Virus record (IMG/VR): IMGVR_UViG_641736224_000035 | From: a virus | Taxonomy: Duplodnaviria; Heunggongvirae; Uroviricota; Caudoviricetes | Strand: one strand, 5' to 3' | DNA: 25,810 nt | Translations under genes and position numbers: made by a program | The notes under the pieces: generated by a model | Database searches by the model: none | The model's input: only the letters and a program-made list of their open reading frames with translations | What the model was told of the DNA's origin: nothing | Part shown: piece by piece, positions 1 to 25,810 of the stretch | How the letters are laid out: the number at the start of each line of letters is the position of its first letter | Position numbering within the stretch: the first letter of the stretch is position 1

Positions 1-981
1 CTAACGTCCTGCTTTTAACAATAACCAGATAAACACCGGCGCACCCAACGTTGCGGTGACCACGCCAATAGGCAGCTCTGCGGCAGCTAATGCCAGGCGC
101 GCTACAATATCGGCCAGCAGCAATGCGCTCGCCCCTGCCAGCGCGCAGCCGGGAAGTAATGCGCGATGATCGGTTAAACCACACAACCGAAGAATATGTG
201 GGATCACCAGACCAATAAAGCCGATAGCACCCGCCAGCGCTACACTGACGCCAACCATCCAGCCGGTCGCTGCCACCAGCACATTGCGCCAGAACCACAG
301 GGGTAAACCCAGTTGCCGCGCCGAGATCTCGCCAAGTGCTAACATATTCATCGGCCTGGACTGACAACAGATCCACAACAACATGGGGATCAATGCCAGC
401 ATCAGCCAGCTTTGCCGCCAGTCTACGCCGCCAAAACCGCCCATCATCCAGTACATCAGCTGACGTAAATCAACAGAGGTGGAAAAGTAGATAGCCCACG
501 TCATTAGTGCGCTACAGATAATCCCTAATGCAACGCCAGCCAGCAATAACCGACTGGTCGAAAGATGACGACGGGCGAAACGTAAGAGTATTAAAGTGAT
601 GATAAGCGCCCCAGCAATCGCACACAGCCCTAGCGCCCAGTTGGGGAGTTGCCCTTGCCCAAGCAATACCGCGGCGATAAGCCCCACGCCTGCGCCGTTA
701 GAGACGCCAAGTAGTCCAGGTTCTGCCAGAGGATTTTCAAACAACGCCTGCATTACAGCGCCGGATATAGCCAGCGCCGCACCAACCAGCAATACAGCCA
801 GCGTACGTGGCAGGCGAATTTGCCAGACGAACAGTTCGCCACGAGGAGAAAACCAGTCACCTGGCGAGATCCATTGTTCACCGGCGCAAAGGCTTAAGAG
901 AAGCGCCAGCAGCATCAAAACTGACAGGCATAATAACCAGCGAATATTTTGTCGCTGTTGTTGGCGGGCAAGTGTCAGCAT
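1..981 (-). CDS. btuC: Vitamin B12 ABC transporter permease BtuC (complete, 326 aa)
   Basis: Translation ([44 protein letters not shown]...) is recognised as near-identical to E. coli BtuC; multi-pass hydrophobic profile; ATG at 979-981 (cat on + strand), stop at 1-3. Confidence 0.92.
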
Positions 982-1040
982 GGTATCCGTTCTGCTGAAG
1001 TGTCATGGCGTTGATTTTACGGTGACTCTTCGACAGTGAA

Positions 1041-1064
1041 AAGAAAAAAGGCCGCAGAGCGGCC
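1041..1064 (-). terminator. Candidate rho-independent terminator read on the minus strand
   Basis: Perfect 6-bp GC stem ggccgc/gcggcc (1050-1055 / 1059-1064, 3-nt loop) preceded on the + strand by an A-run (1041-1049), i.e. a U-run after the hairpin on the minus strand. Lies downstream of the minus-strand gene ending at 1174 and upstream of btuC. Confidence 0.45.
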
Positions 1065-1173
1065 ATAAACACAAGCAAAAATCAATAAGTTAGATAATTA
1101 TCAAAGACTTACAGACACACAAAAACACAGCCAACCACAACAAATAACAGGGATGTGGTCAATTTGTGGATCA

Positions 1174-1728
1174 TCAGCCAACAAATTTAGCAACAAATAC
1201 AGCAACCGCCGCCGTGAAAATGGTTGTGCATACTGGCACAATAATGCCACTCCAACGCCACTTCGTATTATCATCAACCTTGTCAAACCGCCGATTCATC
1301 TCATCCATAATCTTGTCAAAGCGTTTATCCATCGCTTCGGTAAGCTCACCCTTCAGGCTGTTAATGTCTGATTTGAGCTGCTCTTTCAGGTGAGCTGTAT
1401 CAGATTTAAGCTCACCTTTTAGATTCGCAATATCGCATTTAAGATCACCTTTCAGATGAGCAATGTCTGCTTTGAGCTCACCTTTCACCTCACCAACATC
1501 AGCTTTGGTTGAGAGGTTTGTAGTGCGTTCAGTAAGCGTCGCAAGGTCGTTTCTTGTTAGCGATAAATCACCTTCGAGTCGCTCAATTCGCCTTTCAAGT
1601 TTATCTGACATTCCGCCTCCACTACTGCCGCCATCGCCGCCATGATAAAGCACATCACGCTCAGAATGCGACATACTACCTGCTGAATTACCGAAAAGGT
1701 TTCTTGCTGCATTACCCATTTTCACCAT
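1174..1728 (-). CDS. Tail-anchored coiled-coil membrane protein with tandem 11-residue repeats (184 aa; alternative start at 1611 gives 145 aa)
   Basis: ORF with C-terminal hydrophobic segment (IIVPVCTTIFTAAVAVFVAKFVG), central repeats DIAHLKGDLKC / DIANLKGELKS / DTAHLKEQLKS / DINSLKGELTE, Gly/Ser-rich N-terminus. ATG at 1726-1728 verified; internal ATG at 1609-1611 preceded by GGAGG. Family not recognised. Confidence 0.6.
   Translation of the reverse strand: MVKMGNAARNLFGNSAGSMSHSERDVLYHGGDGGSSGGGMSDKLERRIERLEGDLSLTRNDLATLTERTTNLSTKADVGEVKGELKADIAHLKGDLKCDIANLKGELKSDTAHLKEQLKSDINSLKGELTEAMDKRFDKIMDEMNRRFDKVDDNTKWRWSGIIVPVCTTIFTAAVAVFVAKFVG
1333..1497. repeat. Five imperfect tandem 33-bp repeats (in-frame, encode the 11-residue protein repeats)
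   Basis: Units 1333-1365, 1366-1398, 1399-1431, 1432-1464, 1465-1497 share a core ttNagctcacctttcag on the + strand; counted directly from the sequence. Confidence 0.65.
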
Positions 1729-2212
1729 CCTGCGCTTTGTCTTTCTCCAACCACTTCAGCACCGCAGACGTACGGTAAAGGCTCAGGTAACCACAATTCA
1801 GGCAATGCAGCGTGTAATAAGTTTTGCGCATATCAGGTATGCTCTTAACATCACCAAAAAAAGTATAAGATACATAATGCTTTATGTTCTCTTTAATTAA
1901 CTCACTCTGCTCCTCCAAGGGTAGATTGTTAAAATTTTCTGGTTTCTTATTTTTATCCCAACAAAGATCCATACTTTCAGGAATAGATAATCGCGACGAT
2001 CCACATGAAGGGCAGACACTGGAGACCCCCTTCTCAGACAAGAAACGGAAGAAGATTTCTGGCGTAATCTCCATCAGCCGCTCTTTATGTTTTTTGACAC
2101 GACTCATCGACTTCTTATTGATTTCATCAGCTTCTTCTTTGCATTTATCTTCTATATATTTCGATAGTAAATAGTCATATAACTCTTTTTTTGTAGGTTT
2201 TTTTATTTCCAT
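1712..2212 (-). CDS. Hypothetical zinc-ribbon protein, AT-rich cargo gene (166 aa)
   Basis: ATG at 2210-2212, two nt after the integrase stop, with a GGGAGG Shine-Dalgarno inside the integrase 3' end. Two CxxCG motifs (CPSCG, CLNCG) about 65 residues apart; Lys/Glu-rich; visibly lower GC than the neighbours. Family not recognised. Confidence 0.55.
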   Translation of the reverse strand: MEIKKPTKKELYDYLLSKYIEDKCKEEADEINKKSMSRVKKHKERLMEITPEIFFRFLSEKGVSSVCPSCGSSRLSIPESMDLCWDKNKKPENFNNLPLEEQSELIKENIKHYVSYTFFGDVKSIPDMRKTYYTLHCLNCGYLSLYRTSAVLKWLEKDKAQDGENG

Positions 2213-2214
2213 AG

Positions 2215-3192
2215 TTACATTCCTCCCAAGGGATTAAACCTCACCGCATCCTGCAAGTAATCCGGCGCAAGATGGGCATAAATCATCGTTGTCTGAATCT
2301 TTGCGTGCCCCAGAATTTTCTGGAGCGTCAGAATATTGCCGCCGTTCATCATGAAATGACTGGCGAAGGTGTGGCGCAGCGCATGAACAGCCTGGCCGTC
2401 GGGAACATCAGGTGCGACCGTTTTGATGACATCGCGAACCAATGGATAATCCAGCGTCGGAAACACCAGTTTCCCGCCCCGTTTTTTGATCTTTTCAAAC
2501 AGGCTTTCAGAAATAGGAACGGTACGGTTTTTGCTGTTCTTCGTTTTTGAAAAAGTGATTCGACAATGAAGAACACGGCGCTGCTCCAGTGCCGCTACCT
2601 CGCCCCATCGCGCCCCGGTCGACAGAAGGATTTCGACAGCCAGCCGTTCATCGGGATTTTCAGCCAGTGCATCCAGCAACTGAACACATTCAGACTTACT
2701 CAGATATCCCATTTCACGCTCGTTAACCTTCATTCCTTTAAGGCCTTGAACGGGGTTATCATTAAGAAAATGGCCGGATGAGATGAGTGCGGTAAACATC
2801 GCGCTTAACGCCCCAATCTCTCGATTTATGGTGCTGGGCTGTATCCCCTGCTCTATCCTGGACACACGTAGCTCGGTGAGCATTGTTGTATTAAGTTTAT
2901 GCACGCACGGGTCATCCATTGCCTCACTCAAGCGCAGCAATTTAAGGCGCGTGTTATGCCCTGACTTCATTAGCTGGCCGTGGTATTTCCACCACAAGTC
3001 AATAAGCACTGACAGAGGACGGCGATCAATAGAGTTTCCTTTCCACTCATTGTTATGCTGTTGCGCCAGCACCCACCGCTCATATAAAACTGCATCCGAT
3101 TTCGTTTTAAATTTTTTGCGAATGCGTTTGCCTTTACGCCCCTCAGGGCGCATGTCAAGAAGATACCCTCCCGGAATTGATTTTATGCTCAT
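2215..3192 (-). CDS. int: P2-type tyrosine integrase (site-specific recombinase)
   Basis: C-terminus ...HALRHTFASHFMMNGGNILTLQKILGHAKIQTTMIYAHLAPDYLQDAVRFNPL carries the R-H-R-Y tyrosine-recombinase signature. N-terminus MSIKSIPGGYLLDMRPEGRKGKRIRKKF aligns with remembered P2 Int; ATG 3190-3192 verified. The ORF track's longer version (to 3342) is probably an upstream extension. Confidence 0.85.
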   Translation of the reverse strand: MSIKSIPGGYLLDMRPEGRKGKRIRKKFKTKSDAVLYERWVLAQQHNNEWKGNSIDRRPLSVLIDLWWKYHGQLMKSGHNTRLKLLRLSEAMDDPCVHKLNTTMLTELRVSRIEQGIQPSTINREIGALSAMFTALISSGHFLNDNPVQGLKGMKVNEREMGYLSKSECVQLLDALAENPDERLAVEILLSTGARWGEVAALEQRRVLHCRITFSKTKNSKNRTVPISESLFEKIKKRGGKLVFPTLDYPLVRDVIKTVAPDVPDGQAVHALRHTFASHFMMNGGNILTLQKILGHAKIQTTMIYAHLAPDYLQDAVRFNPLGGM

Positions 3193-3241
3193 TCGTGAAA
3201 CCCCAGCGTTACAAGACCACCATGCCCCCAGCGCTCCATGA

Positions 3242-3550
3242 TTAGCCGGGCTGTGTGCCAGTCTTGCGGGGTTTTTGAGAAGGCGATGTGCTTTTTGGCC
3301 CATCAGGGGAGAGAGACGGACTGATCTGCCCAGCAGCCTCATTTGTTTTTCCCGTCATAAGCCAATTCATGTACTTAAAAAAGCGAGGGTGATTAACAAT
3401 CTTGATAAGCACTTCGCCCCCTATGTTTTCAATCCGCCCCGTTTCATAACGACGCAAAGTGCCGATAGGCACATCAATCAGGCCGCAAAATTCTTCGCGC
3501 GTTAAATCCTCTGATTCACGAATCACTCTAATTTTTTCACCGATAAGCAT
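3242..3550 (-). CDS. Immunity repressor (P2 C-like), about 103 aa
   Basis: Small ORF directly upstream of and co-oriented with int, divergent from the early operon; helix-turn-helix-like segment (DLTREEFCGLIDVPIGTLRRYETGR). ATG at 3548-3550 chosen; the GTG at 3586 would place the start inside the operator palindrome. Confidence 0.65.
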   Translation of the reverse strand: MLIGEKIRVIRESEDLTREEFCGLIDVPIGTLRRYETGRIENIGGEVLIKIVNHPRFFKYMNWLMTGKTNEAAGQISPSLSPDGPKSTSPSQKPRKTGTQPG

Positions 3551-3646
3551 TGACAGTGTTCCTATAAGTACACTAAGCTTGCGCACAAGGTGTACTTATA
3601 AGTACACCAAGTCACAAACAACCACAGATAGCGCAGGTTATCACAC
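3551..3646. promoter_or_regulatory. Lysis/lysogeny switch region with palindromic operator
   Basis: Perfect 20-bp palindrome GGTGTACTTATAAGTACACC at 3589-3608, and a further copy of its half-site TATAAGTACAC at 3563-3573, between divergent repressor (start 3550) and cox-like (start 3647) genes. Exact -35/-10 elements not confidently placed. Confidence 0.5.
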
Positions 3647-3925
3647 ATGGCAAAAGTCCTGAACACACACGAACAGGCAGACTTTGAGCGTTTAGCAGCG
3701 TTCTATCCCTACCGCGATGAGCATGGGTTACCAGTACTTGAAGAAAGCCTGAAAGATTACGCAAAGCGTACCAACCAAGCTGTTAACACAGTGAAAAGAC
3801 AGGCTGACAGAGGTTCAATTCCCATCAACCAGGATGAAAAGAACTCAAGACGCACAGTAAATCTCTTCGCTCTTTTCCTGAAAACAATCAGGAGCGCAGA
3901 AAAATACGTGCAGATGACAAAATAA
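3647..3925 (+). CDS. First gene of early operon; Cox/Apl-like excisionase-regulator by position and size (92 aa)
   Basis: ATG 3647 verified; small ORF divergent from the repressor, as for P2 cox / 186 apl. Assignment is positional, not by recognised sequence. Confidence 0.5.
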   Translation: MAKVLNTHEQADFERLAAFYPYRDEHGLPVLEESLKDYAKRTNQAVNTVKRQADRGSIPINQDEKNSRRTVNLFALFLKTIRSAEKYVQMTK

Positions 3926-3939
3926 CGAGGTGTCATTTT

Positions 3940-4278
3940 ATGCTGAAGCAACGCCGTAATTTTCGTACCGGAACAGAACGCCACGCTAACCGTTTCACTA
4001 CCAGTGCATCACGCAGCAACATCCGCTACAGCCTGAGTGATACACACGCAACGCCGGATGGCTACCCAGTAAAACAAATCGGCGAGCACGCCTGGCTGAT
4101 TGAGAAAGCTGGAATCGTGATCCACAAATGCCCACGCAATCCGTTTACCGGAAACCGCATTTTTGCATTGAGCTGTGGCGACAATCAGTTCGGGCAGGAT
4201 TTCACATTATACGAAGCACTTCGCACGGTTGATCGTCTGCTTCGCGGGCAAAGTTTTATTAAACAGGCTGATTTATAA
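3940..4278 (+). CDS. Hypothetical early protein (112 aa)
   Basis: ORF with GAGGTG Shine-Dalgarno upstream; co-oriented in the early operon. Confidence 0.5.
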   Translation: MLKQRRNFRTGTERHANRFTTSASRSNIRYSLSDTHATPDGYPVKQIGEHAWLIEKAGIVIHKCPRNPFTGNRIFALSCGDNQFGQDFTLYEALRTVDRLLRGQSFIKQADL

Positions 4279-4288
4279 CAGGCGCTTT

Positions 4289-4576
4289 ATGACCAAAGAC
4301 CATGCACAAGGTGTATTTATCCGTTTTATTGATTTTCGCGGTGAACTGTTATTACGTGCATCCGCTATTGACGGAGTGACTCCGGCGGGTAAAAACGGAA
4401 CCGACGAAGCCACTTACGTTTATCTGAACGGCACGCGACTGCTTGTGGAACTTCCGTACCAGACCGTACGAGAAATCATTAGCGAAGCTGAAAAGGCACG
4501 CCAGGTTAATGCCGATGAACCCTATATCGAAATTATTTGTATGGATTCAGAAGCTGAAATACAGAAAGCAGATTAA
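4289..4576 (+). CDS. Hypothetical early protein (95 aa)
   Basis: ATG at 4289-4291 (internal Met of track ORF 4175..4576; the upstream part overlaps the previous gene in another frame). Confidence 0.45.
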   Translation: MTKDHAQGVFIRFIDFRGELLLRASAIDGVTPAGKNGTDEATYVYLNGTRLLVELPYQTVREIISEAEKARQVNADEPYIEIICMDSEAEIQKAD

Positions 4577-4587
4577 AGGGCGTTGTG

Positions 4588-4830
4588 ATGGGCAAAGAAT
4601 ATAAAACTCTCATTAACAAAGCACTTGAGCGTTTTTATTTTCGCTTAAGTGCATCAGGCGCTCATGCTGAACGTGCGGCCCGTGACTCATTGACCAGAGC
4701 AATCCGAAGTCTGTATGACGTGGCTTTTTACGCTGATGATCTGGATGCACTTAACGAACTTTCCGAGCTGATCTGTGCCGCAGAATGCGGGGAACATATT
4801 GAACCGTATAAGCTGGGAAATATCGCATGA
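4588..4830 (+). CDS. Hypothetical early protein (80 aa)
   Basis: ATG at 4588 preceded by AAAGGG; the track start at 4585 is a GTG one codon upstream. Confidence 0.5.
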   Translation: MGKEYKTLINKALERFYFRLSASGAHAERAARDSLTRAIRSLYDVAFYADDLDALNELSELICAAECGEHIEPYKLGNIA

Positions 4831-4940
4831 GTATATTTATCTCATGGCTTGTTCTGATTATTTCGGTGGTCTGCGCCATTGGGATTATGCGAATTATTAA
4901 TTCAGTGAAAAAGATCGAGCGTTTTTTCTCTGATGAATAA
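4827..4940 (+). CDS. Possible small hydrophobic peptide (37 aa), translationally coupled
   Basis: ATGA start/stop overlap with the preceding gene at 4827-4830; translation MSIFISWLVLIISVVCAIGIMRIINSVKKIERFFSDE has one predicted transmembrane helix. Below the ORF-track size cut-off; read manually. Confidence 0.3.
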   Translation: MSIFISWLVLIISVVCAIGIMRIINSVKKIERFFSDE

Positions 4941-5096
4941 CGATACAAATAAAACATCAAATTAAATAAGAAAACGTGAAAACCATCCGTATTAATGGAG
5001 GTATTCGCACGCGTAAATAACGGAGATATAAAATGAAAGCAAAAGAAGAAGGCATTATCGACACATTAAAAAAAAATATCAGAAGCGGAAGATGAA

Positions 5097-5450
5097 ATGG
5101 CTAAAGATGCCGTGAAGCGTAGCCAACATATGGCAGCACTTCACGCACTGACCATTGCAAAAATCACCGCTGACGCAGCCAAAATTATTGAGGAACAGGG
5201 CAAAGAAATCGATACTCTTAAAACACAGTCAACAGTTGCAGCCATGAATCCGTCCAGCATTGGACGCCGCATTTACATTCTTGGTTCGGCAATAATGACG
5301 CAATACACCATTATTGCCGAACTGCACGGCAAATACCTGATAACGCCTTACCACACAAAAGAGTCAGAGCTTCTGACAAATCTCCGCCTGATAGAACGCT
5401 CTCAAGCTGTATTCATTGATGACGCGCAACGTGCCGTATTTAACGCATAG
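5097..5450 (+). CDS. Hypothetical early protein (117 aa)
   Basis: ATG 5097 verified; follows an AT-rich spacer. Confidence 0.5.
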   Translation: MAKDAVKRSQHMAALHALTIAKITADAAKIIEEQGKEIDTLKTQSTVAAMNPSSIGRRIYILGSAIMTQYTIIAELHGKYLITPYHTKESELLTNLRLIERSQAVFIDDAQRAVFNA

Positions 5451-5473
5451 GGTTACTGGACAAAGGGGGCGCA

Positions 5474-5677
5474 ATGGCAATTAAGCATTTTCCCGTCGTT
5501 CGCTTTACCTCCAGAGGGCGCGAATACGAGGTCGACGAACGCCTGATTACCACTATCGACAAACATCGTTCGGAAAAGGATGCACACCACATCTACCTCA
5601 CTGACGGCACTTACTTCTGCGCCACCAACGTGGCGCGAGTAAATCTTATCCGACAGGTACAGGAGCCACGCAGATGA
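5474..5677 (+). CDS. Hypothetical early protein (67 aa)
   Basis: ATG 5474 with AGGGGG Shine-Dalgarno. Confidence 0.45.
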   Translation: MAIKHFPVVRFTSRGREYEVDERLITTIDKHRSEKDAHHIYLTDGTYFCATNVARVNLIRQVQEPRR

Positions 5678-5940
5678 CCATTCTGGACTACATCGCTACT
5701 CATCCGGGGTGTAGCGGCGGAGAGATCGCCGCAGCACTGAATACCCCAACCACAGCCATTAATGCTGAGTTACGCCGACTTTGGCGCGGCGGCTTAGTCA
5801 TCAGAACAAACCGCAGCACAGGTGGTCGCGCTCGCAAAACAGGAGGCCAGGCTTCTTACCACGTAAACCCGATGCCGTTCGGGTGTAGCAATCCACTTAC
5901 TCACATGTTTAACCAGCTACTGAAGGAAGCCAGAGCATGA
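5674..5940 (+). CDS. Hypothetical winged-helix-like DNA-binding protein (88 aa)
   Basis: ATGA overlap with previous gene and AGGAG Shine-Dalgarno; N-terminal MTILDYIATHPGCSGGEIAAALNTPTTAINAELRRLWRGGLV resembles a winged-helix motif (inference). Confidence 0.5.
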   Translation: MTILDYIATHPGCSGGEIAAALNTPTTAINAELRRLWRGGLVIRTNRSTGGRARKTGGQASYHVNPMPFGCSNPLTHMFNQLLKEARA

Positions 5941-6236
5941 GCACCATCAACCACCAGAAGCTACGCGAACTGGCATTTGCCCTGCAACGAATGGCAACGC
6001 CTCAAAAATTACTGGCATTTCGCGCAATGCTCTCGCCGTCTGCTGTGCTGGCACTGCTGAATGAGCTGGAGCACGCCAGAACCACGGCTCCTGCCATTCG
6101 CCTGACGCTCCATCATGAAATCGCTGATTTCTGCGCGACGTTGGAGGCGCCGGGCGAACCGGAAACGCCGGAAGCAATACAGCAAGAGCTGCTGCAACGC
6201 ATTGACAAGGTTTTTGATTTTTTTCTGAACCAGTAA
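5937..6236 (+). CDS. Hypothetical early protein (99 aa)
   Basis: ATGA overlap with previous gene (5937-5940). Confidence 0.5.
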   Translation: MSTINHQKLRELAFALQRMATPQKLLAFRAMLSPSAVLALLNELEHARTTAPAIRLTLHHEIADFCATLEAPGEPETPEAIQQELLQRIDKVFDFFLNQ

Positions 6237-6358
6237 GAAACCAGAACATGCACACACAAAAAAACCGCTTGCCATGCCGCAATCAGTCAGGTTACATTTC
6301 CGCTGCACCTCATAAAACGGGTGCCGGGATTTCCACCCCGCTGACAACCAAAGCGCAC

Positions 6359-6379
6359 AACCGCGCCAGCGGTTTTTTT
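6359..6379 (+). terminator. Candidate rho-independent terminator inside the early region
   Basis: Stem aaccgc/gcggtt (6359-6364 / 6369-6374, loop gcca) followed by a T7 run to 6379. Confidence 0.55.
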
Positions 6380-6420
6380 GTGCGTACCGTATCGCCACGT
6401 CTTTTTCGCACACGAATTAT

Positions 6421-6499
6421 GGTGGGGCGTACAGGGCCGACTTCGGTCGGGCCGGGTTCTTTGGTTGCCGGTTGTGGAAACCCTGTACGTCTCACCACC
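6421..6499 (+). other. Candidate structured RNA element (nested GC-rich stems with UUCG tetraloop)
   Basis: ggtgg (6421-6425) pairs ccacc (6495-6499); cgtacaggg (6428-6436) pairs ccctgtacg (6481-6489); inner hairpin ccgac-ttcg-gtcgg (6437-6450). Not a tRNA cloverleaf. Function unknown. Confidence 0.3.
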
Positions 6500-6558
6500 C
6501 CGAGTTTTCCACCTCTGGATGGTGAGTTTTCAAAACTTACAACCAAAGAGGCCACCCC

Positions 6559-6864
6559 ATGGCAAACCGCAAACAACAGCGCGCATACGCTGCGCGTCGT
6601 CACATCCAGACTGAAATCAACCGCAGACTTTACCGCGCATCACGCGTCGCTCGTATCATGTTCATCAACATGTCACATGAGCACAGCCACGTGCTGTCAA
6701 ACGCCTACTCCGCCGCAGTATTAGCTATCTGGCGGATGATCTGCGCGAGCTTCAGCAGCTCATCGAGCAGCAAAACAAACCCCATTAATTCCTGTTCCGG
6801 GCCTTTCCTGCACCTTGCGGCGGGAGGCCTTCGCACATCTGTAGTAAAGAGAATTGCAGCATGA
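6559..6864 (+). CDS. Hypothetical protein (101 aa), C-terminal half of doubtful composition
   Basis: ATG 6559 with AAAGAGG Shine-Dalgarno at good spacing; stop overlaps the start of the next gene (ATGA at 6861-6864). The C-terminal part (SFSSSSSSK...) looks less protein-like than an alternative frame. Confidence 0.35.
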   Translation: MANRKQQRAYAARRHIQTEINRRLYRASRVARIMFINMSHEHSHVLSNAYSAAVLAIWRMICASFSSSSSSKTNPINSCSGPFLHLAAGGLRTSVVKRIAA

Positions 6865-7250
6865 TTGACGCTCATGACTTCACAAGATGGGTGCGCACAC
6901 AGGACACCCGTCTGGCTCCCGTTCTTCAGGGATTATTTGATCTCTACATCCGTGGTCGTGACAACAGAGCACGCACCACAAAACCGGAGAATGCAGACAC
7001 CCTTTATTTCACAGTAGACGACTGCTACCGCGTGGACTTCACACCACACGGGCTGGCGTTGCACTGCCTGACACCACACGGAGAATCACTGCTGGCGTAT
7101 TACGACTCCCCGGCCTCCGTATTTGCGGCAATGCTGGCGCATCGCACTGCTGGCGGGTGTGCCTCGCTGAGTGAATACACCGCTGAATTTAACCGCCTTT
7201 CTGCCCTCTTCTCGCAGGAGTGGCAGCGCGTGACGGGATACCAGCCATGA
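6861..7250 (+). CDS. Hypothetical protein upstream of the replication gene (129 aa)
   Basis: ATG 6861 verified; stop overlaps the A start (ATGA at 7247-7250). Confidence 0.55.
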   Translation: MIDAHDFTRWVRTQDTRLAPVLQGLFDLYIRGRDNRARTTKPENADTLYFTVDDCYRVDFTPHGLALHCLTPHGESLLAYYDSPASVFAAMLAHRTAGGCASLSEYTAEFNRLSALFSQEWQRVTGYQP

Positions 7251-10087
7251 ATGAGTTTGCATGGAGCTGGAATGAACCACGGCCAGCCATTGATCCGGCC
7301 AGATTTACGGAGCACAGGCAGGAAACTGAAACCGACCTGCAACGCGCCATCCGTTACTACCTTGAGGCAGACAAAAAGGCTCTGGAAGAACAGGAAGCGA
7401 AGGAGGAAGCCTTTTTCGCACAATCCACCGTGGGTAAAAAACTCATGGCATCCCTTGAGGAAGCCGGACAGCGTGAAAAGCTGGCACAAAGCATCATCAG
7501 CAAGCGTCAGGCAACAGAACAAGACCCGGTGGCCCGTGCTTTTGCCACACTGAAGGTGCTTCCCGTTTATCTGCGTGAACCTCTGAGCCGCCACCTCTCT
7601 TTCCTGCGCAAAAAACAGGAAGCCGATCGCCAGAAAGGCAAAAAGAGCTGGCAGGCTGAACGCTACGCGCGCGGAACCCTGCGCAAAATATTCGAACGCC
7701 TGGACCGCACCGACCACCGCTGGCTGACACCGGGTTATCGCTCCCTTGCCGGACGCGAACGCCTGGATGATTTGCTTTACCTGCCGCAGCTCAACAAGCA
7801 CCAGATACAGACGCTGGCCACCATGACGGCGGCGATGTTCAGCAGCACCTTCGAAAAACTCTGCGATGGCTTTGGCGCGACCGATGGTGAGCTGACCATG
7901 GATGTAACGCTGAAGGCGTATCAGATGCTGGCCCGCATGGCGTTACACCTGCACGCCATGCCTCCACATTATGACGCACTGACAACAGACAAAGACCGGA
8001 GGAACGAACCGGACACGGAGCTGCTGCCGGGCGCAATCCTTCGCCTGACCTGTGCGGAATGGTGGAAACGCAAACTGTGGCTGTTACGTTGCGAGTGGCG
8101 GGAAGAACAACTCCGCGCCGCCTGTCTGGTTTCCAGAAAAACATCACCCTATCTGAGCCAGGACGCGTTAAGCGAGTTTCGCGCACAGCGCGAGAAAACA
8201 CGCGATTTCCTGAAAAGTTTCATGCTGGAAAATGAAGACGGGTTCACGATTGATCTCGAGACGGTGTATTACGCGGGAGTAAGTAACCCGGTTCACCGTA
8301 AGGCAGAAATGATGGCCACCATGAAGGGGCTGGAACTTCTGGCCGAAGCCCGTGGCGACAGAGCGGTGTTTCTGACTGTCACCTGCCCGTCAAAATACCA
8401 CGCAACAACGGAGAACGGTCATCCGAATCCCAAATGGAACGGGGCCACAATGCGCGACTCCAGCGATTACCTGGTTAACACGTTTTTTGCGGCGGTCCGC
8501 AAAAAACTGAACCGCGACGGCCTGCGCTGGTATGGCATCCGCACGGTGGAGCCTCACCATGACGGCACTGTGCACTGGCATATGATGGTCTTTGCACATC
8601 CGGACGAGATTGAAACCATCGTGTCCCACGTCTGCGATATTGCCATTCAGGAAGACCGCCACGAGCTGGGCGATGACATAACTCCGCGTTTTAAGGCGGA
8701 GTACGTCGACGGCTCAAAAGGCACGCCAACCAGCTACATCGCCACCTACATCGGAAAGAACCTGGACAGCCGCGCCGTGGATGGCATCGACCCGAAAACG
8801 GGCAAGCCACGCGTTGACCACGAAACAGGTAAATCAATGGCCGAGAGCGTGGAGCGCGCCATCGGCTGGGCGCGCCTTCACCGGGTCCGTCAGTTCCAGT
8901 TCTTTGGCATCCCCTCCCGTCAGGTGTGGCGTGAACTGCGCCGCCTTGCCAGCCAGATGGCACGCAATCCGGAAGGCCCGCAACGGCTGAAGGATGACGC
9001 AATGGACGCGGTACTCGCTGCCGCTGATGCCGGATGTTTTGCCACCTACATTGAGAAACAGGGTGGCGTACTTGTTCCACGCAAAGACTACCTGATTCGC
9101 ACCGCCTACGACCTCGCAGATGAGCTGAACGATTACGGTGAACAGAGCGTACAGATTTACGGGATCTGGTCGCCGCTCATTGGGGAGTCTTCCCGCGTAT
9201 GCACGCATCCGGATAACTGGAAGCTGGTAAGACGCAAACCGGAAGCGGAAGACAGCGCCCGCGAAAATGGTTTTGACCTTCAGGGCGGCCCTGCCGCCCC
9301 TTGGACTCGTGGCAATAACTGTCCCCGTGTACAGGAAACAGGCAACAACGGGACAGAACAGCCGGAAGAACGGCCAGCACCGTGGCCGCAGCTTCCTGAC
9401 GGCGTTGAAGTAAATGAATGGATGCGCTCACTGAAACGGCACGAACGCCGGGCGCTGATGCGTTCGCTTCGTGACAAACAGGCAAAAAACAGCAGCGATG
9501 AAATGCAGAACTGGACACAGAGCCGCAAACAGCAGCGGCCTTTGCCTGATAACCACGAGTTACTCGCTAAAGAATGGCGGGAGTCTGCTGAATCTCTCGG
9601 CCTGCATATCGGTGAACAACAGATGCAGCACCTGTTACGGGGCGGCAGTCTGTACGTTGACGGCAGCATCATTGCACCGCAGGGATTTGAAATTGTACGC
9701 AAACCGGATACCCGCCCGGACAGCCGAATCACGCAGCTCTGGCAGCGTCTGAGCCGTAATCATGGCGTAAGCAGCACGGAGATCCGCCATAACCCGGTCG
9801 CCAGCTATCTGGCACAGCTGGGGGCATCAGACCCTGAAGCCGCCGCACGCCTGGCATCCACACTTCAGCAGGACCAGAACACCATGAAAACACCCGTTAC
9901 CGTGCTTTCTGACATGCTGCGCGCCATCCGCGACGCAGAGCACGCACAGAGAATCAGTGAAACCACTGAACGCGCCAGCCGCAAAGCAGACCTGCTGCGG
10001 GGTGGCCTGACCAGTGGAAACAAAAAACAGACAGAAACGGGACTCACGAATCCCGTAAATGAGCAAAAAACGCGCAGCGATATATGA
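7247..10087 (+). CDS. A: Rolling-circle replication initiation endonuclease (P2 gpA family), about 946 aa
   Basis: Central region ...VFLTVTCPSKYH...TVHWHMMVF...TPTSYIATYIGKN... matches the gpA-type HUH/tyrosine nicking motif as remembered. Start taken at ATG 7247; the GTG at 7220 is an alternative. Confidence 0.85.
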   Translation: MNEFAWSWNEPRPAIDPARFTEHRQETETDLQRAIRYYLEADKKALEEQEAKEEAFFAQSTVGKKLMASLEEAGQREKLAQSIISKRQATEQDPVARAFATLKVLPVYLREPLSRHLSFLRKKQEADRQKGKKSWQAERYARGTLRKIFERLDRTDHRWLTPGYRSLAGRERLDDLLYLPQLNKHQIQTLATMTAAMFSSTFEKLCDGFGATDGELTMDVTLKAYQMLARMALHLHAMPPHYDALTTDKDRRNEPDTELLPGAILRLTCAEWWKRKLWLLRCEWREEQLRAACLVSRKTSPYLSQDALSEFRAQREKTRDFLKSFMLENEDGFTIDLETVYYAGVSNPVHRKAEMMATMKGLELLAEARGDRAVFLTVTCPSKYHATTENGHPNPKWNGATMRDSSDYLVNTFFAAVRKKLNRDGLRWYGIRTVEPHHDGTVHWHMMVFAHPDEIETIVSHVCDIAIQEDRHELGDDITPRFKAEYVDGSKGTPTSYIATYIGKNLDSRAVDGIDPKTGKPRVDHETGKSMAESVERAIGWARLHRVRQFQFFGIPSRQVWRELRRLASQMARNPEGPQRLKDDAMDAVLAAADAGCFATYIEKQGGVLVPRKDYLIRTAYDLADELNDYGEQSVQIYGIWSPLIGESSRVCTHPDNWKLVRRKPEAEDSARENGFDLQGGPAAPWTRGNNCPRVQETGNNGTEQPEERPAPWPQLPDGVEVNEWMRSLKRHERRALMRSLRDKQAKNSSDEMQNWTQSRKQQRPLPDNHELLAKEWRESAESLGLHIGEQQMQHLLRGGSLYVDGSIIAPQGFEIVRKPDTRPDSRITQLWQRLSRNHGVSSTEIRHNPVASYLAQLGASDPEAAARLASTLQQDQNTMKTPVTVLSDMLRAIRDAEHAQRISETTERASRKADLLRGGLTSGNKKQTETGLTNPVNEQKTRSDI

Positions 10088-10136
10088 GGCGCGCACAAAA
10101 CAGGCAAAAACGGGATTTCAGAATCCCGTAAACGAT
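10035..10136. repeat. Two 29-bp dyad-containing direct repeats (candidate parC-like centromere/operator)
   Basis: aaacgggactcacgaatcccgtaaatga (10035-10063, inside the last codons of A) and aaacgggatttcagaatcccgtaaacga (10108-10136, intergenic); each holds an inverted repeat acggga...tcccgt. They sit directly upstream of the ParM-like gene. Confidence 0.45.
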
Positions 10137-10163
10137 TAATTAATCAACATAAGGAAAACCGAC

Positions 10164-11123
10164 ATGAAAATTTACATCGACGACGGCTCCACCAACATCA
10201 AGCTGGCATGGACTGAGAACGGCGAACGCCGCAACGCCATCAGCCCGAACAGCTTCAAGTCGGAATGGTCTGCGCCGTTCGGTGGCTCGCAGCCTGCTAA
10301 CTACATGCTTGATGGCGTGCGCTATGGTTTTGATCCGGTCAGCGATCGCTTTGTCCAGACGACCGACACGCAATACCAGTACAGCGATGTGAATGTCATT
10401 GCCATTCATCACGCGCTGGTCAAATCAGACATCACGCCACAGGAAGTGGATGTGGTTGTTACCCTGCCACTGAGCGAATATTTCGACACAAACGCACAGC
10501 CGGACATGGCCAACATCAACCGCAAAAAAGCGAACGTCATGCGCCCGGTGGAGTACCAGAACGGCGAAGCATTCACTATCCGTAACGTACGGGTTATGCC
10601 TGAATCCATTCCGGCTGGCTTTAAAGCACTGGCTGACATGAGTCCGTTTGAATCCCTGCTGATTGTGGATTTGGGCGGAACCACGCTGGATGTGGCAAAG
10701 GTTCAGGGGCAACTGGCAGGTATCAGCCAGGTGTTTTGCGATCCACACGTAGGCGTTTCTCTTATGGCCGATGCCGTACTGTCGGTGATGGCCACTAACG
10801 GTATGCGCACCAGTCACCACATCGCCAATACCATTATCGAACATCGCCATAATGAAGCCTGGCTGCGCCAGCACATCCACAATGACGCGCATTACGCCAG
10901 CCTGATGGCGGTTATTCGTGAAAAGGAAGAAACACTGAAACAACGCGTGATCCGCGCGCTGGCGGTTTTTTCGGGTTACGGGCGGGTGATGGTTGTCGGT
11001 GGCGGGGCGGAGATTGTGGCACCCGCTATCCGCGAAGCCTGCGGAGTTAATGCGACTTTCATCGCGGACGGGGTGCCACAGTTTGCTCTGGTTAATGGGC
11101 TGTACGCAATGGACAAGGAGTAA
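10164..11123 (+). CDS. parM: Actin-like segregation ATPase, ParM/StbA family (319 aa)
   Basis: Recognised blocks shared with plasmid R1 ParM: MKIYIDDGSTNIKLAW, ISPNSFKSEW, YSDVNVIAIHHAL, VMPESIPAGF, SLLIVDLGGTTLDV, GYGRVMVVGGGAEIV, ALVNGLYAM. AAGGA Shine-Dalgarno before ATG 10164. Confidence 0.85.
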   Translation: MKIYIDDGSTNIKLAWTENGERRNAISPNSFKSEWSAPFGGSQPANYMLDGVRYGFDPVSDRFVQTTDTQYQYSDVNVIAIHHALVKSDITPQEVDVVVTLPLSEYFDTNAQPDMANINRKKANVMRPVEYQNGEAFTIRNVRVMPESIPAGFKALADMSPFESLLIVDLGGTTLDVAKVQGQLAGISQVFCDPHVGVSLMADAVLSVMATNGMRTSHHIANTIIEHRHNEAWLRQHIHNDAHYASLMAVIREKEETLKQRVIRALAVFSGYGRVMVVGGGAEIVAPAIREACGVNATFIADGVPQFALVNGLYAMDKE

Positions 11124-11127
11124 ACCA

Positions 11128-11439
11128 ATGACGACACCAACCAGACGGATAAGTTTCTATCTGAAGCCCGCCGCCGTCAAGAACGAAGGAGAAGCATGCG
11201 CCTGGCTGGACAGCCTTACACCAGAAGCCCGCAAAAGCGGCCAACGCGTGGCTTTTCTGGCCGGGCTGGCACTTCTGAAGACGAATCCGGCAGAGGCTTA
11301 CCGACTGGCCGCATGGGCTGATGATGAGATGTTACCTGTGACACAAATCAGCTCAAAAAAGTTTGAAGCACAGTCTGCACCAGTGGCTAAGATAACCAGC
11401 CAGATGGCTGGGAATATCCGGGCGTTATTTCCTGAGTAA
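11128..11439 (+). CDS. parR: ParR-like centromere-binding adaptor (103 aa)
   Basis: Immediately follows parM (AAGGAG Shine-Dalgarno, ATG 11128). N-terminal RISFYLKP...LDSLTPEARKSGQRVAFLAGLAL resembles the remembered ribbon-helix-helix N-terminus of R1 ParR. Start is an internal Met of track ORF 10993..11439. Confidence 0.65.
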   Translation: MTTPTRRISFYLKPAAVKNEGEACAWLDSLTPEARKSGQRVAFLAGLALLKTNPAEAYRLAAWADDEMLPVTQISSKKFEAQSAPVAKITSQMAGNIRALFPE

Positions 11440-11525
11440 AAGCATCTGCGCGAAAAATGCTCACGTTTATAGAGACAGTATCATTCCATTTGGCACACTT
11501 ACTTCAATAATCGATCTGTTAAACA

Positions 11526-11596
11526 AATAGATTGTCTATTATCTATCGATTAAAACGATCAATTATCTTGACAGTAATGTGCCTTTTTGTAAGATC
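11526..11596 (+). promoter_or_regulatory. Candidate sigma70 promoter with upstream dyad operator
   Basis: TTGACA at 11568-11573; TAAGAT at 11590-11595 (16-bp spacer) or AAGATC at 11591-11596 (17-bp spacer); upstream symmetric motifs AATAGA/TCTATT (11526-11531 / 11535-11540) and ATAGAT/ATCTAT (11527-11532 / 11541-11546), flanked by two ATCGAT sites (11510-11515, 11545-11550). Confidence 0.4.
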
Positions 11597-11645
11597 GTTC
11601 GCATTGTGAGCGACAAGATAATTGCGCGGCATTGTCCATGCAAAA

Positions 11646-11673
11646 CGCCCCAATAGCAGCAACTATTGGGGCG
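11646..11673 (+). other. Stable hairpin in the leader of the 89-aa gene
   Basis: Perfect 11-bp inverted repeat cgccccaatag / ctattggggcg with 6-nt loop cagcaa. Confidence 0.4.
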
Positions 11674-11701
11674 TAAAACTCGGTCGGACTCACTTAACCT
11701 G

Positions 11702-11787
11702 ATATGCGTGCCTTCCGAAGTAAATCAAAATGTGCGTCGTATATTTTATTGCTTACACGCACCTCTGTAAAGGCACGCATATTTTTC
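11702..11787 (+). terminator. Candidate attenuator or small-RNA terminator (long-range 13-bp inverted repeat followed by T5)
   Basis: atatgcgtgcctt (11702-11714) is the exact reverse complement of aaggcacgcatat (11770-11782), then ttttt (11783-11787); ends 16 nt before the GTG start at 11804. Confidence 0.3.
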
Positions 11788-11803
11788 CTATGAGGTAAAT
11801 AAA

Positions 11804-12073
11804 GTGCGGGCTAAAACAGGTATTTGCAAGAACCCTCATCGTTATAATCCAACATTTCTGTCTCTCCCTGAATATCAAGGACAAGAAGGTCGGCACAAAT
11901 GCGCTGCCTGTGCTTTTGAGCTAGGCATAAAAGATGCGCTTGAAGGACGCGCTATGGCTCAGAATGATTTAGTTTTAGCTAACATTCCGTTTAGCCAGGC
12001 TGGAACTGTAAGGCACAGAGATGCCTATGAAGCATATGTTCGTGGTTGGCGATTAATAAACAGCAACAATTGA
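11804..12073 (+). CDS. Hypothetical small Cys/His-containing protein (89 aa, GTG start)
   Basis: GTG 11804 with GAGG 8 nt upstream; stop TGA 12071-12073 followed by a strong terminator. Contains C8, H12, H31, C33-x2-C36 (possible zinc-binding). Family not recognised. Confidence 0.5.
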   Translation: MRAKTGICKNPHRYNPTFLSLPEYQGQEGRHKCAACAFELGIKDALEGRAMAQNDLVLANIPFSQAGTVRHRDAYEAYVRGWRLINSNN

Positions 12074-12081
12074 TACTTTTG

Positions 12082-12106
12082 AAGCGCCGATAAGGCGCTT
12101 TTTTTG
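12082..12106 (+). terminator. Rho-independent terminator
   Basis: Stem aagcgcc/ggcgctt (12082-12088 / 12094-12100, loop gataa) followed by a T-run to 12106. Confidence 0.7.
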
Positions 12107-12388
12107 TTTGCACGATAGTGCACAAGTTTGCACAATTTTTTTGAACGACTTTTTGTACTTCCGGCCCGCGTGGTGGCTGGATCCGTCAAGGATCCGTACG
12201 TGCACAAAAAAACGCGTTTTTTCTGCGCGCAAGTGACGGGGGAACAGCCCGCGTTTCAGGGGGGTAAATAGCGTTCCCTTAACGATGTCGCAGCGACACG
12301 ACAGAATGGCCGTATTTCTCACGCTGAGCGTGAAAAATACGTGAGGGATTCTGGTTTGATGGGGTGAAAGGTAAGGCCGTCAAAATCG

Positions 12389-12423
12389 CACTGAGGCGGC
12401 GAGAACATGCAGTCAGCGCAGTG
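12389..12423. other. Candidate cos (cohesive-end) region with dyad symmetry
   Basis: cactg...cagtg dyad around ggcggcgagaacatgcagt; the GGCG(A/G)G-rich core loosely resembles the remembered P2/186 cohesive end, and it lies where cos is expected (between the accessory interval and the 3' end of Q). Low confidence. Confidence 0.3.
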
Positions 12424-12509
12424 GGATTGCGTAAGAATCTGACCGTCGATGATGGCAATAAGCAGGAAAGCGTCGTGAAATTATCTGACTGATACAGGAG
12501 CTGGAGAGT

Positions 12510-12534
12510 CGGGGCATAAATTTTTTATGCCCCG
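12510..12534. other. Hairpin downstream of Q (possible bidirectional terminator)
   Basis: cggggcataaa / tttatgccccg perfect 11-bp inverted repeat with a 3-nt loop; no clean flanking U-run on either strand. Confidence 0.35.
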
Positions 12535-12560
12535 GCGAAGCAGCAGACAAGCGAAGCGCG

Positions 12561-13607
12561 TCAGGATGTGGGCTGGGTATCTAACAGTGCGTAAGGGTTA
12601 AAGCGGATCACCTCTTCGCCAAGCCAGTCATTGATGTGCTTCATGGCCTCCATGACGGGCATCAGCTCGTTAATTGCGTAAACCCGCGCGGCCTTCTCCA
12701 CATCACCAAACGCACTTTTTTCGCCCGGCATCGCCCCCATCAGTTGCGGCGGAACGCGGTGCGCAGCCAGCACATCATCACGGGATGCCGCCTTAACATT
12801 CATGAACTCATCCTTTGCGGTGATCTGCTGGAACGGCAAAATTTGCACCCCCTCTTTGCCCCCGTTGGGCGCATGAATGAGCACGTTTTTAAACGCACCA
12901 CCACCACGTGCCCCCTGTAGCGTTTCTTTCAGGGAGTCCATGCTTTCGCGGTTTACCTGCGCTGCACCGATGTAGATGATGCACCCGGCGTGGGATCCGT
13001 TGTCGTAGTACAGTTTTCTGAACATGTCCGCCGAATGAGAAAGGCTGGCCGAGAGTAATGCGCCAAGATATTCCGGCATGCCGTAGATTTCCTGGTTAAT
13101 ATCCGGATTCATCAGGTGGCACACTTTGCCAGGACGAAACTGAAACGCATCCTTGCCATCCTGCACATACCACCATGATTCAAGATCGCTTCCGCGTCGC
13201 ATGTATTTCGCCAGGGCGTGCCGTAATTTAAGCGGTTCGCCGAGCATATTGCTCCGAAGCTCAAGGAATGCGTTACCGAACACAAACCAGTCCAGCGCCA
13301 GCGCCGAGAAATCCTGCCGGGAAAGCAGCGGGTGCGGAATATAGCAGCCGAGCAATACATTGCGCTTAAAGTAAAGCGCAGACTGATGCCAGGACGTTTG
13401 CCGGGCAGCTCTTGCCAGACCGTACCAGTCCACTGGGGTTTCATACCACCGCCCGTTATCAGCACAGTACATATTGTCCAGCAGGTCATGCCCGGTCAGG
13501 CGATAAGGACCATCAAATGTGAATGCACTGAGCGATGATTCTTTCCTGAGCGCATCAGCGAGATCAATGCGTGAACTCATGCGCACTTTTTTATTTTTTC
13601 TGCTCAT
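12561..13607 (-). CDS. Q: Portal protein (P2 gpQ family)
   Basis: 348-aa ORF adjacent to and co-oriented with the large terminase, overlapping its stop by one nt; sequence recognised as Q-like. ATG 13605-13607 verified. Confidence 0.85.
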   Translation of the reverse strand: MSRKNKKVRMSSRIDLADALRKESSLSAFTFDGPYRLTGHDLLDNMYCADNGRWYETPVDWYGLARAARQTSWHQSALYFKRNVLLGCYIPHPLLSRQDFSALALDWFVFGNAFLELRSNMLGEPLKLRHALAKYMRRGSDLESWWYVQDGKDAFQFRPGKVCHLMNPDINQEIYGMPEYLGALLSASLSHSADMFRKLYYDNGSHAGCIIYIGAAQVNRESMDSLKETLQGARGGGAFKNVLIHAPNGGKEGVQILPFQQITAKDEFMNVKAASRDDVLAAHRVPPQLMGAMPGEKSAFGDVEKAARVYAINELMPVMEAMKHINDWLGEEVIRFNPYALLDTQPTS

Positions 13608-15358
13608 CAGAACTCCATAACCGTGAAACGCTCGTTTTCTCCTTCGCCGCCAATCGGTTCATTAATGACAGCAAGCATGGTTGCCCACGCAAGGTCGCCG
13701 TGGCTGATCCCCCTCGCTCGGTCCGTTTCGTAAGTGATAAAGCCGCCCGGTGTTTTCACCTTACGCACGGCGTTAAAGGCCGCGACCAGCTCGCGTTCGG
13801 CGCGATCGTATTCCCACCGCCCGGCACGCATTATTTGCAGCATTTTCAGTACCAGCGACCGTTTTGATGACAGCGTGAAGGTGTACGGAATAGCAGCAGG
13901 GAAAAACCGTTTCACTATCTGATAAACGGCATCCCCGTGCCCGCCAGTCGCATCAATGCCGATGTGTTCCACGTTGTAGCGACACGTGAACTCTTCAATG
14001 ACTCTGGCCTGTTCTTCAAACTCCAGCCCCTGAACGCGTCGCGTTTCCACCGTTCGAAAACGGCCACCAGGAACAGCCGGAGGAACCACCACGGACACAG
14101 CGCCGCTGTCGCCGTTTCCACTGCTGCCGTTTGCGTCATACCCAATCCATACCGGACGATTCCCCATCGGGCGGGGAGCAAAAGGTTTCCAGTCTTTCCA
14201 GTCGTCGTATCCATCAACACCGCAGCCAATCAGGATATTCAGGTTAAATGCCGATTCCCCTTCGCGGACAAACTCACACATATAGAGATTGCGGAACTCG
14301 TCTTCGGTGTTTTCATCACGAATTTCATCAATATCGGTGTGTTTCCAGCCGTGATTAACCACATCTTCCAGCGTGACAATTTGCCGCCACGTCCGGTCGG
14401 GGCAGATAAGCCCGTTATGCAGCGTTTTCCAGTCCACAGAAAAACGCTGGCGTTTATGCGCGGCCTTTTTCTCGTTCCAGCGGTCGCCGTTCCAATAGAC
14501 GTATGCCTCGTGCGTTTCGGTGGATGGCGTGGAGAAGTAGGTGCGTCGCAGCCCGCTGAGGGTTGCCATAGCGCCAGCCACCTTGCGCAGTTCAGCAAAG
14601 CGACTGACCCAGAAAAATTCATCAAAATAAAAATTGCCTGTGTAGGACTGTGCCGTCGCAGCAGAAGTACCGAGAAAATGCAGTTCTGCGCCGTTGGAGA
14701 GGATGATTTTATCGCCCCCTTTCAGCTCCACATCAACTTCAGCCGCGGCCTTCTGAATAATGCTTTTAAACTGGAACGCCTGACGACGCGACGCAGACAA
14801 AAAAATCTGGTTACGCTGGTAAGGTTGTGCCACATCGTCACGCAGCGCCATCAGCAGTGCTTCCTGTGCAAAATACCAGGTCGCCCCAATCTGTCGGGAT
14901 TTCAGGATCATCCTGTTACGTATCCCGGCTTCACTGCAAAGGGTCAGGGAGTCAAACCAGCCCCGCTGATGCCACTCCAGCCTGCTGATGATTTTTTCCC
15001 GCAGTGCGGCAATCTGCTCCGGCGTGAAATGATTTTTAAGTTTTTTCGCCCGGCCTTTCTTTCCTGTGGCCGTCGCATCCGGCTGGCCATCATGCAGTTT
15101 TTTAAGCTGCCGGGTCAGCAGGTCTATTTCCTTAAAGTCACCACCTGTTTTATTCTGTTTTTCAGTAAGCTGGATGAGGCGCGCATCGATGGACTGCGTG
15201 ACACGCTGCACGGGTGGCGTTTCATCCCACTGGTCGCGTTTTTTCCACGCATAAATCGTGTTCGGGTTTATTCCCATCAGACGTGATATTTCTGCGGGCG
15301 GATAACCCTGCCAGTAAAGTTGCCGCGCACGCTGGCGCACAAAAGCGTCCTGAATCAT
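13607..15358 (-). CDS. P: Terminase large (ATPase) subunit (P2 gpP family)
   Basis: 583-aa ORF, P2 P-like length and sequence as remembered; ATG 15356-15358 verified; divergent from O. Confidence 0.88.
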   Translation of the reverse strand: MIQDAFVRQRARQLYWQGYPPAEISRLMGINPNTIYAWKKRDQWDETPPVQRVTQSIDARLIQLTEKQNKTGGDFKEIDLLTRQLKKLHDGQPDATATGKKGRAKKLKNHFTPEQIAALREKIISRLEWHQRGWFDSLTLCSEAGIRNRMILKSRQIGATWYFAQEALLMALRDDVAQPYQRNQIFLSASRRQAFQFKSIIQKAAAEVDVELKGGDKIILSNGAELHFLGTSAATAQSYTGNFYFDEFFWVSRFAELRKVAGAMATLSGLRRTYFSTPSTETHEAYVYWNGDRWNEKKAAHKRQRFSVDWKTLHNGLICPDRTWRQIVTLEDVVNHGWKHTDIDEIRDENTEDEFRNLYMCEFVREGESAFNLNILIGCGVDGYDDWKDWKPFAPRPMGNRPVWIGYDANGSSGNGDSGAVSVVVPPAVPGGRFRTVETRRVQGLEFEEQARVIEEFTCRYNVEHIGIDATGGHGDAVYQIVKRFFPAAIPYTFTLSSKRSLVLKMLQIMRAGRWEYDRAERELVAAFNAVRKVKTPGGFITYETDRARGISHGDLAWATMLAVINEPIGGEGENERFTVMEF

Positions 15359-15512
15359 TGCTCCCCCTGAGTAATTACAGGAAGATTACCCGCGCGCGAA
15401 ACCGTTCTCCTTAACCCCCTGTTCTGGCCGTTTTCTTACAACAAAAGCCCTTTGTATCAGCCTGTTACGCTTTGCCATCATGACTGAAGAACCAGTCAGA
15501 GGGGCAAAAACT
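15359..15512. promoter_or_regulatory. Divergent late-promoter region between P and O
   Basis: Positional: in P2-like phages the P/Q and O-N-M-L late operons diverge from here and depend on the Ogr-type activator. Specific activator sites not confidently identified. Confidence 0.3.
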
Positions 15513-16349
15513 ATGGCTAATGAAAAAAAGACATCCCGCAAAAAGTTTCGCGTGGCTGTCTCCGGATCAACTGTTGATGGCCGTGAAATCAGTCCGGTGC
15601 ATCTGCGTGAAGCCGCCGAGAACTTCAACCCGGATGTTTACGCTGCCCGCGTGAACGTTGAGCACTATCTCTCGCCATGCCCGTCAAGCGAATTTTCCGC
15701 AATGGGCGATGTCACCGCACTGAGTACGGAAGACATTACGGAAGGTCCGCTGGCCGGACGTACTGCGCTGTATGCAGAAATCGAACCGACCGAGCGCATG
15801 AAGCAGCTTGTCGCGGACGGCAAGAAAATCTATTCCAGTATCGAACTGCACCCGCAGTTCTCCGTTAACGGGCGCGCCTATCTGGTCGGGCTGGCGATGA
15901 CCGACACCCCGGCAAGCCTGGGCACTGAGCGCCTGAAATTCACGGCACAGCAACGTCAGGCGGTGATGACGTTCAACAGTGTCCAGGGTGAAGCACCGCT
16001 CATTTCCGAAGCCATCGAGTCTGAAATCATCGAAATGGCAGAACAACGCCAGGAAGAAGGCACCCAGTGGTTTAACCGCGTAATGGGGATTATTGGTCGT
16101 GGCCGCAAAGCGGATGACGCCAGTTTCTCCCGTATTCAGGAAGCGGTGGAAGGCGTCGCAACGTCACAGGCCGACATTATCGACCGTTTTAATGTGCTGG
16201 AAACCCGCCATCAGCAGGACCGCCAGAAAATCACGTCACTGACCACAGAGCTGACAGCACTGAAGGAAAAACTGCGCACGCAGGACGGCGATCCGCAGAA
16301 CCGCTTCACCGCAACGGGCGCAGCCTCCGACCAGCTGGCTGACTTCTGA
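15513..16349 (+). CDS. O: Capsid scaffolding protein (P2 gpO family)
   Basis: Start at MANEKKTSRKKFRV (ATG 15513, AGAGGGG Shine-Dalgarno); conserved YLVGLAMTDTPASLGTE block matches remembered P2 O. Confidence 0.8.
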   Translation: MANEKKTSRKKFRVAVSGSTVDGREISPVHLREAAENFNPDVYAARVNVEHYLSPCPSSEFSAMGDVTALSTEDITEGPLAGRTALYAEIEPTERMKQLVADGKKIYSSIELHPQFSVNGRAYLVGLAMTDTPASLGTERLKFTAQQRQAVMTFNSVQGEAPLISEAIESEIIEMAEQRQEEGTQWFNRVMGIIGRGRKADDASFSRIQEAVEGVATSQADIIDRFNVLETRHQQDRQKITSLTTELTALKEKLRTQDGDPQNRFTATGAASDQLADF

Positions 16350-16371
16350 TAAGACAAAGGAGCAAATTTTT

Positions 16372-17424
16372 ATGAATCTGGTGATGTCAGATATTACCCG
16401 CAACAAGCTGGGTTGCTATATGGCGCAGCAGGCGTCGCTTAACAATATCCCGGTATCTGCACTGGTATCGCGATTTACCGTGGAACCCTCGGTGCAGCAG
16501 CGTTTTGAAAACGCAGTAAAGGAGAGCACTGAATTTACAAAAAAAATTAACGTGTTCGGTGTGACTGACCAGAAAGGCGAAAAAATCCTCCTGGACACCA
16601 CCGGGCCGATTGCGCGCACGAATACCAGTTATGACGGCACAAAACGCCGTAACCCGAATAACGTGGTTGATCTGAAAAACCGCAAATACCAGTGCGAACA
16701 GGTGAACTACGACACGTTTATTTCGTATCCGCAGCTTGATGCCTGGGCGGCACACCCTGATTTTCAGTCCCGCGTCAGCACACAGATTGCCCGGCAGGTG
16801 GCGCTTGACCGCATCATGATCGGTTTCAACGGCACGTCTCACGCGGATGAGTCCAACTTCAGCACTAACAAGCTGCTTCAGGACGTTAACGTGGGATGGC
16901 TGGAGCACATCAGAACCGACGCCAGCGAGCGCGTTATGAATGATGTAACGCTGACCTCCCGCAACATGGACAACACCGTGGCGCACGCGGGTAAATATGC
17001 GAACGCTGATGCTCTGGTACAGGACGCGCGCTCATCCCTGCTGGATGAATGGCACAAGGAAGCTGACGACCTCGTGGTGATTATGGGGCGCAACCTGTTT
17101 AACTCGCTGCGTCTACCCGTGCTGAACAGCATCAGCGGCCAGAATCCCAATGCGGAATTACTTGCCGGACAGCTCATCCTGTCATCGCGCGCCATTGGCG
17201 GGCTGGATGTATTCCTTGCGCCGTTCTTCCCGGATGCAACGATGCTGATCACCTCGTTCAACAACCTGTCAATTTACTGGCAGAAAGGAACAATGCGTCG
17301 CCTGATGAAAGACGAGCCGGAATACAACCGCATCGCCACCTACCAGTCCATCAATGACGCTTATGTCGTTGAAGACTATGGCAAGTGCGCGATGGTCACT
17401 GGCCTGAAGTTCGCCGACAGCTAA
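16372..17424 (+). CDS. N: Major capsid protein (P2 gpN family)
   Basis: Recognised blocks FTVEPSV, IMIGFNGT, LQDVNVGWL, DDLVVIMGRNL, FFPDATMLIT, NLSIYW, YVVEDY shared with P2 N. Confidence 0.88.
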   Translation: MNLVMSDITRNKLGCYMAQQASLNNIPVSALVSRFTVEPSVQQRFENAVKESTEFTKKINVFGVTDQKGEKILLDTTGPIARTNTSYDGTKRRNPNNVVDLKNRKYQCEQVNYDTFISYPQLDAWAAHPDFQSRVSTQIARQVALDRIMIGFNGTSHADESNFSTNKLLQDVNVGWLEHIRTDASERVMNDVTLTSRNMDNTVAHAGKYANADALVQDARSSLLDEWHKEADDLVVIMGRNLFNSLRLPVLNSISGQNPNAELLAGQLILSSRAIGGLDVFLAPFFPDATMLITSFNNLSIYWQKGTMRRLMKDEPEYNRIATYQSINDAYVVEDYGKCAMVTGLKFADS

Positions 17425-17433
17425 TCACCTCAC

Positions 17434-17452
17434 GGCGGGCATCATGCCCGCC
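17434..17452 (+). other. GC-rich hairpin just after the major capsid gene
   Basis: ggcgggca / tgcccgcc 8-bp stem with a 3-nt loop, no U-run. Confidence 0.4.
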
Positions 17453-17469
17453 TGTAACGGAGAGAAAAA

Positions 17470-18270
17470 ATGATTACTCCTGCACAGCAACACTGGCAGA
17501 ACGTGATGGCACAGCGCGCAGGCCGGGCGAATGAAGGCGTGGACCACGCCGCGCGTACCGCGCATGAAGAGGTGCTGTATCGTCTGCGTCTGGCACAGGC
17601 CCGGCTTAAGGGCGTACAGGCCAGAAGCGCGAAAGCCGCCATCAAAAAAGAGTTATTGCCGGACTTTTCCGGCTGGATTGAGGGAACGCTGGAGGCTGAC
17701 GGCGGGCAGCAGGATGAAGTGATTGCCACGCTGATGGTGTGGGCGATTGACTGCGGCGATCTTCCGCTGGCGCTGCGTATTGGTGCATATGTGGTCCGTC
17801 ACAACCTCATCATGCCGGATAACTTTGGACGTACTGCTGCCACGGTACTGACCGAAGAAATCTGTAATCCGGTACTGACGCAGGCCGGGACGGATGCCGA
17901 CGCGGATTTGTCCGCCTTTATCGAACCACTGGACACCCTCCGGGAGATTGTCACCGACCAGGACATGCCGGACGAAGTGCGCGCCAAATTATGCAAAGCG
18001 TGCGCCTTTGCCCGCCGTGGCCTGACCGATGCGGACAGCATGGCCTCATCACTGAAGCTGCTGCGCGAAGCGATGCACCTGAACCCGAACGCAGGTGTGA
18101 AACGCGAGATTGCAACCCTTTCCCGCGCCCTGAAAAAAGCCGATTCCGCAGCCGCACCAGAAGATGCCAGCACACCGCAGGCGCAGGACGAAAGCAGCAA
18201 AAGTAAAAAGACAACGCGGAAGCCTGCAACACGAAAAACCACCGCGACGCAGAAGGCGAAGCGCGGTTAA
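17470..18270 (+). CDS. M: Terminase small (endonuclease) subunit (P2 gpM family)
   Basis: Position after N; basic Lys/Arg-rich C-terminal tail; GGAGAG Shine-Dalgarno before ATG 17470. Confidence 0.78.
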   Translation: MITPAQQHWQNVMAQRAGRANEGVDHAARTAHEEVLYRLRLAQARLKGVQARSAKAAIKKELLPDFSGWIEGTLEADGGQQDEVIATLMVWAIDCGDLPLALRIGAYVVRHNLIMPDNFGRTAATVLTEEICNPVLTQAGTDADADLSAFIEPLDTLREIVTDQDMPDEVRAKLCKACAFARRGLTDADSMASSLKLLREAMHLNPNAGVKREIATLSRALKKADSAAAPEDASTPQAQDESSKSKKTTRKPATRKTTATQKAKRG

Positions 18271-18286
18271 CGACTGACCCCGTCAG

Positions 18287-18357
18287 CGGGCGGCGTGCGC
18301 GGTGTTCCGGTTTGACTCCGTGACCGTTTACACCGCGCACCCACCGCCCGATTTTTT
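18287..18357 (+). terminator. Long hairpin followed by T6 between M and L (candidate terminator or attenuator)
   Basis: gtgcgcggtg (18295-18304) is the reverse complement of caccgcgcac (18331-18340); outer cgggcgg (18287-18293) pairs ccgcccg (18344-18350); tttttt at 18352-18357. Confidence 0.45.
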
Positions 18358-18371
18358 CAGGAGTGAACCCC

Positions 18372-18866
18372 ATGAGTATGGTTGCCAGAACCAACCCCGG
18401 ACCCGCAGAGGACGACATCACCGATACCGATGATGGTGATACCCGTATTTCAGCAGGTGCATTCTGGCCGGATATTGTGCTGCGTGAGCTGCGTCTGGCG
18501 GTACGACTGCCGGGCCGTGTGACCACCTCCCGCCTGCTGCATACAGCCACCGGGGCCGTGGCACACGTTACCCGCGAGCTGGAAGCGTGGCAGCAGGAAC
18601 AGCAGGCGGCTGGCCATCAGACGCTGGCCGATGTTCCGGCACCCGTAATTAACGGAGAAAGCGTCAATCTCTGGCACTGGCGCAATGCGGTTTACACCGC
18701 CACACGCGCCCTGATTCTGGAGCGTTACCGCGATGCGGACACAACGGACAAGGGCGACCGCCGGGCGGACGCACTGGATATACAGACATCGGATTTGTGG
18801 CGCGATGTGAGCTGGGCCATCTCTGACATTCTGTGCCGCCCGCGAATCTTTGCGGAGTTGTGCTGA
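18372..18866 (+). CDS. L: Head completion/stabilisation protein (P2 gpL family)
   Basis: Position and size; start at ATG 18372 (the track start 18363 is a GTG three codons upstream). Confidence 0.72.
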   Translation: MSMVARTNPGPAEDDITDTDDGDTRISAGAFWPDIVLRELRLAVRLPGRVTTSRLLHTATGAVAHVTRELEAWQQEQQAAGHQTLADVPAPVINGESVNLWHWRNAVYTATRALILERYRDADTTDKGDRRADALDIQTSDLWRDVSWAISDILCRPRIFAELC

Positions 18867-19066
18867 TGAAAGTGAAGGCACTGGAAGGCGACACCGTGGA
18901 TTCGCTCTGTTTCCGGTACTACGGCACGACGCAGGGCGTCACCGAAAAGGTGCTGGATGCCAACCCCGGACTCTGTCAGCAGGTATTTCTGGACGCCGGG
19001 CAGGAAGTGGAGATGCCGGAGCCGGAGAAGAAGAAACGAGAAATGATTCAGTTGTGGGGGGAGTAG
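18866..19066 (+). CDS. X: Small tail protein (P2 gpX-like, 66 aa)
   Basis: ATG 18866 overlaps the L stop; position as for P2 X. Confidence 0.6.
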   Translation: MKVKALEGDTVDSLCFRYYGTTQGVTEKVLDANPGLCQQVFLDAGQEVEMPEPEKKKREMIQLWGE

Positions 19067-19068
19067 CA

Positions 19069-19392
19069 GTGAGCACCATTCAAACAGGGATCACAGAGCA
19101 GGTTATTGCGTGGCTCTTTGACCACCTGCCAACGGTGTATGCAGTAGGCGCGGCGGTCAGCATTTCCGCGCTGATGAGTCTTTATGACGGACGAACACTG
19201 GTTCAGACCGTAACGGGATCGCTGGCGTGCGGCGTTCTTGCCATGGCCGTGGCCGGGTCGTTGCGCTTCTTCGGTTTTCCTGAAGATGCCGTGACGTTTA
19301 TCGGCGCATCAATCGGTTTTATGGGGGCAGAGAAAGCACGCGACAAGGTTATTGCGGCCTTTAATCGCAGGGTGAAGGAGAAAGACGAATGA
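19069..19392 (+). CDS. Holin (about 107 aa, GTG start)
   Basis: GTG 19069 with G-rich Shine-Dalgarno; hydrophobic segments followed by a charged C-terminus (RRVKEKDE); directly upstream of the endolysin. Confidence 0.6.
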   Translation: MSTIQTGITEQVIAWLFDHLPTVYAVGAAVSISALMSLYDGRTLVQTVTGSLACGVLAMAVAGSLRFFGFPEDAVTFIGASIGFMGAEKARDKVIAAFNRRVKEKDE

Positions 19393-19781
19393 GCAACACA
19401 TTTAAATTCAGCAGCCGGAGCGAAAAGAATTTGCAGGGCGTAAATCCTGATCTGGTGAAAGTGACCCGACGGGCACTGGAAATCTCGGAAGTGGATTTTG
19501 GTATCACCGAAGGGTTGCGCAGCCGTTACCGCCAGAAGCAACTTGTGGCCACAGGTAAGAGCCAGACCATGAACAGCCGCCACCTTACGGGGCATGCCGT
19601 GGATGTTGTGGCTTATATCGGCAGCCAGGTGTCATGGGAATGGCCGCTGTACGAAAAAATCGCAGCAGCATTCAGACAGGCCAGCCGGGAACTGAATATT
19701 CCGGTGGAATGGGGCGGCGACTGGAAGACCCTGAAAGACGGACCGCATTTTCAGTTACCACACGGAGCCTATCCGGCATGA
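19389..19781 (+). CDS. Endolysin, peptidase M15 (L-alanyl-D-glutamate peptidase) type
   Basis: Motifs SRHLTGHAVDV and PHFQL typical of the zinc D-Ala-D-Ala/L-Ala-D-Glu peptidase fold (recognition by eye); ATGA overlap with the holin stop. Confidence 0.7.
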   Translation: MSNTFKFSSRSEKNLQGVNPDLVKVTRRALEISEVDFGITEGLRSRYRQKQLVATGKSQTMNSRHLTGHAVDVVAYIGSQVSWEWPLYEKIAAAFRQASRELNIPVEWGGDWKTLKDGPHFQLPHGAYPA

Positions 19782-20185
19782 AGCTCTGGCCCACGCTTGG
19801 CGTCGCTTTCCTTCTGATTGCCGGATGGGGAACATCCATGCGTCTGTCGTGGTCGCTGGGCCGGGAGAACGCCAGAAACGAAGCGCAGGCCAGCACCCTG
19901 AAAAGTACCGCCGACACCCTGAATATCATCAGCGCCGGGGTACAGGATATGCAGCAGGTGCTGGCGCAACTCCGCGTGGAAAATCAGCAACGCAATCAGG
20001 ACGGAGAGGTAAGACGTGAACAGCTACGCAACGATATTGCAAAAGATGAATGCGCCCACGCTTTGCCTGACGCTCGTTTTACTGACAGGCTGCGCAGGCA
20101 CGCAGAACGCGCCACTGCCAGCGCCGTCAGTCCGGCTTATACCGCAGACGCTGACCATACCGGTAACGCCTCCCCCCTTCCCTGA
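19778..20185 (+). CDS. i-spanin (Rz/LysB-like)
   Basis: N-terminal transmembrane helix (LWPTLGVAFLLIAGWG) followed by a Gln/Arg-rich coiled coil; ATGA overlap with the endolysin stop. Confidence 0.6.
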   Translation: MKLWPTLGVAFLLIAGWGTSMRLSWSLGRENARNEAQASTLKSTADTLNIISAGVQDMQQVLAQLRVENQQRNQDGEVRREQLRNDIAKDECAHALPDARFTDRLRRHAERATASAVSPAYTADADHTGNASPLP

Positions 20186-20336
20186 CACTCCCACATGGGG
20201 AAATCTCGGTATATGGGGCGACCGCCTTCTGGATGCACTGGAAACCTGTAACGCGGATAAACGGGCCATTGAATTACTGGAACAACGCAGGCTGCAACGA
20301 CTGAACAACGAGGATAACAACCATGCTGAAAACTGA
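20016..20336 (+). CDS. o-spanin lipoprotein (Rz1/LysC-like), embedded in and extending past the i-spanin
   Basis: Lipobox LLTGC in a +1 frame inside the i-spanin, Pro-rich mature part; GTG 20016 has a GGAGAGG Shine-Dalgarno, with ATG 20046 as alternative start. Confidence 0.55.
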   Translation: MNSYATILQKMNAPTLCLTLVLLTGCAGTQNAPLPAPSVRLIPQTLTIPVTPPPFPDTPTWGNLGIWGDRLLDALETCNADKRAIELLEQRRLQRLNNEDNNHAEN

Positions 20337-20790
20337 TTCCCTGCGTGAAGCCATGACCCGTTCATGCCGATGGTGTCAGGCTAACCCGGAAAAATTCACC
20401 ATTTTCGTGGAGAGCGGCAACATTGAAACGACCGGAGAAACTCCCTCGTTTGTTTACCACTATCAGATGGTGATGTTTGTCATGGATTACGCCGGGGAGC
20501 TGGACGACCTCACGCTGCCGCTGCTGGCGTGGTTATCCGAAAATCAGCCACAGTTGTTGCTCAATCCGGAGCGTAATCAGGACATCAAATTTTCCGCCGT
20601 TATCAATGACGATGACAGCGCCGATCTCCTGTTTACGCTCCCCCTGCGGGAACGCGTTCGCATTACGCGCAACAGTCAGGGCACACCGCAGGCAGAACAC
20701 CTGCCGGAGCCAAAACCCCGCCTGCCCTCTTCCGAAGGCGACTGGTCGCATGTATTCCAGGATGTGACGCGGGGTGAAAGCGATGGATAA
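20323..20790 (+). CDS. R: Tail completion protein (P2 gpR family)
   Basis: 155-aa ORF in the P2 R position; ATG 20323 verified. Confidence 0.7.
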   Translation: MLKTDSLREAMTRSCRWCQANPEKFTIFVESGNIETTGETPSFVYHYQMVMFVMDYAGELDDLTLPLLAWLSENQPQLLLNPERNQDIKFSAVINDDDSADLLFTLPLRERVRITRNSQGTPQAEHLPEPKPRLPSSEGDWSHVFQDVTRGESDG

Positions 20791-21418
20791 GGCATTCACC
20801 CGCGTGGATGAAACCTTTGAGGCTATCCGCGACAGCCTGAATCAGCAGGCCATCAATAACATCGCCAGAAAGCTGGCACAGGATTTACGCCGCGCCCAGC
20901 AGGCGCGCATCCGGTCACAGAAAGCGCCGGACGGGACCGCATGGACACCACGCAGACGCCGCGTAACCCGGATACAGGAGCGCATTCGCTTTATCTGGAA
21001 TAACGAAGCACGCACGCTGAAAAACTGGCATCACGACACGGGGAAATACGGGCGAACCATTACCGGGTGGGATGAGGATAAAAACAATATCCGCACGTTT
21101 TATCGGGATGACATCGACCGTTTTCTGGAAATACGCACCCGGCGCATCAACCAGGACAGCACAAAGCGCGTCCCCATGTTCGTAAAACTGCGCACCGCCC
21201 GCTACCTGAAAGCCCGTGCAGATGCTTCCGGTGTGACGGTGGGTTACAGCGGCGTAGCCGCACGTATTGCCCGCGTTCATCAGTACGGTGAGCGCGATCA
21301 GGTTGCGCCGGGCATTTTCACCGATTACCCGGTACGTGAGCTGCTGGGTATCAGCCAGGCAGATGAGCGTCTGATTTATAACACGGTGCTGGGCCGGATT
21401 GCGGAGGCTGTACGGTGA
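20783..21418 (+). CDS. S: Tail completion/virion morphogenesis protein (P2 gpS family)
   Basis: Follows R with overlapping start/stop; ATG 20783 (GTG 20774 alternative). Confidence 0.65.
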   Translation: MDKAFTRVDETFEAIRDSLNQQAINNIARKLAQDLRRAQQARIRSQKAPDGTAWTPRRRRVTRIQERIRFIWNNEARTLKNWHHDTGKYGRTITGWDEDKNNIRTFYRDDIDRFLEIRTRRINQDSTKRVPMFVKLRTARYLKARADASGVTVGYSGVAARIARVHQYGERDQVAPGIFTDYPVRELLGISQADERLIYNTVLGRIAEAVR

Positions 21419-21996
21419 GCGCAGAACTCATGCGACTGCTGAGCAATATCATCCGCACCGGGATCATCTCTGAAGTTGATGAGAAGTCCTGGCGCGTGCG
21501 CGTTCGCAGCGGCGAACTGGAAACAGGCTGGTTGCGCTGGAACACCACGCGCGCGGGAACCTTCAATGTGTGGCTGCCGCCATCAGTGGGCGAACAGGTG
21601 GTAATTGCCTGCATTGGCGGCAACCCGGAAACCGCCATGATAATTGGCAGCCTGTGGAGTGATGCCAATCCGGCCCCCGGCAAAAGCCTGAAAGAAATCG
21701 TGGTCAGCGCGCCGGATGGCGCGGTGTTCCGCTACGACGCGGACGCAGGCGCACTGAGCGCCAGCGGCATGAAAACAGCCACCCTGCAGGCATCCGTCAG
21801 CGTGAAACTGGATACGCCCGTCGTGGAATGCACAAACCTTCTGAAAACAGCCGAGATTGACGTCACAAAAGGGGGAAAGATGAGCGGCAATATCACGCAC
21901 AGCGGCGGCGATTTCACCTCAAACGGCATCACAGTGCATACGCATAAGCACGGTGGCGTTAAAGGTGGCAGCGATTCGACAGGAGGCCCGCAGTGA
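21415..21996 (+). CDS. V: Baseplate spike/assembly protein (P2 gpV family)
   Basis: N-terminal ...NIIRTGII... and C-terminal ...CTNLL...VTKGGKMSGNITHSGG...HTHKHGG... match remembered P2 V; GTG 21415 overlaps the S stop. Confidence 0.78.
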   Translation: MSAELMRLLSNIIRTGIISEVDEKSWRVRVRSGELETGWLRWNTTRAGTFNVWLPPSVGEQVVIACIGGNPETAMIIGSLWSDANPAPGKSLKEIVVSAPDGAVFRYDADAGALSASGMKTATLQASVSVKLDTPVVECTNLLKTAEIDVTKGGKMSGNITHSGGDFTSNGITVHTHKHGGVKGGSDSTGGPQ

Positions 21997-22343
21997 CAAC
22001 CCGCTACACAGGAATGAACCCGGACGGAACGGGAAACCTGAACGATATGGAGCACCTGAAACAGTCAGTCAGGGACATCCTGACCACCCCGCTGGCAAGC
22101 CGGGTTATGCGACGGGAATATGGCAGCCTTGTGCCTGATTTGATTGACGAACCCATGAATAACACCACGCGTCTGCAATGCATGAGTGCTGCCGTGATTG
22201 CGCTGACACGATGGGAACCCCGCATTGCCCTGGACGCTATCGACGTTGTCTGGAAGGCAGGAGGCCGCGCCGGGGTGACGCTGTCGGGCACTGTTATGCA
22301 GACCATGCAGAATGTTGAATTAACCATCACGCTGAGAGAGTAA
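21993..22343 (+). CDS. W: Baseplate wedge protein (P2 gpW / T4 gp25-like)
   Basis: MTTRYTGMN...RVMRREYGSL...WEPR resembles remembered P2 W (MTARYLGMN...); GTG 21993 overlaps the V stop. Confidence 0.78.
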   Translation: MTTRYTGMNPDGTGNLNDMEHLKQSVRDILTTPLASRVMRREYGSLVPDLIDEPMNNTTRLQCMSAAVIALTRWEPRIALDAIDVVWKAGGRAGVTLSGTVMQTMQNVELTITLRE

Positions 22344-22346
22344 ATC

Positions 22347-23243
22347 ATGCCTGCTGTTGACCTTTCCCAGTTACCGGAACCCGCCATCATCGCGAAGCCT
22401 GATTTTGAGGCAATTCTGGCTGACACAAAGGCCATGATGATTGCGGCTTATCCCGCCGAACAGCGTGAAGCCGTTTCCGCCGCGCTGGAGCTGGAATCGG
22501 AACCCCTGAACGTTATCGCCCAGACAACAGCGTTTCGTGAAATGCTGTTACGCCAGCGGGTCAATGAGGGGGCACGCGCCTGCATGTTAAGCCACAGCGC
22601 CGGGACAGACCTGGACAACCTCGCGGGCAATATGAACACAAAGCGCCTGACCATCACTCCGGCAACGGATACCACCGACGCGGTGATGGAGAGCGACACC
22701 TCGCTGAGACTGCGGGCGCAGCGGGCGTACGACGGCCTGAGTGTTGCTGGCCCGTCAGGTGCATACGAGTATTTTGCCCGCAGCGCCAGCGGTCTGGTGC
22801 GTGATGCGCGGGCTATCAGCCCGTCTCCGGCAAATGTGACGGTTTCCATCCTGTCCACTGAGGGCGACGGCACAGCAACGGAGGCGTTGCTTAATACCGT
22901 TCGCGCCGTTCTGAATGCAGAGGATACCCGCCCGGTGGCCGACCGCCTGACCGTACAGAGCGCCAGAATCGTGACATGGCGGCTGAATGCAAAACTGTAC
23001 TTTTACCCCGGCCCGGAATCCGAACCTATTCTGGCCGCGGCTGAATCGTCGTTCAGGAAGTGGCTGGCTGAGCAGGGGCTTATCGGTCAGGACGTGGCGT
23101 TGTCCGCCATTGCTGCCGCACTGCATGTGCACGGTGTGCAACGCGTGGAGATAATCGAACCCACACAGAATATGACCATCAGCGACATACAGGCGGCGCG
23201 CTGTGAGTCATTCACCATCAGCGAAGGTGGACGCAATGAGTAA
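22347..23243 (+). CDS. J: Baseplate protein (P2 gpJ family)
   Basis: 298-aa ORF in the P2 J position; ATG 22347 verified. Confidence 0.8.
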   Translation: MPAVDLSQLPEPAIIAKPDFEAILADTKAMMIAAYPAEQREAVSAALELESEPLNVIAQTTAFREMLLRQRVNEGARACMLSHSAGTDLDNLAGNMNTKRLTITPATDTTDAVMESDTSLRLRAQRAYDGLSVAGPSGAYEYFARSASGLVRDARAISPSPANVTVSILSTEGDGTATEALLNTVRAVLNAEDTRPVADRLTVQSARIVTWRLNAKLYFYPGPESEPILAAAESSFRKWLAEQGLIGQDVALSAIAAALHVHGVQRVEIIEPTQNMTISDIQAARCESFTISEGGRNE

Positions 23244-23844
23244 TTCGTTGTTACCACCATCAGCCAGCAATTTCATGCGTTGTGCCGAAGCCGTCGGAAC
23301 ACGCATTACAGACATTCCGGTAGACCTCAACACGCTGTGGTCGCCGGACACCTGCCCGGTGCATCTGCTGCCTTATCTCGCCTGGGCGTTTTCCGTTGAC
23401 CGCTGGGATCGCAACTGGCCGGAAGAGACAAAGCGACAGGTAATTCGTGATGCATGGCTGATACACCGACACAAAGGGACCATCAGCGCACTGCGAAGAG
23501 CCGTGGAGCCTCTCGGCTACCTGATTGAAGTAAAGGAGTGGTGGCAACTCAACGAGGAGCCAGGAACATTTCGCATTGTTGTCGGAGTACTTGATCAGGG
23601 CATCACCGATGAAATGTATCAGGAACTTGAGCGCCTTATTGCGGATGCAAAACCAGTAAGTCGCCATCTGACGGGGCTGGCGATCAGCCTGAGTGTGAAC
23701 GGAAAGATTTTCGTTGGTACGGGATGCTATCACGGCGATGCCCTGACGGTTTATCCCTACACCCCGGAGTCCATTATTGTCGAAGGGGATTATTTCCCTG
23801 CCCCGGCCATTCATTTAATTGATAATCTGAGAGTAAACGCATGA
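23236..23844 (+). CDS. I: Baseplate protein (P2 gpI family)
   Basis: ATG 23236 overlaps the J stop; position as for P2 I. Confidence 0.72.
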   Translation: MSNSLLPPSASNFMRCAEAVGTRITDIPVDLNTLWSPDTCPVHLLPYLAWAFSVDRWDRNWPEETKRQVIRDAWLIHRHKGTISALRRAVEPLGYLIEVKEWWQLNEEPGTFRIVVGVLDQGITDEMYQELERLIADAKPVSRHLTGLAISLSVNGKIFVGTGCYHGDALTVYPYTPESIIVEGDYFPAPAIHLIDNLRVNA

Positions 23845-25346
23845 CAGTGAAATACTACGCCATTCTGACTAATCAGGGCGCAGCACGACTGGCTAACGCG
23901 ACGATGCTCGGCAGTAAGCTGAATCTGACGCAAATGGCCGTTGGTGATGCAAATGGTGTGTTACCAACACCAGACCCTGCACAAACAAAACTGATTAACC
24001 AGAAACGCATTGCACCGCTGAATCTTCTGAGTGTTGACCCTAACAATCAGAGCCAGATTATTGCGGAGCAAATCATCCCTGAAAACGAGGGAGGATTCTG
24101 GATCCGTGAGATTGGTCTTTATGATGATGAAGGTGTACTCATTGCGGTGGCAAACTGCCCGGAAACGTACAAACCGCAGTTGCAGGAAGGCAGTGGACGC
24201 ACCCAGACTATCCGCATGATTCTGGTTGTCACGAACACCGAAGCTATCACGCTGAAAATCGACCCGTCTGTGGTTCTGGCAACCCGCAAATATGTGGATG
24301 ATAAAATCTCAGAGCACGAACAGTCACGACGTCACCCGGACGCCTCGCTGACCGCAAAAGGTTTTACTCAGTTAAGCAGTGCAATTAACAGTGAATCAGA
24401 AACACTGGCCGCAACACCGAAAGCGGTTAAGGCTGCATATGACCTGGCTAACGGGAAATATACCGCCCAGAACGCCACCACTATACAAAAAGGGATTGTT
24501 CAGCTCAGTAGCGCCACGAACAGCACGTCTGAAACGCTGGCAGCGACACCAAAAGCTGTTAAGGTGGTAATGGATGAAACGAACAAGAAAGCACCATTAA
24601 ACAGCCCGGCACTGACCGGAACGCCAACAACACCAACAGCGCCACAGGGAACTAATAGTACCCAGATCGCAAGCACGGCTTTCGTTATGGCCGCGATTGC
24701 CGCACTTGTAGATTCGTCACCTGATGCACTGAACACGCTGAACGAACTGGCTGCGGCGCTGGGCAATGACCCGAATTTTGCGACCACCATGACTAACGCG
24801 CTTGCGGGTAAGCAACCGAAGGATGCCACCCTGACGGCGCTGGCGGAGCTTGCTACATCAGCAGATAAACTCCCATATTTTACAGGGGCAGATCGTGCCG
24901 CGTTAACCGCGTTGACAAGTGTTGGACGTGCCATTCTTGGTAAAACCAGCACTCAGGGAGTTCTTGATTACCTTGGTTTGGGAGAAGCGGCAAAACGGGA
25001 TGTGGGGACAGGGGAAAATCAGATACCGGACATGGCCTCTTTTGCCAGTGGTGATGGGTGGATGAAATTACCCAACGGGAAAATCCTGCAATATGGTCGT
25101 GGTGCGGTTACGCCGACATTATCGACGCAAACAATGAGAATTACATTCAGCATCCCTTTCCCCAAAAAAGCGGACTGCGCCATGCTTACTCATTCTGGTG
25201 ATGGCGGTGCGCCTTTAGGCGCTGGGCGAGGGTTCGTGATGACTGCAGAAGGCCCAACGTTAACCGGCTTTAATTCTGCTTACAGAACGTCATCAACCAG
25301 CGACACGGTATCGATGAATTACAGTTGGTGGGCTGTTGGTGAGTAA
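23841..25346 (+). CDS. H: Tail fibre protein (P2 gpH family) with divergent C-terminal receptor-binding part
   Basis: N-terminus MTVKYYAILTNQGAARLANA...KLNLTQMAVGDANG is the conserved H-type anchor; two copies of the tail-fibre repeat motif ...SETLAATPKAVK...; ATGA overlap with the I stop. Confidence 0.82.
   Translation: MTVKYYAILTNQGAARLANATMLGSKLNLTQMAVGDANGVLPTPDPAQTKLINQKRIAPLNLLSVDPNNQSQIIAEQIIPENEGGFWIREIGLYDDEGVLIAVANCPETYKPQLQEGSGRTQTIRMILVVTNTEAITLKIDPSVVLATRKYVDDKISEHEQSRRHPDASLTAKGFTQLSSAINSESETLAATPKAVKAAYDLANGKYTAQNATTIQKGIVQLSSATNSTSETLAATPKAVKVVMDETNKKAPLNSPALTGTPTTPTAPQGTNSTQIASTAFVMAAIAALVDSSPDALNTLNELAAALGNDPNFATTMTNALAGKQPKDATLTALAELATSADKLPYFTGADRAALTALTSVGRAILGKTSTQGVLDYLGLGEAAKRDVGTGENQIPDMASFASGDGWMKLPNGKILQYGRGAVTPTLSTQTMRITFSIPFPKKADCAMLTHSGDGGAPLGAGRGFVMTAEGPTLTGFNSAYRTSSTSDTVSMNYSWWAVGE
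24369..24566 (+). repeat. Two roughly 66-bp direct repeats inside the tail-fibre gene
   Basis: Segments 24369-24434 and 24501-24566 encode QLSSAINSESETLAATPKAVKA and QLSSATNSTSETLAATPKAVKV. Confidence 0.5.
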
Positions 25347-25366
25347 TTTTATTCAGGGTGATTTAT

Positions 25367-25810
25367 ATGAACGAATATGTTTATAGCGCAAGGCATAATG
25401 CTTTTTTCCCTGTGGATATGATTGATAAATATAAATCAGAGGGATGGGATTTATCAGACGCTAAGGAAGTAAATCAAAATATTATCAGTGAGTTTATGGC
25501 TGAACCGCCACAAGGAAAAATCCGTATTGCCGGAGATGATGGGCTGCCTGCGTGGGCAGATATTCCTCCACCCACGCATGAAGAGCTTATTGAAATTACT
25601 GAATCAGAAAGACAGCTACTAATTAACCAGGCCAACGAATACATGAACAGTAAGCAATGGCCCGGTAAAGCCGCTATTGGTCGTCTGAAAGGTGAGGAAC
25701 TGGCGCAATATAATTTGTGGCTGGATTATCTGGACGCACTGGAACTGGTTGATTCCTCCAGTGCGCCAGATATTGAATGGCCTACGCCTCCGGCAGTTCA
25801 GGCCAGATGA
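25367..25810 (+). CDS. Tail fibre assembly chaperone (Tfa / P2 gpG-like)
   Basis: C-terminus ...LWLDYLDALELVDSSSAPDIEWPTPP matches the conserved Tfa C-terminal motif; ATG 25367 (GTG 25358 alternative); stop at 25808-25810; AT-rich. Confidence 0.75.
   Translation: MNEYVYSARHNAFFPVDMIDKYKSEGWDLSDAKEVNQNIISEFMAEPPQGKIRIAGDDGLPAWADIPPPTHEELIEITESERQLLINQANEYMNSKQWPGKAAIGRLKGEELAQYNLWLDYLDALELVDSSSAPDIEWPTPPAVQAR

What the first reader, a model, noticed from the sequence alone, without database searches (positions are those of the whole stretch)
1174..2212. Integrase-proximal cargo pair: AT-rich zinc-ribbon protein plus repeat-built tail-anchored coiled-coil protein
Two co-oriented, tightly packed genes sit between the integrase stop and the chromosomal btuC. 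The first has its Shine-Dalgarno inside int and is markedly more AT-rich than the phage backbone, which suggests separate acquisition. The pair ends at a terminator. Int-adjacent slots are common sites for lysogenic-conversion or defence cargo, and a membrane-anchored coiled coil paired with a zinc-ribbon partner is compatible with a membrane-acting exclusion or abortive-infection module. Neither protein matches a family I recognise.
Basis: partly seen in the sequence, partly recalled or inferred. Interest (0 to 1): 0.6.

Follow-up and report, generated by a model that had tools for sequence, protein, structure and literature searches.

The report
Prophage zinc-ribbon plus membrane coiled-coil cassette
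Two tightly coupled genes at the end of a P2-like prophage's repressor-integrase operon form a mobile cassette of untested function, found in the cargo slots of many temperate phages, which makes it a good but unproven candidate for a new phage-exclusion module.

Summary
The window is an E. coli O157:H7 P2-like prophage inserted in the ihfA terminator upstream of btuC. The two minus-strand genes, 1712-2212 and 1174-1719, lie inside attL, directly after int.

Gene 1 is a C4 zinc-ribbon protein from a small orphan family. A confident model (pLDDT 89.5) has no fold relative. Gene 2 is a DUF1640/Bdr-like tail-anchored inner-membrane protein. It has a variable N-peptide, a Gly-rich linker, a beta-layer motif, 11-residue repeats that vary in number, and a C-terminal TM helix.

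The pair is a mobile cassette. In 15 contexts examined, every zinc-ribbon homologue is followed within -17 to +1 nt by such a membrane coiled-coil gene. These contexts include P2-like, 186-like, Rac/lambdoid (the rexAB position beside cI) and siphovirus backbones.

In E. coli prophages with the same integrase, the int-attL slot holds this pair (39 genomes), a divergent allele of it (86), or an unrelated gene (158). Zinc-ribbon alleles are swapped by recombination but remain under purifying selection.

Function is untested. My best guess (about 0.4) is a lysogen-expressed, Rex-like exclusion or abortive-infection module. No known defence model matches either protein.

The parts
1045..1066 (.). 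attL core (GAAAAAAGGCCGCAGAGCGGCC). This is the left boundary of the prophage and is identical to the ihfA terminator in the empty site.
   Evidence: Homology to K-12 ends at window 1066. The same 22-nt core lies next to ihfA at attR in strain FRIK944 (L003, about 13314-13336).
1040..1064 (-). Intrinsic terminator-like hairpin (1064-1050) plus T-run. It ends the repressor-int-pair transcription unit.
   Evidence: The homologous cassettes in L025 and L028 also end at a hairpin plus T-run directly after the membrane-protein gene.
1174..1719 (-). Gene 2: a 181-aa DUF1640/Bdr-like tail-anchored coiled-coil inner-membrane protein. The alternative in-frame ATG at 1728 gives 184 aa. RefSeq calls only 1174-1611.
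   Evidence: dN/dS against the L010 allele is 0.31 over the whole gene and 0.14 for residues 21-181.
1189..1245 (-). Coding region for the single C-terminal transmembrane helix (residues 159-177). Only 4 residues follow it.
   Evidence: Kyte-Doolittle maximum of 2.43 over 19 residues at position 159.
1383..1487 (-). 33-bp tandem repeats encoding the 11-residue (hendecad) units LKGELKxDIxx.
   Evidence: TRF: period 33, 3.2 copies, 77% matches. Homologues differ in length by multiples of 11 residues: 148, 159, 170, 181 and 192 aa.
1498..1515 (-). Beta-layer motif LSTKAD (residues 69-74) at the start of the stalk.
   Evidence: The motif is present in partner proteins from 13 of 16 loci scanned (window plus 15). 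It matches the [aliphatic]-A-T-K-[polar]-[DE] hallmark described for DUF1640 (PMC4786415).
1612..1719 (-). Variable N-terminal peptide (residues 1-26) plus the Gly-rich linker GGDGGSSGGG (residues 27-36).
   Evidence: The linker is conserved in most partners. A recombination breakpoint falls at about codon 20 of this gene.
1712..2212 (-). Gene 1: a 166-aa C4 zinc-ribbon protein from an orphan family (phrog_4293).
   Evidence: AF2 model has pLDDT 89.5. No fold relative was found. dN/dS is 0.29 overall and about 0.1 in the conserved cores.
2003..2014 (-). First zinc knuckle, CxxC (C67, C70).
   Evidence: Invariant in 73 homologues.
1793..1804 (-). Second zinc knuckle, CxxC (C137, C140).
   Evidence: Invariant in 73 homologues.
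2221..2226 (-). GGAGGA Shine-Dalgarno of gene 1, lying inside the last codons of int.
   Evidence: Read directly from the sequence.
2215..3192 (-). P2-type tyrosine integrase (RefSeq start used here; the ORF extends to 3342).
   Evidence: Pfam Int_N and Phage_integrase; RefSeq annotation.
3242..3550 (-). HTH immunity repressor (P2 C-like), the first gene of the lysogenic operon.
   Evidence: Pfam HTH_3 and phrog_147; RefSeq annotation.

Best explanation
**What it is (shown)**
- The two genes are a self-contained, horizontally mobile accessory cassette.
- It occupies the variable int-attL cargo slot of a P2-like prophage.
- It forms the last two cistrons of the lysogenic transcription unit: repressor, int, zinc-ribbon gene, coiled-coil gene, then the att-core terminator.

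**Anatomy (shown or predicted from sequence)**
- The coiled-coil protein is a DUF1640/Bdr-type tail-anchored protein.
- By analogy with beta-layer coiled coils, it probably forms a trimeric stalk of about 100 residues, anchored in the inner membrane by a C-terminal helix and projecting into the cytoplasm.
- At its tip are a Gly-rich flexible linker and a variable peptide of about 25 residues.
- The zinc-ribbon protein is a soluble 19.5-kDa C4 zinc protein.
- Its conserved cores are an ITPExFxxFL helix, two knuckles and a C-terminal helix.
- Its variable surfaces are an N-terminal helix and a roughly 55-residue insert between the knuckles.

**How it most likely works (inferred, not shown)**
- Both proteins are made in the lysogen in coupled amounts and form a complex at the membrane. 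The zinc-ribbon protein docks on the tip of the stalk.
- The variable zinc-ribbon subunit acts as sensor or adaptor for a component of a superinfecting phage.
- The conserved membrane stalk acts as effector or scaffold, either perturbing the membrane (Rex- or XhlA/holin-like) or sequestering the target at the membrane.
- The result would be exclusion or abortive infection.

**Confidence.** About 0.85 that this is a real, conserved, lysogen-expressed accessory cassette. About 0.4 that its role is anti-phage.
For: **The pair lies inside the prophage.**

**It reads as one transcription unit.**
- The SD of gene 1 is inside int, 2 nt separate the int stop from the gene 1 ATG, and genes 1 and 2 overlap by 8 nt.
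- The consensus scan found no sigma-70-like site on the minus strand within int.
- The only minus-strand terminator-like hairpin downstream of the pair is the att-core one (a weaker site lies inside the coiled-coil gene at 1215-1199).
- Phage 186 is annotated with Orf69 between int and attP, and with a 'terminator of lysogenic operon' beyond it.

**The cassette is conserved across backbones.**

| Context | Gene order |
|---|---|
| P2-like at btuC | HTH, int, pair |
| 186-like | HTH, pair, int |
| Rac/lambdoid | CI-like repressor, pair, terminator, then ydaE-recE-recT (the rexAB position) |
| Inside or beside tail genes | pair as an insert |

- In 15 loci from 10 zinc-ribbon clusters, the partner gene starts -17 to +1 nt from the zinc-ribbon stop and has one TM segment.
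- Two close coiled-coil homologues, checked in the reverse direction, both have an upstream zinc-ribbon ORF. One of these had been missed by gene callers.

**The slot is variable.** Occupants are 39, 86 and 158 genomes among about 293 that carry the same int.

**The zinc-ribbon allele is swapped while its flanks are nearly identical.**
- Window versus L010: dS is 0.065 for int, 0.12 for the coiled-coil body and 1.12 for the zinc-ribbon gene.
- The breakpoint falls at about codon 20 of the coiled-coil gene.
- Both genes are under purifying selection.

**Published context.** Int-att holds 3% of P2 defence systems (PMC13586616). The cI-int region of K139-like P2 relatives carries RM, Septu and PARIS (PMC9122126).
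Against: - No functional data exist for either family.
- PADLOC gives only coiled-coil noise (ZorA, LmuB) and nothing for the zinc-ribbon protein.
- The zinc-ribbon model has no fold relative that would point to a sensor or nuclease role.
- The bulk of the membrane protein faces the cytoplasm, so it cannot block injection from the periplasmic side.
- Expression in the lysogen is inferred from gene order only.
- Some copies lie among late tail genes, where lysogenic expression is not implied and no promoter was detected.
- More distant DUF1640-like or similarly built repeat proteins occur without a zinc-ribbon partner. Examples are Liberibacter SC1, APSE-1, Borrelia Bdr and a chromosomal gene. 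Their roles are unknown, so the family is not obviously dedicated to defence.
Confidence: 0.4

Rival explanations
1. Toxin-antitoxin or addiction module. The membrane coiled-coil protein would be a membrane-damaging toxin, and the upstream, translationally coupled zinc-ribbon protein its antitoxin. The pair would stabilise the prophage or kill cells that lose it.
For: - The gene order (small soluble protein first, overlapping stop/start, membrane protein second) resembles type II TA operons.
- There are weak hits of the C-terminal part to holin and XhlA-type profiles: phrog_689 at E 0.006, phrog_1193 at E 0.04, and Pfam XhlA at E 4e-4 for one family member.
- The same prophage carries a Hok/Gef toxin gene at its other end, so addiction genes are tolerated there.
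Against: - In a lineage represented by at least 14 contigs, the zinc-ribbon gene is frameshifted at codon 51, before both zinc knuckles. The 181-aa coiled-coil ORF remains intact, with 176 of 181 residues identical. The membrane protein is therefore not lethal without its partner, although lost translational coupling could lower its expression.
- In a TA pair the antitoxin usually co-evolves tightly with the toxin. Here very different zinc-ribbon alleles (54% identity) pair with a nearly identical coiled-coil body.
Confidence: 0.12
2. Lysogenic-conversion factor acting on host physiology rather than on phages. A membrane-tethered scaffold that recruits or sequesters a host protein, by analogy with the mitochondrial scaffold role proposed for MCUR1, and so changes envelope, stress or virulence traits of the lysogen.
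For: - The gene is in the lysogenic operon and is AT-rich cargo.
- The protein shows family resemblance to DUF1640/CCDC90 and to Borrelia Bdr proteins. [quoted passage not shown]
- The host strains are STEC and other pathogenic E. coli.
Against: - The cassette is spread over many phage backbones and hosts (E. coli, Salmonella, Klebsiella, Enterobacter) with no link to one lifestyle.
- Rapid allele swapping of the zinc-ribbon gene fits an arms-race target better than a conserved host target.
Confidence: 0.15
3. Phage-intrinsic function. The pair would be an accessory regulator of the phage's own life cycle, for example modulating integration/excision, repressor activity, induction or lysis timing from the membrane.
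For: - The pair is tightly linked to repressor and integrase genes in three phage types.
- In other contexts it is co-oriented with tail or late genes.
- It has a XhlA-like C-terminal module, and in PBSX XhlA belongs to a lysis cassette (own knowledge; weak hits).
Against: - It is dispensable. Among E. coli genomes carrying the same integrase (>=95% identity), 158 (over half) hold the unrelated 131-aa gene, which where inspected (O104:H4) replaces the pair in the slot. Classical P2 has no gene in this slot (own knowledge), and phage 186 has only the small Orf69 there.
- Its position differs between backbones, which is typical of morons rather than of core regulators.
Confidence: 0.1

Closest known systems
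Phage lambda rexA-rexB (repressor-cotranscribed two-component exclusion system)
   Same: - Both are two co-transcribed genes expressed with the immunity repressor: one soluble protein plus one inner-membrane protein.
- In Rac/lambdoid loci L028-L030, the homologous pair sits exactly between the CI-like repressor and the early-left (ydaE-recE-recT) genes and ends at a terminator.
   Different: - There is no sequence or profile similarity to RexA or RexB.
- The membrane partner here is a single-pass tail-anchored coiled coil, whereas RexB is polytopic (own knowledge).
- The function here is untested.
DUF1640 / CCDC90-like family (PF07798; MCUR1, CCDC90B and prokaryotic homologues)
   Same: - It has a C-terminal TM anchor and a long coiled-coil stalk.
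- The beta-layer motif [aliphatic]-[A/S]-T-K-x-[D/E] sits at the start of the stalk: LSTKAD here, FATKSD and YASKGD in homologues.
- RefSeq names it DUF1640/CCDC90.
- It gives a weak PDB hit to 6h9l, whose PDB entry is titled only 'Uncharacterized protein' (E 0.2).
   Different: - The Pfam score of 26.8 bits is below the gathering cut-off of 33.5.
- No folded head domain is evident. Instead there is a variable peptide plus a Gly-rich linker.
- The obligate zinc-ribbon partner has not been described for this family.
Borrelia Bdr (KID-repeat) proteins of cp32 prophage plasmids
   Same: - They are prophage-encoded and associated with the inner membrane.
- They have a C-terminal TM anchor and a central array of 11-residue repeats whose copy number varies. 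Compare VKSDLKSDIMS in Bdr with LKGELKSDTAH here.
- Pairwise BLASTP gives E 8e-14.
- Their function is also unknown (PMC10016077, PMC4370689).
   Different: - The similarity is largely driven by the repeats.
- Bdr is described as specific to Borrelia, lacks the Gly-rich linker, and the one bdr locus inspected (B. miyamotoi lp29) showed no annotated upstream partner gene.
- The literal KID/KIE tripeptide is absent here.
Cargo of the P2-like int-att and cI-int variable slots (minor defence hotspots)
   Same: The location is the same. Alternative, unrelated occupants are found among prophages with the same integrase. Published surveys place known defence systems in these slots (PMC13586616; PMC9122126; bioRxiv 10.1101/2024.10.15.618418).
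   Different: This particular pair is not among the described systems and matches no PADLOC model.
XhlA-type phage membrane proteins (PF10779)
   Same: - They are short coiled coils followed by a C-terminal TM helix, with a D-x-x-x-K-W motif before the helix.
- Mannheimia lambdoid phages carry a single-TM XhlA-domain gene directly next to cI (PMC4553209).
   Different: Only 1 of 18 family members reaches E 4e-4 to XhlA, and the window protein gives no hit. XhlA proteins are shorter and belong to lysis cassettes (own knowledge).

Membership tests
DUF1640 / CCDC90-like (PF07798) | Score at or above the Pfam gathering threshold | tested here: not met
   26.5-26.8 bits against a cut-off of 33.5. 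Ten of 18 aligned family members hit at E<0.01 (best 1.4e-6), and the window protein itself is below the cut-off.
DUF1640 / CCDC90-like (PF07798) | Beta-layer motif [aliphatic]-A-T-K-[polar]-[D/E] at the start of the C-terminal stalk (PMC4786415) | tested here: met
   LSTKAD at residues 69-74. Equivalent motifs occur in the partners from 13 of 16 loci scanned (window plus 15).
DUF1640 / CCDC90-like (PF07798) | Single C-terminal transmembrane anchor | tested here: met
   Hydrophobic 19-mer at residues 159-177 with 4 residues after it.
DUF1640 / CCDC90-like (PF07798) | Trimeric coiled-coil assembly | not testable with these tools
   No multimer prediction or experiment was available.
Borrelia Bdr family | Central array of 11-residue repeats with variable copy number, plus a C-terminal membrane anchor | tested here: met
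   Seven hendecads. Homologue lengths step by 11 residues. Pairwise BLASTP to a B. miyamotoi Bdr gives E 8e-14.
Borrelia Bdr family | KID/KIE tripeptide repeats; family restricted to Borrelia plasmids | tested here: not met
   The repeats read K-[A/C/S]-D-I/T, not KID. The host is E. coli.
Lambda RexAB-type exclusion system | Co-transcription with the immunity repressor in the lysogen | tested here: inconclusive
   Gene order, overlaps and terminator positions fit. No expression data are available.
Lambda RexAB-type exclusion system | Homology to RexA/RexB | tested here: not met
   No RexA or RexB family appears among the Pfam or PHROG hits.
Lambda RexAB-type exclusion system | Exclusion of superinfecting phage by membrane depolarisation | not testable with these tools
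   This needs infection assays.
Known anti-phage defence systems (PADLOC-DB v2.0.0) | Significant match of either protein to a defence-system model | tested here: not met
   The coiled-coil protein gives only low-scoring coiled-coil matches (ZorA 21 bits, LmuB 21 bits). The zinc-ribbon protein's best hit is DUF3800_VII at E 0.005, 14 bits.
P2-like int-att variable cargo slot (hotspot) | [quoted passage not shown] | tested here: met
P2-like int-att variable cargo slot (hotspot) | Different gene content at the same position among closely related elements | tested here: met
   Three occupant types (39, 86 and 158 genomes) behind integrases of >=95% identity.
Type II toxin-antitoxin pair | The toxin is not tolerated without the antitoxin | tested here: not met
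   At least 14 contigs carry a frameshifted zinc-ribbon gene with an intact coiled-coil gene. This is indirect evidence, because expression was not measured.

The most novel reading that the evidence does not exclude
The pair would be a previously undescribed two-component anti-phage system of temperate enterobacterial phages. A rapidly swapped, novel-fold zinc-ribbon sensor would sit on the tip of a trimeric, tail-anchored DUF1640/Bdr-type stalk. On sensing a superinfecting phage, the complex would perturb the inner membrane or trap the target there. If true, this would give the first assigned function to prokaryotic members of the DUF1640/MCUR1/Bdr superfamily.
Probability: 0.3. Interest if true: 0.75.

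Novelty: new variant of a known kind. Interest (0 to 1): 0.5.

Why it matters
- **A ready candidate defence system.** If the cassette is a phage-exclusion system, it adds a new, compact two-gene system about 1 kb long. Its components match no known defence family. It lies in slots (int-att, cI-int, the rex position) that are less explored than the classical P2 and P4 hotspots.
- **A handle on an unexplained protein family.** It would also give an experimental route into the DUF1640/CCDC90/Bdr family of tail-anchored coiled-coil membrane proteins. No function has been reported for the bacterial members that turned up in the sources consulted here. The mitochondrial relatives (MCUR1) are still debated.
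- **Value even without a defence role.** The data define a conserved gene pair, correct a probable RefSeq start-site error, and show that one gene of the pair is swapped by recombination independently of the other.

Tried and rejected
**Database and structure searches that found nothing useful**
- Pfam, NCBIfam and PADLOC gave no significant family for the zinc-ribbon protein. For the coiled-coil protein they gave only sub-threshold DUF1640 and generic coiled-coil hits.
- PDB sequence searches found nothing significant.
- tblastn of the window's zinc-ribbon protein against phage and plasmid records found nothing. A more central family member (P0088) was needed to find phage copies.
- The genome-contig scan returned a single locus, because that collection holds one genome per species.
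- The consensus promoter scan found no internal promoter for the pair, and none upstream of the cassette in tail-gene contexts. It also failed to flag the expected Pc-type promoter between the repressor gene and the divergent early genes (3586-3647), so it is uninformative rather than negative evidence.
- Literature searches for DUF1640, CCDC90 or XhlA in prophage contexts found no functional study of this pair.

**Ideas considered and rejected**
- That the pair is chromosomal. It lies inside the att repeats.
- That the att site lies between int and the pair. Only 2 nt separate them.
- That RefSeq's 145-aa start is correct. The conserved upstream linker and the overlap with the zinc-ribbon stop argue against it.
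- That the Aliivibrio plasmid gene upstream of a DUF1640 gene is a zinc-ribbon homologue. It is not.
Full report
**1. Where we are**

The window matches E. coli O157:H7 strain FRIK944 at 100% over the 2.5-kb stretch compared (window 900-3400). RefSeq annotates it as follows:
- btuC (window 1-981, minus strand);
- a 'DUF1640 domain-containing protein';
- a 'hypothetical protein';
- a phage integrase and an HTH regulator;
- then a P2-type genome: DUF4761/DUF4754 early genes, replication endonuclease gpA, portal, terminase, capsid, lysis and tail genes.

In K-12, btuC is preceded directly by ihfA. Homology between the window and K-12 stops at window 1066, immediately after AAAAAAGGCCGCAGAGCGGCC, which is the ihfA terminator hairpin. 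In FRIK944 the far end of the prophage reads ...ogr, hok/gef, then GAAAGAAAAAAGGCCGCAGAGCGGCC followed by the K-12 sequence TTTTTAGTTAG and ihfA. The att core is therefore the 22-nt GAAAAAAGGCCGCAGAGCGGCC. attL is at window about 1045-1066, and everything to its right, including the pair, is prophage.

**2.

- ORFs 1712-2212 (166 aa) and 1174-1728 (184 aa) are both on the minus strand and overlap each other.
- The first ATG is 2 nt after the int stop, and its GGAGGA lies in the last int codons.
- The first gene has GC 0.379, the lowest 0.4% of 500-bp windows in the prophage part of the window (mean 0.53). int is 0.492 and the second gene 0.452.
- The hairpin GGCCGCTCTGCGGCC plus T6 at 1064-1050 (minus strand) is the only terminator-like site downstream of the pair. 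A weaker one lies inside the coiled-coil gene at 1215-1199. The downstream hairpin is the att core itself.
- No sigma-70-like site was found on the minus strand inside int. That scan is crude.

**3. Gene 2, the coiled-coil membrane protein**

RefSeq starts it at M40 (145 aa). Several lines point to a longer product:
- Homologues conserve what lies upstream of M40: a variable peptide of 20-30 residues and a Gly-rich linker (GGDGGSSGGG).
- Most keep an 8-nt ATG...TGA overlap with the upstream gene's stop.
- The commonest cluster is 181 aa (P0015).
- The likely start is therefore 1719.

Its anatomy runs as follows:
- N-peptide, then linker, then a conserved LERRIERLE helix;
- LSTKAD, then seven 11-residue units (LKGELKxDIxx);
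- KWRW, a 19-residue hydrophobic helix, and 4 final residues.

LSTKAD fits the beta-layer motif that Hartmann et al. reported at the start of the stalk of DUF1640 membrane proteins (PMC4786415). The Pfam CCDC90-like score is 26.8 bits, below the 33.5 cut-off. phrog_9415 matches at 1e-14.

Homologue lengths step by 11 residues: 148, 159, 170, 181 and 192 aa. The alignment shows clean hendecad indels. At DNA level there is a 33-bp tandem array.

tblastn against plasmids hit Borrelia 'Bdr family repetitive protein' genes, and pairwise BLASTP gives E 8e-14. Bdr proteins are encoded on the cp32 prophage, are associated with the inner membrane, carry 11-residue KID repeats, and have no known function.

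More distant DUF1640 proteins occur alone in Liberibacter phages SC1 and SC2, in APSE-1, on an Aliivibrio plasmid and in a chromosomal locus.

**4. Gene 1, the zinc-ribbon protein**

- No Pfam, NCBIfam or PADLOC family matches it. phrog_4293 (unknown function) matches at 1e-22.
- The word-indexed search found 14 clusters.
- An exhaustive profile search of 1.84 billion representatives found 85 at E <= 1e-3. All are small, 57-180 aa.
- C67, C70, C137, C140 and W154 are invariant in 73 sequences. The conserved cores are ITPExFxxFL...KG...CxSCG and CxNCG...V..W.
- With the 73-sequence alignment, AlphaFold2 gives pLDDT 89.5 and pTM 0.71. The model has a long N-terminal helix, a short helix, a zinc-ribbon sheet with a helix-containing insert, and a C-terminal helix.

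**5. The two genes form a cassette that moves between phages**

Contexts of divergent zinc-ribbon homologues:

| Context | Gene order |
|---|---|
| Salmonella, E. coli and metagenomic P2-like prophages at btuC | HTH, int, zinc-ribbon, coiled-coil |
| Another P2-like prophage at a different site | HTH, int, zinc-ribbon, coiled-coil |
| Klebsiella P2-like episome | HTH, int, zinc-ribbon, coiled-coil |
| 186-like prophage | HTH, HTH, zinc-ribbon, coiled-coil, 92-aa gene, int |
| Rac/lambdoid prophages | CI-like repressor, zinc-ribbon, coiled-coil/TM protein with a periplasmic (PA)n tail, terminator, then ydaE, recE, recT |
| A myovirus prophage | pair between tail and baseplate genes, followed by a terminator |
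| Salmonella phage SPN3UB and Klebsiella phage ST101-KPC2phi6.1 | pair next to the tape-measure region |

The Rac/lambdoid position is that of rexAB in lambda (gene order; the lambda map is my own knowledge).

A script over 15 loci from 10 zinc-ribbon clusters found, in every case, a partner ORF that starts -17 to +1 nt from the zinc-ribbon stop and has one strongly hydrophobic segment. Most also have the Gly linker and the beta-layer motif. The lambdoid version lacks both, so it may be only analogous.

In the reverse direction, two close coiled-coil homologues both have an upstream zinc-ribbon ORF. One is a TTG-start ORF that gene callers missed.

**6. The slot is variable and the zinc-ribbon allele is swapped**

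- The integrase occurs at >=95% identity in about 293 of 5426 complete E. coli genomes.
- Only 39 genomes carry this coiled-coil gene. Of these, 23 have this zinc-ribbon allele, and 16 match only the first 459 nt of the query, which is the 3' part of the coiled-coil gene.
- 86 genomes carry a very different allele of the same pair: a 120-aa zinc-ribbon protein plus a 145-aa coiled-coil protein with GNDGGDG, LERRV, FATKSD and a TM helix.
- 158 genomes, including O104:H4, carry an unrelated 131-aa orphan gene. In the one such locus inspected (O104:H4) it occupies the int-attL slot.

Window versus locus L010:

| Region | aa identity | dS | dN/dS |
|---|---|---|---|
| int | 99% | 0.065 | 0.07 |
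| coiled-coil residues 21-181 | 97% | 0.12 | 0.14 |
| zinc-ribbon gene | 56% | 1.12 | 0.29 overall; 0.10-0.12 in the cores; 0.47 in the insert |

The breakpoint lies near codon 20 of the coiled-coil gene. This is allele replacement by recombination, with both genes under purifying selection. It suggests, but does not prove, that the zinc-ribbon protein and the partner's N-peptide form a matched specificity unit on a conserved stalk.

**7. Mechanism**

Shown:
- The pair is a conserved, translationally coupled cassette.
- Where it sits beside repressor genes, it is the terminal part of the repressor transcription unit.
- It consists of one soluble zinc protein plus one single-pass membrane coiled coil.
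- It occupies a variable slot and has swapped alleles.

Inferred:
- The pair is expressed in lysogens and the two proteins form a complex.
- The coiled-coil protein has an N-in topology. The N-terminal 158 residues have no signal peptide, K/R residues flank the cytoplasmic side of the helix, and only 4 residues follow it.

The best-supported reading is a lysogen-expressed exclusion or abortive-infection module, analogous to RexAB or to the exclusion genes carried in other lysogeny modules. Published surveys support the slot as a defence locus:
- The int-att interval holds 3% of P2 defence systems (PMC13586616).
- The cI-int interval of K139-like P2 relatives carries RM, Septu and PARIS (PMC9122126).
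- A third P2 hotspot lies between a tail gene and CI (bioRxiv 10.1101/2024.10.15.618418).

Against this reading:
- There is no match to any defence model.
- There is no informative fold.
- Related DUF1640 and Bdr proteins occur alone and have unknown roles.
- Some cassette copies lie among late genes.

A classical TA reading is weakened by one lineage. At least 14 contigs carry a 1-bp deletion that truncates the zinc-ribbon protein at codon 51, while the coiled-coil ORF stays intact.

**8. Verdict**

The functional interpretation is plausible but untested.

This is an undescribed two-gene cassette in a known kind of locus. One component is an orphan with a confident but unmatched fold. The other belongs to a widespread family that has no reported function in the bacterial examples found here. 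I rate the interest as moderate. It is a well-defined, cheap-to-test candidate rather than a surprising mechanism already in hand.

Noticed in passing
window 6305-6502 (+): Rfam hits above gathering score to isrK (6305-6379, 64 bits) and to C4 antisense RNA (6415-6502, 82 bits). They lie in the early region of the P2-like prophage, beside 'ash family' and 'derepression' genes. This hints at an antisense-RNA immunity or antirepressor circuit inside a P2-type genome.
   Followed up: no
window 10164-11439 (+): A ParM-like actin gene (10164-11123) and a 'plasmid partitioning/stability' gene sit in the canonical gpA-portal hotspot of P2-like phages, where defence systems are usually found. About 1.1 kb of sparsely annotated DNA follows before the portal gene.
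   Followed up: no
window 4800-5100: A second AT-rich patch (GC 0.34-0.39) contains a 37-aa strongly hydrophobic ORF at 4827-4940 (+). RefSeq annotates it as a hypothetical protein.
   Followed up: no
L003 12907-13047 (FRIK944, outside the window, next to attR): A Hok/Gef family toxin gene lies between ogr and attR at the other end of the same prophage. Both att-proximal ends of the element therefore carry small membrane-protein cargo.
   Followed up: no
window 1174-1719 (-): RefSeq starts the coiled-coil gene at M40 (1611, 145 aa). The conserved Gly-rich linker and N-peptide, together with the 8-nt overlap with the upstream stop, indicate a 181-aa product starting at 1719.
   Followed up: yes
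L045/L046 2501-3538: A lineage of at least 14 contigs carries a 1-bp deletion that frameshifts the zinc-ribbon gene at codon 51. The 181-aa coiled-coil ORF remains intact, with 176 of 181 residues identical to the window.
   Followed up: yes
L039 3082-3477 (E. coli O104:H4) and 157 other genomes: An alternative occupant of the same int-attL slot is an orphan 131-aa protein with no Pfam or PADLOC match. It is present in 158 complete E. coli genomes.
   Followed up: partly
L028-L030 5377-5931: In Rac/lambdoid prophages the membrane partner has 7-residue GLKGQID repeats and a periplasmic (PA)n tail. The tail length differs between isolates, giving products of 172, 176 and 184 aa.
   Followed up: partly
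window 982-1066: The phage integrates into the ihfA terminator, 85 nt upstream of the btuC start, and so separates ihfA from btuCED by the whole prophage. A promoter-like site on the btuC strand (1042-1014) remains on the chromosomal side of attL. Any effect on btuCED expression was not examined.
   Followed up: no

Follow-up and report, generated by a model that had tools for sequence, protein, structure and literature searches.

The interval between positions 6237 and 6558 of the window (the whole 25,810-nucleotide stretch of viral DNA that was analysed) is best read as an antisense-RNA immunity cassette of the P4 type, which is also that of the P1 immI region, lying in the early operon of a P88-like prophage of the P2 family. 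We put the probability of this reading, including the mechanism proposed below, at about 80%. The interval encodes an isrK-like and a C4-like RNA in tandem on the same (+) strand, and shares most of the features that define the immunity region of P4 and the C4 and isrK families of Rfam. It is thus a well-supported but ordinary member of a family of phage switches that has already been described. The components are listed in Table 1.

The interval separates an Ead/Ea22-like ORF (5937–6236) from the ORF at 6559–6864, which is followed by a further ORF (6861–7250) and by a P2-type replication gene A (Phage_GPA, 432 bits). Upstream, the opposite strand encodes an integrase and an HTH repressor. 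The element that hosts the interval is a complete phage of the P2-like kind, equipped with virion genes and a C/Cox switch of its own. The entire 322 bp are 88–97% identical to sequences of P88-like phages (genus Xuanwuvirus, P2-like Peduoviridae), and a stretch of about 235 bp recurs, at 73% identity, in many of the lambdoid phages that convert their hosts to Stx production. Conservation by column stays at 0.9 or above between about 6250 and about 6840 and falls off in both flanks, which indicates that the unit behaves as a cassette. Column identity over 6800–6839, the region of a hairpin at the 3′ end of this plateau (Table 1) that may belong to the cassette, is 0.90–0.98 in 57 loci. A search of the sequence for tRNA and tmRNA genes found none. 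A minus-strand match to the Rfam IMPDH RNA is noise, since its 17.7 bits lie far under the gathering score of 95.4. Two minus-strand ORFs (6310–6603 and 6009–6413) and the hypothetical protein annotated in P88 had no family matches, and the ORF at 6861–7250, considered as a homologue of P4 ORF151, had no similarity to it.

Table 1. Positions of the cassette components and neighbouring features within the window.
Feature	Position	Strand	Evidence or remarks
Eta/Ash-like ORF	6248–6724	+	Spans the promoter-like site, both RNAs and the targets; Pfam PF10554 Phage_ASH, 31.6 bits (gathering 26)
Sigma-70 promoter-like site, TTGCCA-18 nt-TACATT	6269–6298	+	9/12 consensus positions
IsrK/seqA-like leader RNA	6305–6379	+	Rfam RF01394, 64.3 bits (gathering 50), model positions 1–77 of 77
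a1 target site, UUUCCAC	6330–6336	+	Complementary to a′; loop of isrK hairpin 2
b1 target site, CAACCAAAG	6345–6353	+	Complementary to the b′ loop; isrK linker
C4/CI-like antisense RNA	6415–6502	+	Rfam RF01695, 82.0 bits (gathering 45), model positions 1–87 of 87
b′ antisense segment	6457–6467	+	Unpaired, loop of C4 hairpin 2; for b1 and b2
a′ antisense segment	6474–6480	+	Unpaired joint before the C4 outer stem closes; for a1 and a2
a2 target site, UUUCCAC	6506–6512	+	Complementary to a′
b2 target site, CAACCAAAGAG	6540–6550	+	Overlaps the SD AAGAGG (6546–6551) of the ORF at 6559
Epsilon-like "derepression protein" gene	6559–6864	+	First gene under predicted RNA control; "derepression protein" in the P88 annotation
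GC-rich hairpin without U-run	6799–6830	+	Between the normal epsilon stop and the next gene; −20.2 kcal/mol, z = −2.0

The leader RNA is made up of hairpin 1 (6305–6324), hairpin 2 (6325–6340) with a1 in its loop, a linker that holds b1, and a terminator with a 6-bp GC-rich stem (6359–6374) followed by T7, so that a U-tail is present at the 3′ end of the RNA; its predicted fold has a z-score of −2.4. The intrinsic terminator that the first-pass annotation, made from the sequence alone, had placed at 6359–6379 is therefore real in both its parts, stem and T-run, and is the 3′ hairpin of isrK. The promoter-like site ends 6 nt upstream of position 1 of the isrK model, the transcription start predicted from it (around 6305) falls on the first base of the model, and both hexamers are invariant in 82 of 83 related sequences. 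By this consensus match, the site is a candidate promoter of the leader RNA.

In the C4-like RNA, an outer stem (6420–6436 with 6481–6497) encloses a UUCG hairpin (6437–6450) and a second hairpin (6451–6472), the 12-nt loop of which carries b′. The structure of minimum free energy (MFE) is the Rfam structure, at −46.4 kcal/mol (z = −3.9), and none of 200 shuffled sequences folds as well. This RNA is the nested, C(UUCG)G-capped stem structure proposed earlier for 6421–6499, which was recovered at 6420–6497. A GGU motif is present at 6421 and a conserved ACCACCC in the 3′ flank. Processing of C4 and occlusion of the ribosome binding site (RBS) have been described (PMC5320573), and from the processing site given there the mature RNA is predicted to start at the GGU and to cover approximately 6421–6497 (~77 nt). 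The covariance-model search that the first-pass annotation had suggested thus returned both the isrK and the C4 model above their gathering scores. The same pair of models also matches P4 (in its seqA leader and CI RNA), P88 and one Stx2 phage, as well as 20 of 20 representative P88-like loci.

The two antisense segments of C4 each have one target in the leader and one in front of the downstream gene. A complementarity between 6458–6466 and the Shine-Dalgarno (SD) region of the next ORF had been pointed out before, and it is in fact longer: 6457–6467 pairs with 6540–6550 over 11 bp, including one G-U, and reaches four bases of the SD (AGAG of AAGAGG). The reverse complement of b′ (CAACCAAAG) has copies at 6345–6353 (b1) and 6540–6548 (b2). 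This sequence or its complement occurs 4 times in the window where 0.28 occurrences are expected, and three of the four are the b1, b′ and b2 of the element. The sites a1 and b1, the a′/a2 pair and the promoter-like site had been overlooked in the earlier reading.

Two further motifs noted between C4 and the gene fared less well. The copies of the duplicated GAGTTTTC motif do exist, at 6502–6509 and 6524–6531 (the second had been placed one base off, at 6523–6530), but the duplication carries no significance: shuffled sequences contain two copies in 16 of 100 cases, and it is lost in other specificity types because the first copy belongs to the hypervariable a2 site. The palindrome is likewise present, at 6525–6537 (one base from the 6524–6536 given before), but as a hairpin it has no covariation, the paired fraction of the hairpin at 6522–6540 being 85.9% against 85.2% in shuffles. 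Neither the GAGTTTTC repeat nor the palindrome is supported as an operator. A candidate anti-SD stem (6512–6516 with 6547–6551) also showed no covariation, and structure over 6498–6565 was not in excess of chance (z = −0.8).

For the comparative analysis, loci were gathered with the downstream protein as bait, giving 80 P88-like loci. The module lies directly upstream of the epsilon-like gene in 80 of the 80 fetched loci, at 84–100% identity and in 48 unique sequences. Stems without compensatory changes in related phages had been named in the first-pass annotation as evidence against the element, which in this comparison of related prophages passed strongly. The three helices of C4 are 100% paired in 47 sequences, with 5 of 27 pairs changed on both sides, located in the outer stem and the UUCG hairpin, and the three isrK helices are 98.9–100% paired, with 1 of 16 pairs so changed. 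Between antisense segments and targets, the b1:b′ helix is paired in 99.3% of cells, with both sides changed in 7 of 9 pairs and perfect pairing in 80 of 81 loci; for a1:a′ the values are 99.4% and 4 of 7 pairs (47 sequences). In the b′:b2 helix, 94.8% of cells are paired and 6 of 11 pairs have changed on both sides, and those that involve AGAG of the SD are preserved in almost every sequence. The a′:a2 helix is 98.2% paired, with double-sided changes in 4 of 7 pairs and perfect pairing in 81 of 81 loci. For these intermolecular helices, none of 500 shuffles reached the observed values for percentage paired, cells changed on both sides or covariation score, and control helices slid along the sequence were 27–51% paired.

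Column conservation drops to about 0.75 precisely where the a and b segments lie. Inside the RNAs, the window differs from P88 almost exclusively at two positions each in b1, b′ and b2, and complementarity is kept: the a/b type of the window is CAACCAAAG/UUUCCAC and that of P88 is CAACUACAG, the P88-type target being CAACTACAG as compared with CAACCAAAG for the window type. Across 81 related P88-like loci there are 6 a-types and 11 b-types in 19 combinations, with matching copies in every type. The exact a′/b′ combination of the window was found in 7 viral contigs; 5 of them belong to the P88-like loci gathered above, and among these no sharing with satellites was seen.

By analogy with P4, P1 and Gifsy-1, the cassette could work as follows. 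In the lysogen, the C repressor would close the main early promoter, and the weak constitutive internal promoter at 6269–6298 would stay active. Most of the internal transcripts would end at the terminator (6379) and yield a leader RNA of ~75 nt, and those reading through would be cut by RNase P at the GGU at 6421 to give a stable C4 of ~77 nt. Pairing of C4 with a2/b2 would block translation of the epsilon-like gene, and the downstream ORF and replication gene A would fall silent too, because the untranslated RNA would be open to Rho. C4 may also bind a1/b1 on nascent leaders, which would either reinforce termination or see C4 soaked up by free copies of the leader. This is the least certain step: the leader may serve as a site of co-repression, the P4 pattern, or else as an activator or sponge, the Gifsy-1 pattern. 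Acting in trans, C4 would shut off the epsilon-like gene on any incoming phage whose a/b type matches, and so provide a second, RNA-based immunity specificity. The gene most directly controlled would be the epsilon-like derepression gene and not, as had been suggested as one possibility, the replication gene. The three roles previously put forward for the interval, attenuator, small RNA and internal promoter or operator, each match one component of this scheme, and none of them names the whole system.

It is possible, but less likely, that the module serves mainly in positive control, with the short IsrK-like RNA acting in trans as in Gifsy-1. In that case, the read-through transcript would be inactive, with a1/b1 paired to a′/b′ in cis and the RBS unavailable, and the short RNA would turn on translation of the anti-repressor-like gene and so lead to induction, while the C4-like RNA would have a minor part or be a mere by-product. 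The isrK family of Rfam is matched in both systems, this mechanism has been shown experimentally in Gifsy-1 (PMC4825925), and b1:b′ and a1:a′ are conserved as strictly as the downstream pairs. The MFE structure of the full leader does contain a1:a′ and b1:b′ in cis, but its ensemble frequency is 0.002 and it is absent from the centroid. Against such a role stand the a2/b2 sites, with b2 on the SD, which covary with C4 equally strongly, as is expected for repression by C4 and not for a switch in which leader acts purely on leader, and the function of the homologous RNA in P4 and P1 as the immunity repressor. Activation of the Gifsy-1 type and repression by C4 are not exclusive of each other.

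The region had been taken as non-coding, which it is not simply, because a conserved Phage_ASH ORF (6248–6724) spans the whole interval. The P4 eta ORF scores 82.2 bits against the same Pfam family and the ORF of P88 27.1 bits; in the window, P88 and P4 alike, the ORF is in one and the same frame when counted from the AUG at which C4 begins on its 5′ side, and the match in P4 eta is exactly the translated seqA–CI stretch. Direct BLASTP of the P88 and P4 eta-like ORFs against each other was not significant, and the link between them consists of the Pfam profile and the common frame. About 38 of the 46 variants of the module retain the ORF. It begins at a conserved ATG located 21–24 nt upstream of the −35 hexamer (21 nt in the window, for the ATG at 6248) and extends in the relatives over 205–206 codons, to a stop within an ATGA (6861–6864) overlapping the start of the next gene, thereby crossing the entire epsilon gene in another frame. 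In the window a 1-nt deletion cuts it to 158 codons.

It is the openness of this frame that appears to be maintained, and not its amino acid sequence. In all 43 unique epsilon genes the eta frame is open throughout, as compared with a mean of 10.5% in synonymous-codon shuffles; the remaining alternative frame is open in none of the 43. Variants with +1/−1 indels read about 180 nt in another frame, and the ORF is still open. Over the epsilon overlap, variation is highest at the third codon position of epsilon (0.109, against 0.036 and 0.048 at the others), which indicates that the eta-frame amino acids are not conserved. The evidence for selection on the open frame is moderate, since the epsilon genes form only about 3–5 lineages. 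In P4, transcription that begins at the constitutive internal promoter stops early and gives rise to CI, whereas Eta is translated in full length only from an upstream promoter, and this translation prevents termination (PMC10111431). By the same logic, the eta-like ORF may be translated with an anti-terminating effect: during lytic growth, transcripts from the upstream early promoter would include the ATG at 6248, and ribosomes on this ORF would traverse the terminator, C4 and the targets, preventing folding, pairing and the loading of Rho. Expression could reach the replication gene for this reason.

That the Ash-family protein encoded at 6248–6724 is itself the functional product, and the RNA matches are side effects of its coding sequence, is very improbable. 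The ORF does match Pfam Phage_ASH and PHROG families described as transcriptional regulator/repressor, is open in most relatives and is named "ash family protein" in RefSeq. However, the variable positions are three sets of reverse-complementary sites that change together, which is a signature of RNA pairing and not of a protein. The lack of amino acid conservation over the epsilon overlap and the indel variants described above point the same way, as does the exact coincidence of the Pfam family with the translated seqA–CI stretch. The annotation of a "cI protein" in P4 is historical, the immunity factor being the CI RNA (PMC4825925, PMC3632133, PMC10111431). Just as hard to sustain is a plain attenuator, in which the intrinsic terminator would lower transcription of gene A with no antisense RNA involved and the GC-rich hairpin would be incidental. 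The terminator at 6359–6379 is clean and placed as a brake within the operon would be, but full-length matches to two curated RNA families would be left unexplained, as would the joint variation of all three copies of a and of b, the overlap of b2 with the SD and the conserved promoter-like site directly upstream.

The gene directly downstream is related, through its orthologues, to P4 epsilon, an anti-repressor that inactivates the repressor of the helper phage. Its orthologues match Pfam PF25738 "Derepression" with 31.8, 33.6 and 30.5 bits (gathering 27; P4 epsilon 170 bits), and P4 epsilon is annotated in RefSeq as "helper derepression protein". The protein encoded in the window has a BLASTP match to P4 epsilon of E = 7e-4 over 31 amino acids and no PF25738 match at E <= 0.01. 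This copy is frameshifted after codon 56, one T being missing from a TTT run (6721–6722), so that the C-terminus is out of frame, the product is 101 instead of the 76 amino acids of the relatives, and the score falls under the Pfam threshold. The epsilon-like protein is, by family membership, a putative anti-repressor. Since the same deletion truncates the eta-like ORF and alters the C-terminus of the epsilon-like protein, the window's copy of the cassette may be partly defective; the deletion is absent from all of the complete E. coli genomes searched (n = 5426).

The module is present, at 80% identity or more, in 1214 of these 5426 genomes (~22%), among them O157:H7 strains. The frameshift in the window's epsilon-like and eta-like ORFs is what would suggest that a P2-like phage captured a cassette of the P4 kind and carries it as an inert relic without function. 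This is the least credible explanation of all, given that the frameshift occurs in 0 of the 5426 genomes, that the module is retained in 80 of 80 fetched loci with an epsilon-like gene and in the 1214 genomes, and that 19 specificity combinations, each internally matched, imply continuing selection. In E. coli genomes RefSeq labels the module as an "ash family protein" pseudogene. Public records miss the RNAs because of this label or because a spurious minus-strand ORF is annotated across them; at least one GenBank phage record already annotates both.

The comparison suggests that P2-like prophages have RNA-based immunity types in addition to their protein repressor. A wider reading can be offered tentatively, as one that is rather less likely to hold than to fail: P2-like phages of the helper type, and not just the P4-like satellites, would carry a mobile unit (~6248–6840) of P4-style RNA immunity and epsilon, in which the a and b sites act as a "barcode" of at least 6 × 11 types, reshuffled into at least 19 combinations, and form a second, RNA-encoded layer of immunity specificity, with the eta-like ORF being kept open only so that ribosomes can clear the terminator and the RNAs. 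If this were true, expression of the anti-repressor by P2-like phages and satellites, whether co-resident or incoming, would depend on this layer. With regard to the cassette itself, a precise map is now at hand, comprising the promoter-like site, the leader RNA, the antisense RNA, four target sites and the controlled gene, and the matched a/b variants constitute a natural set of orthogonal antisense–target pairs. The present understanding of how such systems work is unchanged by this, and specialists will not be surprised by it.

The antisense-RNA immunity cassette proposed here is related to several known systems. IsrK and C4 have been recognised as structural homologues of P4 seqA and CI, under the name of "the IsrK-C4 immunity system" (Barquist et al., PMC3632133), and the same equation was made for Gifsy-1 IsrK and the processed RNA STnc1160 (Hershko-Shalev et al., PMC4825925). 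The immunity region of P4, made up of PLE, seqA, CI and seqC nested in the eta and kil ORFs, was compared directly and has both Rfam families in the order seen in the cassette. The finer layout agrees as well: a promoter (in the cassette, the promoter-like site) precedes hairpin 1 and hairpin 2, the loop of which contains a1; the linker with b1 and the terminator follow, then CI, where b′ is exposed in a loop and a′ in the joint, then a2, and finally b2, which covers the SD of whichever gene is translated first. A Phage_ASH ORF (eta) spans all of it in the same frame, and an epsilon-family gene and a replication gene (alpha in P4) lie downstream. The P4 elements themselves are PLE (TTGCCT-17-TATAGT), just upstream of the seqA hairpin, a1 (GUGAGAA), b1 (UUCACAGG) and a b2 on the SD of kil, so that the a and b sequences differ from those of the cassette. 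Further differences are that P4 is a satellite while the host of the cassette is a complete P2-like phage, and that the masked SD is that of kil in P4 and of the epsilon-like gene here. The cassette has no in-frame, kil-like first gene, its epsilon-like ORF being in a different frame with an offset of +140 from the C4 AUG, whereas both P4 and the Stx phages have an in-frame MAT... start. In P4, eta ends at the start of epsilon, whereas the eta-like ORF of the cassette encloses the epsilon-like gene and ends at the next one. The spacer between terminator and C4 is ~100 nt in P4 and ~35 nt in the cassette.

Gifsy-1, with the order isrK-orf45(STnc1160)-anrP, resembles the cassette according to the literature in having an isrK RNA that is made from a promoter of its own and ends at a leaky terminator, with a processed RNA and an anti-repressor gene (putative in the cassette, as is the promoter) further downstream, and in the complementarity of the leader to the downstream RNA. 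It differs in being a lambdoid prophage and in its anti-repressor protein, which is a different one and is translated by coupling to orf45. The short IsrK of Gifsy-1 activates the downstream anti-repressor, and extra STnc1160 did not repress (PMC4825925). The Stx-converting lambdoid phages share an isrK and C4 pair that is ~73% identical and a Phage_ASH ORF in the same frame, but there the ORF runs in frame into a Rha-family regulatory domain (Phage_pRha, 89.7 bits), and neither an epsilon-like gene nor a start codon upstream of the promoter is present.

The immI region of P1 and P7 has the order a1 b1 - c4 - a2 b2 - icd - ant, and its downstream genes icd and ant are unrelated to the epsilon-like gene. 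As far as P1 is known from published work, it has the same C4 family with three stems, an a′ and b′ that pair with flanking sites, a b′ that occludes the RBS and a GGU motif at the 5′ end of the outer stem. The controlled product has an anti-repressor function in P1, according to the papers, and putatively also in the cassette, from the family of its protein's orthologues. The specificities of P1 and P7 differ by matched changes in a and b, which is also how the P88-like relatives differ among themselves.

Among the relatives, the genes upstream of the antisense-RNA immunity cassette vary, and its left junction takes at least five distinct forms (window 6230-6260, loci L004-L083), yet the cassette begins at the same ATG throughout. 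This constant start next to varied junctions suggests that a unit of approximately 6248-6840 moves or recombines en bloc. The a- and b-types, i.e. the matched sequence variants of the a and b sites, are also reshuffled against each other, giving 19 combinations. The module of one related locus, L069, is a recombinant: its C4 RNA is matched by its own downstream targets (a2/b2) and no longer by its isrK leader, since the isrK portion and the C4/target portion carry different a and b sequences (see table), and as a naturally occurring variant it lends itself to testing what seqA/IsrK does. In another relative, L041, hairpin 2 of C4 is duplicated and presents two different b' loops, which could confer dual specificity on this RNA.

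Location and properties of the features discussed in the text
Feature	Location	Properties
Recombinant module	L069:174-499	isrK portion: a1 UUUCCA, b1 CAAACGAAG; C4 and downstream targets: a' UUCUCAAC, b' GAGCAAAG
C4 with duplicated hairpin 2	L041:76-418	b' loops GAGCAAAG and CUACACAAG; 73.9 bits against the Rfam C4 model
Shortened TTT run	window 6719-6724	one T missing
GC-rich hairpin	window 6799-6830	GGCCUUUCCUGCAC...GCGGCGGGAGGCC; -20 kcal/mol, z = -2.0; without U-run
Fourth exact copy of b-site 9-mer	window 1503-1511 (- strand)	CAACCAAAG
ALIL pseudoknot	L002:6066-6182 (- strand)	Rfam 120.9 bits
'Hypothetical protein'	L001 (P88, KP063541) 5033-5221	minus strand
'ash family protein'	L091 (FRIK944) 3994-4263	incomplete; pseudogene

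One T that is present in E. coli O157:H7 FRIK944 and in every other relative is absent from the window's own copy of the cassette. Its loss introduces a TAG which cuts the eta/Ash-like ORF to 158 codons, and joins codons 1-56 of the epsilon-like gene to an eta-frame tail, for a product of 101 instead of 76 amino acids. The deletion was found in none of the 5426 complete E. coli genomes searched; it is a rare mutation or else an error of assembly. The GC-rich hairpin sits between the usual stop codon of epsilon and the gene that follows, and conservation over 6800-6839 (0.90-0.98) is as high as, or higher than, in most of the epsilon gene.

The additional b-site 9-mer lies on the side of the integrase outside the prophage, with no a-site nearby, and is probably due to chance (0.28 copies expected per window). 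The Stx2 phage carries an ALIL pseudoknot, the frameshift element of an IS3-family transposase, about 2 kb from its C4 module; it has no relation to the immunity cassette.

Public annotation obscures these RNAs: in P88 a hypothetical protein is annotated across isrK and C4, in FRIK944 the RefSeq label is that of a pseudogene, and the P4 RefSeq record itself still holds a 'cI gene product' protein, labelled as a transcriptional repressor.

Follow-up and report, generated by a model that had tools for sequence, protein, structure and literature searches.

A type II ParM/ParR cassette with a candidate two-dyad centromere in P88-like, P2-type prophages

The parMRC loci of plasmids R1/NR1 (the stbAB/parA locus) and pB171 (par1) are arranged in the order cis site, parM, parR. 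The parC site of R1 has ten iterons, and the repeat blocks of plasmid parMRC loci carry several direct 11-bp TTCTC-type iterons, with an autoregulated promoter in the core between the blocks. In integrating elements, srpMRC lowers the loss of the excised ICE R391 (Carraro et al. 2015, PMC4489591), and in prophage CGP3 the AlpAC system, which is turned on early upon excision, is required for efficient replication of the circular phage DNA (Donovan et al. 2015, PMC4446434). For P2-like phages, Pfeifer et al. 2021 (PMC7969092) remarked on partition genes, listed P88 among putative phage-plasmids, grouped KS14 with it and suggested both episomal and integrative states, and Rousset et al. 2022 (PMC9122126) noted partition genes in about one-quarter of the P2-like phages of E. 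coli and proposed maintenance as episomes. The parM and parR genes are already annotated in RefSeq and noted in the literature, and only the candidate centromere described below is new; the papers that we found make no mention of the dyad site.

The DNA analyzed here (the window, 25.8 kb) is a P88-like (Xuanwuvirus, P2-type) prophage of a kind common in E. coli. As context for the cassette, replication gene A was taken as the open reading frame at 7220–10087 on the + strand, which encodes gpA, an HUH rolling-circle initiator that matches Pfam Phage_GPA (E 1.5e-129) and is labeled "replication endonuclease" in the P88 and E. coli RefSeq records. The frame opens with GTG at 7220 and ends with TGA at 10085–10087; since the P88 record gives a gpA of 940 aa, the real start probably lies some 45 nt downstream of that GTG. 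The next gene, parM (10164–11123, + strand), encodes a 319-aa actin-like segregation ATPase with matches to StbA_N (E 9.7e-81) and the ParM C-terminal domain (E 3e-68). It aligns over its full length with the R1 ParM structure 1mwk (E 7.7e-92), and the IDDGSTNIK, MPESIPAG, DLGGTTLD, and GGGAE motifs are conserved between the two proteins. In the record of phage 503458, parM is broken into fragments.

Immediately downstream, parR (11128–11439, + strand) encodes a predicted centromere-binding adaptor of 103 aa that matches Pfam Plasmid_stab_B (PF10784, E 9.8e-24) and PHROG 2515 "partition protein," and a profile of its homologues matches the structure of pB171 ParR (StbB), 2jd3 (E 0.0046). ParR has an N-terminal ribbon-helix-helix region with the beta strand TRRISFYLKP, which is invariant, followed by a linker that varies and, at the C-terminus, a conserved NI(R/Q)ALFPE motif, and this three-part layout of conservation matches that of the ParR of a plasmid-type relative. 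An AF2 monomer model was of low confidence (pLDDT 56) and adds nothing structural in support. The initial annotation had placed a type II module here, all of its features were found where it put them, and from these matches the gene pair can be taken as a true ParM/ParR module of type II. Purifying selection acts on both genes, which are nearly always intact (parM in 163 of 165 loci, with a dN/dS of 0.10; parR in 151 of 154), and about 94% of E. coli places with the window A type also carry parM.

Upstream of parM, the motif ACGGGA-N8-TCCCGT has exact matches at 10037–10056 and 10110–10129 and none elsewhere in the 25.8 kb, where shuffles give an expectation of 0.00. Each match lies within one of two 42-nt direct repeats, blocks 1 (10021–10062) and 2 (10094–10135), which are 81% identical, are spaced 73 bp start to start, and form the candidate parC-like centromere. 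Dyad 1 reads ACGGGACT-CACG-AATCCCGT and dyad 2 reads ACGGGATT-TCAG-AATCCCGT. The two dyads had been noticed before as part of 29-bp repeats, a length that must be corrected to 42 nt, and the first repeat had been placed in the last codons of A. Dyad 1 is indeed inside A, as block 1 overlays about 65 nt at the 3′ end of the gene, but it covers codons about −17 to −10 and ends 29 nt ahead of the stop. The stop codon itself falls in the GC-rich core between the blocks (10063–10093), and dyad 2 is in the 76-bp gap between A and parM, 34 nt upstream of the parM ATG. Between block 2 and parM is a leader (10136–10163, + strand) with a ATTAATCAA box, which could be a weak −10-like element, and then the Shine-Dalgarno sequence AAGGA. 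This leader is nearly invariant in the population, and ATTAATCAA..TAAGGAA is retained in Hafnia and Plesiomonas as well. The 78 unique population sequences show almost no variation in the GGGA/TCCC cores, vary in the loops, and differ most, across the region, at 10071–10095. Absence of the repeats from close relatives that keep parMR had been named as evidence against a centromere; instead, almost all of about 160 related loci contain both dyads; most have both GGG-N10-CCC cores, and in about 25 one core is mutated.

We then compared P2-like prophages of other genera. ParM homologues in Hafnia and Plesiomonas are 62% identical to that of the window, with the gene order unchanged, and those in Serratia and Enterobacter-type prophages, also located after gene A, are 53–58% identical. 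In these relatives parM follows A directly, except in Hafnia, where one extra 167-aa open reading frame intervenes. Hafnia and Plesiomonas each have a single GGG-N10-CCC dyad pair, which is as far from parM as that of the window (at −128 and −55 relative to parM, spacing 73 bp, in Hafnia; at −131 and −59, spacing 72 bp, in Plesiomonas). Thus, all three clades have exactly one such pair with 72–73 bp spacing upstream of parM, an arrangement reproduced in 0 of 200,000 shuffles, and the sequence around the dyads, including the frame that bears dyad 1, is unrelated between clades. Because at 62% ParM identity, and despite these unrelated flanks, the dyad pair is still there with the same spacing and offset from parM, the repeats are very likely the cis site of the ParM/ParR module, which bears out the earlier suggestion of a parC-like site. 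It is this sharing of pair, spacing, and offset with Hafnia and Plesiomonas that is new.

The same comparison separates the dyads from gene A. Dyad 1 of Hafnia is in the 3′ end of the 167-aa frame, which does not significantly resemble the last 295 aa of the window gpA, and Hafnia gpA is just 34% identical to that of the window, versus 62% for ParM. The dyads therefore travel with parMR and not with A, and the proposal in the initial annotation that the overlap couples replication-gene expression to partition is not borne out. The overlap of dyad 1 with the upstream frame looks instead like a matter of geometry, since the cis site extends over about 143 bp (10021–10163) and the gap is only 76 bp. 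The deep synteny, together with the fact that the nearest plasmid ParMs reach no more than about 52% identity, argues for an old phage-resident lineage and not a recent plasmid insertion; the cassette belongs to the backbone of the P88-like lineage within the P2-type temperate phages. We infer ParR binding to the dyads from their conservation and from a co-variation of two classes: a ParR variant with just 54% identity keeps residues 1–17 and is paired with the same dyads, and a clade with another ParR beta strand (NRKISFYL) has another repeat architecture.

Simple consensus scans found no + strand terminator and no promoter between A and parM, with nothing sigma-70-like in the 10063–10093 core, and the ATTAATCAA leader box also fails the promoter scan. 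With both an intrinsic terminator and a recognizable promoter absent from this interval, the cassette is most likely read as part of the early replication operon; in that case its products would appear only while the genome is outside the chromosome, upon infection or excision, and would not come from the repressed integrated prophage. Possibly, a weak or activator-dependent promoter near the ATTAATCAA box permits expression from the integrated prophage, and we infer both the co-transcription with A and the stage of the life cycle at which the cassette acts.

The gene identities, the selection on the genes, and the conservation of the cis site are direct observations, and our best reading of them, to which we assign a probability of roughly 0.6, is that the locus is a complete and working type II (ParMRC) cassette with a compact two-dyad centromere that acts on excised or infecting circular phage DNA. 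ParR dimers would bind the two GGGAyT-N4-AAyCCC dyads in a complex that covers the end of A and the A-parM gap, and because 73 bp is about seven helical turns, the dyads would face the same side of the double helix. ParR would use its conserved C-terminal helix to capture the ends of ParM-ATP filaments, and a growing filament would drive copies of the phage DNA circle apart. The likely benefit would be that the monomeric circles replicated by gpA are distributed or positioned, which may make phage replication or packaging efficient or may ensure that both daughter cells hold a copy until integration or lysis. Against this reading, two dyads are few compared with the R1 parC iterons or the three iterons per block of plasmid relatives, a lytic high-copy replicon has no obvious need for partition, and the cassette is dispensable for prophage persistence (see below). 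The literature that we searched contains no experiment on the P88-like parMR cassette.

The published speculation (Pfeifer 2021; Rousset 2022) is that a P88-like phage persists as a low-copy plasmid prophage, replicated by gpA and segregated by ParMRC, instead of integrating, and the initial annotation had listed such maintenance as well. One circular E. coli replicon of 34,461 bp, NZ_CP148288.1, is a complete P88-like phage, but it could equally be assembled DNA of a spontaneously excised, replicating phage. It is the only phage-sized circle among seven matches in the plasmid database, the others being large replicons or mislabeled fragments, and in 5,426 complete E. coli genomes, 1441 of 1443 parM places are on chromosome records and two on plasmid records, so stable plasmid lysogeny is at best rare. 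P88-like phages also keep integrase, C repressor, and Cox, and no plasmid-type copy-control replicon was seen by Pfam, which leaves the rolling-circle gpA as sole initiator. We therefore regard this lifestyle as unlikely. Somewhat less probable still is that ParM and ParR were repurposed for conflict between phages or between phage and plasmid (exclusion, incompatibility, or defense) and do not segregate phage DNA. The cassette is on the gpA side of the P2 gpA-gpQ defense hotspot (Rousset 2022, PMC9122126) with variable cargo directly downstream of parR, and the C-terminal half of ParR is strongly mosaic (dS 0.60; alleles 55–98% identical) while ParM stays at least 92% identical. However, unlike the cargo, parMR keeps its position and sequence throughout the lineage; PADLOC matches neither protein; and the ATPase motifs, an adaptor with a ParM-binding tail, and the cis repeats are all retained under purifying selection. 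Moreover, ParR appears too diverged to compete for plasmid ParR centromeres, being 28% identical to an R1 ParR sequence, with different predicted DNA-facing residues.

In P2-type phages the origin is located inside gene A, so dyads at the end of A might be cis elements of that gene (origin or nick site), or they might be RNA hairpins or intrinsic terminators and not ParR sites. In the window, both score as terminator-like on the minus strand, with an 8-bp stem and then a T-rich tail, and their RNA folds at −8.7 and −10.7 kcal/mol (z −2.7 and −3.4). For the Hafnia and Plesiomonas equivalents, the folding energies are only −4.5 to −4.9 kcal/mol, shuffle-like in three of four cases, and by reading of the sequence these dyads have no T run, yet the GGG/CCC positions and the 72–73 bp spacing are kept. 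No nearby leftward transcription within the cassette enters the dyads, the Hafnia dyad 1 is in a frame other than A, so that the dyads follow parMR, and the P2 nick-site sequence is absent from the window, which is a weak test. We consider this explanation very improbable, and equally so that the cassette is a neutral passenger, a decaying leftover of past plasmid-phage recombination with no current function. Roughly 6% of prophage copies with the window A type lack parM, which indicates that the cassette is dispensable for prophage persistence; the fragmented parM of phage 503458 would also fit decay. Against decay stand the low dN/dS and intact catalytic motifs, a synteny common to four genera at 53–62% ParM identity, and the conservation of dyad cores that are non-coding.

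The partition cassette that we favor is closest to plasmid parMRC, with which it shares its gene order, a ParM with all of the R1 ATPase motifs, and a ParR of the same Pfam family as those of pB171 and R1. Two plasmid-type relatives (L012 and L016, ParM about 51% identical) likewise have two iteron blocks 72/73 bp apart directly upstream of parM. It differs in its carrier, an integrating P2-type phage, and in having a single 20-bp dyad per block in place of several iterons. The core between the phage blocks is the end of the upstream frame, whereas that of L012 contains TTGCCA-16-TATAAT, and the ParR beta strand is predicted to face the DNA with R-S-Y in the phage but with K-M-Y in L012. The P1-like phage D6, which has a StbA-type ParM 47% identical to that of the window, and the P2-like plasmid prophage KS14 are maintained as plasmids, whereas P88-like phages carry an integrase and are >99% chromosomal in E. 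coli. By analogy, the proposed role would parallel those of srpMRC and AlpAC. The srpMRC locus of SXT/R391 (PMC4489591) is also an actin-type system in a normally integrated element whose circular extrachromosomal form depends for its replication on a rolling-circle type initiator, and its centromere is likewise compact, with only four repeats of 13 bp, direct as well as inverted, upstream of the M gene. SrpM and SrpR are distant from their R1 counterparts ParM and ParR, in contrast to the phage proteins, which clearly belong to the R1 family, and srpMRC is carried by an ICE and has a demonstrated function, whereas the P88-like cassette is known from sequence. AlpAC/alpS of Corynebacterium glutamicum CGP3 (PMC4446434) is, like the P88-like cassette, encoded by an integrated prophage and combines an actin-like filament protein with an adaptor whose binding repeats are located upstream of the operon that encodes it. 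The actin-like family, host phylum, and phage type are unrelated, AlpC is not a close ParM homologue, and the role proposed for AlpAC is in transport and replication efficiency, not in inheritance.

The stretch belongs to a temperate P2-type phage of the P88 group (genus Xuanwuvirus, Peduoviridae), and its region 9900-11600 is 100% identical to E. coli O157:H7 prophages and 94-97% identical to phages P88, 520873, PhiR44_2, Shae_phiSM, and others. The annotated order in P88 is integrase, C repressor, Cox, early genes, A, ParM, the partition protein, and a few small ORFs, after which the portal and terminase genes lie on the opposite strand in the usual P2 layout. The A ORF of the window stops with a TGA at 10085-10087 (+ strand) and is followed on the same strand by parM (10164-11123, 319 aa), which matches Pfam StbA_N (9.7e-81) and the ParM C-terminal domain (3e-68), and by parR (11128-11439, 103 aa), which starts 4 nt past the parM stop and matches Plasmid_stab_B (PF10784, E = 9.8e-24). 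PHROGs labels both ParM and ParR "partition protein." Together with repeated candidate ParR sites upstream of parM, the ParM-family ATPase and the ParR adaptor immediately downstream of it appear to make up the features of the ParMRC class.

ParM aligns end to end (residues 1-316) with crystallised R1 ParM (1mwk, E = 7.7e-92), and its phosphate-1 (IDDGSTNIK), catalytic (MPESIPAG), phosphate-2 (DLGGTTLD), and adenosine (GGGAE) motifs are intact. For ParR, a profile of homologues searched against the PDB matches pB171 ParR (StbB; 2jd3) at E = 0.0046, and phmmer with the single sequence against the PDB gave no match. The AF2 model of the ParR monomer, built on a 15-sequence alignment, has a mean pLDDT of 56 and an unformed N-terminal strand, as expected when an obligate ribbon-helix-helix dimer is modelled as a monomer. 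In the homologues this strand, T-R-R-I-S-F-Y-L-K-P, is invariant; the linker is hypervariable, yet a C-terminal motif, N-I-(R/Q)-A-L-F-P-E, shows little or no change. The C-terminal motif resembles NARQMFG of the plasmid-type relative L012, whose data-derived sequence served as the plasmid ParR for comparison; an R1 ParR sequence was used as a lead only. R1, pB171, and pSK41 ParR are ribbon-helix-helix DNA binders with a ParM-binding tail, and the conserved ends of the phage protein suggest the layout expected of such a binder. Even a ParR allele with 54% overall identity keeps residues 1-17 and has the same dyads alongside.

The dyad ACGGGA-N8-TCCCGT occurs exactly twice in the 25.8 kb, at 10037-10056 and 10110-10129, where shuffles expect 0.00; the exact search was used, the chance estimate of a 2-mismatch version being uninformative. 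Each copy sits in a 42-nt repeat block (10021-10062 and 10094-10135), and the two blocks are 81% identical and 73 bp apart from start to start. Dyad 1 falls within the last ~17 codons of A, and dyad 2 lies in the 76-bp gap between A and parM, 34 nt ahead of the parM ATG and upstream of a conserved leader (10136-10163) composed of a ATTAATCAA box and the Shine-Dalgarno AAGGA. The initial annotation had proposed a type II ParM/ParR module in an integrating phage, with repeats ahead of parM and one of them inside the end of A. We find these observations right in all essentials.

For the window clade, 78 distinct upstream sequences were aligned without gaps from the parM ATG, because a MAFFT version was blurred by a few indel sequences. 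Hardly any change touches the GGGA and TCCC cores; the variation falls in the dyad loops, at the outermost positions of the arms, and over most of the inter-block core (10071-10095). Some loop variants extend the palindrome, e.g., GGGATTTAAAAATCCC. The most polymorphic stretch of the region is a GC-rich near-palindrome (CGCGC...GCGCG) around the A stop at 10070-10095. In phage 503458 (L004, NC_049341.1), the left arm of dyad 2 reads GAGGGA in place of ACGGGA; A and parM are broken into several short CDSs in its RefSeq record, which indicates frameshifts, probably from sequencing errors or decay. A-rich tracts, AAAC(A/G)G(G/A) twice per block and 10 bp apart, were considered as extra iterons or phased bends and were rejected, as they are not kept in Hafnia and Plesiomonas.

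Close relatives are too alike overall for the presence of the dyads to be informative, so we compared diverged homologues. A ParM search of genome contigs gave relatives at 97% identity or more or at ~50% only, with none intermediate, a viral sequence scan gave only close relatives, and the Hafnia query gave no match. The intermediate homologues came from a homologous-protein search, from which we moved to the contigs encoding them. ParM homologues with 62% identity (Hafnia, Plesiomonas) and 53-58% identity (Serratia, Enterobacter-type) are all in P2-like prophages with the gene order A, parM, Plasmid_stab_B gene, variable cargo, ogr, and portal gene. In these prophages parM directly follows A, except in Hafnia, where one extra 167-aa ORF without a Pfam match (3453-3956 of the Hafnia prophage sequence L018) lies between them. 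The best plasmid ParM reaches ~52% identity or less, and the sole other ParM carrier in the phage database is the P1-like phage D6, at 47%. Given the shared P2-like synteny and the distance of the plasmid ParMs, the cassette is an old resident of a P2-like lineage; recent insertion from a plasmid was rejected as its source on the same two grounds.

A pair of GGG-N10-CCC sites is found upstream of parM at -125/-52 in the window clade, -128/-55 in Hafnia, and -131/-59 in Plesiomonas, with spacings of 73, 73, and 72 bp. This loose pattern occurs 3, 5, and 3 times in the 25.8-, 9-, and 9-kb sequences of the window, Hafnia, and Plesiomonas, and the only pair 72-73 bp apart in each of the three is the one upstream of parM. 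Shuffling the 140-nt upstream segment gave such a pair in 0 of 200,000 trials for each of them. What is conserved is a geometry of double-stranded DNA, with inverted GGGA-type half-sites one helical turn apart and the two sites seven turns apart. In Hafnia, dyad 1 is carried by the 167-aa ORF, and comparison of this ORF with the C-terminal 295 aa of the window gpA gave no significant similarity. Thus, while the repeats of the initial annotation are confirmed and its interpretation is supported in part, the suggestion that they couple A expression to partition-complex binding is unsupported, because the ORF under dyad 1 in Hafnia is not A. The Hafnia and window gpA proteins are 34% identical, compared with 62% for ParM, which suggests that parMRC is passed as a unit from one P2-like backbone to another.

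The cis site appears to change along with ParR. In Hafnia and Plesiomonas, ParR keeps TRR(I/V)SFYL and the dyad pair is present. In the Serratia/Enterobacter clade (ParM 53-58%), the ParR strand reads NRKISFYL and the cis architecture is different, with a ~66-bp imperfect palindrome, GGGAACGATATAGAAAAAT...ATTTTTCTGTTTCGTTCCC, that has GGGAAC ends (2884-2974 of locus L105, and also in L104 and L021/L103) and a second palindrome around TTTAAACGG. The ParR strand and the cis site co-vary, though across two classes only.

The genes themselves are maintained. An intact parM is present in 163 of 165 related loci, at a dN/dS of ~0.10 against the window, and an intact parR in 151 of 154, with a dN/dS of ~0.15 over its N-terminal 62 codons; its C-terminal part has a dS of 0.60 and is strongly mosaic. 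In the phage, then, purifying selection acts on a complete ParM/ParR pair, to which a conserved cis element is tied. Among E. coli prophages the mosaic part covers the ParR linker and C-terminal half (11314-11439, codons 63-103; homologues P0121-P0201). ParR allele classes range from ~98% down to ~55% identity, with ParM at 92% or more and the ParR N terminus nearly invariant, which suggests recombination breakpoints inside parR, beside the cargo hotspot. From parR to the portal gene (12561-13607, minus strand), positions 11440-12560 are a P2-like variable cargo slot in which the genes of relatives differ. The slot of the window contains an 89-aa ORF (11804-12073) without a Pfam match, a promoter-like TTGACA-16-TAAGAT (11568-11595), and, just upstream of that element, a 26-nt imperfect inverted repeat (11507-11566).

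In a set of 5,426 complete E. coli genomes, 1,371 carry the 3′ part of this type of A, at 1,534 places, and 1,303 (~24%) carry parM, at 1,443 places, so that ~94% of copies keep parM. About 90 of the 1,534 places have no megablast match to parM, which means that the cassette can be lost or replaced; these natural parM-less variants are potential comparators. Hosts of the lineage include E. coli O157:H7, ETEC, and ST131 strains. A 226-kb contig of a Gram-positive assembly (L009, NZ_JBQPOM010000071.1, "Vagococcus sp. WN89Y") encodes a ParM 97% and a gpA 92% identical to those of the window, and its enterobacterial prophage region is probably contamination or a mislabelled assembly.

Several other explanations bear on the dyads and on the cassette. 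If the dyads were structured RNA or an intrinsic terminator, a stable hairpin, with a T run in the case of a terminator, would be expected to be conserved among homologues. They do score terminator-like on the minus strand, but that score rests on T runs that other clades lack. Their RNA hairpins fold at -8.7 and -10.7 kcal/mol here. The Hafnia and Plesiomonas hairpins reach only -4.5 to -4.9, and three of these four are at the shuffle level, although the positions are kept. The hairpin, terminator, and origin readings, like that of a decaying remnant, are contradicted by the comparative and selection data. A search of the window with an approximate P2 ori/nick sequence gave no match, which is uninformative. 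A defence or incompatibility role for parMR would fit the position of the cassette at the edge of the gpA-gpQ hotspot. However, no PADLOC model matches ParM or ParR, the cassette is constant beside A while the genes past parR vary, and such a role would leave the retention of all three partition parts unexplained; it has no positive support.

The published guess is a stable plasmid-prophage state. Pfeifer et al. (2021; PMC7969092) counted P88 among putative phage-plasmids on account of its partition genes and raised the idea of an episomal as well as an integrative state, and Rousset et al. (2022; PMC9122126) suggested the same for about a quarter of E. coli P2-like phages. Against this as the main lifestyle, an integrase is present, 1,441 of the 1,443 parM places in complete E. 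coli genomes are chromosomal, and a database of 72,556 plasmids gave 7 matches, of which only one is a phage-sized circle. That circle, NZ_CP148288.1 from E. coli Z1323PEC0009 (L007), is 34,461 bp and a complete P88-like genome with integrase, C, Cox, A, parMR, and structural genes; the record represents a true episome or else an excised replicative form that was assembled. A Shigella boydii "plasmid" match was rejected as an episome, being a mislabelled, linear phage fragment. A transient or rare episomal state is possible. In its stronger form, P88-like phages would be facultative phage-plasmids in which gpA and a minimal two-dyad ParMRC keep a segregated low-copy circle for generations, in a carrier or pre-integration phase, before integration or lysis. 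We consider this unlikely, with roughly one chance in seven of being correct. If it were true, the lifestyle would be widespread and overlooked, because about one E. coli genome in four carries the lineage, and nature would have cut a ParMRC centromere to two ParR sites without an autoregulated promoter.

The cassette is an uncharacterised case of a well-known system class in a context that has already been remarked upon. RefSeq phage and E. coli records already annotate ParM and a partitioning/stability protein, and in the literature that we searched, with incomplete coverage, we found neither experiments on the cassette nor any account of its cis site. What we add is a conserved two-dyad, promoter-less centromere candidate, the deep conservation of the A-parM-parR order in P2-like prophages of enterobacteria, and evidence that plasmid lysogeny is not routine. 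Why a phage that integrates should retain a plasmid partition machine under strong purifying selection is a puzzle noted before, and the conserved two-dyad site is a concrete, mutable target for addressing it. The functional question is easy to test and would be no surprise to specialists. Support for a true plasmid state would place P2-like phages among the phage-plasmids, and if neither that state nor stabilisation of circles were supported, ParMRC would have a new role. A compact promoter-less centromere would also be a useful minimal system for studies of ParR-parC assembly.

We propose that ParR dimers bind both dyads, 73 bp apart on the same DNA face, and that the resulting ParR-dyad adaptor complex would capture ParM filaments. 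Our scan found no + strand terminator and no recognisable promoter between A and parM, so parMR is probably read through from the early operon, and its expression would then fall in the stage that follows infection or excision, in which the genome is a free circle. In P2-type phages, gpA-initiated rolling-circle synthesis leads to monomeric circles. A partition machine could move these circles apart or into position, or make sure that both daughter cells inherit them before integration or lysis. We speculate that ParR at the dyads also limits read-through into parMR as a roadblock.

The proposed site can be compared with plasmid-type parC. The plasmid-type relatives L012 (3363-3467) and L016 (3364-3457) have two blocks of ~11-bp TTCTC-type iterons that are 72 and 73 bp apart from start to start, so that the two-block geometry and the 72-73 bp spacing are shared with the phage site, and ParR proteins of this family may in general be constrained to such a spacing. 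Where these plasmids have iteron arrays, the phage instead has one dyad per block. The L012 core contains a near-consensus promoter, TTGCCA-16-TATAAT (11/12), whereas the phage core has no promoter and holds the end of the upstream ORF; a ParR-repressed core promoter is a mark of ParMRC systems, and the scan that finds the L012 promoter gives no sigma-70-like promoter in 9800-10164. Among integrated elements, the same logic as we propose for the phage ParMRC has been studied experimentally in two systems. The srpMRC module of SXT/R391 ICEs stabilises the excised, TraI-replicated circle with a centromere of only four 13-bp repeats (PMC4489591), and AlpAC of prophage CGP3, which is induced early, is required for the circular phage DNA to replicate efficiently (PMC4446434). 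If excised or pre-integration circles of the P88-like phages are stabilised, the srpMRC and AlpAC precedents would extend to enterobacterial P2-type phages.

Follow-up and report, generated by a model that had tools for sequence, protein, structure and literature searches.

A lineage-core ParMRC-type cassette and a cos-adjacent variable slot as the probable contents of the A–Q interval in P88-like phages of Escherichia coli

The interval between replication gene A and portal gene Q of a P88-like prophage contains an actin-like gene pair followed by a gene for a small Cys/His protein, which raises the question of whether both are exchangeable cargo, as a sequence-only reading of this DNA had supposed, or whether only a part of the interval is variable. 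The window, that is, the whole stretch of 25,810 nucleotides analysed, matches a prophage of E. coli O157:H7 FRIK944 and is of the P88-like type (P2 family, genus Xuanwuvirus). All genes and elements described in the sequence-only reading were found where it had placed them, and the interval is indeed the gpA-cos-gpQ region, gene A ending at 10087, the minus-strand gene Q at 12561, and cos probably lying near 12153/12154. The product of gene A, labelled 'replication endonuclease' in the FRIK944 and P88 annotations, has 955 aa when counted from GTG, with the RefSeq start nine codons further downstream. Three open reading frames lie between A and Q, encoding proteins of 319 aa (10164–11123), 103 aa (11128–11439), and 89 aa (11804–12073, with a GTG start). 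We consider it fairly probable (about 0.7) that the interval consists of two unrelated parts, a ParMRC-type segregation cassette belonging to the core of the lineage and a cos-adjacent variable slot occupied by a moron-type cassette. The features are as follows.

7220..10087, plus strand: replication gene A (P88 type), left anchor; Pfam Phage_GPA, 1.5e-129
10021..10135, no strand: candidate parC; two 42-nt direct repeats with one 20-bp palindrome each
10164..11123, plus strand: parM, actin-like partition ATPase, 319 aa; matches StbA_N, the ParM C-terminal domain, and R1 ParM
11128..11439, plus strand: parR, stbB-type adaptor, 103 aa; PF10784, phrog_2515
11440..12108, no strand: variable (hotspot) slot between the parR stop and the conserved cos-proximal block
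11505..11595, plus strand: upstream block with GATC at 11513, 11557, and 11592 and a sigma-70-like promoter
11645..11674, minus strand: perfect hairpin of 12 bp flanked on the left by an A4 run, reading as a minus-strand intrinsic terminator
11743..11771, minus strand: promoter-like site TTTACA-17-TAAAAT in the leader, from a sequence scan
11804..12073, plus strand: 89-aa gene (WP_001594304, phrog_3941) for a Cys/His protein with an internal duplication
12081..12101, plus strand: intrinsic terminator of the cassette; 8-pair stem with five G-C pairs, T-run
12109..12560, no strand: cos-proximal conserved region; three TGCAC repeats at 12109–12135
12561..13607, minus strand: portal gene Q, right anchor; annotated portal protein

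The 319-aa protein is a ParM homologue, as had been proposed. It gave Pfam matches to StbA_N (1e-80) and the ParM C-terminal domain (3e-68) and was aligned end to end with R1 ParM (1mwk; E = 7.7e-92) at about 50% identity; a lack of ParM or actin homology, named beforehand as a possible refutation, was not observed. The nucleotide-binding motifs DDGSTNIK, PESIPAG, DLGGTTLD, and GGGAE are retained relative to R1 ParM, and the phosphate-1, phosphate-2, and adenosine motifs of an actin-fold ATPase are all present in the sequence alignment. Likewise, the 103-aa protein matched PF10784 (Plasmid_stab_B; 1e-23) and phrog_2515 (2e-59), in agreement with its proposed identity as a ParR homologue, and its reading frame begins 4 nt past the parM stop, in the position of an adaptor gene directly downstream of parM. 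The products of both genes match PHROGs families named 'partition protein'. No relative of ParR with a solved structure was found by sequence. The parM gene was undamaged in 81/81 copies, with a median dN/dS of 0.06. Among ParR alleles, the N-terminal RRISFYL and the C-terminal NIRALFPE are kept (tail consensus, NI(R/Q)xxFP(E/K)) and linker residues 66–92 are hypervariable, the dN/dS values being 0.13 for codons 1–65, 0.55 for codons 66–92, and 0.05 for codons 93–103.

The phage genes thus share with R1/NR1 ParMRC (stbAB/parA) the full-length ParM homology, the order repeats-parM-parR, and a PF10784-type ParR. They differ from it in being located on an integrating P2-family phage, right after gene A and with no promoter of their own detected, in the shortness of ParR (103 aa) with its conserved NIRALFPE tail, and in a ParM that forms a clade separate from all plasmid copies, its identity being 52% or less in comparisons with at least 5000 plasmid ParM genes. 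Within the phage collection, ParM was present in the P88-like records and the phage-plasmid D6 only, the other phage records being without it.

The distribution of parMR distinguishes it from the DNA that follows. Homology extends across A-parM-parR in all relatives examined and stops at the end of parR (11439) or shortly before its stop codon, the break falling inside the 3' half of parR in a minority of them, and the three genes form a contiguous block with 94–100% identity across 16 phage records and 80 IMG/VR loci. Among 5426 complete E. coli genomes, parMR was found in 1304 (~24%) and the P88-type gene A in 1442; at a coverage of at least 80%, the numbers are 1278 and 1320 genomes, respectively, i.e., ~97%. 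The pair does not differ between collinear relatives in the way expected of variable cargo and is near-universal with the P88-type gene A. Judged from these comparisons, parMR is a fixed core of the P88-like phages (Xuanwuvirus) and not hotspot cargo.

The blastn breakpoints in P88, phiSM, pZ1323PEC0009-2, and most IMG/VR relatives lie at 11439 and 12094/12109, and the DNA between them falls into at least 19 types across 57 loci, some of them with AbiL-like, RmrA-like, or Doc/Fic-like genes. The 89-aa cassette is replaced in the same three genomes and in most IMG/VR loci, and occurs in 166 genomes versus 1304 for parMR. As far as these alignments delimit it, the true swappable slot is 11440–12108 only. 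The initial view of the interval as variable cargo thus holds for 11440–12108 and fails for parMR, for which homology continues to 11439 and which occurs in ~97% as many genomes as the P88-type gene A. The observation that was to refute that view, conservation of the same genes in most P2-like phages, was half made, parMR being core in the P88-like lineage and absent from other phage records. The gpA-gpQ (old/tin) hotspot of P2 (PMC9122126; PMC13586616) is the same locus, A/Q-bounded and cos-adjacent, and the sub-slot 11440–12108 behaves alike, but the hotspot of the P88-like phages opens only after parR, with parMR constant; in hotspot mining, the gpA-gpQ 'hotspot' of these phages should accordingly be taken without the constant parMR. 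On the other side of the slot, the P2 cos 19-mer is absent from the window, and the two termini of NC_049391, a linear record, fall at 12153/12154, placing cos between the cassette and Q, with the cut probably near these positions.

The ParMR arrangement, which had been taken as undescribed, is already known and catalogued in P2-like phages. A "putative plasmid partitioning system" was noted by Rousset et al. 2022 (PMC9122126) in roughly one fourth of the P2-like phages, and this exact three-protein arrangement is found in Table S5A of that study as StbA, Plasmid_stab_B, and a hypothetical protein (WP_000708312, WP_000211267, and WP_001594304). The ParMR finding itself hence adds little beyond the existing catalogue, and the small protein is a modest lead. 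Nevertheless, the prophage parMR is present in ~24% of the complete E. coli genomes, we found no paper testing its function, and knowledge of that function would reveal whether an actin-like motor is at work in P2-family phages.

The upstream dyad repeats of the sequence-only reading are present as two direct repeats of 42 nt (10021–10062 and 10094–10135; 81% identity), containing the exact palindromes ACGGGA-N8-TCCCGT at 10037–10056 and 10110–10129, 73 bp apart, and the window holds no further palindromes of this sequence. The pair is retained in 42 of the 43 distinct upstream sequences of relatives with a spacing of 73 ± 1 bp, the arms being conserved and the central 4 nt variable. Moreover, the palindromes persist beside ParR alleles that are only 54–58% identical over residues 18–65, yet 94–100% identical over residues 1–17. 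These features suggest that the palindromes are a candidate ParR-binding centromere, differing in its layout from R1 parC, which consists of 2 × 5 eleven-bp iterons. Alternatively, the dyads might form RNA hairpins in the A-parM transcript, acting in processing or stability, or might be minus-strand terminators that halt antisense transcription from the cargo/cos side, with the ParR site located elsewhere. Each dyad does scan as a minus-strand terminator-like element, the substitutions seen in the arms (position 1, A to G; position 18, C to U) leave plus-strand G-U pairing intact, and there are just two sites; however, the placement immediately upstream of parM, like that of R1 parC and alpS, the constant spacing of about seven helical turns, which is a DNA-level feature, and the finding of no second repeat family near parMR make this alternative unlikely. 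Of the two palindromes, the first falls inside the last codons of gene A, so that its conservation may simply reflect that gene, whereas the second occupies the spacer between A and parM.

In P2-type phages, replication by gene A is part of the lytic early operon. A simple consensus scan revealed no promoter-like site upstream of parM, either between or after the palindromes, and no plus-strand terminator-like site between A and parM. Since no such site separates the two genes, parMR is most likely co-transcribed with the early replication operon. We propose that 10021–11439 would constitute a type II (ParMRC-type) DNA-segregation cassette, in which ParR dimers would use their N-terminal ribbon to bind both 20-bp palindromes at the A/parM junction, ATP-ParM filaments would be captured by the conserved tail at the ParR C terminus, and the growing filaments would push or position circular phage genomes. 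By analogy with the R1 paradigm and with AlpAC of the Corynebacterium glutamicum prophage CGP3, this mechanism is likely. In CGP3, efficient phage replication requires an early-induced actin and its adaptor, the latter binding to a site upstream of the operon that encodes it (Donovan et al. 2015, PMC4446434). With its upstream adaptor site (alpS) and its early genes acting on circular phage DNA, as proposed here, AlpAC is by analogy the best functional precedent for the P88-like parMR, but AlpC belongs to a different actin-like family in a Gram-positive host, so that close sequence similarity is not to be expected, and the function of AlpAC is experimental whereas the P88-like parMR is known from its sequence.

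The phage parMR would act on extrachromosomal circles, formed after infection or excision or during occasional episomal carriage, and not on the integrated prophage. In complete E. coli genomes, its copies occupy 1450 chromosomal places and two plasmid places; with >99.8% of the copies being chromosomal, any benefit must stem from a transient extrachromosomal phase. A different role, in which parMR would give P88-like phages an alternative lysogenic lifestyle as true low-copy plasmid prophages, was proposed by Rousset et al. (PMC9122126). It finds support in a ParM homologue of the phage-plasmid D6 (StbA, 47% identical) and in a circular 34,461-bp 'plasmid' of PLSDB, which is a complete P88-like genome with parMR deposited as a plasmid. 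The same record, however, also encodes an integrase and may represent an excised replicative form, lytic early-operon replication by gene A fits poorly with quiet plasmid maintenance, and the 1450 to 2 ratio of places points the other way, so that we hold this role to be rather improbable. Phage genomes with a plasmid-type partition cassette likewise include D6 (ParM/StbA), P1 (ParAB), and N15 (SopAB), but these are obligate plasmid prophages, unlike the integrase-bearing, almost always chromosomal P88-like phages.

The slot 11440–12108 carries a moron-type cassette comprising a predicted promoter, a structured leader, a probable antisense promoter and terminator, the 89-aa gene, and a terminator. 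The claim that the 89-aa gene is an autonomous unit was borne out: a sigma-70-like site, TTGACA-16-TAAGAT, lies at 11568–11595, flanked by an 11-nt perfect inverted repeat (11560–11570/11614–11624), the ~200-nt leader folds better than 200/200 shuffles (z = −4.1), and the terminator follows at 12081–12101, right after which homology with other phages restarts. A consensus-level promoter, its own terminator, and breakpoints immediately outside are, at the level of sequence, what defines a moron. The upstream block is ~90% kept in a divergent allele (L040) despite saturated synonymous sites in the ORF (pN 0.27, pS 0.91), and the arms and A-run of the hairpin at 11645–11674, for which Rfam matches were not significant, are identical in that allele with diverged flanks. 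The element CTGTAAAG (minus strand, TTTACA) occurs 35–40 nt upstream of the start codon in 4/4 divergent phage copies. Together, the minus-strand promoter-like site and the hairpin would yield an antisense RNA of ~95 nt (about 11736 to 11640). Homologous cassettes in P22-like and Providencia phages also have their own terminators, and the gene lies just downstream of cI in the former, whereas in the latter it is flanked by Q and the lysis genes. Both the promoter-gene-terminator structure and these classic positions (after cI, after Q) are shared with lambdoid morons.

An antisense RNA of this kind invites comparison with type I toxin-antitoxin systems, in which case the 89-aa protein would be harmful and its translation curbed by the RNA. 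Although the retention of the minus-strand site and hairpin between two alleles with saturated synonymous sites, that of CTGTAAAG in the four divergent copies, and the structured leader are compatible with such an arrangement, the protein is hydrophilic and predicted to be well folded (AF2 with alignment; pLDDT 92), unlike the small hydrophobic type I toxins, and its stand-alone relatives are widespread in restriction-modification operons with no sign of an antisense unit; this reading is accordingly quite unlikely. Less probable still is that parMR is an anti-phage or anti-plasmid system working by actin-like filament exclusion or by incompatibility against ParMRC plasmids, because, despite its location in the gpA-gpQ region, a known defence hotspot, beside a slot that carries AbiL-like, RmrA-like, and Doc/Fic-like genes in relatives, it is invariable, outside the breakpoints, and near-universal in the lineage, has no PADLOC match, is probably silent in the repressed prophage as no promoter of its own was detected, and encodes a ParM too distant from plasmid ParM (identity, 52% or less) for cross-reaction with plasmid centromeres to be expected. 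Indeed, PADLOC-DB 2.0 gave 0 families at E ≤ 1 for the 319-, 103-, and 89-aa proteins. Between a partition module and a new accessory system, the two options that the sequence-only reading had offered, the evidence therefore favours the former for parMR, and the latter is disfavoured by the lack of a PADLOC model match and the position outside the variable slot.

The 89-aa protein had no match in Pfam, PADLOC, NCBIfam, PDB, or BFVD, and neither a helix-turn-helix nor any known fold was detected. Its family comprises at least 1589 clusters. At least 90% of 52 homologues retain residues C8, H12, C33, and C36, and the sequence suggests a zinc site. Most likely, the protein binds nucleic acids and serves as a small accessory or regulatory factor. 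Ribosome modulation factor (PF04957) was rejected as a relative: 3/52 members matched, with a best E of 0.0016, below the Pfam cut-off, and hhalign gave a probability of 4% over a 23-residue motif. In 7/7 non-phage contexts, the homologue is located in or beside an operon of a D12 methyltransferase and a restriction enzyme, and on Bacteroidota-type contigs, relatives occur in Dam-class type II restriction-modification operons. Members are also fused to HNH_2, NOV_C, DndB, and WYL domains. The family thus recurs in type II restriction-modification operons while being without a name, Pfam entry, or structural neighbour. Its place at the head or tail of such operons resembles that of the C genes of type II systems, but no helix-turn-helix was detected in the 89-aa protein, and its four conserved Cys/His residues differ from C proteins. 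A link to restriction in E. coli may be presumed by extension; the restriction-modification partner genes are absent from this slot.

Two bolder readings, one for each part of the interval, are rather improbable: in one, the lineage-fixed ParMRC would provide an actin-driven extrachromosomal step, and in the other, the 89-aa protein would represent a new class of small Cys/His proteins, probably zinc-binding, tied to GATC/Dam-type restriction-modification. The former would take the form either of rolling-circle products positioned or segregated as by CGP3 AlpAC or of a facultative plasmid-prophage state and, if true, would make this, as far as we found, the first P2-family E. coli phage for which such a step had been worked out, one that about a quarter of strains carry. 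For the latter, phages would carry the 89-aa protein as an antisense-RNA-gated controller mimic or an anti-restriction factor. By its size, the 89-aa gene falls under the 120-aa filter that Rousset et al. applied to stand-alone arrangements (PMC9122126).

The gene pair encoding a ParM-type actin and a ParR-like adaptor (319 and 103 residues; parMR) between replication gene A and the portal gene Q is core to the P88-like phage lineage, where it is ordinary, and is not accessory cargo. The ORF map agrees with the gene layout described in an earlier, sequence-only reading of this DNA.

Open reading frames of the A-Q interval and its flanks (ORF map)
7220-10087, plus strand, replication gene A
10164-11123, plus strand, 319-aa ORF (parM)
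11128-11439, plus strand, 103-aa ORF (parR)
11804-12073, plus strand, 89-aa ORF with a GTG start
12561-13607, minus strand, portal gene Q
minus strand, terminase gene P

Over the 3.4 kb compared (8000-11440), the window matches the chromosome of FRIK944, an E. coli O157:H7 strain (NZ_CP016625), with 100% identity; there it constitutes a P2-family prophage whose integration adjoins btuC. Across the interval 10000-12600, identity to Escherichia phage 520873 is 97.5%, and members of the genus Xuanwuvirus (Peduoviridae), among them P88 and Citrobacter phage phiSM, match in two pieces at 94-96%.

The homologies assigned to the two proteins were borne out by profile searches and alignment. The 319-aa protein matched the Pfam families StbA_N (1e-80) and ParM C-terminal domain (3e-68), and the R1 ParM structures (1mwk) aligned with it from end to end (E=7.7e-92), with the nucleotide-binding motifs DDGSTNIK, PESIPAG, DLGGTTLD, and GGGAE all kept. 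The 103-aa protein belongs to PF10784 (Plasmid_stab_B, 1e-23) and to the PHROGs 'partition protein' family phrog_2515; no relative of solved structure was found for it by sequence. RefSeq names the two proteins 'plasmid segregation protein ParM' (WP_000708312) and 'plasmid partitioning/stability family protein' (WP_000211267), and NCBIfam gave no match above cut-off for these or the 89-aa protein. At least 5000 plasmids in PLSDB encode ParM homologues, which are at most about 52% identical to the phage protein apart from six records matching at 95-99%; in those of the six that were examined, the match comes with a prophage or phage genome of the P88-like type. This distance indicates that the phage ParM branched off long ago within the enterobacterial family and was not recently acquired from a plasmid. 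P88-like sequence also occurs within large (228-272 kb) E. coli and Salmonella plasmids, NZ_CP110658.1 and NZ_MK439959.1 being listed in PLSDB besides NZ_CP148288.1.

When the window was compared by blastn with P88, phiSM, a plasmid-form genome, and 80 IMG/VR loci, homology ran unbroken through A, parM, and parR, broke off precisely where the parR stop codon ends, at 11439 (or, in a minority, within the 3' half of parR), and picked up again at 12094 or 12109. The view of parMR as variable cargo is therefore not upheld, and only the stretch beyond it, 11440-12108, behaves as the variable slot that had been proposed for the whole A-Q interval: 19 different contents were counted among the 57 loci with both anchors found, a sample biased to close ParM relatives. 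Elsewhere this slot holds an AbiLi/AbiLii-like pair, an RmrA-like protein with a PIN-like partner, a Doc/Fic-type toxin with its antitoxin, DUF4760-like membrane proteins, or ClpX-type zinc-finger proteins. Among 5426 complete E. coli genomes, parMR DNA was present in 1304 (1278 at ≥80% coverage) and the 3'-terminal 2 kb of P88-type gene A in 1442 (1320 at ≥80% coverage), and the cassette cargo of the window in 166. Within the phage collection, ParM was confined to P88-like records and phage-plasmid D6 (47% identity) and was absent from P2, 186, and the remaining phages; the pair thus defines the P88-like lineage.

The selection acting on the two genes was also analyzed. The parM gene is intact in 81/81 copies with a median dN/dS of 0.06, and all 80 relatives encode a ParM of at least 98% identity. 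The ParR alleles form groups at about 100%, 83%, and 54% identity that differ mostly within residues 18-92, and the dN/dS of parR is 0.13 for codons 1-65, 0.55 for the linker (66-92), and 0.05 for the last 11 codons. Alleles that are 54-58% identical over residues 18-65 still keep residues 1-17 (with RRISFYL), the NI(R/Q)xxFP tail, and the dyad arms upstream of parM, a pattern that fits an adaptor whose N-terminus binds DNA and whose tail binds ParM, with a free linker between them. Recombination breakpoints inside parR at about 11199, 11274, and 11324 in some relatives indicate that cargo swaps sometimes carry its 3' half along.

Upstream of parM, a 42-nt direct repeat (10021-10062 and 10094-10135, 81% identity) contains two exact palindromes, ACGGGA-N8-TCCCGT, at 10037-10056 and 10110-10129, of which a pattern scan found no further copies in the 25.8-kb window. 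These dyads, also anticipated by the sequence-only reading, are both present in 42 of the 43 distinct upstream sequences obtained from the 80 IMG/VR relatives, always spaced by 73 ± 1 bp, with arms almost invariant and the central four bases variable. They are the obvious candidate for parC, the centromere. A role at the RNA level or as terminators is a less likely alternative, and what speaks for it is that the sites number only two, the first lying within the last codons of A, that the observed arm changes preserve G-U pairing on the plus strand, and that both dyads look like terminators in a scan of the minus strand.

Neither a sigma-70-like site upstream of parM nor a plus-strand terminator between A and parM was found, and on the simplest reading parMR would therefore be transcribed together with the early replication genes, at the distal end of their operon. 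Such expression would have the partition pair act on extrachromosomal circles after infection or excision and not on the integrated prophage, and it also counts against an exclusion function expressed in the lysogen. [quoted passage not shown] It is conceivable, if rather doubtful, that parMR serves a plasmid-prophage state of P88-like phages, as NZ_CP148288 is a circular 34,461-bp 'plasmid' comprising a whole P88-like genome including the integrase, but parMR occupies 1450 chromosomal places against 2 plasmid places in the complete E. coli genomes. A defence system built on parMR has no support, since the pair is constant, had no match in PADLOC, and has no detected promoter of its own.

The arrangement had been taken as undescribed, and this does not hold: it is already catalogued. 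In a survey that covered the gpA-gpQ locus of 18,150 prophages from E. coli (Rousset et al. 2022, PMC9122126), the Table S5A entry 'StbA + Plasmid_stab_B + hypothetical' comprises WP_000708312, WP_000211267, and WP_001594304, and the identical accessions make it the locus of the window; Magaziner et al. is the second paper cited with this survey for the presence of the locus in the literature. No functional work was found there on ParM/StbA with P2-like prophages, on Xuanwuvirus, or on WP_001594304. Of the sequence-only reading as a whole, the partition module thus stands, while variability of the pair and its novelty do not.

In the slot of the window, every element of the autonomous cassette proposed earlier was located, together with two elements on the opposite strand.

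Elements of the cassette flanking the 89-aa gene
11568-11595, plus strand, promoter-like TTGACA-16-TAAGAT (sequence scan)
11674-11645, minus strand, perfect 12-bp hairpin with a U-run
11771-11743, minus strand, promoter-like TTTACA-17-TAAAAT, inside the leader
12081-12101, plus strand, strong terminator (sequence scan)

None of 200 shuffles of the leader, which is about 200 nt long, folds as well as the native sequence (z = -4.1), and a Shine-Dalgarno GAGG lies 7 nt ahead of the GTG. The minus-strand promoter-like site and hairpin would yield an antisense RNA of about 95 nt; at the hairpin (11645-11674), Rfam gave the only matches in the interval, ctRNA_pGA1 and sar, both non-significant (E 0.2-0.3). 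In two IMG/VR loci, L040 and L054, the same promoter block precedes another allele of the small protein (92 aa, 53% identity) and, after it, an extra 95-aa ORF; the L040 allele retains the minus-strand promoter-like site and 12-bp hairpin in a leader that has otherwise diverged. A long-range pre-Shine-Dalgarno stem, considered to form in both alleles from different sequences, was discarded because the minimum-energy fold of L040 lacks it. In 4/4 divergent phage copies, the start codon is preceded at a distance of 35-40 nt by the sequence CTGTAAAG. Moreover, GATC sites cluster around the plus-strand cassette promoter in enterobacterial phage copies (2-5 per 260 nt versus about 2 per kb locus-wide; window 11505-11600, L004 3230-3440, L008 3780-3960). 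Three of these GATC sites are common to both E. coli alleles, and one overlaps the 3' edge of the -10 element in the E. coli and Providencia versions alike. As a lead, these elements could provide antisense control, Dam-sensitive control, or both.

The 89-aa protein belongs to the function-unknown family phrog_3941 (9e-49) and had no Pfam, NCBIfam, or PADLOC match. A word-indexed search gave only two near-identical homologues; exhaustive and profile searches were required, which yielded 173 representatives (E ≤ 1e-3) and at least 1589 clusters, all unnamed, respectively. Among 52 aligned members, R30, G41, Q65, R70, and H71 are invariant, and C8, H12, Q25, H31, C33, C36, S64, A77, and G81 are at least 90% conserved. 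Both sequence and model display an internal duplication, LPxxQGxxGRHK..AYxxG, the Cys/His set falling in its first copy and the N-terminus; a zinc site is presumed from these conserved residues. AF2 modeled the protein with a pLDDT of 92 and a pTM of 0.84 with the alignment and a pLDDT of 43 without it. The model had no structural neighbor in PDB or BFVD, and a sequence profile search of PDB was likewise empty; a faint likeness to RMF did not hold up on closer comparison. Between the window and L040 alleles, which occupy the same slot, pN is 0.27 and pS 0.91, indicating purifying selection on the ORF.

The homologues in other phages occupy classic moron positions, each with its own terminator: BIS08P22, a P22-like Salmonella phage, has it just downstream of cI, and a Providencia phage between antiterminator Q and the lysis genes. 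In 7/7 non-phage contexts examined, which are Bacteroidota-type contigs, several within integrative elements, the homologue stands at one end (head or tail) of a type II restriction-modification operon containing a D12 (Dam-class) methyltransferase and a restriction enzyme of the DpnII family or of DUF6996/6997/7226 (4e-148 against PADLOC REase_II), often with DUF3644 (PDC-S19). The family also occurs as a domain fused to HNH_2, NOV_C, DndB, and WYL proteins. Our best guess is that the small 89-aa protein may bind nucleic acid and serve restriction-type systems in an accessory or regulatory role; phages, we infer, might carry it singly as a regulator, controller mimic, or anti-restriction factor. 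In metagenome and MAG contigs (L092-L104), 85-aa homologues are consistently linked to operons of a D12 methyltransferase and a type II enzyme, and DUF3644 (PADLOC PDC-S19), TIR_2, AbiEii, and RadC are found near them in integrative or conjugative elements.

The linear record NC_049391 (P88_4B11) begins and ends at window position 12153/12154, about 45 nt past the slot end, which is likely the cos cut; three TGCAC repeats (12109-12135) lie just to its left. The P2 cos 19-mer was not found, even with 3 mismatches, so the cos sequence of P88-like phages appears to differ from that of P2. Across cos, about 630 bp of extra DNA at the Q stop codon (window 12564-12586) in L012, L013, L023, L024, L069, and L072 marks a second small insertion point.

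In the FRIK944 prophage (L007), RefSeq flags an early-region gene as frameshifted (L007 7003-7420, about window 5030-5450) and an 'ash family' gene as truncated (L007 8218-8487, about window 6250-6515), and partial decay of this copy is thus possible. Overlapping the truncated ash gene are two Rfam matches at gathering level, side by side in the prophage early region, namely the Hfq-binding RNA isrK (6305-6379, plus strand, 64 bits) and the C4 antisense RNA (6415-6502, plus strand, 82 bits), a pair that suggests a control module like the P1/P7-type c4/antirepressor one in a P2-family phage.

Follow-up and report, generated by a model that had tools for sequence, protein, structure and literature searches.

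A mobile prophage cassette encoding a conserved CHCC zinc-type protein, with a structured leader RNA and a predicted cis-antisense RNA

Organization and Mobility of the Cassette

The analyzed window, a stretch of 25,810 nucleotides (IMG/VR record IMGVR_UViG_641736224_000035), is a P2-like (Xuanwuvirus) prophage of Escherichia coli with genes including gpA, StbA/StbB, portal, and terminase. A small cassette (Table 1) is located in it at a known variable hotspot, with stbAB on one side and cos and the portal gene on the other. This hotspot of phage P2, with the partition genes inside, has been described and counts as a defense hotspot (PMC9122126). All sequence elements of the cassette listed in an initial annotation were recovered with small coordinate corrections: the hairpin reported as a perfect 11-bp structure (P1) exists and has 12 bp, and the 13-bp long-range inverted repeat (helix P2) lies one base to the left of the implied position, with the T's after its 3′ arm extending to position 11786.

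Table 1. Features of the cassette (positions in the window).
Feature	Position	Strand	Basis and remarks
Operator-like imperfect palindrome	11506-11566	.	Sequence; upstream of −35
Sense sigma-70 promoter	11568-11595	+	Promoter scan; TTGACA 11568-11573, 16-nt spacer, TAAGAT 11590-11595; inferred start near 11602-11603
Structured 5′ leader, ~200 nt	11602-11803	+	Folding z-score, covariance-model match
Predicted cis-antisense RNA, ~100 nt	11637-11737	−	Inferred from promoter and terminator
Hairpin P1, 12 bp	11645-11674	.	Arms 11645-11656 / 11663-11674
Long-range helix P2, sense-RNA structure	11702-11782	+	Arms 11702-11714 / 11770-11782, 13 bp
Antisense promoter	11743-11771	−	−35 TTTACA (11771 to 11766), 17-nt spacer, −10 TAAAAT (11748 to 11743)
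Shine-Dalgarno GAGGT	11792-11796	+	Sequence; 7 nt 5′ of GTG
Gene for 89-aa CHCC zinc-type protein	11804-12073	+	GTG start; phrog_3941, E 9e-49
Intrinsic terminator closing the cassette	12081-12108	+	Scan; hairpin 12081-12101, then T-run

The cassette was found in 166 of 5,426 E. coli genomes, with 100% identity in E. coli 300709, and its carriers, which make up about 3% of the complete genomes of this species, include O157 and O111 strains. Promoter, leader, open reading frame (ORF), and terminator co-occur as a unit across six diverged lineages in unrelated prophages, and the cassette is therefore a mobile moron. Its position differs between P2-like, lambdoid, umuDC-linked, and CI-linked prophages: it occupies the interval from stbAB to cos in E. 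coli and the interval from the Q antiterminator to holin/Rz in Providencia and Proteus, adjoins umuDC-like genes in Pantoea-type phages, and is close to a CI-like repressor in Gilliamella. In P88, vB_EcoM-705R2, and Shae_phiSM, which are stbAB-carrying Xuanwuviruses, this site is occupied by different cargo. As is characteristic of morons, the cassette has its own promoter and terminator next to phage genes from other operons, and it is present or absent among related phages and variously placed in unrelated ones. These findings show the segment to be a self-contained, horizontally mobile prophage cargo cassette in a P2-like hotspot, and the autonomy and moron character proposed in the initial annotation were thus borne out.

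Sense Promoter, Upstream Block, and Terminator

The near-consensus −35 and plausible −10 noted initially are conserved in homologous loci: the TTGA of the −35 and one A of the −10 are invariant columns in a 22-sequence alignment (A4), and a GATC beside the sense −35 is nearly invariant in the six lineages. Since promoter-like sites are no more numerous here than expected by chance (2 found vs. 1.8 expected), the evidence for promoters is this conservation in homologous loci and not the scan. The cluster of ATAGA/TCTAT dyads upstream was confirmed at 11521-11546, within the larger imperfect palindrome, which contains GATC sites at 11513-11516 and 11557-11560. A third GATC (11593-11596) overlaps the sense −10; the enrichment of GATC is only about three-fold. 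Dyad block, promoter, and first hairpin together have approximately 75% identity to a second E. coli cassette type. At the other end of the cassette, the classic intrinsic terminator noted earlier was found by the scan, and a GC hairpin with T-run follows the stop codon in 13 of 15 readable loci.

A Conserved Leader RNA

Folding of the leader region (11602-11815) yielded −68.9 kcal/mol as compared to −52.1 ± 4.1 kcal/mol for dinucleotide shuffles (z = −4.07), and 0 of 200 shuffles folded as well. Hairpin P1 occurs in every lineage, and its stem is hypervariable and covaries. Helix P2 encloses an inner hairpin (11732-11737 / 11757-11762) and contains several U-G pairs, which exist on the sense strand only. 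RNAalifold detected no structure in a plain MAFFT alignment of all lineages because this alignment is not structure-aware; a structural alignment was obtained via a covariance model seeded on one lineage. The helices are common to the leaders of all lineages, with 93.9% of cells paired in alignment A8 vs. 73.8% in shuffles and 31-46% in slid controls, and with 95.7% of cells paired in the P2-equivalent helix of other lineages. Pair counts, for which the sequences were related and the alignment had been fitted to the model, revealed double (compensatory) changes in 25 of the 34 base pairs of alignment A8, in 5 of 7 pairs of P1, and in 18 of 24 pairs of the P2-equivalent helix. Two of the checks named in the initial annotation, leader folding and conservation of leader structure, thus had a positive outcome. 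Conservation of the leader also exceeds that of synonymous sites: within the Pantoea group, identity in the P2 region amounts to 80-99% (at least 90% in six of the seven pairs compared), also for pairs with saturated synonymous sites in the ORF.

Leaders were detected across lineages by covariance models. For a model (R2) from which all E. coli type-1 and Proteus sequences had been left out, the best match in the window was at 11634-11804 on the plus strand, a weak match over the full length with 24.3 bits and E 0.0047 (rough calibration), and a model built from Pantoea sequences only did not detect the window leader at E below 1 (E 1.7). Within the cassette, no Rfam family reached its gathering threshold (best 22 bits vs. 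thresholds of 43-45) and no Rfam riboswitch matched the leader. The only Rfam families at threshold in the window, C4 and isrK, are outside the cassette; the c4-type RNA is located at 6415-6502. A literature search for the hairpin sequence retrieved no description. Judged by its model match and shared helices, the leader belongs, as a divergent representative, to a family of leader RNAs absent from Rfam.

A Predicted cis-Antisense RNA

Inside helix P2, all 22 leaders of the six lineages carry a promoter pattern on the opposite strand, TTTAC(A/T) and TAnnnT separated by exactly 17 nt, in which the spacer sequences vary among lineages and the length is fixed. The invariant columns of alignment A4 within P2 are 11706 and 11711 in the 5′ arm, 11743, 11747, and 11748, which are the T, A, and T of the antisense −10, and 11767-11772, which are the −35 group. 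On the minus strand, P1 is followed by UUUUGCAU, and P1 is therefore taken as the terminator of the putative antisense RNA. A T run follows P1 on this strand in every lineage. The corresponding U-tract is weak in several lineages (UUCCCUAU), and antisense termination at P1 is thus not certain; nevertheless, P1 most likely represents the terminator of a cis-antisense RNA of about 100 nt. The predicted RNA, with a length of 69-99 nt in all lineages, would be complementary to a leader stretch beginning with P1 and including the 5′ arm of P2. Sub-threshold Rfam matches (E ~0.1), exclusively on the minus strand, were to the terminator parts of ctRNA_pGA1 and sar. The RNA component postulated in the initial annotation would more likely be a minus-strand cis-antisense RNA with its promoter in P2 and its terminator in P1.

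The predicted antisense RNA does not overlap the ribosome-binding site. In predicted ensembles, the Shine-Dalgarno sequence was accessible only in part, with an unpaired value of 0.49, and of 0.42 when the antisense-covered stretch was blocked. Such blocking lowered predicted accessibility in nine of nine non-Pantoea leaders; the effect is small, and absent in the Pantoea group. Four lineages have GATC sites at the promoter or the start of the antisense RNA, whereas the E. coli lineages have no GATC at this promoter. The antisense unit is confined to stand-alone prophage copies, and copies of the gene in restriction-modification operons have no such leader. No description of Dam- and antisense-controlled small proteins of prophages was found in the literature.

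The CHCC Protein Family and Its GATC Context

The ORF is intact in all copies (>70) and has dN/dS values of 0.02-0.14; a disrupted ORF in phage 503458 was left out of the evidence because the whole record is frameshifted. This coding conservation, a further check proposed at the outset, shows a real gene, whose product is conserved, of the CHCC zinc type, and strongly constrained by purifying selection. In an alignment of 37 sequences, C8, H12, R30, G41, Q65, R70, and H71 are invariant and H31, C33, C36, S64, and A66 are conserved to at least 90%, in agreement with the zinc-type arrangement of C and H residues noted earlier; the ligands would be C8, H12, C33, and C36. The protein contains an internal repeat (LPxxQGxxGRHKCAxCAYxxG and LPxSQAGxxRHKxxxxAYxxGY), and both the motif C-x3-H ... 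(G)RHKC-x2-CAY and the second repeat SQAG-x2-RH are kept across the alignment. It is hydrophilic and mildly basic, and AlphaFold predicted two beta-beta-alpha-like units (pLDDT 92.5).

As in the initial annotation, the protein was not recognizable: no match was found in Pfam, NCBIfam, PADLOC, or the PDB, and PHROGs contains it as an unnamed family only. Helix-turn-helix (HTH) families were found neither for the window protein at E up to 0.1 nor for 43 family members at E up to 1. Weak matches to the helix motif of RMF (PF04957) occurred in 10 of the 43 members (best E 0.0016) and not in the window protein, and a kinship to RMF was rejected on the basis of an hhalign probability of 6.9% and below-threshold Pfam matches. 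The family comprises 173 clusters at 50% and 1,597 clusters at 90% identity and is distributed far beyond phages.

Many relatives are encoded in loci with a link to GATC. A D12 Dam-like methyltransferase is located within 3.5 kb of 46 of 80 genomic homologs, and the same 80 loci contain DpnII in 32 and an N6_N4 methyltransferase in 35 cases. In 17 loci, the small gene is directly upstream of the DpnII gene. Many of the neighboring methyltransferases are about 355 aa long, as compared to about 280 aa for the shorter Dam-like ones, and the one that was scanned has an N-terminal HTH of its own. Fusions of the family involve NOV_C or HNH nucleases, DndB, and WYL. In the nuclease fusions, tandem copies of the module form the N-terminal half, and a D12 methyltransferase or MutH (the latter in one locus) is encoded at four of the five fusion loci whose flanks could be read; the contig of a sixth was too short for this analysis. 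Fusions of DpnI-like winged helices are a precedent for such an architecture of reader and nuclease (PMC11037411). A TAAGnnGATC-type motif occurs near the restriction-modification copies at chance level (37 observed vs. 35 expected), and the literature searched on accessory proteins of DpnII systems held no description of the small protein.

Proposed Regulation and Function

The best overall explanation, to which we assign a probability of roughly 60%, is that the segment is an antisense-regulated moron encoding a GATC-linked zinc protein. As regards its regulatory part, a GATC-bearing sigma-70 promoter quite probably produces an mRNA with a folded leader of about 200 nt. From the opposite strand, the conserved promoter inside P2 would give rise to a cis-antisense RNA of about 100 nt ending at the GC hairpin 11645-11674, which would pair with the 5′ half of the leader and probably lower expression of the protein. 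Repression might be achieved by refolding that buries the ribosome-binding site, by duplex-directed cleavage, or by collision of polymerases from the convergent promoters, and Dam methylation at the promoter GATC sites likely tunes the balance.

More tentatively, the 89-aa protein may bind DNA as a pseudo-dimeric module and read GATC, most likely in a methylation-sensitive manner. This is suggested by relatives being accessories of Dam/DpnII loci and by nucleases in which tandem copies make up the N-terminal half and whose genes adjoin those for Dam-like methyltransferases or MutH; the argument for DNA binding thus comes only from gene context and fusions, and the predicted fold has no confirming structural match. 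The prophage might benefit by regulating itself, by excluding incoming DNA that is under-methylated, or by protecting GATC sites. A rather doubtful generalization is that the CHCC unit of about 40 residues (C-x3-H ... LPxSQGGxGRHKCxxCAYxxG) is an unrecognized, methylation-sensitive GATC reader. Tandem copies would provide the recognition half of novel restriction nucleases for GATC (with NOV_C or HNH), and single copies would serve as an accessory of Dam/DpnII-type systems and in prophages of Dam-positive bacteria. The prophage version could serve as an under-methylation switch, in which a Dam-sensitive promoter pair and the cis-antisense RNA control a module that signals the presence of under-methylated DNA, or acts on it; phage genomes that enter the cell or replicate rapidly would be examples of such DNA.

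If confirmed, the structured leader and its cis-antisense RNA would be new: a leader of this kind has no entry in Rfam, is better conserved than the gene 3′ of it, and is exchanged between temperate phages that are unrelated. The protein family (~1,600 clusters at 90% identity) would be a large one with no name, Pfam model, or structural relative whose contexts consistently point to GATC and Dam, and the tandem modules with NOV_C or HNH nucleases would be candidates for new restriction enzymes acting on GATC. Replication timing, mismatch repair, phase variation, and a multitude of phage functions are under the control of GATC methylation; another class of GATC readers, if real, would offer a handle on these processes and a possible tool. 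Unannotated genes in the P2 hotspot have repeatedly proved to be defense systems.

Alternative Explanations

A role in toxin-antitoxin or abortive-infection systems, as suggested in the initial annotation, would make the 89-aa protein a type I toxin whose translation is blocked by an antisense antitoxin until infection or loss of the element. The layout, with its long folded leader, conserved internal antisense promoter, and small ORF, fits such a module, and so do the elaborate and strongly conserved control, with a leader kept better than synonymous sites, and the location in a defense hotspot. With hok/sok, the cassette shares the long folded mRNA leader with long-range pairing, the small ORF, carriage on a mobile element, and a (here predicted) cis-antisense RNA from a conserved internal promoter. 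However, type I toxins are small, typically hydrophobic membrane peptides, whereas the products of the cassette are hydrophilic zinc-type proteins of 80-92 aa, and the cassette lacks an overlapping reading frame such as mok. None of the PADLOC-DB 2.0 defense models matched at E up to 0.1, the predicted antisense RNA stays clear of the ribosome-binding site, and most relatives are ordinary members of restriction-modification operons, among them GATC loci, that lack both the leader and the antisense unit, an unexpected setting for a toxin. A toxin is therefore unlikely.

The protein may also act other than on DNA, by modulating a Dam-family methyltransferase or GATC nuclease, by anti-restriction, or by binding RNA including its own leader. 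The common neighbor across operon types is the Dam-like methyltransferase and not one particular nuclease, the hosts of the phage-type cassette are, as far as known, all Dam-positive gammaproteobacteria, and the RMF-like helix motif, although weak, recurs among members. This similarity is not significant (hhalign 7%), though, and tandem copies occupy the DNA-recognition half of NOV_C/HNH nuclease fusions beside methyltransferases, as is usual for domains that target DNA (PMC11037411), so that a role away from DNA appears improbable. In the RNA-binding version, the minus-strand promoter would have a secondary role.

An attenuator leader, or a separate sense small RNA of about 185 nt ending at the T-run near 11786, with read-through producing the protein, had been proposed initially with an end at about 11787. 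Four or five T's come after the perfect 13-bp helix in the window, ATTTTATT comes after a comparable helix in the second E. coli type, and of the two strands it is the sense strand that folds better in several lineages (Gilliamella, Providencia L123, and Proteus). The T-run, in contrast, is not conserved, with Gilliamella leaders having none, and an end near 11787 is therefore not a conserved mechanism. In addition, the helix closes a branched interior of about 55 nt and has an A-U rich base, a poor arrangement for intrinsic termination; it was not called by the terminator scan, and the last hairpin of Pantoea-type leaders holds the ribosome-binding site itself. The conserved terminator hairpin with U-tract and antiterminator that mark attenuators and riboswitches were not seen, and a search for an alternative antiterminator pairing found none. 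Sense attenuation is accordingly quite improbable.

Finally, the dyad/GATC block and promoter as the parC centromere of StbA/StbB, with the small gene as part of the partition module, was rejected as extremely improbable: the block lies directly 3′ of stbB in both E. coli cassette types and a 13-nt motif, AAACGAT(T/C)AATTA, is found upstream of both stbA and the cassette −35, but this match is at chance level (E 4.4), cassettes with a homologous promoter core occur in phages without stbAB, and P88, vB_EcoM-705R2, and Shae_phiSM have stbAB with other cargo and no such block downstream of stbB, which makes the block a part of the cassette and not of the partition genes.

Relationship to Known Systems

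The antisense-regulated moron proposed here is reminiscent of the control of IS10 transposase, in which the promoter pIN has a GATC in its −10 and RNA-OUT is the antisense RNA. Both have a GATC over the sense −10 (TAAGATC in the cassette), a convergent internal promoter whose short antisense RNA targets the 5′ portion of the mRNA, and a DNA-acting protein held at low expression, the latter two being predictions for the cassette. Unlike in IS10, the overlap is internal to the ~200-nt leader and leaves the start codon uncovered, the −10 GATC is restricted to the E. coli lineages, and the product is no transposase.

Type II restriction-modification systems such as EcoRI and Eco29kI are regulated by antisense RNAs and C proteins (reviewed in PMC12707154), and convergent promoters with antisense RNAs are thus an established means of timing. 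The place of the small gene just upstream of the DpnII gene in the 17 loci mentioned above is the usual one of C genes. C proteins, however, have an Xre-type HTH fold, whereas the family has no HTH match and another predicted fold, and the antisense unit is limited to those copies that stand alone in prophages. DpnI-type winged-helix readers (PMC11037411) combine a small DNA-reading module, as proposed for the family, with an HNH or PD-(D/E)XK-type nuclease and a Dam-type link. The fold of the family is unrelated to theirs, being zinc-type, with no winged helix and no PDB match, and if a fusion nuclease is the restriction enzyme of the adjoining methyltransferase, it would read unmethylated and not methylated GATC. 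Other GATC readers are SeqA and MutH, which is a neighbor in one locus of the family.

Short antisense RNAs of prophages that act over a small regulatory protein are also known from P22 sar/ant and P1/P7 c4. Of the two, sar is the only Rfam near-match for the hairpin, on the minus strand; the match is not significant (22 bits vs. a threshold of 43), and architecture and target gene differ. As a small cysteine-containing zinc protein of a P2-like phage, the product resembles Ogr/Delta. Neither the window protein nor family members matched Ogr_Delta (PF04606) in Pfam, and BLASTP against a P2 Ogr sequence, a weak test, found no similarity. The ligands also differ, with C-x2-C ... C-x4-C in Ogr/Delta vs. 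C-x3-H ... C-x2-C (C8, H12, C33, C36) in the cassette protein. An Ogr/Delta-like gene is located near the second E. coli cassette type.

Setting and mobility of the cassette

The window covers part of a P2-like Escherichia coli prophage. The cassette, consisting of a sense promoter, a leader of about 200 nt, an 89-codon open reading frame (ORF) and a terminator, lies between the replication and partition genes and cos, at a variable cargo hotspot of P2-like phages, about one quarter of which carry a partition system there (PMC9122126). All elements listed in the initial annotation (promoter, dyads, hairpin, 13-bp repeat, GTG-initiated ORF, and terminator) were recovered, except that the hairpin, described as a perfect one of 11 bp, has 12 bp. 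Since the promoter scan found no more sites than expected by chance (2 versus 1.8), the promoters have to be judged by their conservation.

Features of the cassette and its surroundings (window coordinates)
Feature	Position	Strand	Remarks
Gene A replication protein	7220-10087	+	
StbA/ParM	10164-11123	+	
StbB partition protein	11128-11439	+	PF10784
ATAGA/TCTAT dyads	11521-11546		
Sense promoter	-35 11568-11573; -10 11590-11595	+	TTGACA, 16 nt, TAAGAT; promoter scan
GC hairpin P1	11645-11656 with 11663-11674		12 bp
Long-range repeat P2	11702-11714 with 11770-11782		perfect, 13 bp; T's then run to 11786
Antisense promoter	-35 11771 to 11766; -10 11748 to 11743	-	TTTACA, 17 nt, TAAAAT; promoter scan
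GAGGT	11792-11796	+	
89-codon ORF	11804-12073	+	GTG start
Intrinsic terminator	12081-12101	+	clean
Portal gene	12561-13607	opposite to gene A/stbAB	
Large terminase	13607-15358	opposite to gene A/stbAB	

The cassette stretch (671 bases) is 98–99% identical in two Xuanwuvirus (P88-like) phage records and occurs at ≥95% identity in 166 of 5,426 complete E. coli genomes, in every case on the chromosome. One genome (E. coli CH4793, match H11; NZ_CM166350.1 1996361-1997808) carries an IS1-family element inside the cassette. The 955-aa gene A protein contains the Phage_GPA domain in residues 194–518 only, its long C-terminal part having no match in Pfam, and its gene is separated from the partition genes by only 77 nt. 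In the early region of the prophage, an isrK-type RNA (6305-6379, +; 64 bits) is immediately followed by a C4 antisense RNA (6415-6502, +; 82 bits), both above the Rfam threshold. Behind the cassette terminator, a second terminator-like hairpin with a T-run (12118-12133, +) sits at the edge of a non-coding stretch of about 450 nt (12107-12560), which lies ahead of the portal gene and presumably holds cos.

Six diverged lineages with 50–63% protein identity carry the small gene as a stand-alone copy behind a long leader: two E. coli types (the window representing type 1), Providencia, Proteus, Gilliamella, and a Pantoea-like group. Located between stbAB and cos in E. coli, the cassette lies between the Q antiterminator and holin/Rz genes of lambdoid prophages, on the opposite strand, in Providencia and Proteus, adjoins umuDC-like genes in the Pantoea type, and is found near a CI-like repressor in Gilliamella. 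Of 15 readable loci, 13 have a terminator behind the ORF. The cassette is mobile and autonomous, and these differing contexts and its own terminator bear out the earlier suggestion of a moron. A function of the dyads as partition centromere is ruled out because other StbAB-carrying Xuanwuviruses, which have different genes at this site, lack the dyad block; the dyads thus belong to the cassette. A 13-nt sequence, AAACGAT(T/C)AATTA, is present upstream of both stbA (10130-10142) and the cassette -35 (11553-11565), a match at chance level. In the type-2 E. coli cassette (locus L003), a G8...C9 inverted repeat lies just 3' of stbB (3889-3914), and an additional 95-aa ORF without Pfam match directly 3' of the small gene (4626-4913).

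Conservation of the leader RNA

The leader is a conserved RNA. The strong folding ascribed to it in the window held up against shuffled controls (-68.9 versus -52.1 ± 4.1 kcal/mol; z = -4.07). The leaders of the six lineages have little sequence in common and follow a common plan of a 5' hairpin or stem, P1, P2, and a ribosome-binding site in or beside the last hairpin. A covariance model seeded with Pantoea leaders alone matched those of Providencia, type-2 E. coli, and Gilliamella (E 1e-5 to 7e-3) over the full length and at the correct position and strand. On the resulting alignment 93.9% of cells were paired, compared to 73.8% in column shuffles and 31–46% with slid partners, and 25 of the 34 pairs showed changes on both sides; these pair figures are generous, the alignment having been fitted to the model and its sequences being related, whereas the slid controls strongly favour a genuine structure. 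Another model, from which all type-1 E. coli and Proteus sequences had been left out, had its top match in the whole window at 11634-11804 (+; 24.3 bits, E 0.0047) and also detected the Proteus leaders. That selection on the structure acts in the mRNA is shown by G-U pairs on the sense strand and by this strand folding better than its complement in Gilliamella, Providencia (L123), and Proteus. Among Pantoea-group leaders, identity in the P2 region is 80–99% (≥90% in six of seven pairs), even in pairs with saturated synonymous sites in the ORF and non-synonymous differences of up to 24%; constraint on the cassette is thus strongest in its non-coding part.

A predicted antisense promoter within the leader

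On the minus strand, all 22 aligned leaders contain TTTAC(A/T), exactly 17 nt of unrelated sequence, and TAnnnT. Inside P2, the columns without any variation are 11706 and 11711 (5' arm), 11743, 11747, and 11748, which are the T, A, and T of the minus-strand -10, and 11767-11772, which form the -35. Transcription of this strand from about 11737 would run into P1, which is followed there by UUUUGCAU in the window and by a U-run in every lineage. The P1 stem is hypervariable and always paired, a pattern typical of terminators, and its only near-matches in Rfam, all on the minus strand, were to terminators of two antisense RNAs, ctRNA_pGA1 and sar (E ~0.1, not significant). Judging from these sequence features, a cis-antisense RNA of 69–99 nt is very probably made; its region of complementarity in the leader would extend from P1 up to and including the 5' arm of P2. 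Of the RNA component proposed initially, the structured leader stands; the attenuator or sense small RNA relied on a T-run that is not conserved across lineages and is replaced by the predicted cis-antisense RNA. Masking the stretch covered by this RNA made the ribosome-binding site modestly less accessible in the predictions for each of the nine non-Pantoea leaders tested; for the Pantoea group, whose site lies within a hairpin anyway, the prediction did not change. Duplex cleavage or collision of the convergent promoters would be equally possible modes of action.

Across all lineages, a GATC 8–10 bases ahead of the sense -35 is almost invariant; in Gilliamella and Pantoea it forms part of the palindrome TAAGCTGATCTTTTTA. 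A GATC also overlaps the sense -10 in the E. coli types and lies in the spacer or at the start of the antisense promoter in four lineages. GATC exceeds background only about three-fold, yet it occupies conserved positions; these, combined with the gene context of the protein, suggest that the cassette promoters may be acted on by Dam methylation, by the protein, or by both.

The 89-aa protein and its association with GATC systems

The reading frame is unbroken in all of more than 70 copies examined, with dN/dS values of 0.02–0.14 where synonymous sites are unsaturated; by these measures of codon-level conservation, the ORF is a real gene. Its product matches the unnamed phage family phrog_3941 (E 9e-49) and had no matches in Pfam, NCBIfam, or PADLOC. 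A full HMMER scan yielded 173 family clusters at 50% identity and a profile search 1,597 at 90% identity, nearly all of 80–90 aa and unnamed. In an alignment of 37 sequences C8, H12, R30, G41, Q65, R70, and H71 are invariant and H31, C33, C36, S64, and A66 nearly so; the conserved C-x3-H ... C-x2-C pattern, at a helix start, resembles a zinc site, in agreement with the small zinc-type protein proposed before. The protein contains an internal repeat (LPxxQGxxGRHKCAxCAYxxG, then LPxSQAGxxRHKxxxxAYxxGY) and is not a C protein, Ogr/Delta finger, RMF, or PADLOC defence protein. RefSeq annotation often misses the gene: about half of the E. coli genomes listed have "none" as the annotation at the match, and the type-2 homologue (L003 4281-4559) is likewise unannotated. 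In the record of phage 503458 (L002, NC_049341.1) the portal, terminase, gene A, and the small ORF are all fragmented; as this assembly appears rich in sequencing errors, it is unfit as pseudogene evidence.

Among 80 family loci from many phyla (one genome per species), neighbour clustering revealed a D12-class Dam-like adenine methyltransferase within 3.5 kb in 46, a second methyltransferase (N6_N4) in 35, and a DpnII endonuclease in 32. The orders M-R-M-small and M-small-R-M recur, and in others the methyltransferase occurs with a DUF6996/6997/7226 protein or a PDDEXK_11 nuclease; the Dam-like methyltransferase is the constant partner. In a Bacteroidales operon (loci L075-L080), a Dam-like methyltransferase is followed by a 425-aa DUF6996/DUF6997/DUF7226 protein, probably the nuclease of a mobilisable restriction-modification unit, and the small zinc protein; a Mob_Pre relaxase homologue precedes the operon in five of six loci (Pfam-checked in L075).

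The zinc module is also fused to DndB (DGQHR), WYL, and most often nucleases. Ten two-copy proteins were sampled, six with a C-terminal NOV_C and three with an HNH domain. Four of the five nuclease fusions on contigs long enough for neighbours (a sixth contig was too short and left out) are accompanied by a D12 methyltransferase or MutH gene, and the methyltransferase is directly adjacent to the fusion gene in all three methyltransferase loci. Fusion P0104 is convergent with D12 and N6_N4 methyltransferases, P0076 lies downstream of D12 and PDDEXK_11, P0146 overlaps the stop of a D12 methyltransferase, P0053 adjoins MutH and DndB, and the fifth adjoins DUF3644. On metagenome contigs L169-L172, L176, and L178, genes for two zinc units plus a NOV_C or HNH nuclease adjoin or overlap those of D12 Dam-like methyltransferases. 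Such two-unit fusions look like uncharacterised GATC restriction endonucleases. The combination of reader domain and nuclease is an established design of DpnI-like enzymes sensing methylated GATC (PMC11037411). From this design, the Dam-like methyltransferase neighbours, and the nuclease fusions we infer that the zinc unit is a module recognising GATC in DNA, probably in a methylation-sensitive manner; the two half-units of the stand-alone protein would give a pseudo-dimer fitting a palindrome. The 89-aa protein was assigned to this large family, which is uncharacterised and linked to GATC systems.

Comparison with known systems

The cassette is not in Rfam at family thresholds, and no published description of the leader RNA or protein was found in the literature collection searched. 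The initial observation is confirmed. Of its interpretation, the moron and the zinc protein are supported; for the RNA mechanism, a cis-antisense RNA is now proposed instead. In its predicted workings the cassette most resembles IS10, which combines a Dam-sensitive promoter with an antisense RNA, and type I toxin-antitoxin loci, which have a long folded leader and a cis-antisense RNA. A toxin, as considered initially, is argued against by the hydrophilic, zinc-type product and by its relatives residing in ordinary operons.
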